Assembly: GCA_002269645.1 (NCBI GenBank)
Contig: NIVC01000514.1
Span: 62,001 to 126,000 of the forward strand
Origin: Macrostomum lignano
Taxonomy: Eukaryota
Direction of reading: 5' to 3'
DNA length: 64,000 nt
How positions within the stretch are numbered: position 1 is the stretch's first letter; each line of letters opens with the position of its first letter. This document shows positions 1 through 64,000 of this stretch, in pieces. The translations under genes were made by a program, and so were the position numbers. The notes beneath the pieces were generated by a model. It worked only from the letters and a program-made list of their open reading frames with translations, was not told the origin of the DNA and did no database searches.

Positions 1-32
1 GAGCCACCTTTTTGAACATTAAAAAGCCACTT

Positions 33-145
33 TGTCAAACATAGAAGAGCCCCCATGTCAAACATAGAAGAGCCCCCATGTCAAACATAGAAGAGCCCCC
101 ATGTCAAACATAGAAGAGCCACTATGTCAGACATTGAAAAGCCAC
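33..145. repeat. 23-bp tandem repeat (tgtcaaacatagaagagccccca), about 4-5 copies
   Basis: Copies start at 33, 56, 79 and 102, then degenerate. Confidence 0.9.
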
Positions 146-306
146 CGTATCAAACATAAAAGAGTTACCATGTACGAGCGTAGAACATAAAAGAGCCACC
201 CTGTTAAACATAAAAAGATACACAATTTCAAACGTAAAAGTAAGCGAATTTTAAAGGAGCCGCTATAATGCTAAGGAAATTGTCGCACTAGCTACTTATT
301 GTCTGG

Positions 307-790
307 TGGATGCTTGCTATTTGGGGATGCTATCTATCTTGGGGATGCTTGCTATCTGGGGGATGCTTGCTATCTGGGGGATGCTTGCTATCTGGGGATG
401 CTTGCTATCTGGGGGATGCTTGCTATCTGGGGATGCTTGCTATCTGGGGGATGCTTGCTATCTGGGGGATGCTTGCTATCTGGGGGATGCTTGCTATCTG
501 GGGGATGCTTGCTATCTGGGGGATGCTTGCTATCTGAGGGATGCTTGCTATCTGGGGGATGCTTGCTATCTGGGGGATGCTTGCTATCTGGGGGATGCTT
601 GCTGTCTGGGGATGCTTGCTATCTGGGGGATGCTTGCTATCTGAGGGATGCTTGCTATCTTGGGGATGCTTGCTATCTGGGGGATGCTTGCAATCTGGGG
701 GATGCTTGCTATCTGGGGATGCTTGCCATCTTGGGGATGCTTGCTATCTAGGGGATGCTTGCTATCTGGGGGATGCTTGCAGTCTTGGGA
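307..790. repeat. 17-18-bp minisatellite (gatgcttgctatctgggg[g])
   Basis: Direct tandem periodicity. The track ORFs at 299-942 are translations of it. Confidence 0.95.
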
Positions 791-1291
791 TGATTTCTTT
801 TTGCAATGCACTTCATTTGAGCAGTTTGTCTGTTGTCTTTTTGAAGGATTTTTGGCTGTCTTTTTGTTACTTTAGAAAACAGAGATTCTATCCAGATGTC
901 CCCCATCGGGGGGCGAAGATTGCTAGTTCTGCACTAAACTGACAGAACTTTGTATTTGGCATGGGGATTTGGATTGTGCACTTATTCGTAGGTTGTCACA
1001 AGTTTCTCGGGCTAAAAGCTTTAGTAAACCCTATTGGAGACCGAGAATCCGTTGAGGGAGCACGCATAGACGCATTGTGCGCGTTACCGTTCAATATTAG
1101 TTTGATCCCAGATTAGACCTGTGATTCGAACCACAGTAGAGCAACTGTTACCCCATTCGCAATTCACAGTGTGTATTGTGATTGTGTATTGAACATGGCC
1201 TCGTTCTCACAGACCAATCAGCAGACATGACATAAACAGCAGCCAGTCAGCGAGCGAGTGAAAATAGTTAGTACATGTACATGTAGTTCAG

Positions 1292-2241
1292 GATTTGCTG
1301 AAACCCGCAGCCGGCTGCCGCTGCCCCGTGTGCGCGAGTGCGGCGCCAGCTGCGCCTGCATGGACGCGGCGCACGCCTGTTGCAACCGCACGGTCGGTCG
1401 GCAGCTGCTCCGTCGGCCCGATGACCTGCTGGAAGTGTTCAACATCGGCACTCCAGCCGGACGGGGAGTGCGATCTCGCGTTGTTCTGGAGCTCGGTGAC
1501 TGCGTCGGCGTTTACCCCGGTGAGGTCATCAGCTCGGCCGAGATGCTGCGCAGGGAGGCCGCCCGGGGCCCCGACAGCGGCAACTTCATTTTTGTGCTGC
1601 GAGAGCAGGAATCTGCGCACAAGCTAACTCAAGGTCATCAGCTGACTCAAGGCCATCAGTCGGATCAGCTGACTCAAGGCCATCAGTCGGATCAGCTGAC
1701 TCAAGGCCATCAGTCGGATCAGCTGACTCAAGGCCATCAGTCGGATCAGCTGACTCAAGGCCATCAGTCGGATCAGCTGACTCAAGGCCATCAGTCGGAT
1801 CAGCTGACTCAAGGCCATCAGTCGGATCAGCTGACTCAAGGCCATCAGTCGGATCAGCTGACTCAAGGCCATCAGTCGGATCAGCTGACTCAAGGCCATC
1901 AGTCGGATCAGCTGACTCAAGGCCATCAGTCGGATCAGCTGACTCAAAGGGCTCTAACAGTCAAGGAGCAGGTGACCATCGTAGACGCCAGCGAGTCCGG
2001 CCATCCGGCCAGGCTGCTGAACCACAGCTGCTCGCCCAACCTGTCGGTGGTGCCGGTTCGCATCGACTCGGACATCCCCTACCTGGCTCTGTTCGCCAGC
2101 AAGCGCATCAGGCCCGGGGAGGAGCTGACCATCTCCTACGGGGAGGGGTCGGCACCAGCGACTGGCGAGAGCCGCCTGCCCTGCTTGTGCGATGCCGCCA
2201 ACTGCTGTGGCTTTCTGCCCTACTGTCCCGATGTCGTGTGA
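1292..2241 (+). CDS. SET-domain histone-lysine methyltransferase, SETMAR/SUV39-group SET plus post-SET, 3' exon(s); 5' pre-SET exon(s) not located
   Basis: Acceptor ttcag|GA at 1291. Pre-SET tail RECGASCAC..CCNR, then YPGEV, RLLNHSCSPNL, VPVRIDS (as in the SETMAR SET domain), ELTISY and post-SET CLCDAANCCGFLP. Stop TGA at 2239-2241. An in-frame 27-bp array lies at 1639-1947. Confidence 0.85.
1639..1947 (+). repeat. 27-bp tandem array (cagctgactcaaggccatcagtcggat) x11 perfect copies plus partial, in frame (QLTQGHQSD)
   Basis: 1639 + 11x27 = 1936, followed by a partial copy. Confidence 0.97.
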
Positions 2242-2853
2242 CTCAGTTTGGCCCGATTTCTACTGCATTTCGTGCGTCAATGCCCTATGATATTTACATG
2301 TAATCAGCAAGTTGTCAATTTTAAATTGTTCCAAATCGTTTTATAAACCCATGGCTACATGCTTAAAATGGTTAGTTTTGCTCAGCATGTCGAATCTTTG
2401 TGCAGTTTTATAATTCAATACGAGTAGAGCAGATGTGCCACGAGTTGTGGCTAAAATTTCTGCTCATTTAGACATATTTTACCTGTCGTTCACAGTAAAC
2501 GCAGTTCGGAAACTTGCCACACCCTTTGTAATATCCAATATTCCTAACAAAATGCTAACTGGACTCATTTTCTACAGACGGCTCTACCAGTTTACATGTA
2601 CGAAATCGGTCCTGAGGATTTACGATCATAAGCCAGTATAAATGCTGTATCTTCTATTTTTGTAGTGACAATAGTACAATAAGCTGGCAATCTCTGGCCC
2701 ATCTCGGTGCTGCACGGGAGACAACAGTCAGTCTATGGCCCAAGCCTCAGGCTCTATTTTCTTTCATCGAATTGTCCCTGCTGAGCAGAAGCTTTATCAG
2801 CGCGCCCTCCATTTTGCTCAGAGAAGCAGCACCGAGCGAGCGAATTGGCCACC

Positions 2854-4467
2854 ATGGACTCTGAAGAAAGTCAGAAGCTGAAGCGGGAGCGGCTGCGGTT
2901 CTTCGTACAGCTCACGGAGCGTTGCACGGACGTGATGATGGAAATGAATAGCCGGGAGCTGTGCACCCGGTACGCCGGAACCGCCTCGGGCGGCCTTGAC
3001 AGCTACGTATTCACCTACCTGAGCGACAGGACGCTCTTTCTCGAGGTCACCGCCAGGTTCGACCCCAAGCAACAGGATTTCATCGATTCACATCGCTTTG
3101 CGTCCCATCCGACCTTTGAGACAGTGCTCTCAAAGTATACTCGAGTCGTGAAGAAACCGAATCCCGTGCACGAGAAGGCACGGCCTTGGGATGTGGCCAC
3201 TACCATGGTGATGAAGGTCGAGGCGCTGCTGCCCAAGTTTTGCAGTTACTCCCGCAGGCTGCTGAGACGCGAGTACGCCATCCTGCAGCACATTTGGCAG
3301 TCGTACTTGGACGAGAAGATGGAGTTTGATGACATGACCGGGATCCCCATGGTGTTTGACTACCAAGAGATACCCAATCAGAAGTTCTTCATGCCGCCGG
3401 GTGAGGTGGTGGAAGAGATCAGTCTGCAGGGCAAACTCATTCAGAGGAAGATCGGCTTGCCAGAGACCACCCTGTCCTACATGACCGTGGAAAAGCTCGG
3501 GCCCAGTCTGAGCTATCTGCTCGACCTCACCTGTGTGGCCAAGCGGCTCCCAGTTGGGCTGAGCGTCCGCACCGCATTCAAAGTGTTCGACCAGCTGATT
3601 TGCCGCCTACTGCAGATTCACCGATTCGGAGTGCTGCACAACGGTGTCTGTCCACAGAACATCTACTTCGGCCGCGGAATGTGCTACAATGTTGTTTACC
3701 TCAACAACTTTCGCGCGGCCAGCCTGGCCAGCAGCTCATCTGGAGCTGCGGCCTCGGGCGGCAAGCCCTGCCTCAACATGCGAGTCGCCAAGGACCCTCG
3801 ATTCGCCTCACTTAGTATGATGCGGTCCTCGGAAATGCACCCAGTGGACGATTTCGAGTCGGCTTTCTACACTCTGCTGGCCTGTATCGGACCGGGTCTG
3901 CCATGGGACGCCCTGCTTAACTCCCGCCCCATCGACGCGTCCGGTGCGTCAGATAGTGACAGCGCCACCACAGTCACGACTGCGCCATCCAGCAAGGCCA
4001 GCAAAAAGAAGGCCGCTCACGAGAACTCCCGCCACCTGTACGCAGCGGTCCGCGACGCCAAGAGCGCCTTCTGGGATTCCAACATTCACATGGAGCGCTT
4101 CATTGCCAATATGATGCACCGCCTCACAGACCGCGAGTCCGACCTGTTTCCCATAATTGCGGACATCCTGCTGGATCTGTATACCAAGGTGAAGCGGCTG
4201 CTGAACTGCTTCGCCAACAGTAAAAACGTTGCCGAGTTTTGTGCGCAGCTATGCAGAGGCGGCAGTCAGCTGCAGATTTACAACGACCTGCGCAAGCCAG
4301 CGCTCATGTACTTCAGATTTGAGGAGGTGCCGCCCTTGCTGAATAACCCAACAGACCTGCAGAGACAGCAAAGCCTTAAAAAGGGCCTACCGAGCACCTT
4401 TGCATGGAACCTGTCAGAGTGGTGCTTCAACTACGTCGAGGTTCGGCCACTGTCCGCGCGGGCGTAA
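2854..4467 (+). CDS. Intronless casein kinase 1 (CK1)-family divergent kinase, predicted pseudokinase (537 aa)
   Basis: Kozak gccaccATGG at 2854. CK1 landmarks: MVMKVE (beta3 Lys), LLRREYAIL (alphaC Glu), GIP, EKLGPSL, DQLICRLLQIH, FASL, DDFESAFY, LPW. HRDxKPxN is replaced by HNGVCPQN, DFG by NFR, and there is no GxGxxG. Confidence 0.8.
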   Translation: MDSEESQKLKRERLRFFVQLTERCTDVMMEMNSRELCTRYAGTASGGLDSYVFTYLSDRTLFLEVTARFDPKQQDFIDSHRFASHPTFETVLSKYTRVVKKPNPVHEKARPWDVATTMVMKVEALLPKFCSYSRRLLRREYAILQHIWQSYLDEKMEFDDMTGIPMVFDYQEIPNQKFFMPPGEVVEEISLQGKLIQRKIGLPETTLSYMTVEKLGPSLSYLLDLTCVAKRLPVGLSVRTAFKVFDQLICRLLQIHRFGVLHNGVCPQNIYFGRGMCYNVVYLNNFRAASLASSSSGAAASGGKPCLNMRVAKDPRFASLSMMRSSEMHPVDDFESAFYTLLACIGPGLPWDALLNSRPIDASGASDSDSATTVTTAPSSKASKKKAAHENSRHLYAAVRDAKSAFWDSNIHMERFIANMMHRLTDRESDLFPIIADILLDLYTKVKRLLNCFANSKNVAEFCAQLCRGGSQLQIYNDLRKPALMYFRFEEVPPLLNNPTDLQRQQSLKKGLPSTFAWNLSEWCFNYVEVRPLSARA

Positions 4468-5062
4468 AATTATCCGCGCCTTGATTTAATTCTGTCTTCT
4501 ACAAAGCATTAACGCATCAATTGTTGCCGTGAGTGTGCTATTTTTCCTAATATCATTATCATATATCATTAGACATTTATTATTGTTTAGTACTCGTTAT
4601 TACATTCGATGTCAATTACCTGGTTTTTTATTATTTGCCGGTAAGTTCTATTATTGTATTGTGACATTTATGGCAGGAGCTCTCCGGTATGCAGGAGGCG
4701 CTGCGCCATGCACTTATCTACAAAATATAATGCTTCCGCATCTCGAGTTCTGTCACGGAGCACAACAGCTGCAATATTATTTGCGAATTAAAACCCTTTC
4801 GATTGTTCGTTCGTTTGTTACTAATAAAATGTAAACTACATGTATACTTCCAAGGACTACTTACAGTAAGTCGCAGGACGGGAAACAACGTTTCTTGGAA
4901 AATTTAGGAGGCAGGTTTTCCGAAAAGATGCTGCGAAAATTGAAGTTTTTTTCAACACAAAACTTGTTATTGTTTTCGATAGGAGCTAGGCCCAATGTTC
5001 ATCCTTTAATAGAATGCTACTATAAGTAAGTAAGTTCACGCATGCGCACCTAAACTTTAACG

Positions 5063-5200
5063 ATGAATCATGTTACTATTTATAGAAGCAGAATGAATCA
5101 TGTTACTATTTATAGCAGCAGAATGAATCATTTTACTATTTATAGCAACGGAATGAATCATCTAATTATAGCGCAATCCATGAGTCATGTTACTATTTCT
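5063..5200. repeat. 30-bp tandem repeat (atgaatcatgttactatttatagaagcaga), 3-4 copies
   Basis: Copies at 5063, 5093 and 5123, then degenerate. Confidence 0.85.
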
Positions 5201-5229
5201 GGCCTGCAAAATTGACTATAAATACAAGT

Positions 5230-5825
5230 TGTCCGAAGCGGACCCGGAACCAACTCCCGACGATATAGGAGCAGCTCCGAAGAGGAAGCCTTGGAAGGAC
5301 TTCCTGATCGCCTAGTCAAGTCGAGATTTGAGTCGACTCACTATTGTTATAGTGTTAGAGTCTGTTGAGACGGCCATTTGAGACTCCATTGGCCGTAGTC
5401 GCCCGAAGGACTACCCTAATAGATCTTAGAGGATCTTCAGTTAGAGATTACCGGAGCAATACCTAGAGTGTAGGTTTAAGTTTAAGGTTTAAGAGGAGAA
5501 GGTTTAAGTGAAACCGCAGTTCGGCGCAGGGATCCCATTGTTTGATACGAGGCCTCTGATTGGTCCTGACTGCAAGATACCGGCCGGAAGTAGCTTCATC
5601 GGTAAGTACAAGAAGGACCAGGACCAGAACCAGAGAAGAGACAAGGCGCCTGATCTAAGGATCATCTGAGACCAGAACTACTGGTGACCAGACCTACAGC
5701 GAGATCTAAGAAGAGTACTCAACTGAGGATACAACAAAAGGTAAGTGATACCTTTACCTGCCTAGCATAGTAGCTAGAAGTGATTGTTCCTAGGCTAATA
5801 AAAAGTCTTGGTATAGTAAGGAACA
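5230..5825 (+). mobile_element. Possible solo LTR
   Basis: Starts TGT and ends ACA, with AATAAA at 5797 shortly before the end. GC/purine composition differs from the flanks. No matching TSD was found. Confidence 0.25.
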
Positions 5826-8800
5826 CATCATATATCCCTCTTGTTTAAGCGAAAAAAAGTTATACTTCACAAATTGGATCTGGCTCTAGAACCAGAAAAA
5901 GCAATTTGAAAAGGCCCATGCTCGTACATGCACTATATTATTCAACGTGTTCTTTGGACCGTGTACGGGTAGAAGAGCAAAGTGCATGGTATACCGTAGA
6001 TATCCTTAACAATTTTTATATCAAACATCAACTTCACTCATGTGCAATATAGTGTTTAGTATGCTGCTGTAATTTCTTCGGACAAGTGCTAGGTTTGTGC
6101 GAGTCCTGCATGATGAGTTTTATCCCTAGTCTCATTGCGAAATTAAATTGCTAAAACTCTTTTACATTCTGGTGTAATTTACTCTTCTATAGCCTAAATA
6201 AAACACTAATTAAAGAAGGCATTAAATTTAACTAGGTAGTTCACATATGCACACAAGTTTTGTTTAAATAATAGGCAAGATCTGACGAATTGTTTTAAGC
6301 GAGATACTTTCCACGAAATTGTAAAAAACATCCTTAAGGAATTGAGGTGGGGCGGAGAAAGTTTTGGTAGTAGGTGGGATTGTCCGGTGGTCGCTTGAAT
6401 TAATGTCGAGTATGAGCGGCTCAGGCCTTCGAATCGGCGCCGTCGTTAATTCGCACAGATTAAATCCGGAAAATTCGTGTGGACGAATCCCAATTGAAAT
6501 GTCTCGTAGATACTCCGACTGCCGGGGTCCTCAATCCCGGGGGGAGGGTAATTTTAGTCGTAGGCGAGCGGTCTTCGTTGGCGCGAGCGTTCAGAGCGGG
6601 TCCTCAGACACCGAATTTAACGTATCTCTTATGCGTGACTTAACTTGTTACTAACAGTAGAGTAGCGCTGCCACCACCGTAATTTGCGTATTACGGAACG
6701 TTGAAGCCTCAGAGCTTGCTTTGAGATGAGACTGATGGGTTATTTTACGCCCCACGGGCAAATGACTCAATATAAACTAGGTTTCAGGTTATCAAAGAGA
6801 GATTAATGTCGTATTATTGTTTTATTAAGACTTCAGCGGCAGTATATTAATTTACCTAGTAAATAAGGAATAAAAGTTATTAACTAAGATTCACCAAACG
6901 TATTAAAATAATCAATCTGGACCGTGACCACTCCGGCGGATGATTGGCTGGTGCCGCGGTGCACTAGCTACTGAATAGATAGACTGGGTGCAAGTAAACT
7001 GGCGGACTTAAATATTAAATTGAAAGGTAGGAGGGAAACGGAAAGAAGAAAAGGAAAGCAAGAAAATTGGGCGGCTCCAGAGAGCACCAATATATAGACA
7101 AAAATACGCAACGAGTGGTCTATGGGGTCAAACGCTGGTGGCAAAGGGTGGACACGTAGACCAAGTAAGGAACAGACAGAAAAATAACGCGGAAAATAGG
7201 GAGATAAACAAGGTTTCCAACAGAGGGACGCAAAAGACCAGAGAAAGGAGTGGAAAAACCAACGCAAGAACGGGGAAAAAACGAAACAAACCAGCCACTG
7301 GGGCACAAGGTGGGCACACAGGACCAAAACTGGGGACAGCGGGGAATGGGTCAAGGGTGGTTTATTAAGTCACGAAAAAATTAAATTTCAAAATTAAAGT
7401 ATTAACGTTCATTAGATTGTCAGTGGCAGCCCCAACTGCCACAGAATACTCAACTCGAGTAGATCTACTTGAGTCCTTGCATGTATAACTTGGACTGGAT
7501 AGCATAGTAACTGCAGGACTTACATTTTTTCACAGACTAAAAGATACAGTAGTGCATCAAAAACAAAGTACGGATATTGCATTAGCATTATATCATTTAA
7601 TCTCAGTCTCAGATGACAGATGCATGCAGCTTGCCGCCGCTTGCAGTTCTCGCCTTTTATTTTTGCTTGAATATTTTATTGTATAATTTTCTTATTGTCA
7701 GTGTCACTGTCAACTTCACTGACAAGGACGTGACACGATACACTGACTCTAACTTATCATTTTATCAAACAAAAAGTTACTCAAGTCTCAGCTTTTTTAC
7801 ATGTATTGATTTGCTTCCTAGCCTAACTAGACAAAATTATTAAAATTAACATAAATACTTGTACAAATTGATCTATTTATTGTTGTCTTACTTTAATAGA
7901 AAATCGTTTTTTATAATCGCTATAGCTGCAGCTAGCACTTTTGATAAAATAGACAAATACTATTGCAAGATAAGTTTCCTAATTATATTTGTTAATAAGC
8001 AAAATATTTAATGTTAGCTGCAATTATACATTTCTCTAAGTCTAATAATCATTAAAATATTTAGATATTAGACCAAAGACAAGCACATTCAGGATTCAGC
8101 CTGTAAACAGTGTAAAGCCTTTCTATCTGCATATCTGGCCCAGTTAAGGTTGGTGTCTTTTTCAAGCTTTCTTCTTTTCTTCCCTTTCTCCCTTTTCTTT
8201 CTCTCTCTTTGCTCCCCTCTCATTTTTCATTTCTCTTTCTACTCTCCTCTCTCCTCCCCTCTGGCCTCCTCTTTTCACTCTCTCCTTTTCTTTTTCTCCT
8301 TACTACCCTCTTATCTGCTCCTGGGTTTTTGTGCAAATGGGTGCAAATAGCATCCTGGTCTGAAAAATTGCACCCTGAAATTTGTCAATTTGACTCAGGA
8401 TGCGAAAAGTGCACCAGGATTTTTTGCAAGGATGTGATATGGATTTCACAATTTAGTGTTATGGACATCAAGTAGTGTTATGTTAGACTAGTTTTTGTCT
8501 GCAGCAGTGCAGAGCATCCTGGTCTTGAAAATTGCACCCTGAAATCTAGCACAAGTTATGGACAAAAAAACCTAGATATGCTCTCTCTTATCTCCCTTTT
8601 TTCTCTTTTACCCCTCTCCTTTTTCTCTCTCTTCTCTTCTCCACTCCCTTTACTCTTTACCTTCTACCCTCTCTTTTCTTCCCCCTTTCTTTCTTCTTCT
8701 CTCATCTTATCTCTTGCCTCTCTAATCTTTCTTAGCTTTTGTTTTCTATTCCCTTGTCTTTCTAATCTCATTTGGCCCACAGCCTAGAGCTGGATTCTTT

Positions 8801-9344
8801 ATCTGGCCCAAGAGGTAAAAAGTTTGTCAATCTCTATATTAGAAATTATAAGACATGATCATTAGTATAAATTTATTGTTCTAAGCTGTTACATAATTTT
8901 TATCTGCATGCCATAATCTTGGAGTAAAAAAAATTTATAGCAATCCTACACTTCTATTTGGTAAATCATTTTGACTTAGCAAACAATTCTTAATCTGAAA
9001 TTTTCTAAAGTGAAACAAACATCAATGAGTATATATAATATATCAACTTGGTATATCAACTTCTAGTCATATTTGAAAGAAATGGTTAGTCATAGACTAT
9101 ATCTAGACAATGGGTTAGTTTACTAAATAGAAGTGTGAGTTTGCCAAATCTATAACAATATTCAATAATTTATCAATTACAAATAGAACAGTTTAAAAAA
9201 TTAATAGTTGATTGAATGTTTATTACACTTGTATTTAGGCATTTTTAGTTAATTTTGTTTCTTATTTAAAAAAAATTCTTATTTTGCTATTCTATCATTT
9301 CTCTACTCTAACATAAATTTACTTGAATTTCAGCTTGATTTAAA

Positions 9345-12339
9345 ATGGCTAGCTCAATATCTGAAGATGAGCTCTCTCATATTTTTACAGAGCTATGGGA
9401 TGTGGATGATAACCGCTGCCTCTATGGCGAAGACTATGAGCTCAACTTGCAGTGTAAGGCCTAGGCTTAGCTATATTTTAATCTATTTTCATACAAGGTA
9501 CTGTAGCATATCTGTAGGCATGACTGATATTGTCATAACCTGCAGCTTGCTTACATTGTACTTTTTGCTCTCATTTATAATGTCTCTGAAATTTCACTGT
9601 ACCTTTTACTGCCTTGCACTCCATCCTACAGCCTCTTTGCGGCGCTCAGATGGAGATGCCGATCGCTCATCTGAGCCACTCTTCCTCTGGCTTGACGAGG
9701 ACCGCGTGCTTGCACGGCCCACCTACCGGGGTGAGTCTGGGCCAGCTCTGTGCCTGCGCAGAGCTCGAACTCTTGCTGTCCTCTTGTCACTTGTAGCTTG
9801 TATCTTGTAACTGTGCCGATCTGTGCTTACTCAGTAGCTCAGTACTTACTTAGCCAGGGTCTCATATCGTCACCCAGTGTCTCATATCATCACCCAGTGT
9901 CTCATATCATCATCCAGTGTCTCATATCATCATCCAGTGTCTCATATCATCACCCAGCGTCTCATATCATTAGCCAGTGTCTCATATCATCATCCAGTGT
10001 CTCATATCATCATCCAGTGTCTTGTATCATCATCCAGTGTCTCATATCATCATCCAGTGTCTCATATCATCATCCAGTGTCTCATATCATCATCCAGTGT
10101 CTCATATCATCACCCAGTGTCTCATATCATCATCCAGTGTCTCATATCATCACCCAGTGTCTCATATCATCATCCAGTGTCTCATATCATCATCCAGTGT
10201 CTTGTATCATCATCCAGTGTCTCATATCATCATCCAGTGTCTCATATCATCATCCAGTGTCTCATATCATCATCCAGTGTCTCATATCATCACCCAGTGT
10301 CTCATATCATCATCCAGTGTCTCATATCATCACCCAGTGTCTCATATCATCATCCAGTGTCTCATATCGTCACCCAGTGTCTCATATCATCATCCAGTGT
10401 CTCATATCATCACCCAAGTGTCTCATATCGTCACCCAGTGTCTCATATCATCACCCAGTGTCTCATATCATCACCCTGTGTTTCATATCATCACCCTGTG
10501 TCTCATATCATCATCCAGTGTCTCATATCATCACCCAGTGTCTCATATCATCACCCAGTGTCTCATATCATCATCCAGTGTCTCATATCATCACCCAGTG
10601 TCTCATATCATCATCCAGTGTCTCATATCATCACCCAAGTGTCTCATATCGTCACCCAGTGTCTCATATCATCACCCAGTGTCTCATATCATCATCCAGT
10701 GTCTCATATCATCACCCAGTGTCTCATATCATCACCCTGTGTCTCATATCATCACCCAGTGTCTCATATCGTCACCCAGTGTCTCATATTATCACCCAGT
10801 GTCTCATATCGTCACCCAGTGTCTCATATCATCACCCAGTGTCTCATATCATCACCCAGTGTCTCATATCATCACCCAGTGTCTCATATCGTCACCCAGT
10901 GTCTTAACATTAGCCAATAATTAGAGTAATAACCGGTGTCTTGCATTACCAACTGATGTCCCAGGTTTCCTACCAAATAGGTGTCTTACATTATCAGCCG
11001 GTGTCTCACAACCGGTGTGCCACCCCTATCCCACCGCAGCATTCGCCGCCCTGCTGGACAACTACGAGCTGGCGGTGGGCATCCCGGAATCGGTGACAGC
11101 GGAGGAGCTGAGCGAGAACGCCGCCTTCATCCAGGCCTGTCTGGACACGCGGCCGATGCGGGCGGCTCACCGGTTCCTGGCCGGGCGAGGCCTCGCCAGC
11201 CAGAGCGTTCGAGGGTTCGCCGCGGAGCTTGACCAGATCTGGTTCCACATGTACAAGCGGGTGCGCGGCGGCCCCAGGAACCTCCAGGTACGAGTAAGCG
11301 GCTGATGGCCCGGTGGGAGCAGGCTGGGTTCAGTTGGTGTTTAGTCCCACTCTGGATCTCAGACAAGTGCAGGTGATCTCAGACAAGTGCTGGTGATCTC
11401 AGACAAGTGCAGGTGATTTCAGACAAGTGCAGGTGATCTCAGACAAACGCAGGTGATCTCAGGCAAGTGCAGGTGATCTCAGACAAGTAAAAATGATCTC
11501 AGACGTAATAATGAAGCCTGAGAGCAGAGCAGCCAATCAGTGACCAGCTGGGGGGACTGAATGAAGTCAGAGCAGAGCAGCCAATCAGTGACCAGCTGGG
11601 GCGACTGAATGAAGTCAGAGCAGAGCAGCCAATCAGTGACCAGCTGGAGGGACTGAATGAAGTCTGAGAGCAGAGCAGCCAATCAGTGACCAGCTGGAGG
11701 GACTGAATGAAGTCTGAGAGCAGAGCAGCCAATCAGTGACCAGCTGGAGGGACTAAATGAAGCCTGAGAGCAGAGCAGCCAATCAGTGACCAGCTGGAGG
11801 GACTAAATGAAGCCTGAGAGCAGAGCAGCCAATCAGTGACCAGCTGGAGGGACTAAATGAAGCCTGAGAGCAGAGCAGCCAATCAGAAGGCAGCATTGCA
11901 TTATCTGTCGCCCCGCCGCCAGGACTCCAGCGCATTCGAGCACGTGTTTGTCGGCGAGACCCGCTCAGAGGACGGCTCAGACTCGGAGGCGGCCTCGGTG
12001 ACGGGCGCGCACAACTGGCTGCAGCTGTACCTGCTGGAGCGGGCCGGCCGCCTCAACTACTTCGGCTACTACAGGCGAGGCACCGCCGCGCCGGGCGTGA
12101 ACGGGCAGCCAGGCCTGGCCGCGCTGAAGTTCAGCCTGGATGACGGGCCCGTCAAACCGCGCGGCGGCGGCTTTGTCGGCGTCAGTCCGGAGTTCGAACT
12201 CGCCTTGTACACCGTTGCCTTTCTGTGCTGCGGGGGCCAACGGCCGCAGGCTCGGATCGGGCCGCACCGGGTGCGGGTCTACTGCCACACCATCGGGCCC
12301 GGCCGCCTCGCCACCTGCTACCCGGAGCTCATCGATTGA
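9345..12339 (+). CDS. ENDOU: Poly(U)-specific endoribonuclease EndoU (XendoU family), 290 aa; exons 9345-9453, 9632-9730, 11040-11287, 11923-12339
   Basis: All junctions are GT-AG with matching phases (1,1,0). Total 873 nt = 290 aa + stop. Motifs: ELSHIFTELWDVDDNR, EPLF..LDEDRVLARPTY.AF.ALLDNY, DSSAFEHVFVGE, GAHNW, KPRGG.FVGVSPEFELALYT. The catalytic His/His/Lys positions are present. Confidence 0.93.
9858..10903. repeat. 20-bp minisatellite (ccagtgtctcatatcatcac) in EndoU intron 2
   Basis: About 50 copies. Explains the track ORFs at 9750-10924. Confidence 0.97.
11358..11502. repeat. 20-bp minisatellite (agacaagtgcaggtgatctc) in EndoU intron 3
   Basis: About 7 copies. Confidence 0.9.
11515..11886. 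repeat. 48-50-bp minisatellite carrying AGCCAATCAG (CCAAT box) in each unit, EndoU intron 3
   Basis: 8 copies of agccaatcag, at about 11531, 11579, 11628, 11678, 11728, 11778, 11828 and 11878. Confidence 0.92.
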
Positions 12340-12444
12340 GCGGCCTCGCTTTAGCGTGTGGGGGACTCGTTCGAGTGCTGAGCTTGGGTGAATCTGCAAG
12401 TGTGGGTGAATCTGCGTCCGTGAGATTCCGGGGTGAAATCGACT

Positions 12445-13025
12445 TTCTGTGAGTGAATCCGGGAGTTTCTGTGAGTGAATCCGGGAGTTTCTGTGAGTGA
12501 ATCCGGGACTTTCTGTGAGTGAATCCGGGAGTTTCTGTGAGTGAATCCGCGAGTTTCTGTGACTGAATCCGGGACTTTCTGTGAGTGAATCCGCGAGTTT
12601 CTGTGACTGAATCCGGGACTTTCTGTGAGTGAATCCGCGAGTTTCTGTGAGTGAATCCGGGAGTTTCTGTGAGTGAATCCGCGAGTTTCTATGAGTGAAT
12701 CCGGGACTTTCTGTGAGTGAATCCGCGACTTTCTGTGAGTGAATCCGCGACTTTCTGTGAGTGAATCCGCGAGTTTTTGAGTGAATCCGGGATTTTCTGT
12801 GAGTGAATCCGCGAATTTCTGTGAGTGAATCCGCGAGTTTGTGAGTGAATCCGGGACTTTCTGTGAGTGAATCCGCCCGCTACTTTCTGTGAGTGAATCC
12901 GCGAATTTCTGTGAGTGAATCCGCGAGTTTGTGAGTGAATCCGGGACTTTCTGTGAGTGAATCCGCCCGCTACTTTCTGTGAGTGAATCCGCGAGTTTCT
13001 GTGAGTGAATCCGCGAGTTTCTGAG
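12445..13025. repeat. ~20-bp minisatellite (ttctgtgagtgaatccggga) just 3' of EndoU
   Basis: Direct periodicity. Confidence 0.95.
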
Positions 13026-13557
13026 AGTAAAGTTTTCATAAAACAAATTTTGCCAATAAATTCTGTCCTATGCTGAACTTTTTCTTACCATATTTTATTT
13101 TTAAATACAACCGCATGCCCCCGACGCCTCACCCTGCAATCTCACACAGATGCCGCACCAATTTCCAGAGTTCATCAGCTTGGCTGATGCAGAATTGCTG
13201 GGCTGATTTGCTTTTGCGCCAAATTTTCCTTACTGTTCTTTGCAGAACCCACTGCACTGGCCGATGAAGATTTTATTAAATCTAATTTGTGAGAAGTTCA
13301 AGCAAACTTTCCTCCAAACATGACATGCACTGGTAGCTTTTTTCACTTTTGCAATATCAATTGGTGTCCGGTTTTTTCAGAGTGCGGTCCCTTAGAGTTT
13401 TTTGTGTCCGTCTTGCAATTTCGCAATCATTTATTTTACTTAAAACTGCCTTTTCCTTAGCGCTTATTGTTTTGAGTAGCAATGTACCGTTGATTATTTT
13501 TTTGCTAGTTTTTCAATTGTAGCGCCTCCGTATCTTCATAGTTCTAGATGATTTGCC

Positions 13558-13896
13558 TGCTGTGTTGGTTTGTTTTCCATTGAGCAAAGTGCTTGTGCGC
13601 CAGTCAATTTGACTGCTGTGTTGGTTTGTTTTCCATTGAGCAAAGTGCTTGTGCGCCAGTCAATTTGACTGCTGTGTTGGTTTGTTTTCCATTGAGCAAA
13701 GTGCTTGTGCGCCAGTCAATTTGACTGCTGTGTTGGTTTGTTTTCCATTGAGCAAAGTGCTTGTGCGCCAGTCAATTTGACTGCTGTGTTGGTTTGTTTT
13801 CCATTGAGCAAAGTGCTTGTGCGCCAGTCAATTTGACTGCTGTGTTGGTTTGTTTTCCATTGAGCAAAGTGCTTGTGCGCCAGTCAATTTGACTGC
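13558..13896. repeat. 56-bp tandem repeat, 6 near-identical copies
   Basis: Unit tgctgtgttggtttgttttccattgagcaaagtgcttgtgcgccagtcaatttgac. Confidence 0.95.
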
Positions 13897-14368
13897 CGGT
13901 TTTTGACTGCCCTAAAATCATTGATTTTCCTCTTTTATTAAAGGTGCTTTGATATATTAAGGTTTTGACTTTATAAAATAAATATTACGTTTCAATTTTT
14001 ATAAAACTACAATTACAAAAAGTTTTTTTAATAATTAAGTTATGCAATCTACTGTCTGAGACAAAATTTTACATTTCCATCTGCTAGAAGCCTTGATACT
14101 GCTTGTTGCTTTGCCATTATTTGCACATGTAGCTTAACAGCATTAGTACGACTGTCGACTACTTGTGTATGTATATCATGAACTAATAAACTGTGCAGTC
14201 CATAAAAAACTCGCAAGCAGTACGGTACTCAAGTTGCAAATACTAGTAAACTGAGTCATAAAATTACTTGCTATTTCTTTTGTAGAGGCAATAAAACGAC
14301 GTTTTGGCTTGATAAACATTGTATTTTACATATAAATATTTACAGACCTAAAATACAGACCTAAAATG

Positions 14369-14500
14369 CACTGGCGCAACAGGGGGCGGTCGCCACCCCC
14401 GGAGCCGAGCCCAAAAAAATCAAAGGGGATTAACCAAGCGCATTTTCACCTTACTGCCAACAGGGCCTCCCCGCCAAAAAAAATTCTGGTTGCGCCACTG
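14369..14500. mobile_element. 132-bp MITE, hAT-like
   Basis: 12-bp TIR CACTGGCGCAAC / GTTGCGCCACTG (1 mismatch). Flanking 8-bp duplication CTAAAATG (14361-14368) / CTAAAATA (14501-14508). An 8-bp TSD is typical of hAT. Confidence 0.75.
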
Positions 14501-17200
14501 CTAAAATAGGATTGCCCATTGAATGATCGGAACTTATGGTGTCCACTCCGAGTGCAACTTAGTTCTTTAAGTGGACTAGATTTTAACACTCAATTTTAAG
14601 TTGAAATGCTTTAGTAAATGCATTGTGCTTCTACATAGTAATTAAAATAAATATCGCTTTCTTATCTCCTACTAAAAGTGTTTAATATATTATTTCGACT
14701 ACTTTGAATTGGTGTTTATCGTTCCGTTTGTTATAATATCATATGCGCTTAATCTAAGGCTCGACTCGACTCGACCTACTTAATATAGTCATGCCTTGTG
14801 TCATGTTATCAATAGGTTATCAACAATACTTATCTTGTGTGCCATGGCATAGCCGAGCAACATTTTAAAAATTTTGGCATAGGACATGGAGTACGATCAA
14901 AATAACGGCCAGATAAACCATTTGTTAAATTCAATGATCCGATCCGATGGTCTAAGCCTATTATTAGCCTAGGCCTATTCAATCTTATGGCCTATGTCAC
15001 AAGCTTACAAATTTCTGTTGGTAGGGACTGAAGTGAGATTTCAAAAGTTATTTTAGTAATTTTTTATATTCCATTTGAAAAATCTCATTTGCCTAAGCCT
15101 AAAATAAAAGACACATTGCTTTTGAAAATTGGTCAAATAAAAAAGTTAGGCCTAGTAGGCCTCCCAAACTTTTTATATCTTAATTTTTTAATGTTTTTGT
15201 TATGTCTATTTGACATTGTAATCCTTTCTGATTCTGCCCAAAAACTTTGTTTTAATAATAATAATTTCATTTGTACATAATATTTTAACATAACTTTTAA
15301 CTTTTTAGGTATTCATTTGTCTAGGCCTAGGGCCTACTTTATTGTTTATTTAGGTCTAGGCTAAAACTAAAGGTTAATTTTTGATTTTCTAAAATGAGCT
15401 TATTACCTAATGACAGTGACTATTATATTGCTAGGATTGTATATCATTCATTAGATATATAGGTACTACTACTAGGGGGCCTAATATACAACACTAGATT
15501 AAAATTTGCTTCCTCAGCTTTTATATGCCAATGTAAGCCTATGCCAATGGACTAGCCCTAGGTCTATATTATATATAATTATAACTTATAAGATAAAAAA
15601 ATATGCATATAAATAGAAACAAAGAAAGACAATCTATATTTTAAGCTTATAATTTTTTTGCAAAAAAATGATTAAATAAAAACTTACTACACTAGGACTG
15701 ATATTTTACTGAACTGTTACAAACTTGTTTATTTTGTTTATAATAATTTTTAGTTTTAAGAAAATAATTTTTAGTTTGTTTTCTATTATTTTTGGGAAAT
15801 TTTTTGATAAAAATGTAACTATTCTAACTAGATATATATAGACTAGGCCTATTACTAAACTTAAACTAGGTCATTTTTTGTATGCTAAGTTGCTAATTAT
15901 ATACATTGGTTGGGACTCATAACTTGGTTACCTATACCAAGAAGGCCAATTTATATTGTGACAATATATACGTATGGTGGCCTTGGAAATAATCAATGAA
16001 GGTGATTAAGGCAGAGGCAAATTAATAGCAGTAGCACTTGGCAATGATGGTGATTGATGCAGGCAATGGCCGTGGACTTTGTTTCTTGTTATAATCAACA
16101 GAGGCAGGTCAAAGTATTGGTTGAATTGATGAGTCTGACTATGGTGGCAAGGTAATGGTAGAGGATGCACAATGGCGGTGCTTGTAGTGAGAGCTTGACA
16201 AAGAGGAGTAGCATGACTGAGGCTGGCAAAGGCTTAAGGTTAAGCCGTGGCGAAGTGAGGCAAAGAAAGAAAACCAAAGTAGAGGTGGCCAGGGCCTACA
16301 GACTACACTGGCTCACAAGGGTGGTGGCGGAGCAAAGTGGAGCAGAGTGAAAAGAAAAGAAAGAGAGAAGAGTGAAGGGCGCAAGTGAAAAGGCCCCGAG
16401 TGCATGACCAGACAGAACTGATAAGGACTAGGCTGGGAGGGGGCGCGAGAGAAATTAGTATAATTAATGTGGCATATTTCTATTGGCTGAATGGCTGACT
16501 GAGAAAAACAAGAACAGAAATTATTGATTGCACGCTCTTCTTAAGGCATTCTTAGGGCACTACTTTAAGCAGACATGAGAATATGGAACTGGTAATATTA
16601 AAGATTGGTACCATATATCAAAACAGCCCTTGGCGGGGCTACTGAAACTGGCAACGTCACATATATATTAATGCCAATGATATACTTTAGGTCTTTCTAT
16701 ATAGTATATATTAGAATTTTCTAATGACTAATATATATATATATACTATCTGGAATCTAACTTAATGCTAACACCAACATTGTTCTAAGGGTCACCTCTA
16801 TATTTTTAATCTCTTAATCTCACTGTGAGGTTACTAAGTTGCTATAGTGCTCACTGCTCTTTATTCTCCCTTTAAAATCTTATTAATGTCACCAATGTTA
16901 TTGCTGGCTCTTTTAGCTTGTCTTTTAAGATAATCTTACTAACATATCTCAATATACTATACTATGTATTAGTAGCAAGTCATGCAAAATTAGTAGCATA
17001 TTTTTGATTGAACAGTGCAAGTTCAAAGAAAATCAGTTAAGCCACTTTTGCTAAAATTGATCATATACATACCTAGAGATCAACAGACCATTTATAGTAT
17101 ATTAGATTATATAGTCAATAGTGTATTATGTATTCTGGGCCTAAGTGGTATTCTAGCACTATACTGCTCTCTTTATATATTCTCTAATCCAATATACTAA

Positions 17201-17562
17201 GGGGGGCCGTAGCCCAGCGGTAGCGAAGCTGCTCTAGTGTGCCAGCAACCCAGGCTCGATTCCAAGTGCAGTCACATTAATTTGGGGCTGAATTGGAATC
17301 TCGGCTTGGCTCTGCTCATGCAATTAACGGCCTTGAGAGCCAACCCCCCAAGGAGCAGTGAAGTGTACATGCCTAACAATAATATAAAGTTAGGGCCGCT
17401 GTACACTCCTGTGTGAGTGTGTGCCTGCGTACGTATCCGCGCGCTTGTATGCCTGCTCCGGGAAGTTGGCGGAATGGGCAGTAATGCCTCTCGCTGGTTA
17501 TGTGCCTATGTCGCTTAAAGTGCGCCAGGGTGCACACAACCCCCCTGCCTCTAATAAAAAAA
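17201..17562 (+). mobile_element. tRNA-derived SINE (~362 bp)
   Basis: A-box TAGCCCAGCGG at 17210-17220 and B-box-like GGCTCGATTCC at 17253-17263. 3' AATAAA plus poly(A). Perfect 15-bp TSD AATCCAATATACTAA at 17186-17200 and 17563-17577. Confidence 0.88.
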
Positions 17563-18460
17563 AATCCAATATACTAAATTCAATCTAGATACATTTGCTC
17601 CCATTGGGGATTTTTTAGTCCTAGTAGGTACTGGGATTATAGGATCATAACCATAATCTGGAGGGTGGCCTTTTTACTAGAAAATTCTGACATTTGCCCT
17701 TGTTGAAAAACTTGACGTATATAATTTTTAGAGAAACAAAGGTAAAACAAAAAAATAAAATTTTCTAGGAAAAAAGACACTAAAAGTTTAGTAAAACTCT
17801 TATTTCTAAAAATATATATTCATTAAAAAGTTCAAATATGTCATGTATTGTAAACAACTTTATGCTTGATATAAAAATCTTAATTTATGTCAATTTTATT
17901 AATGAATATAGACTTGAAAAACGAGTCTTTTCATTCCAGCATATGCCTACAATTTTAACTTTTAAAATCTCTCTAAATTCCCTACTTTATACATTTTTAG
18001 CCTAGGCTAACTCTCTAAAGATGTTTTTGCAAAGGTTTAGGCTATTTTGGTTATATTCATTATGTATAGATACTATAAAATAAAGCATAAAATATATGTG
18101 CATAGAGATTTGTTAAGTACAAAAAGTTATATAGAACATATTTATAATGTAAAAGGAATTTCTAGCCAAAATGATCATCATCATACTTAATTAGGCAAAA
18201 TGCATTATGAAAGTGTTACAGATTTTAAATACAAAAAAATTTAAAACCTTTTTATTACTTGACAAACTTTGAAAAGTAAGGGGTCTTTATACCTAAGCCA
18301 TTAAGATTTAGTAAATATTTTAATTTCAAAAAAACATTTAATAAAGTCTTACCCTAGTTGTAGGCCCCAATATAAAATAAACACTAGTTTTATTTTTGCT
18401 TTGCTTTTTGCATTCATTTGTGTCTAAAATAGGCCTCATTGAAACTATTTCCTCTGCAGG

Positions 18461-21400
18461 ATGCTGTCTCTGGGCTGTGTCCTGGTGCTGTGCCTGGCAG
18501 CCGCGGCCGGAGAGGACAAGGTGCGTTTTAACTTCTCCCAGACTGGCAAGATTCTCCTGTCTTGGGACGAAGTCTGGGAGGTCGGCAGCCCGAACATGAT
18601 GGCCTTCCTAATGCCCGACAAGAGCCTGAAGATCAAGATCGCCCTGCAAGGCAGGGCGGACATTGGCCACTCGGCCGTTCTCAAGTACAAGTGCGCCAAT
18701 AGCGCCACCTTCAACACCATCGACCTGTCGTCGGTGACCCGCCACCAGGAGCGGTGCGAGAGCACGCAGATCCCGTTCTCGGTGCGCATCATCGATGCCA
18801 AGGAGGGCTCCTACGAGTTCAAGCTGCTGGATACGCCGCTGGGCTCCTACGACGTGTTCAACAGCAAGCTGGAGCTGTTGGTGGAAGTGCTTGTGGCCGG
18901 ACAGCCGGAGGTGAAGCTGGTGTCCAACAGCCTGTTCGTGTGGAGTCTGGAACCCCTGGGCAAATACAGAAGCAAGACGTCCAGCGGCTCGTCCATCTCT
19001 ACTCGCTTTCTGACGCCGGATGCCGTGTCGTTTCTCAAGAACCTGAAGATGGAGTCCAACTTCGGCTTTAAGGAATTTCTCGACCCCTCCGTGGTCAACG
19101 CGCTAAGAAATGCCCCGCCGTTTCTCAGGGCCAAGATCAACATGGGAGCCGTGCTCAACTTCGATGCCGGCTCCTGCGAGAACTACCAGGTGTCCCGGGC
19201 GGCTCTGTTCGTGAATTATCACTCAAAGCTTGACGACAAGGCGCAGAACCTGCTCAAGCACATCCACCTGAACCTGGCCACCGGCAGGCTGCACTACGCC
19301 GCCTACGGCCTCAGCGCCAGCATTTTCAGTTCCTTCGAGGGGCGCTCGCCGACGCAGGTCGGCATCTGCGCCACGCTGTCGTTTTCCGGCCAGGGCCAGC
19401 CATACGACCGGACCTTCTCCGTTGAGCAGAAGATCCCCAGGGACAAGGTGATGTACACCAAGCAGGGAGTCAACGCGCCTGACTGCTCTCTACCCGACAA
19501 CGTGAATGAAGAGCCGATCTTCATATTCTCCGGCATGGACCACACGCCGCTGGTGTGCCCCATCATCTGCTCGGACCCGCTCACTGTCTACAAGTTCACG
19601 CACACCAGCAAGGACCACAGGAGGAAGGCTCTGACCCCTATGAGCACCAAGGACTGGACAGAGGTTGACGGCATCCGGGTTTCCAAGACAGGCAACATCA
19701 TCGAGTTCCCGCCGGCGGCGCAGAACCGTCACGCCGGCCAGTACATGTGCGAGGCGGGCAACAAGAAGTTCACATTTAACGCGGACGTAGTCAGCATGCC
19801 GCAGTTCAGCTACAAGCCGTCCGATGGCCCCAGCGAAGTGTCCGGCAGCCTGCCAGCCGTCATCTACGCCATGGAGGGCGAGTCCATGTCCTACAACTGC
19901 TCCACTTATTTCAACAACGTCGCCCAGGTGATCGCCGAGCCCGTGTTCTATTCGCCGGCCGTTCGCGAAAGCGCGGACTGGAAGGAGCTGCGGATGAGCG
20001 AGTTCAACTCGCTGTTCGGCTCGCGTCCGGTGTCGGTGGACACGCTGACCTCCCTGACGGACCGGCGGACCATCAACATCACGGTGAGCAGGGTGCCGCC
20101 CGGTGACTCCTCGACCGGCAGGGACTTCACCCACCGCGTCATCTGCCGGGCCACCGTCGGCAAAGCGGACGCTGAGAAGATCGGCATGCCGAAATACGTC
20201 GTGGAGTCTGGCAGCAGCGTGTTCTTCCTACCTCGGCCAACTCCTGCCAGCTTCGACCTGAGCAAGGCCAGGAACTGCTCGGAGCAGCGCTGCTCCACCG
20301 CGTCCGGGGCCGAGTTCTCCGTGGCTCTCAAGCCCGAGGTCACCGCTAAGCTCAAAGCTATCGGCGTGGAGGTGATGGCCATGTTTAAGATCGACGATGT
20401 CTATCTGAAGGACCTGAACATCATCAACCAGAAGGGCGTGTCCGAAATTACCTTCGAACGCGATACTAACAGGCTGACGTTCAAGGTGAGCTGCTGGTTC
20501 CAACTGGTCTTGTCAGGTTCAAGGTAGCCGGTTTCAACCAGCTAGACCGGTATCGCACCGTCCTCTTCTGGAGTGGGCCCTAGATCCCTGCTGTGGCCAC
20601 TGGAGTGACCCTGTTGTGGCCACTGGAGTGATCCCTGCTGTGGCCACTGGAGTGACCCTGTTGTGGCCACTGGAGTGACCCTGTTGTGGCCACTGAAGTG
20701 ACCCTGTTGTGGTCACTGGAGTGACCCTGTTTTGGCCACTGGAGTGACCCTTGTGCCCACTGGAGTGACCCTTGTTGTAACTACTGGAGTGACCCTGTTG
20801 TGATGTGACCACGTACTGGAGTGACCCTTGTGGACACTGGAGTGACCCTTGTGGCCACTGGAGTAACCCTTGTTGTAACTACTGGAGTGACCCTTGTGGC
20901 CACTGGAGTAACCCTTGTTGTAACTACTGGAGTGACCCTGCTGTGCTGTGACCACGTACTGGAGTGACCCTTGTGGACACTGGAGTGACCCTTGTGGCCA
21001 CTGGAGTGACCCTTGTGGACACTGGAGTGACCCTTGTGGACACTGGAGTGACCCTTGTGGACACTGGAGTGACCCTTGTGGACACTGGAGTGACCCTTGT
21101 TATGACTACTGGAGTAACCCTGTTTTGGTCACTAGAGTAGTTTCTACATGTATTGTGTTCCACGCAAAGACCCGTGTAGTGATTCCTGGTGTGGGCCCTG
21201 GATTGGTTCCTGCAGTGGCTCCCCTAGTGCTGACACCCACCGTGTTCAAGAGCCCAAAGAACGCTGGCTGCTGTGCACTCCGCCTGCTAGCCTCACCTCG
21301 GCCTCGATGTCGCCAAAACTCTGCCCTTAGTCGAGTTCGAACTCCCATCCCGCTGCCTGTAGGTGCACCCCATCACCGACGACAAGGTGCTGGTCGAGCT

Positions 21401-21756
21401 TCAGAAGCGCAAGACCCTCACGCCGGTGTTCAACTTCCGCTACCCCAGCCGGGTCAGCGGCCTGGTTAACCTTCAGCTGCATAAAGACCGACACGGCTCG
21501 CGCGATGTGGCCGCCGGCGACAAAGACTGCCGGGCCGACCGCATGTGCTTCTACTCTACGGACTTTGATGTGGCTTCCAGCCTCCGGCCCATCGTAATGG
21601 GTATAGACTTTCAGGTGAGGCTTGTCTGTCTGTATGTCTGTCTGTCCGTCTGTCTGTCTGTATGTCTTTCTGTCTGTCTGTCTCTCTGTCTGTCTGTCTC
21701 TCTGTCTCTCTGTCTGTCTATCTGTCTCTGTCTGTCTGTCTGTCTGTCTATCTGTC

Positions 21757-21789
<33 letters not shown>

Positions 21790-21812
21790 GTCTGTCTGTC
21801 TGTCTATCTGTC

Positions 21813-21879
<67 letters not shown>

Positions 21880-21886
21880 GTCTGTC

Positions 21887-21925
<39 letters not shown>

Positions 21926-24900
21926 GTGTGTCTGAAACTGTGAAACTGCCTCCCCAAGCCGACACCACCCGCTCGGTCCCGCAGGGCAAGCCGGTGCTGG
22001 AGGTGGCTTCGGCCGGGCCGAGCATCCTGGTGGCCATCCTAATCGCCTTCCTGCTGCTGCTGCTGCTCGCCGCCCTTCTGGTCTTCCTGCTGCGCCGCGA
22101 CTCCGGCCAGACGTACATGCTGGACGAGAAGGAGCGGCAGCAAGGCAACCACCCGGACTTGGAGGCCAAGGAAGAGCAGTTCAAGGAGTACCAGCGGCCC
22201 GAGGAAGGCGGCCTGAAGGCCTCTCGGCTGTCCCTGAGCTCCAGCATCTCGGCTGCCAGCAAAGACGACCAGGAGCTGGACGAGTACGGCAACGATGACG
22301 ACATTGATGTCGGTGAGTGATTGGGTTGTCGGCACTGATGTCGGTGAGTGATTGGGTTGTCGGCACTGATGTCGGTGAGTGATTGGGTTGTCGGCACTGA
22401 TGTCGGTGAGTGATTGGGTTGTCGGCACTGATGTCGGTGAGTGATTGGGTTGTCGGCACTGATGTCGGTGAGTGATTGGGTTGTCGGCACTGATGTCGGT
22501 GAGTGATTGGGTTGTCGGCACTGATGTCGGTGAGTGATTGGGTTGTCGGCACTGATGTCGGTGAGTGATTGGGGGCCGGGCCTTGTCTATTGCTGAGCTA
22601 TTGGCCTGTTGAATTGTTGAATCAATAGGAAATCAATAATTGTTTTGCACTGAAAGATATGAAATATGAAAGCCAGTTCCTATGGCTAGAGGTTCCATTG
22701 CTAGTTTAACGGGCCAGCGAATACAATAGGCGAATAGGGCCTCACTCATAGCGGCATCACTGCTTCAAGGTCAAACTGTTTTGTTAAGGTCACCGTCTTT
22801 CAATGCGAAATTCAAAGAAATGAATCTGCTGTATTGCATGCATATGCGAGCTATAGTTGGGCCGCACCCAGTCATGGCGCTGCGCTCGCGAGTAGTAAAT
22901 ATGATTTATCCATCCGTCACGCCTGTCTGCGCTGGCCTGACTGATCCTGTTAGCGCTGGCTGCGGGCCGGGGGTGGCGGCCGCTGGGTGGTGACGCATGC
23001 GGCTGGCGGGCCTCGGCCTGCAAGAGGGAGTGAGTGGCTCGCATGTCCCCGGGCTTCGCGGCTGCTAAACTGCAGTGGCTGCTTTTGTCCTTCATCCCGG
23101 TCAGTCAGCCGCTGCGCGTCTGTCGGTCATAAATTAAAAATATGTTCCCACTGGGGTGGCGGGCTCTGCGACTCTTCCAGGCTGACGTGTTTCGCTTGGC
23201 TCTGATGGCGGAGATGGCAGCGCATTTATGGGAGCTGGGAGCTGCAGATGCAGCATTGGAGGGAGAAACTGGCCCGCCGAAGTTCTTTATTCCCCACCCG
23301 GATGGGGCTGCAGTTTTAGATGTCCCGAGTCTCATCATATGCCTAAATTATTTCCGAATAGTGTGCTTCCAAATAAAGTTTTGTAGTTTCCCAAGTCTGA
23401 TGATTGCACATTGCTTGAAACTTGTAGTGTTGGAAAATATTCTTGTTCACAGATATGCGAAATTTCGGTCTTGTGAAAGAATCCTGCTCACAAGTATTTC
23501 GGTCTTGCGAAAGAATCCTGCTCACAAGTATTTCGGTCTTGTGAGAGAATCCTGCTCACAAGTATTTCGGTCTTGCGAAAGAATCCTGCTCACAAGTATT
23601 TCGGTCTTGCGAAAGAATCCTGCTCACACGTATTTCGGTCTTGTGAAAGAATCCTGCTCACAAGTATTTCGGTCTTGCGAAAGAATCCTGCTCACAAGTA
23701 TTTCGGTCTTGTGAGAGAATCCTGCTCACACGTATTTCGGTCTTGTGAAAGAATCCTGCTCACACGTATTTCGGTCTTGTGAAAGAATCCTGCTCACACG
23801 TATTTCGGTCTTGTGAAAGAATCCTGCTCACAAGTATTTCGGTCTTGTGAGAGAATCCTGCTCACACGTATTTCGGTCTTGTGAAAGAATCCTGCTCACA
23901 AGTATTTCGGTCTTGTGAAAGAATCCTGCTCACACGTATTTCGGTCTTGTGAAAGAATCCTGCTCACAAGTATTTCGGTCTTGCGAAAGAATCCTGCTCA
24001 CAAGTATTTCGGTCTTGCGAAAGAATCCTGCTCACAAGTATTTCGGTCTTGCGAAAGAATCCTGCTCACAAATATGTGGAATTTCGGCCTTGTATTATAT
24101 AAAGCGTTCGAAATGCAATGCGATATGCAGATACGGGCAAAGGTTTGATTTCTAAAAAAGGGTCAGCAACTTCGTCTGCCTAAAAATCATGCACCTGCAC
24201 TAATTTCCCGCGACACATCTGGCGCTGCTGCAACATTGCAGAGGAAAGCGGAAAGAATTCGGGTTTGCTTTGCTGCGCCAAGTGCACTGCTGAGAAACTC
24301 TGATGCCGCTCTGCAACATTTCCGACTTTATCGCTAAATATGGCTGAAGAATCGCTCTAAATTGCGCGCTTGCATGGCCTGTCTGACTATTATTGTAATA
24401 ATTCGACTGGCTGTTAATAGTTGGCTGGCTCTGCGGTCTCCGTGTGTGAACTGGTTGCCTCCCAGCCCGTTCGTGCTGCCTGCTAGCTAGCATAATTAAT
24501 TAATCCATGACTGGCTGCTCTATTTAGCATCTTAGCTCTCTTCTTGAGCCAGAGGCTCTTTGTCTGGCTAGTGCCCCTAGCCCCTAGGTACTGTTTACGT
24601 GGCTTTTTTATCAAGATACAAGCGTGCTCATTACTCGTTTTACTCGTTTCACGTTATGGAGTGATCTCCATGGAGTTAGGAGTGTCAAACCTTTGCCCGA
24701 ATCTGCGTGTCGCATTCCACACTAATGAGTAGTTCAGATTCAGCACCGCTCAAGTTCAGATCCCGAAACGAGAATTGAGGAATTCTGATCCCGCACTTGA
24801 AATATTTCTAACGCAGCTCTGTGTGAGCTCTGCGATTTGGATAATCTCGGTTGTTACTTTGATTGAAGAGCCGTTTTTGAAGTTGAGCAGTCTAAGTAAT

Positions 24901-26060
24901 CCATGCAATGTGCTCGGTTCTGTTTTGGAAATCTTCTAAGCAGGCAAAGGCCGGCTACTTGTATACTCGTAGAAGGGAGGCTCGCAGTCCCCGGGGAGTG
25001 CTGGGCAAGGCCTGCCAATCTGGCTGAGTGCAGCTCCGCAAGAGACCGGTCCCCGGTTCCCCATTGCCAGCTCCGCAGGTCCCCGGTTCCCCATTGCCAG
25101 CTCCGCAGGTCCCCGGTTCCCCATTGCCAGCTCCGCAGGTCCCCGGTTCCCCATTGCCAGCTCCGCAGGTCCCCGGTTCCCCATTGCCAGCTCCGCAGGT
25201 CCCCGGTTCCCCATTGCCAGCTCCGCAGGTCCCCGGTTCCCCATTGCCAGCTCCGCAGAGACCGATCCCCGGTTCCCCATTGCCAGCTCCGCAGGTCCCC
25301 GGTTCCCCATTGCCAGCTCCGCAGAGACCGATCCCCGGTTCCCCATTGCCAGCTCCGCAGAGACCGATCCCCGGTTCCCCATTGCCAGCTCCGCAGAGAC
25401 CGATCCCCGGTTCCCCATTGCCAGCTCCGCAGGTCCCCGGTTCCCCATTGCCAGCTCCGCAGAGACCGATCCCCGGTTCCCCATTGCCAGCTCCGCAGAG
25501 ACCGATCCCCGGTTCCCCATTGCCAGCTCCGCAGGTCCCCGGTTCCCCATTGCCAGCTCCGCAGAGACCGATCCCCGGTTCCCCATTGCCAGCTCCGCAG
25601 GTCCCCGGTTCCCCATTGCCAGCTCCGCAGAGACCGATCCCCGGTTCCCCATTGCCAGCTCCGCAGGTCCCCGGTTCCCCATTGCCAGCTCCGCAGAGAC
25701 CGATCCCCGGTTCCCCATTGCCAGCTCCGCAGAGACCGATCCCCGGTTCCCCATTGCCAGCTCCGCAGAGACCGATCCCCGGTTCCCCATTGCCAGCTCC
25801 GCAGATCCGCGGTTCCCCACTGCCAGCTCCGCAGATCCCCGGTTCCCCACTGCCAGCTCCGCAGATCCCCGGTTCCCCACTGCCAGCTCCGCAGATCCCC
25901 GGTTCCCCATTGCCAGCTCCGCAGATCCCCGGTTCCCCACTGCCAGCTCCGCCCCTCCCCGCGCACTTCTGCAGGTCGCTTCGCCGAGGACGGCTCCTTC
26001 ATCGGCGGCTACACGACGGACCCCAAGAAGCGGGAGGCCTTCAACGCTCACCGGGTCTGA
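18461..26060 (+). CDS. L1CAM/neuroglian-related Ig-superfamily type-I membrane protein with atypical ectodomain, 896 aa; exons 18461-20485, 21363-21614, 21985-22312, 25975-26060
   Basis: Signal peptide [17 protein letters not shown]. Ig-like motifs [10 protein letters not shown] and [11 protein letters not shown]...[32 protein letters not shown]1-type tail [43 protein letters not shown]. Phases 0,0,1 are consistent. Total 2691 nt. Confidence 0.82.
20563..21125. repeat. ~20-22-bp minisatellite (ccactggagtgaccctgttgtgg) in intron 1 of the L1-like gene
   Basis: Direct periodicity. Confidence 0.93.
21623..21933. repeat. (TCTG)n / (TC)n microsatellite filling intron 2 of the L1-like gene
   Basis: Direct reading. 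Confidence 0.95.
22304..22571. repeat. 31-bp minisatellite (tgatgtcg|gtgagtgattgggttgtcggcac) whose unit spans the exon 3 donor site
   Basis: About 8.5 copies. The first copy contains the true donor at 22312/22313. Confidence 0.95.
23456..24070. repeat. 34-bp minisatellite (tatttcggtcttgtgaaagaatcctgctcacaag)
   Basis: Direct periodicity. Confidence 0.95.
25035..25952. repeat. 28/34-bp two-variant minisatellite (ccccggttccccattgccagctccgcag[gt|agaccgat]) ending ~22 bp before the last L1-like exon
   Basis: Direct periodicity. Explains the track ORFs at 24854-26203. Confidence 0.95.
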
Positions 26061-26436
26061 GACGGGCTGATTGGGACTCGGCTTACAGACTATTTTTTAA
26101 CGATTTCGCGAATCCTCAGACTGTTTGTCGCCGCATTCGATTCCTGCTTGTCTGCCTGCCTGCTGCTGTACGAGTCTACAAGTGCGGCTCGCTGTCTTTA
26201 TAAGCCGGCACACTTATTATTATTCACTGGCGCACCAACTTCTTGATGATTGATTAGCCTGCAAGGCTTTAGTGGATTATTATAAATACGAGCTATATTT
26301 TACTCCTGTCCCCCCGGGCTCTGTCGTCTTGCCGCGCCGCTGCTTTTGCTGCGCAGTGGGGCGCTGCTGCGTTTGTTTCAGCACGTTTACTGCTGCACAC
26401 TGCCTACTACCTCTGCCCCATGCTCTGTCTGTCCAT

Positions 26437-27480
26437 TTCTCATGATCTCTCTCCGTTTCTCATGATCTCACTCCATTTCTCATTATCTCTCTCCGTTTCT
26501 CATGATCTCACTCCATTTCTCATGATCTCTCTCCGTTTCTCATGATCTCACTCCGTTTCTCATGATCTCTCTCCGTTTCTCATGATCTCACTCCATTTCT
26601 CATGATCTCTCTCCGTTTCTCATGATCTCACTCCATTTCTCATTATCTCTCTCCGTTTCTCATGATCTCACTCCATTTCTCATGATCTCTCTCCGTTTCT
26701 CATGATCTCACTCCGTTTCTCATGATCTCTCTCCGTTTCTCATGATCTCACTCCATTTCTCATGATCTCTCTCCGTTTCTCATGATCTCTCTCCGTTTCT
26801 CATGATCTCACTCTATTTCTCATGATCTCACTCCATTTCTCATGATCTCTCTCCGTTTCTCATGATCTCACTCCATTTCTCATGATCTCTCTCCGTTTCT
26901 CATGATCTCACTCCATTTCTCATGATCTCTCTCCGTTTCTCATGATCTCACTCCATTTCTCATGATCTCTCTCCGTTTCTCATGATCTCTCTCCGTTTCT
27001 CATGATCTCACTCTATTTCTCATGATCTCACTCCATTTCTCATGATCTCTCTCCGTTTCTCATGATCTCACTCTATTTCTCATGATCTCTCTCCGTTCTC
27101 ACGATCTCTCTCCATATCTCATGATCTCTCCATATCTCATGATCTCTCCTTTTCTCATGATCTCTCCGTTTCTCATGATCTCTCCGTTTCTCATGATCTC
27201 TCCGTTTCTCATGATCTCTCCGTTTCTCATGATCTCTCCGTTTCTCATGATCTCTCCATATCTCATGATCTCTCCGTTTCTCATGATCTCTCCATTTCCC
27301 ATGATCTCTCCATATCTCATGATCTCTCCGTTTCTCATGATCTCTCCATTTCCCATGATCTCTCAATTTCTCATGATCTCTCTCCGTTTCTCATGATCTC
27401 TCCATTTCTCATGATCTCTCTCCGTTTCTCATGATCTCTCCATTTCTCATGATCTCTCTCCATTTCTCACGATCTCTCTC
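26437..27480. repeat. 19-20-bp minisatellite (tctcatgatctctctccgtt)
   Basis: Direct periodicity. Confidence 0.95.
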
Positions 27481-29055
27481 CGTTCCTCACGCCCTCCATC
27501 TCTCAGTGCGCAGGCCCGGCACGAGGGCGATCCAAAAATGTTTTTGCGTAGCGAAATTCTTCACAGACTCCAGGCCCGACCCCGCCTTGCCACATGGGTT
27601 AACTGCAACCTTAGCATAATACTGCTCTGCGCGCATTGCCTCAGACAAGCCTTTTAGCTGTTCTGTGTTCGAGAACCCGCGCTCCACTGCTTCCGCGTTT
27701 TCCATTGTATGCAATTTATTTTTGTTGCTTGCTGTTGCTGAACTTGCGTTTGGGTCGCCTTTGCGGCCTGAGATGCCCGCCCGGCAGTCTGCTGAGCATA
27801 GCTGAACTCTGTCTTGCTCTGTGCTGCTCACTGAGACCGTAAGCCTCCCAGATCCCCAGTTGCTGGGCCAGCCTCCCAGATCCCCAGTTGCTGGGCCAGC
27901 CTCCCAGACCCCAGTTGATGGGTGTCTGCCAGATCATCAGTTGCTTGGTGAGTTTCCCAGATCCCCAGACTGGATGCAAGCCGTCCCTCACCTGCCCATT
28001 ACAAAACTGTCCTCAGTGCCAGCCAGCAGGTCTGCCAGGGCTCTCTGCCGCGAATCGCCGCTGGCAGCTGCTGTCTCTGCGGGTCTGCTGTTTCGCTCTC
28101 TGAGTCTCCCCCCGGGCCGCAGTTACCGAGGCTTGGGCTCAGTCTGCAGCTCATCAGTGCTTTTCGTATTCGATTTTTTTAGAATTTTACCAATGCAATC
28201 CAATTTTAGACTTTGCTGTTGAATATAGGTTCGCTCGCTACTACTTAGCTGGCAAATATAGTAGCGCATCTAGCTTATTATTTTCTAATTAAAATAGACA
28301 TTATAAAGCAATTTGCTTGCAATTGTTTGTAGCGAGTAGTGCAATGCCCAGTGTCTGCAATTTTGCCATTTTTATCGCCTAAGCATCTTATTTAATTGTT
28401 GATGTTATTCAGCAAATATTTACTCTCTCTTGTATTCTGTTTGTCTATTCCTGCGCTTCAATTTTTGTTCTCATAGCCACTGTATTTTTGGCTGCCGGCT
28501 AATCTCGGGTGTGGCTTTGCGGTTAATCGTGGGCAGGACTTGATTCGTTTGATTCGCTTCTGCAGCTTTTTCTGCCCGGCTCCCCAGCTCGCGGCTCTGT
28601 TGTACTGGCGGCTTGTTTGATGCTTTTCTGTTGCCCTGATTGTTGTGGCCGATTCAATAAATATGATTAGCATAAATGTAACCCAATCAAGTTTCTAGAC
28701 CGAAATTGGCTCTTTTTGCTTGTTGCTGAAATTCGACACAGCTTCGCATTCCGTCTTCCTGCTTCACACCTGAGGAGCTGGCCTATGCAATCTGAACGGC
28801 TGCTCCAAGATCACAGTTATATTTTCAGGAGCGCTGCGGGCATTGTTGCGGCATCGTCTCGGAGCCAGAACTGAGGCGTTTCTGCCCAATCTTCTGGCTC
28901 CTGAGCACACAACACGCAACCCAAGGGGGGGGGGAACAGGGGGGACATGTCCCCTCAAAAGCTGTTGGGGGCATGCCAATGCTTTGTTCCCTTCGCCCAA
29001 CCTTGTGACCCGTTATGGAAATCAATAATTTTGCTTCAGGGTGACAAAATACAGT

Positions 29056-29200
29056 GCCTGCGGCGCTAAAATGCGAGCCTGCGGCGCTAAGATGAGTGCC
29101 TGCGGCGCTAAGATGAGTGCCTGCGGCGCTAAAATGCGAGCCTGCGGCGCTGAAATGAGTGCCTGGGGCGCTAAAATGCGAGCCTGCGGCGCAAAAATGA
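29056..29200. repeat. ~21-bp tandem repeat (gcctgcggcgctaaaatgcga)
   Basis: About 7 copies. Confidence 0.85.
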
Positions 29201-30109
29201 CTGCCTGGGATGATATCCCAGCGCATGACAGCGCATGGGATCGAAGCAGGGGCCGTAGATATGGAGCGATTAACTGCTAGTGGAATGAATGGTCATCTGT
29301 TCATGGAGTTCTAGATCTAAGATCTGGAGCGATCAGCTGCTAGTGGAATGAATGCTCATCTGTTCATGGATTTCTAGATCTAAGATCTGGAGCGATATCT
29401 TTTATCTATGCTCAAACGACTGTTCATGGAGTTCTGAATCTTTTGAGGAAACTGCTGCCAACTATAAGGTACTCTATAATGTTTGCAGAATCTCATGATG
29501 ATCTTTCTGCTCCGCCTTCCTGCCCCATCTCTGACCCCGGGGCTCAGTGAGGCAACAGAAATGAGACTGCATGGAAATCAATGCATGGAAACCTGAGAGC
29601 CGCGGGAGCTGCAGTCCCCATGTTTTCAGCGCGACTCGCGTGCAACCCGATCCCGTGCCGAGCGGATAAAAATCCCAATTACGAGCTCATGTAGCGACGG
29701 GGCGAGACAAAGGATTTTGGGATCGGAGATGTGGCAGGGGAAAGTCAAGCTTCTTTTGCGTGACTCTTAGGCAGTGCCAGCAGCCCTGCGCTTCATCATG
29801 CAGGATCAGCTTTGGCTGCTCAGCTCGTTTAAATGCTCGGCTGTGGCCCCCTGCTGTGCCCCCCGCAGGGCTGCACTGGACCTGCGGCAAAGCAAGAGCG
29901 ACTGTCAAGAATAATTAACGGTTGCTTGAGCTGCGTGTTGTGATGCCCCACATGTACATGTAACACTGGCGGCTTGTGTCGCCCCCTGACATCATGGCCC
30001 CCCCACACACATGGCCATCCCAACACATGGCGCTCCTAACATACTCGCACATTTTGGCGCCGCCAACGCACAGAAGGAGGCGCCCCAACACAAAGATTTG
30101 CAGCCTCAA

Positions 30110-30210
30110 CACACAGAGTAGCGCCCCCAACACAGAGTAGCGCCCCCAACACAGAGTAGCGCCCCCAACACAGAGTAGCGCCCCCAACACAGAGTAGCGC
30201 CCCCAACACA
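30110..30210. repeat. 19-bp tandem repeat (cacagagtagcgcccccaa)
   Basis: About 5 copies. Confidence 0.88.
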
Positions 30211-31289
30211 CATTTTGGCACCGCCAACGCACAAAGAGTGGCGCCCCAGCGCATTATGGTGCCCTCAAGCACACAGAGAGTGGCGGGCCCAACCTTCGCC
30301 CATCATGGGAGCTGCAAAGCACCTCACGCAGGAAGTTGCCTTCCGCAGCGGTGCCACACCAAGTGAATGACTCATTTAGCTGGATCAGACTCTCCTGGCC
30401 ATTGCTTTGCAGTTCAGCAATCCGGACTCGCAGCATTAAAGCAGACAGCGGAGCATCAGGGCGGGCCGCACGCGTGCTCTCCCATGCCTGCCGCTTCAAT
30501 TCGGCCGGAAGAAACCGCGCGATCCCCGCGGGGGTTCGCGGCTGACTGCAGGCCAAAACGAGTCGGGCAGGCCGGGAGTGCGGCTCGCTCCAGTAAAACA
30601 CAGCGCTGAGTGCCTGCGAGCGAGTCTTCTGCTAAGTGTCTCCCATGGGCGACTCCAAGTGGTTCGAGGAGGATTAGTGGGTGGGGCTGGGGGATTAAGG
30701 CGCTCGAGGGGGCAGACAAGAGTGCAAAAGCCCGGGCGAAGCGAGGGCGGCGGGGGTTCCGCCGTCAATCTGTTTGCTTTGGCTTTAAGCCGACCCTCCA
30801 TTCGGCAGGGCTGCTCAGCCTGTCTCCTGTGCCAGTGCATAAGCTTGTAGCTGTCCGCATCCCTGCAGTGTTCCCCCCCCCCCAGCCTTCGCTTGACTTT
30901 CCGGAGAATTGAGGGCGCGGGCATGAAAGTTTCTGGCCGCCCTGCTGTACTGCCTGCCGCTGCTGATCCCCGCCCCACCACCCCAACCCGCGGGCTATTT
31001 TTAGCCCAGGTCCCTCCCTCCCCAGAGAGGGTTCATTCAGACGCGCCCCCCCGGCCGGGGTGAGAAAAGTCGACGGGTGAGAAAGAACTGGCGGGCTGGG
31101 GAGGCGGTCGCCCCCTGCCCCTCATCCCCCCGCCTCCCCACCTCCGCCTCCCCTGCTTACAAATCCTGCAGCGGCTGTCCGCGGACAGAATAGCAAAAGT
31201 TGGAGTTGCTTGTCTGCTCACTGCTCAGCTAATAAACTCGGCAATCCGGCGGCGCGCTTTTGCTGTAAGTGGCGGCTTAAGTTTGGCGC

Positions 31290-31720
31290 TTATACCCTCA
31301 GTTTAGGGCTTAAACCCTCACTTGGGCGCTTAGACCATCACTTCAGGGCTTAGACCCTCACTTTAGGGCTTAGACCCTCACTTTAGGGCTTATACCCTCA
31401 CTTTAGGGCTTATACCCTCACTTTAGGGCTTAGACTCTCACTCTGGTGCTTAGACACTCACTCTGGTGCTTAGACACTCACTCTGGTGCTTAGACTCTCA
31501 CTCTGGTGCTTAGACACTCACTCTGGTGCTTAGACTCTCACTCTGGTGCTTAGACACTCACTCTGGTGCTTAGACACTCACTCTGGTGCTTAGACTCTCA
31601 CTCTGGTGCTTAGACTCTCACTCTGGTGCTTAGACACTCACTCTGGTGCTTAGACTCTCACTCTGGTGCTTAGACTCTCACTCTGGTGCTTAGACACTCA
31701 TTTTGGCGCTTAACTTAACC
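31290..31720. repeat. 20-bp minisatellite grading from tttagggcttagaccctcac to tctggtgcttagacactcac
   Basis: Constant period with a unit change near 31430. Confidence 0.9.
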
Positions 31721-32409
31721 CACACTTTGGCGCTTAGGCACTCCGCTAATGTAAATAGTACTCAAGCATTCATCTAGCTCTCATGGCATGGGAGGGTATT
31801 TTGTCACTGATTTCTCAAAGTAAACAATCAATCCAAGCAAATTATGTGCCATTCAAAGGAATTTCAAATGCCTTCAACTCGGTGACTGGGCTATGCTGAA
31901 AGGCTGCCTGCAATCAGAAGTCATGAATATAAAAGTCAGCTGCTCTCGCTGATGAACGCCGAGAGCATGCTAATCTGCATTGCACTTTAGCACTATAGCA
32001 GCTATACAAGAGCTGCGAGGCCAGAGATGAATGAGTTGGGCGCCGCGGTGCAGCAGGTTGAGAGCAGACGGGAGAGGGACAGAGGTTTAAAAATAGCCAC
32101 CCCCGCTGAGAAAATGGAGCAGCTGAGAGCAGCAGCCCCGAGCTGGGAGGGAGGCAGATCGATCCGCCTGCGCGGCAGCTGAGATTAAATCAGCGACTCC
32201 ACGCTTGGCTCCGTGGCGAATGGCGGGACGGCGTCAGCTGCTTTCATGCCTCATCAGTTCTCAGCTTTGCACTTTTGCCCTCAAGGGTTTATTCAATCTT
32301 GAGATTGATAGCCTTGATTCACATTGGGGGTTGGCGGTTGGAGTACACCCTATCTTCAGGTGTTACTCAATGGATTAGGGTGTACTCAGCAGCAACCATT
32401 AGGTTTACT

Positions 32410-32760
32410 CAAAACCATAGGGTGTATTCAGCAACCAGAGGGTGTGCTCAGCGACTACTGGGTGCACACAGCAACCAGTGGGTGTGCTCAGCAACCAGTG
32501 GGTGTGCTCAGAAACCAGTGGGTGTGCTCAGCAACCAGTGGGTGTACTCAGCAACCAGAGGGTGTGCTCAGCGACTATTGGGTGCACACAGCAACCAGAG
32601 GGTGTGCTCAGCGACCAGAGGGTGTGCTCAGCGACTATTGGGTGCACACAGCAACCAGAGGGTGTGCTCAGCAACCAGAGGGTGTGCTCAGCGACTGTTG
32701 GGTGCACACAGCAACCAGAGGGTGTGCTCAGAAACTATTGGGTGCACTCAGCAACCATTC
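32410..32760. repeat. Composite 20/33-bp minisatellite (ggtgtgctcagcaaccagag) ending at the first visible IA-2 exon
   Basis: Direct periodicity. Confidence 0.85.
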
Positions 32761-32772
32761 GGTTGTACACAG

Positions 32773-44590
<11,818 letters not shown>

Positions 44591-44875
44591 AGCAGCAGTC
44601 AGATCCGGACCTCACTACTGCCTGAGCGCTCATGCCAGTAGCAAGTAGCGAGTGTTTTCTGATCAGCCACACGCGGCGTCAGTAACTGCAATACTGGTTA
44701 TATATTGATGCTGAAATATGAATGCAGCGATTGAGAACTCCATTTGGACGATGATATCATGAACTGGAGTTTCAACTCTGTACCAATTTATGCATGCGCG
44801 TAAAACTCGAAACTGTCAGTCTGTCACACCTGGTGAATTCACAAGCCCGTGAGGACACCGTCTGCTTTCCTGCCC

Positions 44876-45459
44876 AACTTATCAGCTGTCCAGTTACTGT
44901 CATATCACCTGCTGTCCTGTCCACCAGTTACTGTCATATCACCTGCTGTCCTGTCCACCAGTTACTGTCATATCACCTGCTGTCCTGTCCACCAGTTACT
45001 GTCATATCACCTGCTGTCCTGTCCACCAATTGCTGTCATATCACCTGCTGTCCTGTCCACCAATTGCTGTCATATCACCTGCTGTCCTGTCCACCAGTTA
45101 CTGTCACATCACCTGCTGTCCTGTCCACCAGTTACTGTCATATCACCTGCTGTCCTGTCCACCAGTTACTGTCATATCACCTGCTGTCCTGTCCACCAGT
45201 TACTGTCATATCACCTGCTGCCCTGTCCACCAGTTACTGTCACATCACCTGCTGTCCTGTCCACCAGTTACTGTCACATCACCTGCTGTCCTGTCCACCA
45301 GTTGCTGTCACATCACCTGCTGTCCTGTCCACCAGTTACTGTCATATCACCTGCTGTCCTGTCCACCAGTTACTGTCACATCACCTGCTGTCCTGTCCAC
45401 CAGTTACTGTCACATCACCTGCTGTCCTGTCCACCAGTTACTGTCATATCACCTGCTGA
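44876..45459. repeat. 34-bp minisatellite (ctgtcatatcacctgctgtcctgtccaccagtta)
   Basis: About 17 copies. Confidence 0.95.
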
Positions 45460-45614
45460 GATAGATATATTGTTAACTGCAGCCGTATTATGGCACTTCT
45501 GAATGAGTTAAGCAAAGCTGAGAAGACATGTAACGAAGTTGCTGCATGGAATCATTTTCAACTTCAGGGAATATTCAAACTCAATTTTGATTTCTTTGAA
45601 CTGTCAACTGCTAC

Positions 45615-45830
45615 AGTAGCTAGCAAACATGACCCTCCCAGCTAGGGTAGCTAGCAAACATGACCCTCCCAGCTAGGGTAGCTAGCAAACATGACCCTCC
45701 CAGCTAGGGTAGCTAGCAAACATGACCCTCCCAGCTAGGGTAGCTAGCAAACATGACCCTCCCAGCTAGGGTAGCTAGCAAACATGACCCTCCCAGCTAG
45801 GGTAGCTAGCACAGATGAGTCTCCAGCTAT
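45615..45830. repeat. 31-bp minisatellite (tagggtagctagcaaacatgaccctcccagc); a further variant unit lies at 47081-47112 beyond the RTE insertion
   Basis: About 6-7 copies. A variant unit recurs on both sides of the RTE fragment. Confidence 0.92.
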
Positions 45831-45835
45831 AGGGT

Positions 45836-47078
45836 TCCAGCTCTCCTGTGCTGCGAAGTTGTTCAACCGGATGCTGCTATCGCGGTTGCACCCCGTGCTG
45901 GATCCCTACCTGCGACCTGAGCAGAATGGGTCTCGGCCCACCGTGGCACAGTGCCGCAGATCCTAGCTCTTCGCCGAATCATCGAGGAGGCGCGCACGCG
46001 CCAGTTGGACCTGATTGTTGTCTTCATTGACTTCATGAAGGCATTCGACTCGGTTGCGAAGGCAGCGCTCCCACATGTGCTCCGTGCGTATCATGTACCA
46101 GAACAGCTGACCTCCCCCATAATGGCGTTGTACTGTGCTACGAGAGCAGCTGTGATGACGCCAGACGGCCTGTCGGACTCCTTCGAGACATCCTCCGGGG
46201 TGCTCCAGGGGGACACTCTAGTGCCGTTCCTGTTCGTCCTGGTGCTTGACTGGGTGCTACGAACTGCTCTTCCTACCGACGAAGACGGCTTCCTACTGCG
46301 GCGACGCGTGGGTCGACGTCAACCGGAGAAACGGCTCAGCGTGCTTGGCTACGCTGATGACCTCGCCCTGCTGTCCTCGACCGTAGAGGGCGCCCAGCGC
46401 CTGCGTGCCGGGCGACATCGAGGCCGCAATTTTCTGCCGAGGCGCTGGCGGGCAGGTAACGGAGCTTCCGCGCTGTCAGCAGTTCGTCTACCTCGGCGGT
46501 CTGGTACCTGACGTCCGCGAAGATCCGCGGCGTCGCCGCGGGCTCGCTTGGGCTTCCTTTCGCTCTGTGAGGGCGGTCCTGCAGTCTGAGGCCCTACCTG
46601 ATCGCCAGAGGGCGGCGCTGTTCCAGGCGGTGGTCGAGACCGTCCTGTTGTAAAACGCCGAGACCTGGACGCTGACGGATTCGCTCGAACAGCAAGTGAA
46701 CGCGGCGCACGCTGGCCTGCTGTGCGCCGCCTTTAAGATCAGCGACGAGCGGATCACTAACGCGGCACTCCATCGCCGCGCTGGCCTGGCCCGTCCAAGT
46801 GAACAGCTGCGACTTCGGCGACTCCAGCTGGCAGGCCACATCATCCACGCCGAGTCCTACTGCCCGCAGCCGGTGCAGGAGGTGCTACTGCTAACCCTGC
46901 AGGCACCCTACTGGCGCGGCCAGGCCCGAACTCGGCGTTTCGTCGACTTTGCCTCCTGGCCGACGCTGGCGCCCCGGACTCTGCCGGCTGTGCGGCCTTT
47001 GTTCGCGCCCAGGCTCTGAAGCGTGCCCTGTGACGCTGCTTTTTTCCACCTGACAGCGTATTTTCTTGTTGTTGTTGT
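45836..47078 (+). mobile_element. 5'-truncated, decayed RTE-like non-LTR retrotransposon (RT remnant)
   Basis: RT motifs AKLFNRML..RL..VLD..LR.EQNG, QILALRRIIE, FIDF.KAFDSV, GVLQGDTL.PFLF, YADDLALL. Frameshifts near 45940 and 46405; premature TAA at 46651. 3' (TTG)n tail. Candidate TSD TATAGGGT at 45828-45835 and 47079-47086. Confidence 0.85.
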
Positions 47079-47794
47079 TATAGGGTAGCTAGCACAGATG
47101 AGACTCCGGCTAGGGCGGCAGGGATATGTAACGCTTCGGTGGCCGGTGGGAACAGTTTGATCCAGCAGCAGAAAATTTGTCTAATCACATGAGTTGTAGA
47201 TTGAAAAAGTAAACTGAATGTAGAGACGCCCCGTAATATTGAAAATAGTTAAAAGTGGTCTGCAATTAAGCAATGAAATTCCTTTGCAAATTTTGAGGCT
47301 AACCGTCGGTAACGTCGGGATTGGAGGCCACTGAGAAGTGCCAGTATTCGGTGCTGCCCATGACAAGAATTCTCTCTAAACTCCTCCCTAAACTCCACCT
47401 TAAAATCCTCCCTAAACTTCTCCCGGACAGCCCCTCGGCTCGGTAGGAAGAATGAACAAATGAATGGGGGCGATGTAATAGATTCAAATAGTAACTAACG
47501 GGCAAATCGGGGATAAAAAAGTTATGAAGAAAAGATAGATAACAAATTAATCTTCCAGCTCTAGAGGGCAAAAGGACACAGGTACAAAGCCGAGACAGGA
47601 ATACTCGTAGTTAGACTCATTTGTGTCACTTTAATTGAACTTGCACTCTTCAACCGTTTATCAGGTAAAGTGAAAATTATGCACTCAGGCTGCACTTTGA
47701 CTCATCCTCAGCAAGCCAACAAAAATATCGAGACGAGTTGAGGCTGCTTAAGCAAGCATCACACCATCACAAGTTTTAATTAAACAATAATTTT

Positions 47795-49591
47795 CTAGTC
47801 CTGAGGCGCCAGCTTCTTGTCGCCCAGCTCCACCTCGCTGCAGTCCGGCGTGCCCGAGCTGCTGCCCATCGGTGGCGCGGGCCTCACGAGGACGATGTTG
47901 CTGGAGCTTCGCTGCCCCCCGGTCTTGGTGATCAGGTTGTACAGCAGCTCGACGAGCTCGCACAGGCTCAGCAGGCTGCAGCCGAGGTAGATGCCCGCAG
48001 TGCCGCCAATGTCGGCGATGAACGTCTGCAGAGAGTAGCCGGGCGACAGCCGGATCTGCGAGCTGCGCGACTGCTGGCTGCGCAGCGTCACCTCCAGGCC
48101 CGAGCGGGAGAAGAACTTGTTGGCCAGAGCTTCTGCGTCAGAAATCTTCTCCTCCTCATCTTCCGCAGAAAAGTGCTGCCTCACGGAGTGAAGTATCGCC
48201 CTCCAGGCAGGCCGATATGTGCTTGGAGATTTGTCCAGAATAGTCTTCATGATGCCCGTGACAAGCCGGATCTGCCCGTTCTCGTTGGGCCAGTTCGCGC
48301 TGGAGGTGCTGGTCTCGTACTTCCGTGACACGCACAGCTGCCTGCTCTGGCACAGCTGCTGGAAGTCGCTCAGCGCGGCCGTGTCAGCTGTGAACGCCTG
48401 CAGGAGGTTCAACTCGATCTGAGACTCGTTCAGGCCGCTCGCATTCAGGCAGAAGCGCAGGTGCCTGAACTGCCACGGCAGCGGGTTCACGTACGGACTG
48501 CAGCCGCCGTTCACAGACAGCTGCCGAGCGAACTCTGAGAAGTAGCAGAAGCTGTTGCTGTAGCCGAACGCGTACGCCGAGCCGTCGTACGGATTGACGA
48601 ACTTCACGTCGGGAGCCTCCGTCAGGCAGCGTCCGCCGTACGCCTCGGGCTCCTTCTTGATGCTCTGCATGCTGAGCCCGATGCTGTAGGACCTGCCGGG
48701 AGCGAGCAGGAAGTTGGTCACGAACCTGCTCGGGTACTCGCCTCGAGGAGCCAGGTACAGCCTCATTCCCATCGGCCTGTCGATCTCGTAGGGCGAGTCC
48801 AGGTCCCAGTCGTACACGAGTATTTGTATTTTGTTGTACAGCGGGACCGTCACGCTCATTACATGTGAATATGTCAAAACTTTCAATGCGTCATCAAAGT
48901 CGGTGAAGTGCGGATCCAGAATGAACTGGAAGCTGATCTCCGAGTTGACCTTGCTCAGCTCAGCGAGTCTCTGCTCGGTCAGCTCGATCTTGAGACACTT
49001 GAGGTGATTCGGGTGGTAGAAGGGTCTGAGGGAGACGCCTGACTTGCTGTCGTTCTTCAGTACCGTCTGCTGCTCCTTGTGAGCGAGATGGTCCACCAGC
49101 AAGCTGTACGGCATTGACTGGATGGCGGACTTCAGTCTGTACAGCTTCATCTGCTCGATCTGAGACTTAGTGGCGTTCGCGAGCGACGAGTTGAGCAGCC
49201 GCTGCAGCACCGAGTCGAAGGTGGCGAGCGAGGCGGTCATCCTGGCGTTGATGTCGGTGACGACCTCGCTGGCGAGCGTGACGGAGTAGGTCCCCGACAC
49301 CTGGACATTGTTGCAGAAGTACACGTCGGGAAACTGGAAGTCCACAGCCTCGGCCTCGTAGGAAGTACTGACCTCGCCTCTGACGAGCTTGCTTGTGAAG
49401 CCGTGCATGCTAAAGGTGAACACAGCGAGCAGGGCCAGGAAGGCCAGCAGCCAGCAGAGCTTGATGTAGAGCGGCCTCTGGCCCGCCAGCCTGCTGAGCC
49501 CGTGGGCTGTGGTCTCGCTGGCAGCCGCGGCCAGGACCTGCGTCAGCAGCGCTCCGGTGCTGGGGGTCTCGTCCGCTGCGGCAGTTGGCAT
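47795..49591 (-). CDS. DEG/ENaC (amiloride-sensitive sodium channel family) subunit, single exon, 598 aa
   Basis: N-terminal TTAHG (HG motif), TM1 WLLAFLALLAVFTF, FPDVYFCN, GMRLY..PRGEYP, Cys-rich thumb region, and pre-TM2/TM2 FIADIGGTAGIYLGCSLLSLCELVELL with a G-x-S selectivity filter. Confidence 0.93.
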   Translation of the reverse strand: MPTAAADETPSTGALLTQVLAAAASETTAHGLSRLAGQRPLYIKLCWLLAFLALLAVFTFSMHGFTSKLVRGEVSTSYEAEAVDFQFPDVYFCNNVQVSGTYSVTLASEVVTDINARMTASLATFDSVLQRLLNSSLANATKSQIEQMKLYRLKSAIQSMPYSLLVDHLAHKEQQTVLKNDSKSGVSLRPFYHPNHLKCLKIELTEQRLAELSKVNSEISFQFILDPHFTDFDDALKVLTYSHVMSVTVPLYNKIQILVYDWDLDSPYEIDRPMGMRLYLAPRGEYPSRFVTNFLLAPGRSYSIGLSMQSIKKEPEAYGGRCLTEAPDVKFVNPYDGSAYAFGYSNSFCYFSEFARQLSVNGGCSPYVNPLPWQFRHLRFCLNASGLNESQIELNLLQAFTADTAALSDFQQLCQSRQLCVSRKYETSTSSANWPNENGQIRLVTGIMKTILDKSPSTYRPAWRAILHSVRQHFSAEDEEEKISDAEALANKFFSRSGLEVTLRSQQSRSSQIRLSPGYSLQTFIADIGGTAGIYLGCSLLSLCELVELLYNLITKTGGQRSSSNIVLVRPAPPMGSSSGTPDCSEVELGDKKLAPQD

Positions 49592-52500
49592 CGCTTGAGC
49601 TCAGGCTGAGTTTCTCGCAAAAAGCAGCTGCCTGATGTAGCTTGATGTGGCCTAAATGTAGCCGGAAAGTTGTATTTGCGTTGCCATGGCAACAAATTCT
49701 CGGCTCAATGCTTCTGGTAAATGGCTGGTCGCATCCCGAAATGCAATGTTGACCGATGCATTAGGGACAGGACTCCTGGGCAGTCAGCGCCAGGCCGATG
49801 TTTGCTGGCAGAAGCGCACTGCGGGCCAGTCCTCTGAGGCGCATTGAATTTGTCTTCGCAAACTTTTCGGAGCAATCGCGGAGCCACTGAATGTGTTTGA
49901 ATTAGCCAGCATTTCAGTGTCCCAGTTTCATTCGGGGCGAGGCGGCCGCTTTGCATACAAATGTATGCACTGTGTAACAGCAACCCCGGCATGAAAAGCT
50001 CGTTTCGTCGCCTTTATACCCCCATCGGACCCTGAGATCACGTAATAATTAAGGGAGAAAGATTGGTCATGAACATACCGAGATACGCGAATGGCTTTAA
50101 TAATTGGGTGAAAGGTCGGGGTGGGTTGTTACCGCAGGATTTAAAGACCAGAAAGTTTCACAAGGATAGGCCATACTCGTAGTCACTGATTTAGCTAGAC
50201 CAATTATCATCTTTGGCTTGATTGCAGCTTTGATATCCTGCTGGGCAATTATATATAATTGTCTGTGTAAATAGAAGAAAAGGGAACCCTGGAAGGCAGC
50301 TGCTGACATGAATTCCTGAATATGAGCTACCTTGAACATAATCATTTCTTGATTGAATCGCATGTACATGTATTATATTCAAGGCCGAAAGTTGTTTCAA
50401 TACGAGCGTATGTGTGCACCAGAGTATACGCGATCGCACCTGTGTACCGTTTATCCGGTATCCGGTACGTACTTACATGTAATAATGCTGACGACTACAT
50501 GAGCTGACTTAATTTATTTTCTTTCGTCTAGGCTTTAATTTATTGGCGGGATCTACGTATGTATTTTTAACAGGATCTGGGCGACTTCGCTAGCCTTAGA
50601 TCGACAGAAATATAGCTAAGTACATGTATACATGTGTTAGCATTGTGATGAACTTTTATTTAGTTAACAAATGCACTTTTTTTACAAGCCGTTCATGGCT
50701 GCCGAGCCGCAAATGTCTATGGTCATTTCGTACAGTACGAGCTATGCTCACTAACTAAAAGAGCCACGAAATATAATGAAAGAGTAATAACTGTCTGTTG
50801 AGATGAGCTAAGGCTGCTACTCAAAATAATTAAAGGACTTGAAATCTGTCGCGACTTGTTATTCTTATCTCTCTCCCCTCGCCGCCTTCTGATTGGCTCT
50901 CCATTCTCGCCTCTCTCTTCAGTCGCGCACTCCACCCTCTCCTTATTATTTTGGGCTCAACCCCCTGTGACGTTGCTAGTTTAAGGAGGTCCCGCAAAAG
51001 GGCCGTTGGACTGTAGTTTCCCTTGCAATTTCTCACTTAATTTCTCCAATAGTTTATTTTAACGTTTACTTGTAGTAGCGTGCAACTAATCTGTATCAAT
51101 TGCTAATTCACTGTGTATTTGGTAAACCTTGCGTTCGTCTGTAAAATCTAGCACGATCGATAATTTCAAGTTCTCCCGCCAGCCAATGAAAACTCTCCGT
51201 GTTTTATGCTAACCCTTCTGCGCCCCTTTATTAACCCCCGCCTAGCGGCGGCCTGGGGAGGTCTTCACTTGCGGCCCTTGTGTTTTCGTCTCGTTTTCCT
51301 TCTCTCGCCTGGCTGCCTCGAGCCTCCTTATCTCTCGCCACGGCTCCTCTGTCTGGGCCCGCCTGTTTACACACCGTTACTCCACTGTGTACTGCCACGG
51401 CTAACGCCATTCTCGCCGCTACTTATCTACCCGTCTACTTGCTACTCACTGCTTCCACTGTGCTCATCGCCATCACCCACCACGTTACGTCACCATTGTA
51501 TCCTTCGTCTGCTACTCGACTTCATCATTCTAAATTACCTTCAAAACCATTGTTGCAGCCGCCAGTGTCCCAAAGCGCAATAAGTTTTGTATTGACATTA
51601 ACAGTTCTAATATTGATCTCAACAATAAATTAACTACGGCAGTTTCCTGCCCTTATACGCCAAGTGCTCCGCTACACAATCCGTTATTGCCACCGGCTTC
51701 CCACCCTCGTTTAACAACAACAAACAAAACCTAAACACATCGTCTCGATTAGAACCATGACTTGTAATTTCTTGACCATCAAAATAAAAAAAATATTAAA
51801 CTAGAGAGTAGTACTACACATAATACTTATTTTTCTTACATAAAGTTAGTTTATAGTTAAGTGATTCAGTTTGATATTCTATACATTCTTTCATGAAATG
51901 AAATTCGTAAAAAATGTAGATTGTATCTGTGAGGTGTAGTTCAGAAATCAGACCTTCTGATCTTTTTCAAAAAAAATTGAGATTGTGTATTACAACAATA
52001 TCTGCCAGCTAATTTTTTTTGAAATAGCAACATTAATCGATAGAATAATATTTTATTTAGTGTTAGCTGTGTGTTAGCAAGGGTTTTTGGCTTCTTTTAC
52101 CTTCGCGCGTTTAATTATTTTCTTTGATAATTTGTAATTTCAATAGGTATAGAATGACGTGCCTTGAAATATTTGTCTCTGGCACAAAGTCTCTTTCAGT
52201 CGGGTGGGTAGACTCAGTCAGTATGGGGAAGATGCAGTAGACTCAACTCAGCAGTCACGCAACTCAATTTTATCTTAGTGCACCACCGAAATCATGGCTG
52301 GCTGGCCGGCGGCCGAACACCTGCACCTAAAACTACCAGTTGGTGACCTGCTCAATCCGAATGTTTCCTTCTTCACCAGTTTCACCAGTTTTACTTGTTG
52401 ATAGTTGACAATCTATCCGCTCAAACTAAATGAATACTAAATTATTAAACTGAACAGAAAAGGTAAATTTTCCAAGAAAATAATGAAACGTAAAAAGTAA

Positions 52501-53238
52501 AGATCAGTGATTTCTTTAGTTCTTATTCTGTCAGTGTCATACTTATTGATTTTCAAACTTTATCTTAAAACTTAAGCTGCAGCCTTAAATTTGAGACAAA
52601 AATAAATAATAAAAAAGCATTATTACCTAACAAAAAAATAAAATAAACAAGCAACACTTCTGTTTCCTAATGTGGATAGCTACTGTATTATACGAGTTTA
52701 GGGCCAGGCCTACTATATAATATATCATATACCATTTGTCTTATCTAAATATAGTTTGTATTTTGTTTCTGGTTAGTTCTGGCTAATTTTCTGTATGAAT
52801 AAAGCTGTTAAAATTATTTAATACCTAAATCACCCATACATTCTTCTTATTATACACATTTATTAAGTTTTTTAACACAATACACCAAAACTAATGTATA
52901 TCCCATATTCTATACAATTTTTTCTTATCATCAAAAGAGGTTTATAACTGAAATTTTCTAAGTTATTAAATAATATTTATAATTTATATAACTCATATTT
53001 ATAATGTAATCAGGATTTTGTGTATATCACTTTCAATCAGGGCATTTTGTATAAAAAAGGAGAAATAACTTAAATTTTTCTATCTTTACCAAAGAGATAG
53101 ATGCAGTGTGTTTACTTTTAATGATTAATTTTAGTATGTGTAAATGTAAATTTAAGTTTTATGCAATCAAAGCATTTTACCCTACAGATTCTAATGTAGA
53201 ATTTACCTGTCAAAGCTGCTCCCTGTTGCCCTGCAGTA

Positions 53239-56200
53239 ATGAGCGGCCGCAGCACCGCCCTCCGCCCGGGCACCGCCAGCAGGCTGAAAGCCGGCGCCAG
53301 TCGCGGCGACGGCCGGCCGTCAAGTCTGACAATCGGAGCCGCCGTTCAGGTTGGCGACTTGGAGTTTTCACTTCTCAGCTGCTCTCTAGCCCGGCATGAG
53401 GATGCGTGATTTTCACTGCATCTGCGACATCCGTTAGCTTCTTAGTCCTAGTGGACACGATTGTCTCCCCCTAATGTTTCCCCGACACCAAATGTCTTCT
53501 TCTGACACCTGCTTACCTTCTTTGCCTCTTCACTAACTTCTCTGAAACTCTCACTATCATACTTGACACTAACCCTCTCTGACACTTTCACTCTCTGACA
53601 GTTCACTAACCTCTCTGACTCTTTCACTCTCTGACAGTTCACTAACCCTCTCTGACACTTTCACTCTCTGACAGTTCACTAACCCTCTCTGACACTTTCA
53701 CTCTTCAACAGTTCACTAACCCTCTCTGACACTTTCACTCTCTGACAGTTCACTAACCCTCTCTGACACTTTCACTCTCTGACAGTTCACTAACCCTCTC
53801 TGACACTTTCACTCTTCAACAGTTCACTAACCCTCTCTGACACTTTCACTCTCTGACAGTTCACTAACCCTCTCTGACACTTTCACTCTCTGACAGTTCA
53901 CTAACCCTCTCTGACACTTTCACTCTTTAACAGTTCACTACCCTCTCTGACACTTTCACTCTTTAACAGTTCACTACCCTCTCTGACACTTTCACTCTTT
54001 AACAGTTCACTAACCCTCTCTGACACTTTCACTCTTCAACAGTTCACTACCCTCTCTGACACTTTCACTCTTTAACAGTTCACTACCCTCTCTGACACTT
54101 TCACTCTTTAACAGTTCACTAACCCTCTCTGACACTTTCACTCTTTAACAGTTCACTACCCTCTCTGACACTTTCACTCTTCAACAGTTCACTAACCCTC
54201 TCTGACACTTTCACTCTTCAACAGTTCACTACCCTCTCTGACACTTTCACTCTCTGACAGTTCACTAACCCTCTCTGACACTTTCACTCTTCAACAGTTC
54301 ACTACCCTCTCTGACACTTTCACTCTTTAACAATGGGATCATTAGCTACTAGATGGGATCTTTAACTACGGGATGGGATCATTAGCTACTGGATGGGATT
54401 ATTAGCTACTGGATGGGATCATTAGAAACTGGTAACAGTTCACTAACCCTCTCTGACACTTTCACTCTCTGACAGTTCACTAGCCCTCTCTGACACTTTC
54501 ACTCTTTAACAGTTCACTAACCCTCTCTGACACTTTCACTCTTCAACAGTTCACTAACCCTCTCTGACACTTTCACTCTTCAACAGTTCACTACCCTCTC
54601 TGACACTTTCACTCTTTAACAGTTCACTAACCCTCTCTGACACTTTCACTCTCTGACAGTTCACTAACCCTCTCTGACACTTTCACTCTTTAACAGTTCA
54701 CTAACCCTCTCTGACACTTTCACTCTTCAACAGTTCACTAACCCTCTTTGACACTTTCACTCTTCAACAGTTCACTACCCTCTCTGACACTTTCACTCTT
54801 TAACAGTTCACTACCCTCTCTGACACTTTCACTCTTCAACAGTTCACTAACCCTCTCTGACACTTTCACTCTTCAACAGTTCACTAACCCTCTCTGACAC
54901 TTTCACTCTTTAACAGTTCACTACCCTCTCTGACACTTTCACTCTTCAACAGTTCACTAACCCTCTCTGACACTTTCACTCTTCAACAGTTCACTAACCC
55001 TCTCTGACACTTTCACTCTTCAACAGTTCACTAACCCTCTCTGACACTTTCACTCTTCAACAGTTCACTAACCCTCTCTGACACTTTCACTCTTTAACAG
55101 TTCACTACCCTCTCTGACACTTTCACTCTTCAACAGTTCACTAACCCTCTCTGACACTTTCACTCTTCAACAGTTCACTAACCCTCTCTGACACTTTCAC
55201 TCTTCAACAGTTCACTAACCCTCTCTGACACTTTCACTCTTCAACAGTTCACTACCCTCTCTGAAATTTCGCTACCCACTCTGACAGTTCACTACCCTCT
55301 CTGAAATTTCGCTACCCACTCTGACAGTTCACTACCCTCGCTGACACTTTACTACCCTCTCTGACACTCAGTCTCGCAGCCCTGGAAGACCGCAGCCACC
55401 CTCAGTCGGAGGCATTCAACTCCCCACTCATCCCCAGCTCAACTCCCCACTCATCCCCAGTTCAACTCCCCACTCATCCCCAGTTCAACTCCCCACTCAT
55501 CCCCAGTTCAACTCCCCACTCATCCCCAGTTCAACTCCCCACTCATCCCCAGTTCAACTCCCCACTCATCCCCAGTTCAACTCCCCACTCATCCCCAGCT
55601 CAACTCCCCACTCATCCCCAGCTCAACTCCCCACTCATCCCCAGCTCAACTCCCCACTCATCCCCAGTTCAACTCCCCACTCATCCCCAGTTCAACTCCC
55701 CACTCATCCCCAGTTCAACTCCCCACTCATCCCCAATTCAACTCCCCACTCATCCCCAATTCAACTCCCCACTCATCCCCAATTCAACTCCCCACTCATC
55801 CCCAGCTCAACTCCCCACTCATCCCCAGCTCAACTCCCCACTCATCCCCAGTTCAACTCCCCACTCATCCCCAGTTCGAGGACCGGCCGATCACCCAGCA
55901 GGGCCTGGGCGGCATGAAGGTCGGCGGCCGCGGCACGAAGCGCCAGGTGGAGGACAAGAGCTTCTACCTGGGCCTGCTGCGCACTCGCATCGCCGAGCTG
56001 GACACCGAGACCACCAAGCTGAGGGCCAGCCACGAGGAGCTGCAGCGGGACAGCGGCAGCTTCGCCCAGTACGAGGCAATGGCCGAGAGCCTGGCCAAGG
56101 ACATCCAGGTGAGCCAGCTGCCTGAGTTCGGCCGGCACCAGAGTCTGGTGTCTCTCCGAGGCGTTACCCACAGTGCTACGCAACTCCCCAAGCAACTACG

Positions 56201-58594
56201 GGCCACATCTATTGCTTGCATTCTTCAGTTTTCAGCAATCCTGGTCGATCACCAGCTCTGCGCGAGACTTCTGATTCTTTCATTTTAGCAAGAGCCAATC
56301 GGTGGATTCTGTGACCGAATGGCGCAACGCCTTTAGCGATCTCGTCCCCCATTTGTGTCCGCTTGGCACCTTGGCACCACAGATCCTAGCTCAGTCACGT
56401 GACTACCGACGCGCCATTCGACACCCCCCCCAAAATCCCTCCAGGACCTGCAGGGCCAGCTAGCCGATGCCAACACCCTGCTGGACCGGCTGAACACGGA
56501 GCAGGACTCCGCCGAGGTGCAGCTCGAGTGCGACGAGCTGCGCGACCGCAACGAGGCCCAGGAGGCCGCCCTGGAGGCCACCTTTGAGGAGCGGAAGCGG
56601 GCCGAAGCGGATGTGGCCACGGCTGAGCGGGAGCTGGACCAGGTGGGCAGCCGCTGGGTGCTGGAGTGATAGATTGGATTCTGAGTGACAGTCAAGCCAG
56701 AGTGACAGTCAAGCCAGAGGGACAGTCAAGCCAGAGTGACAGTGAAGCCAGACTTGACAGTCAAGCCAGAGTGACAGTCAAGCCAGAGTGACAGTCAAGC
56801 CAGAGTGACAGTCAAGCCAGAGTGACAGACACACCCGAATATCCCGCAGGAGCGCCGCATGGCGGACTCGATCGTGGCTCGGATGCGCCCGGAGCAGCAG
56901 CGGCAGCACCGACAGCTCCGAGAGGAGGCGGAGCGCACCAGCCGGGAGCTCGAGGCCAGCCAGCGCGAGCTCGACAACCTGCGGAGGCAGCGGGCCCGCC
57001 TGGAGGACGAGCTGAGCGGCAACCTCATCAAGCAGGAGGCTGTGCGCCTGTGCGAACAGCTTCGCGAGCTGGCGGACCGTCGGGACGCCCTGCTTGAGGA
57101 CGAGCGGGCGGCCGGGGACCCCAACCAGGAGCGGGAGCGGCTGCTCAACCAGGTGAGTCTCGGCCTCTGAGGCTCGTGAGATGCTCGGATGGCCGAGCGG
57201 ATTGAGATAAAAATCTAAGTGGGATGAGATAGGATTCCAAATAGGATATGATTGCTTTCAAAATGGGATGATGTCCAATTGCTGGTGGGACAAATAATTA
57301 ACTAAGGAATGAACTAACACTTGAAGCTATATTTAGAAACACGCGGTCGTCGTAAAAGTAGGCGGTAGAGAGAACATGAATCGAAAGTAATAAACCGGGG
57401 CGAGGGCCCGACTATATATTTAAAGTAATAAACTGGACCTCCGTGCGCCACGCACACGGAGAGACCTAAATTATCGATCGTACAATTATTATACGCTCTA
57501 ACTACAACAGGAAAGTAAAACGGCCTAATTAAGGGGGGCAACTAAACGCAAAAGTACATAGAATAAATAGGAATTGATACGGTTTTTGTCAGTTTATGTG
57601 GATAAATCTGACAGATGAGATGGGATTCAAGTGGGATGAGATGGGATTCAAGTGGGTTGAGATGGCATTCCAAGTGGGATGAGATGGCATTCCAAGTGGG
57701 ATGAGATGGGATTCCAAGTGGGATGAGATGGCATTCCAAGTGGGATGAGATGGCATTCCAAGTGGGATGAGATGGGATTCAAGTGGGTTGAGATGGCATT
57801 CCAAGTGGGTTGAGATGGGATTAAAGTGGGTTGAGATGGCATTCCAAGTGGGTTGAGATGGGATTCAAGTGGATTGAGATGGGATTCCAAGTGGGATGAG
57901 ATGGCAAAGTCTATAGGTGTGTATGAGATAGGAGTCAGCAGGGATGAGAGTCAGGAAAGCAGAGAGTCACGCAGAGTCCCGCCTCCCGCGGCCGCAGGTG
58001 CGCGAGGACAACGCTGAGATCGGCACGATGGAGCGGCAGAGCCAGGAGGCGCAGGCGCGACTGTCGGAGGTGCAGGCGGAGATCCGCGCCACCGAGGAGG
58101 AGATCGAGGCGACCTCCGGGCAGCGTTCGCAGCAGTACCGTGAGCTGCGCAAGCGCGAGGAGCAGATGGACAGCTTCCTGGGCGACTTCGAGCGCTCTGC
58201 GGCTGCCGAGAAAGCTGTCCTGGCCGAGCGGGAGCGCCAGGTAGTCGACCTGCTGGATGGCCTGTCGCGCAGCGTTGCCATGGTGACCACGGTGGGGGCG
58301 GCTGGCCTGCCGACGGAGGCGGAGCTGAAGGCGATGCGCGAGCAGCTGAGCTTCAAAGCCGGCGAGCGGGACCGGGCGGACGCCACGGTGTTGGCGCTGG
58401 CGGAGAGCCACGAGAAGCTGGTGCGAGACGCCGCCAAGATCGACCAGCTGGAGAGGAAGACGGCCGAGGAGATTGAAACCCAGCGGGCGAAGATCGACAC
58501 CATGCGGCAGGAGCTCGAAAAGTTTGAGAACGTCGCCAAGATGATGGAGGAGGGCGAAGAGAAGCGGGAAGAGGTATCTGTCTGCCTGCCTGCC

Positions 58595-58635
<41 letters not shown>

Positions 58636-58642
58636 GCCTGCC

Positions 58643-58679
<37 letters not shown>

Positions 58680-58686
58680 GCCTGCC

Positions 58687-58719
<33 letters not shown>

Positions 58720-58806
58720 GCCTGCCTGCCTGTCTGTCTGCCTGTCTGTCTGTCTGTCTGTCTGCCTGCCTGTCTGCCTGTCTGTCTGTCTGTCTGTCTG
58801 CCTGCC

Positions 58807-58839
<33 letters not shown>

Positions 58840-59309
58840 GCCTGCCTGCCTGTCTGTCTGCCTGTCTGTCTGTCTGTCTGTCTGTCTGTCTGCCTGCCTG
58901 CCTGTCTGTCTGCCTGTCTGTCTGTCTGTCTGTCTGCCTGCCTGTCTGTCTGTCTGTCCGCCTGTCCACCTGCATCTGTCCCACCCCGGCTACCCCACCG
59001 CAGCTGGGCCGGCAGCGCCACGCCCTGTCCAGCCGCCGGGACCGGATGAAGCGGCTCATCCGCAGCCTCGAGCGCGAGTGCGACGCCCGCCGCCGGGAGC
59101 TGTCGGACAACGAGACGCACGCCCAGCTGGCCAACCTGGAGCGCAGGTGGCAGCACCAGGAGCAGAACAACTTCGTGATTCGCGACTTTGTGGCCAGCAA
59201 GATGGCCGAGTCGGACACGTCGCTGGTGTCCGGCAAGGCGCTGTCGCTGGCGCAGAATTTGAACGCTCGTCTGGCCGAGCTCGCCGCCAAGCAGCACCGC
59301 CTGGCCTGA
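53239..59309 (+). CDS. IFT74: Intraflagellar transport protein 74, 575 aa; exons 53239-53349, 55875-56108, 56445-56642, 56850-57152, 57998-58573, 59004-59309
   Basis: All introns are phase 0 GT-AG. Total 1728 nt. Motifs: DRPITQQGLGGMK, RQVEDKSFYLGLLR.RI.EL, LQGQLAD, KQEAV.L, ERERLL.QV..DN.EI..MERQ, Y.EL.KREE.MD.F, H.QL.NLER.WQH.EQNNF. Confidence 0.95.
53572..55360. repeat. 37-38-bp minisatellite (ttcactaaccctctctgacactttcactcttcaacag) in IFT74 intron 1, interrupted at 54333-54432
   Basis: Direct periodicity over ~1.8 kb. Confidence 0.96.
54333..54432. repeat. 100-bp island of five 20-bp units (atgggatcattagctactgg) flanked by a TAACA duplication
   Basis: TAACA at 54328-54332 and 54433-54437. 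Confidence 0.85.
55414..55877. repeat. 23-bp minisatellite (aactccccactcatccccag|ttc) whose unit spans the IFT74 exon 2 acceptor
   Basis: About 20 copies. The last CCCCAG is the true acceptor (55874), and the exon begins TTC like every unit. Confidence 0.95.
56683..56828. repeat. 17-bp minisatellite (agtgacagtcaagccag) in IFT74 intron 3
   Basis: About 8 copies. Confidence 0.9.
57610..57905. repeat. 22-bp minisatellite (gatggcattccaagtgggatga) in IFT74 intron 4
   Basis: Direct periodicity. Confidence 0.92.
58575..58960. repeat. (CTGT/CTGC)n microsatellite filling IFT74 intron 5
   Basis: Direct reading. Confidence 0.95.
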
Positions 59310-60102
59310 GCTGAGCTGAGCTGAGTCCTTAGCAACTGGGCCAGCCTTTGTAAATGACTAATCCATGATTTCCCCTATTGTGTGCTACCATGTACTTTTA
59401 TGCGTTACGATTTACCTTAGCAACGGGCGGTTGCCAAGGAACCAGAGTGTGCTTTGTTCTTCCAGCTAAACAGACAGCAAATGTTGAATTTCTTCCAGAA
59501 CCGACCGTGCCGTCCTGTCGTTTCAATTTTATGACATTCGGCTCTCCCACATTTTGCCCTCGGTTTTCTGAGTTCTAAGCTTTTCTCGATACCTTTTATT
59601 CTAGAAGTTTTTCTAAGACAAAATGATTTTTATTATATAATAAAGTGCGAGAACACACCGACAATGGGAACTTTTTGGTGTCCGAAGGGTCATTCAGGAT
59701 TTATAAAAAATTTTTGCTGCGGTTTGCTACTTTCTGTTTTTACGCTCTTTCCTACTTACGCTCTTTTTGAGGCAACGTGCTTTGGTGCCTCAAAAAGCGC
59801 GCGCCCGTGTGCTCGCTCGCGTGGATTTCCAGTTTGGGGGCCGCGTCTTTGAGGGGCGCCATTGTGGGGCGCTATCTTGAGGGGCCATCGGGGGCGCCAG
59901 CACCACGGGGCGCCAGCTGCGATGCTGTTCAAAGCCACTGACTGCTAGAAAGAATTTTCGCTCCAGCTGCAGTTTGGGCCATAGACTAAAGCTGGCTTAC
60001 CGGAGAGTAACTGAATTCTGAAAACCGGCTTCACTTCATTGCCACAGCCCACAGCATTCCCCAGGCAAGCTGTCATCTCATAGCTGTTTGTCTACCCTCA
60101 GC

Positions 60103-61508
60103 ATGCCTTTGGAAACCGCCTTCAAATTTGTCTTCATTGCAGCAGTCAGCTTGACAGCAGTGCTTGTAGCACAAGGGTGAGTTTTTGGTCAAGTTGATGA
60201 ATTTGTCATTTAAGCGTTTCGCGAGGCCAAGTTAGAAAACTCGAAGCTGTAATTTTCTGGCAATCAATATGCCTTCGGTTACATGATTGATAATGAGATG
60301 TCATTGTTCTGATTGATTGACAGGTGAATAGAACTTGATTTTGGGGTTTCGAGTAAGATACAGTATTTACACAGGGTGTCGCAAGTAAGGCGCCAGATGT
60401 TTAAGTGTAATAAACTTTGTCCCCAGCAATAAATTGAAGTGAAACTACCAAGAGTTGATCCTATCCAGGATTTATTGCAGAAAAACCTCCAGTTGTCACA
60501 AGGCTCGGTGCGGTAATGGTTCACCGAACATGGCCTTGCCGCCACGTTCGCTGGACAGCACATGCCACCCCTGATTTTGTGGGGATTTACAGAGTCGAAA
60601 GTGACTTGACCTGGAACGATTGTCAAGGCTTACGGGAAAATTGCTAATATGTCAGGGCTTACTGGGGATGTGCTGAGATATCGAGGCTTGAGGGGTTTGC
60701 TGAACTATTAAGGCAAATGCAAGTCGATTACACAAATAATTCTTTTCCTTGCTTCTTGGCCGTCCCGAAGGGGGCACCAGATTGCCAGTAATTCACTACT
60801 TGTAAGTAGAAATATGGGTATTTTTTTAAATGGCATGGTCGGTCTCTTCGTATTGCCTCAGTTGTTGTCTCAACTGTTGTCTCAGCTGTCTCAACTGTTG
60901 TCTCAGCTGTCTCAACTGTTGTCTCAGCTGTCTCAGCTGTCTCAGCTGTTGTTTTACCTGTCATCGATCACCCTCTTAGCTTCCAGCAGAGCGAGCCGTT
61001 CTCACTAAAAATAGGCGGCAAGGACTTTCCCGCGGACTTCTGTACCAACTCGGGTAAGGCGATCTCTTTGAAGGACCTGCTGGAATCCCGGGCGATGACG
61101 CTGCGCGTGGCGACCCGCCTCATGCGGTTTGGGGAGGACATCTGCAGCCTCAACGAGCTGCTGGCGCGGAACAGCTCACCGCCCGAAGCGATCGGCGTCT
61201 TTGCTCAGTCCGCGGACATGCGCGAGTTCTGCCGCCTTACCAAGCCTCCGGGGAAGAGCCACCCCTACCACTGGGTGCAGGGCCTGCCCAACACTGGCTG
61301 CGGCAAGCGGAGCCCCAATCGGGGTCAGCACCTGGCCTGGGAGCACCTGAAGCTCTACCGGTTCCAGAGCTGCGCGCTGCTCTGCCTCATGTGCCTCTGT
61401 TGCTACGTGTATGGCCGGATCCTGTCGCTGCGAATCAGCCCCATTGCTAGGCTGCGGCGCCTGAACTGGACAACGGAGAACTTCATCTGGGCGTACAAGA
61501 ACTTCTGA
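60103..61508 (+). CDS. Predicted small secreted Cys-containing protein of unknown family, 200 aa; exons 60103-60176, 60980-61508
   Basis: Acceptor ctcag|cATG. Signal-like MPLETAFKFVFIAAVSLTAVLVAQG. Donor GG|gtgagt (phase 2) matches ctcttag|C (phase 2). Total 603 nt. GC-rich codon usage like the other genes. No family recognised. Confidence 0.6.
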
Positions 61509-61859
61509 CTGGCTGCTCTGAAGGGGGGGGGGGGCAACAACTCAGAACTATTTTATGTATTTGCGTGTCTGTTGCTCCTATCCATGCTGCCTCTGATGCC
61601 ACCTCTCACAGTCCCGACTGATCTGCCGTCAGCCATCCGAGCTGAGGAAAACTTGAATAATTTACACCAGCAATTCACACTGACTATTGGTTCAATGTCC
61701 GAGTAGTCAATATCTTGACGTTGCGCTCGGGTTCTGTAAGAAAATGTTTCAAAATTGAAGATATGTTGAAAAATAAATCCTCATTAATGGCTTTTTAAAA
61801 CTCCTGCCATTTGCCTGCCTATCAATAATCGGGTTCTCCAAGCAGCCGATGCCTCTTCC

Positions 61860-62385
61860 TCTGTGTCCTGGTCACAGCACCAACAGTGTGTTCTGGTCAC
61901 GGCACCAACGTGTCTCCTGGTCACGGCACCAACGTGTCTCCTGGTCACGGCACCAACAGTGTGTCCTGGTCACGGCACCAACAGTGTGTCCTGGTCACGG
62001 CACCAACATTGTGTCCTGGTCACGGCACCAACGTGTCTCCTGGTCACGGCACCAACATTGTGTCCTGGTCACGGCACCAACAGTGTGTCCTGGTCACGGC
62101 ACCAACGTGTCTCCTGGTCACGGCACCAACAGTGTGTCCTGGTCACGGCACCAACAGTGTGTCCTGGTCACGGCACCAACGTGTCTCCTGGTCACGGCAC
62201 CAACAGTGTGTCCTGGTCACGGCACCAACATTGTGTCCTGGTCACGGCACCAACGTGTCTCCTGGTCACGGCACCAACAGTGTGTCCTGGTCACGGCACC
62301 AATGTGTGTCCTGGTCACGGCACCAACATTGTGTCCTAGTCACGGCACCAATGTGTGTCCTGGTCCTTGTCACGGCACCAATACA
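61860..62385. repeat. 22-24-bp minisatellite (tgtgtcctggtcacggcaccaaca[g])
   Basis: Direct periodicity. Confidence 0.95.
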
Positions 62386-64000
62386 ATACCAATACACCAA
62401 TACGGCACCAGTTCAATACAATAATAATACTTAATATGCTCGTAGCGCGATTTCTGAACTTGTCTAAAATGTAGAAGCAACACGAAGGTAGTACTGTGAT
62501 ACAACGAATTTTGATACGCTTTGATACATTTGGATGCAACGAATTACTTGGTTGAACAAAAATTCTGGATGGAGACTGTATATAGGGACGAGCCGGGCTA
62601 CAAATGCGGGTGCTCCCATTAAAGGCTCTTGACCATAATCGCCAAAATTGGAGCATTCTCTACGTATCCAATGACGTGACACCCACGAAGCCGAAGAGAA
62701 AATTGTACGCAAACCTAATCGAATAAAATCGAACAGATGCAGATGCAGAACATATGAGGGAGTGCAGCCTCGACCACGCTGATGGATGCTGTAAACCATC
62801 TTTTCTTCTATATTCAACAACCTTGAAATGTCCTTTGGGTGTTCACCTCTGCCGAGTGATTCGATCACAAGCCAGTGGCATTCGTTCGACGACCTAGCAT
62901 GGTTCACAATTATGGAGCTGATCTTGCTCCTCCGCAACAGTTGCAAATAAAGCTATGGACCAAATTGATGCTTGTTGGACAAAATTTAATGCTGCTGTGC
63001 CAGCCTTGCTACCATAGACAAAAGCTCATTTACTTTGGCAAACCTATCTTGGATTAAATTAAATGCACGTAAGCCCAAATGGGCTGCAAAAAGCTATATT
63101 ATTGTGCCATAGACAGTTGTGTCCTTGACAAAGTGGGACAGAATAATCGGGCGTTCAATGTCATTAACTGCCCGCTAATTTGCCTTAACCAATCACACCC
63201 CAACAGCAAATGAGACGAACAGCAGACAGGCAAAGGTCTATGGCCCGAAGCAGCGCGAGAGGTGGGGAAAGCGACCCCGTAGTAACAATAAGTTTATTTT
63301 GCAAGCAAACGAGATTGAAAGAATAAAATGTGTTTAAAAAAAATTGAGCTGCAGAGCCAAAGCGAGCGACGGGCACAGAGGGCAGCGTGCATATAAATAA
63401 GCGGGTGAGCAAACCCCCCACCCCACGGGGGTTAGAGAGGACGGCGCACAAAGGCGGCACAATGTACAGCGCCAGGGGTGGATGGCTAACACCCATTTCA
63501 CTCCAGGCTCACAAAAGAGCCTAAGAGAAATGGAGGCATTAAAGTAAGTTTAAAGCATTAAAGTCCTGCAAGCGGGCTTAAATGTAGTCTATGGCATTAA
63601 AAGGCAAAAATAAGTGCCCAGCGGGCACAAAGGTCATGGTACAATGGGTGTTCACTGCATTGTCTAACTTGTCTGTGTGCAAAAGGAACGATAGATTTTC
63701 GCTGCTTATATAGTTCATAATAATGACGAGGCCAAAGAAAACTATGGCGATAAAGTTTCTGTGGCTCAACCTGAAGGACGGCAGGAGATCGTCGCAGGAG
63801 TCAGGACGAGCAAGATTTGATTTAAAAAATATAGCTTTTTGCAGCCCATTTGGGCTTACGCGCAGCGCATTGAGTCCAATATGTTTGCCAATGTAGTGGA
63901 TAGATACCCCGCACAAGACAACCGACAATCAAAGCAATTTCCTATCGATCGTCACTCGTCAGTCGATGTCCCGAGATCTTCAACACTGCATGCATGCAGT

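Follow-up and report, generated by a model that had tools for sequence, protein, structure and literature searches.

The L1 family of immunoglobulin-type cell adhesion molecules (IgCAMs) includes L1CAM, neurofascin, NrCAM, CHL1, Drosophila neuroglian and C. elegans SAX-7. The ectodomain of these proteins is about 1100 aa long and is composed of six N-terminal Ig domains (I-set) followed by three to five membrane-proximal FN3 domains, i.e. 9–11 domains. We know of no description of the Bravo_FIGEY tail on anything other than this fixed Ig6-FN3 ectodomain. The inspection of a 64-kb stretch of Macrostomum lignano DNA (hereafter, the window) identified a gene on the + strand, at positions 18461–26060, with four exons and an 896-aa product. 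This gene, Mlig021638, is probably an expressed member of an M. lignano multigene family, coding for a type I protein in which an L1-type tail is carried by a five-domain, non-L1 ectodomain.

Exon 1 (18461–20485), delimited by its ORF and splice sites, contains 675 codons, in agreement with the initial annotation, which assigned 675 aa to a single exon; an AG acceptor, a candidate trans-splice site (18459–18460), lies immediately 5′ of its ATG. Long exons are ordinary in the window: a 598-aa ASC channel, for example, is contained within one ORF. Exon 2 (21363–21614; 84 codons) specifies the remainder of the last ectodomain domain (D5), including a 15-residue segment. Exon 3 (21985–22312) specifies the stalk, the TM helix and the proximal three quarters of the L1-type tail, and ends in phase 1. 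Exon 4 (25975–26060) encodes (G) plus 27 residues and the stop codon, the residues being the last part of the tail, which is of FIGQY type and presumably binds ankyrin. The reading frame is unbroken through all four exons, and every intron has consensus GT..AG borders. The introns consist largely of tandem repeats. Intron 1 (20486–21362; 877 nt) is mostly a 21-bp/143-bp minisatellite, intron 2 (21615–21984; 370 nt) is nearly all a (CTGT)n microsatellite, and intron 3 (22313–25974; 3662 nt) is repeat-filled. A perfect 31-bp array of 8.7 units, located at 22305–22573 on the + strand, begins within exon 3; the donor site GATGTCG/GTGAGT is present nine times in this array. Introns 1 and 2 had been considered too short and too rich in repeats to hide missing exons. 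Their lengths are consistent with this, and the alignments with paralogues showed no residues missing at any Mlig021638 junction.

An exhaustive search of 1.84 billion representatives with a three-sequence ectodomain profile returned 21 matches. All 11 full-length-type relatives among them (about ten clusters) were from M. lignano; the other matches were Ig-repeat giants, aligned only at profile positions ~417–465. A word-index search with a 25-sequence alignment detected just the two proteins already known. Judged by sequence, Mlig021638 is a member of a multi-copy family and not a one-off, and as far as the search goes this family so far appears to be restricted to M. lignano. Its members (Mlig020049, Mlig011430/022107, Mlig015009, Mlig003394/026651, Mlig022515 and Mlig009881/020816) already have database entries, with automatically assigned names (‘Bravo_FIGEY domain-containing’, ‘Neurofascin/L1/NrCAM C-terminal domain-containing’, ‘Ig-like domain-containing’ or ‘hypothetical protein’). 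A literature search for Mlig gene names or for L1CAM in Macrostomum found no paper. The UniRef name of a distant cluster (P0040) hinted at a MACPF/MPEG1 link, which was rejected since Pfam found nothing in P0040.

The paralogues share with Mlig021638 the five-domain ectodomain (35–54% identity), the conserved cysteines, the TM and the juxtamembrane tail, and some family members are arranged as tandem pairs. The tails vary, being complete, truncated or absent, and Bravo_FIGEY was found in 15 of the 25 family members. While Mlig021638 has a complete tail, some paralogues lack its distal FIGxY part. The distant members P0008, P0009, P0011 and P0041 (19–22% identity) have neither D5 nor the tail, and their C-terminus is a short hydrophobic stretch. 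For paralogue P0028, no FIGxY exon was found in the 8 kb searched downstream, and the P0028 group probably lacks the distal tail. The initial annotation had envisaged paralogues with a common tail and a different exon 1. The reverse was seen, the ectodomain being shared and the tail decaying in some copies. Since the distal FIGxY part is missing from several paralogues, through loss or because it was never there, ankyrin coupling would not be essential to the function of the ectodomain.

The presence of 675 codons within one exon, and of the TM and the tail on separate exons in Mlig021638, could be explained by a recent event of exon shuffling or retroposition in which a foreign, intron-poor ectodomain block landed upstream of the L1 TM and tail exons. 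This origin, which the initial annotation favoured, is improbable. Paralogues P0003 and P0043 each have a single continuous exon for the ectodomain, the TM and ~80% of the tail, with no exon boundary between the modules. The two additional repeat-filled introns of Mlig021638 (introns 1 and 2) are found only in its two genomic copies, are missing from the paralogues in L001 and consist of tandem repeats; they look secondary. The sole shared intron, common to Mlig021638 and its paralogues where examined, precedes the FIGxY exon and sits inside the tail, directly 5′ of F.EDGSFIG. Further, in every ~900-aa paralogue group for which full-length models exist, the L1-type tail is kept at least in its membrane-proximal half, which indicates that the fusion is older than the radiation of the family. 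The window contains many large genes with a single exon, and the profile search of 1.84 billion representatives revealed neither a source gene for the ectodomain nor an intron-containing parent gene. A processed retrogene would be at odds with the three introns of Mlig021638 and the one of its paralogues. Nothing in the exon structure seen today points to a recent shuffling of exons or a recent retroposition. In the ancestor common to the ~900-aa members, this ectodomain would already have been fused to an L1-type tail, and the combination could have arisen either by drastic remodelling of an ancestral L1-type protein or, long ago, by the joining of an L1 tail to an ectodomain of another kind.

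Downstream of the signal peptide (residues 1–17, exon 1), the AF2 model showed five ectodomain domains, whose limits were set by DSSP and pLDDT. These are a beta-sandwich (D1; residues ~20–165, ~145 aa, positions 18518–18955), an alpha/beta domain (D2; residues ~183–345, ~165 aa, 19007–19495), two Ig domains (D3, residues ~350–450, 19508–19810; D4, residues ~465–590, 19853–20230) and a second, membrane-proximal alpha/beta domain (D5; ~160 aa) that starts in exon 1 and is completed in exon 2. The model, built on a shallow alignment of 25 sequences from one species, had a pLDDT of 74.9 and a pTM of 0.66 for the whole protein, with values of 80–90 for the ectodomain blocks; when the N-terminal 335 aa were modelled alone, the pLDDT was 85.9 and the pTM 0.82. 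All the chains retrieved by a Foldseek search with the whole model were of the tandem Ig type (best E 1.4e-9), the top matches being titin Ig81-83, IL-18R and IL-1R (E 1e-9 to 1e-8). The N-terminal part matched weak generic sandwiches only (best E 2.4e-4; query-normalised TM-score, TMq, ≤0.29), and the viral structure library likewise gave generic sandwiches only. Neither search, with the whole model or with the N-terminal part, found a specific match for D1, D2 or D5 among the solved structures of the PDB.

The Ig assignments are consistent with the hallmarks of the superfamily, namely an Ig fold with a B–F cysteine pair and a G.Y.C F-strand. The cysteines are C366/C370 and C430 (in GQYMC) in D3, and C480 and C562 in D4; the Ig-like motifs GQYMCEAG and a further one of 16 residues are both present in the translation. 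The Ig nature of D3 is also suggested by the match of profile positions 417–465 to giant Ig-repeat proteins, and Ig_2 and Ig_3 Pfam scores below threshold were obtained for 5–7 of the 25 family members. No fn3 Pfam match was found in these 25 members at E ≤ 1. About two Ig folds had been recognised initially, in an ectodomain whose first ~400 aa resembled nothing familiar. The model agrees on the former, and as to the latter the ectodomain had no Pfam match even at E ≤ 10, and neither the protein nor the family profile matched any PDB sequence below E 0.1.

These results bear on a simpler reading, according to which Mlig021638 is the flatworm L1CAM/neuroglian orthologue and its canonical Ig x6/FN3 ectodomain has diverged past sequence recognition. 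The unmistakably L1-type tail, the two Ig domains and the weak Ig-like Foldseek matches of the D1 beta-sandwich would fit such an orthologue. However, ~750 aa can accommodate about seven Ig-sized domains, not the 9–11 of L1, and the five domains of the confident AF2 model include two of the mixed alpha/beta type. FN3 was not detected in the 25 members even at the permissive cut-off used, and hhalign detected no internal domain duplication (all ten domain pairs compared, every probability <1%). In addition, other flatworm genes, namely S. mansoni Smp_176350 and a planarian L1-like transcript, are annotated as neuroglian orthologues in published work. A diverged orthologue is accordingly quite unlikely. 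As the initial annotation had proposed, the ectodomain is predicted to be something other than the canonical L1 series, with two Ig domains (D3 and D4, by AF2/DSSP) instead of six, and a mixed alpha/beta domain (D5) in the membrane-proximal position that FN3 domains occupy in L1.

The public protein P0001 (BOX15_Mlig021638g1, M. lignano, 896 aa) is 99% identical to the product deduced here, with 100% coverage and identical exon joins; its source is a genome-guided RNA-seq annotation (PMC5730564). A second genomic copy (L003) has the same gene structure and also contains intron 1, although in a shorter form. The locus is a real, RNA-supported M. lignano gene. The minisatellites that fill its introns and the ninefold donor of exon 3 might raise the suspicion of an annotation or assembly artefact, in which two adjoining genes, or a pseudogene, were misjoined over repeat-filled gaps, and two tandem paralogues have indeed clearly been fused into one UniRef model (P0002). 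An artefact of this kind is very unlikely for Mlig021638, considering its intact frame over four exons with consensus splice sites, the same structure in the second copy, the identical joins of the RNA-seq-guided model, and the paralogues, which encode the same junctions without introns. The joining of exon 1 to the TM exon, on which the initial annotation depended, holds in the RNA-based models and in the paralogues, which link the ectodomain to the TM.

The hydrophobic N-terminus (17 residues), the single TM helix (residues 772–795, positions 22021–22092; followed by RR and also helical in the AF2 model) and the cytoplasmic C-terminus define a type I topology. The Pfam Bravo_FIGEY profile (PF13882) matched residues 796–883 over profile positions 1–84 of 86 (E 2.7e-16), the score of 60.9 bits being 2.5 times the gathering score of 23.8 bits used as cut-off, well above what chance would give. 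In window coordinates, this match starts at 22093 (residue 796, exon 3) and stops at 26018 (residue 883, exon 4). All the TM and tail motifs from which an L1-type pattern had been recognised were found in the translation (a 14-residue motif, FKEY, LDEYGNDD and an 11-residue motif). The tail showed 34% identity over 99 aa (E 3e-10) to the sequence used here for the human L1CAM tail, in which the DEY-to-FIGQY spacing is 18, the two being collinear at four separate motif blocks. Residues F871, E873, D874, G875, S876, F877, I878, G879 and Y881 are invariant in three paralogues. The 36-aa ankyrin-binding segment contains two conserved tyrosines (Hortsch et al. 1998; PMC2133023), both present in Mlig021638, one in LDEY (Y860) and the other at the end of the 11-residue FIGxY-type motif (Y881). 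This motif reads FIGGY, not FIGQY (Q to G). The DEY-to-FIGGY spacing is 21 residues, 3–4 longer than in the L1-family comparisons; in neuroglian, the same two tyrosines are 17 residues apart (Y1217 to Y1234; PMC2133023).

The tail (~100 aa) is disordered, with a pLDDT below 50 in the AF2 model. Used alone, it gave no match in a word-index protein search and nothing below E 0.1 against PDB sequences. On the strength of the profile match, the tail can be considered a true L1-family Bravo_FIGEY module; a convergent likeness of short acidic and tyrosine motifs, which disorder and biased composition might favour, is hardly credible for a match over 84 of 86 profile positions with four blocks collinear with the human L1CAM tail.

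Mlig021638 would be a type I single-pass membrane glycoprotein with D1–D5 outside, a TM and a ~100-aa tail inside, that is, an L1-type CAM on the inside that is not L1-family by its ectodomain. By analogy with L1, neurofascin and neuroglian, the Ig-containing ectodomain would mediate cell–cell or cell–matrix recognition, and the distal tail (LDEY and the 11-residue motif) would recruit ankyrin and thereby the spectrin skeleton. As in L1-family proteins, the tyrosine of FIGGY may function as a phospho-switch. Such a tail on a different ectodomain would show that coupling to the membrane skeleton by way of ankyrin can be paired, in a modular way, with other recognition domains. The paralogue series, with complete, truncated and absent tails, offers natural material for asking what the tail contributes, and the family would add two domains that are predicted with confidence and have no solved relative in the PDB. 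These functions are testable, since M. lignano is a model amenable to transgenesis and RNAi.

A cestode protein, named only by its Bravo_FIGEY domain, has 915 aa, with a signal peptide (1–19), an ectodomain (20–768), a TM (769–792) and a 123-aa tail. Compared by topology, not by sequence, this layout is almost superimposable on that of Mlig021638 (896 aa, TM 772–795). The three-sequence ectodomain profile did not pick up the cestode protein at E ≤ 1e-3; homology between the two ectodomains is a lead, and other flatworms may share the design. The existence of this protein of the same topology raises the possibility, tentative for now and short of probable, of an undescribed and perhaps flatworm-wide class of cell-surface receptors, with the L1 ankyrin-coupling tail on an unrelated ectodomain (two alpha/beta domains plus a sandwich, with no solved relative). 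If so, the L1 tail would be a portable module, redeployable outside the Ig6-FN3 framework, and the Macrostomum family would have expanded with some copies shedding the ankyrin-binding end.

Compared with the L1 family, Mlig021638 has a shorter ectodomain (~750 aa versus ~1100 aa), with two Ig domains and no FN3 detected versus six Ig plus FN3. Its N-terminal sandwich and its two alpha/beta domains have no counterpart in L1, its tail has FIGGY in place of FIGQY and lacks the RSLE or YRSL sorting motif and, unlike the L1 family, the family to which it belongs is multi-copy, found only in M. lignano, and has decaying tails. Both have in common a type I single-pass topology, at least two Ig domains outside the cell and, inside it, a tail homologous throughout (R..G..Y...EKE, F.EY, L.EY and the F.EDGSFIG.Y ankyrin-binding segment).

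The gene at 18461-26060 (Mlig021638, + strand) keeps an intact reading frame over four exons (18461-20485, 675 codons; 21363-21614, 84 codons; 21985-22312; and 25975-26060), and every intron is GT..AG. Its start ATG is directly preceded by an AG acceptor, a position compatible with either a 5′-UTR exon or a spliced-leader acceptor; trans-splicing occurs in 38.8% of M. lignano genes (PMC5730564). Three lines of evidence establish that the join between these exons is real. The public M. lignano protein BOX15_Mlig021638g1 (896 aa) is 99% identical to the spliced model over 100% of its length, and the junctions TFKV/HPITDD, GIDFQ/GKPV and DIDV-G-RFAEDG (slashes mark exon boundaries) are identical in both; the underlying annotation derives from genome-guided RNA-seq (StringTie, TACO, TBONE, TransDecoder; PMC5730564). 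Contig NIVC01003986.1 of the same assembly (GCA_002269645.1) is collinear with the window at 93-98% nucleotide identity and thus represents a second genomic copy; all four exons recur there, separated by repeat-filled introns that are shorter than in the window. The assembly is reported to contain substantial redundancy arising from extra large chromosomes (PMC5730564), and M. lignano has since been described as a hidden polyploid (PMC10468722). Finally, contig NIVC01001207.1 carries two paralogues arranged in tandem, P0043 (890 aa) and P0003 (904 aa), each of which encodes the ectodomain, the TM segment and ∼80% of the tail within one unbroken exon, its only intron lying directly before F.EDGSFIG. 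What splicing joins in the window gene is thus read straight through as coding sequence in these relatives.

The gene product enters the secretory pathway and has type I topology, with two Ig domains on the extracellular side and a full L1-type tail in the cytoplasm. All the sequence motifs quoted in the initial annotation were present in its translation, and the assignment of the tail to the L1 family was borne out: Bravo_FIGEY was the sole Pfam family detected, with a match that runs from residue 796 to 883, takes in profile positions 1-84 of 86 and scores 60.9 bits (gathering score 23.8; E 2.7e-16). The tail was collinear with that of human L1CAM (34% identity over 99 aa, E 3e-10). CHL1 carries FIGAY, which suggests that the Q position of FIGQY can vary. 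Both tyrosines of the neuroglian 36-aa segment that is necessary and sufficient for ankyrin binding (Hortsch et al., PMC2133023) were found in the tail. By analogy with the L1 family (PMC2133023, PMC2173803), the ectodomain would serve cell-surface recognition, and the distal tail would bind ankyrin and so anchor the molecule to the spectrin skeleton; this anchorage could be released when the FIGGY tyrosine is phosphorylated.

The ectodomain gave no Pfam match even at E ≤ 10, and a sequence search of the PDB returned no relative. An AlphaFold2 model built from 25 family sequences, a shallow alignment from one species, had a mean pLDDT of 74.9 and a pTM of 0.66; the ectodomain blocks mostly reached 80-90, and the cytoplasmic tail remained below 50, as expected since L1-type tails are disordered. 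The secondary structure of the model divides the ectodomain into five domains: an all-beta D1 with 11 strands (residues ∼20-165), a mixed alpha/beta D2 (∼183-345), an Ig domain D3 (∼350-450; C366/C370 and GQYMC430), a longer, possibly V-like Ig domain D4 (∼465-590; C480 and C562), and a mixed alpha/beta D5 (∼600-760), which ends in a conserved 13-residue segment just above the membrane. The predicted structure thus does not resolve into the Ig x6/FN3 series, in agreement with the proposal of a non-canonical ectodomain with about two Ig-like folds. FN3 matched no family member, and Ig_2 and Ig_3 appeared only below threshold. Foldseek comparison of the whole model with the PDB returned only chains of tandem Ig-type sandwiches, with low global TM-scores; the best matches were titin Ig81-83 (1.4e-9), IL-18R, IL-1R and PTP-delta Ig1-Fn2, followed by cadherins and Fabs (E 3.5e-7 or higher). 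The N-terminal 335 residues, modelled separately (pLDDT 85.9, pTM 0.82), matched only weak generic sandwiches in the PDB (best E 2.4e-4, query-normalised TM-score ≤0.28) and nothing specific in the viral library BFVD, which leaves D2, as modelled, with no convincing relative among solved structures. No kinship between pairs of ectodomain domains was detectable (hhalign probability <1%).

An exhaustive HMMER search of 1.84 billion cluster representatives with a three-paralogue ectodomain profile (E ≤ 1e-3) yielded 21 matches. The eleven that cover the ectodomain in large part or completely are without exception M. lignano proteins. The remaining ten come from giant Ig-repeat proteins and are confined to profile positions ∼417-465, which confirms D3 as an Ig domain. 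Judged from these matches, the window gene is not a one-off but belongs to a family found, among the searched representatives, only in M. lignano. The family is already public under automatic names, and no description of it was found in the searchable literature. It forms ∼10 clusters at 50% identity, several with two or three near-identical copies, and includes head-to-tail tandem pairs on two contigs (L001, 3102-6689 and 10001-12800; L002, 1723-4009 and 8001-10622). In UniRef, one such pair has been wrongly merged into a single entry, P0002 (1558 aa).

Paralogues sharing the tail and differing in exon 1 had been anticipated; the reverse was seen. The window gene, Mlig020049, Mlig011430/022107 and Mlig015009 have the whole of Bravo_FIGEY, including FIG(G/D/E)Y; only its juxtamembrane half (R..Y..EEKE..P..EAK.E.FKEY) remains in Mlig003394/026651, Mlig022515 and Mlig009881, and no FIGxY exon was found within 8 kb downstream of the paralogue P0028. 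Neither D5 nor the tail is present in four distant clusters (19-22% identity, 530-720 aa), three of which end in a short hydrophobic segment. These graded tails imply that the ectodomain was already fused to an L1-type tail in the ancestor of the ∼900-aa members, with later decay of the presumed ankyrin-binding distal part in some lineages.

While the initial annotation was right as to a real gene of non-canonical architecture, its account of the origin, exon shuffling or retroposition deduced from the 2-kb exon, fails. In P0003 and P0043 no exon boundary separates the ectodomain from the TM segment and tail, the sole intron common to paralogues lying inside the tail. Long exons are ordinary in the window: an ASC/DEG-ENaC amiloride-sensitive sodium channel of 598 aa is a single ORF (47795-49591, − strand), and a SET-domain ORF (1258-2241, + strand) is likewise unbroken. 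Three introns are unremarkable, given a genome average of 4.9 per gene (PMC5730564). Introns 1 (20486-21362, 877 nt) and 2 (21615-21984, 370 nt), correctly described as short and repeat-filled, are made up for the most part of a 21-bp minisatellite and (CTGT)n. They occur in both copies of the window gene (∼611 and ∼290 nt in the second) and are absent from P0003 and P0043. AG/GTG and CAG/G flank them on both sides. They have the appearance of introns gained in this lineage and enlarged by repeat expansion. The family may derive from a remodelled L1-type gene or from an old fusion, and we favour neither; no donor gene for the ectodomain was found among the representatives searched with the profile. 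For other flatworms, there are reports of genes called neuroglian orthologues (S. mansoni Smp_176350, PMC6743411; a planarian L1-like transcript). M. lignano probably has a canonical L1 gene beside this family.

Intron 3 (3662 nt) is also largely tandem repeats. The exon 3 donor GATGTCG/GTGAGT sits in a perfect 31-bp tandem array (22305-22573) that presents nine identical donors in succession, and at least 12 in the second copy. Read-through of the first gives V-G-E-stop, so that a transcript retaining intron 3 or spliced from a later donor would encode a tail without the presumed ankyrin-binding FIGGY end. Large, very regular minisatellites in intron 3 (34 bp x 18 and 30/66 bp x 28; 23462-24075 and 25048-25952) and the 3′ flank (20 bp x 55; 26428-27489) generate long spurious ORFs on both strands, such as 24854-26002 (− strand, 382 aa). 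Elsewhere in the window, an apparently intact non-LTR retrotransposon (34231-39612) carries − strand ORFs at 34320-38138 (ORF2, 1272 aa; endonuclease, reverse transcriptase and RNase H) and 38138-39061 (ORF1, 307 aa). The second copy, otherwise collinear, lacks this 5.4-kb block, so the insertion is recent or polymorphic; it lies in the region where that copy has its neighbouring tyrosine-phosphatase gene.

A lead beyond M. lignano comes from the cestode Schistocephalus solidus. Its protein A0A183SHS7, missed by the ectodomain profile at E ≤ 1e-3, is named only 'Bravo_FIGEY domain-containing protein' and has 915 aa, with a signal peptide (1-19), an ectodomain (20-768), a TM segment (769-792) and a 123-aa tail (PMC12090676 and supplement). 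Compared by annotated topology, this layout is nearly the same as that of the window protein (896 aa, TM 772-795), a likeness that hints that the architecture might be flatworm-wide.
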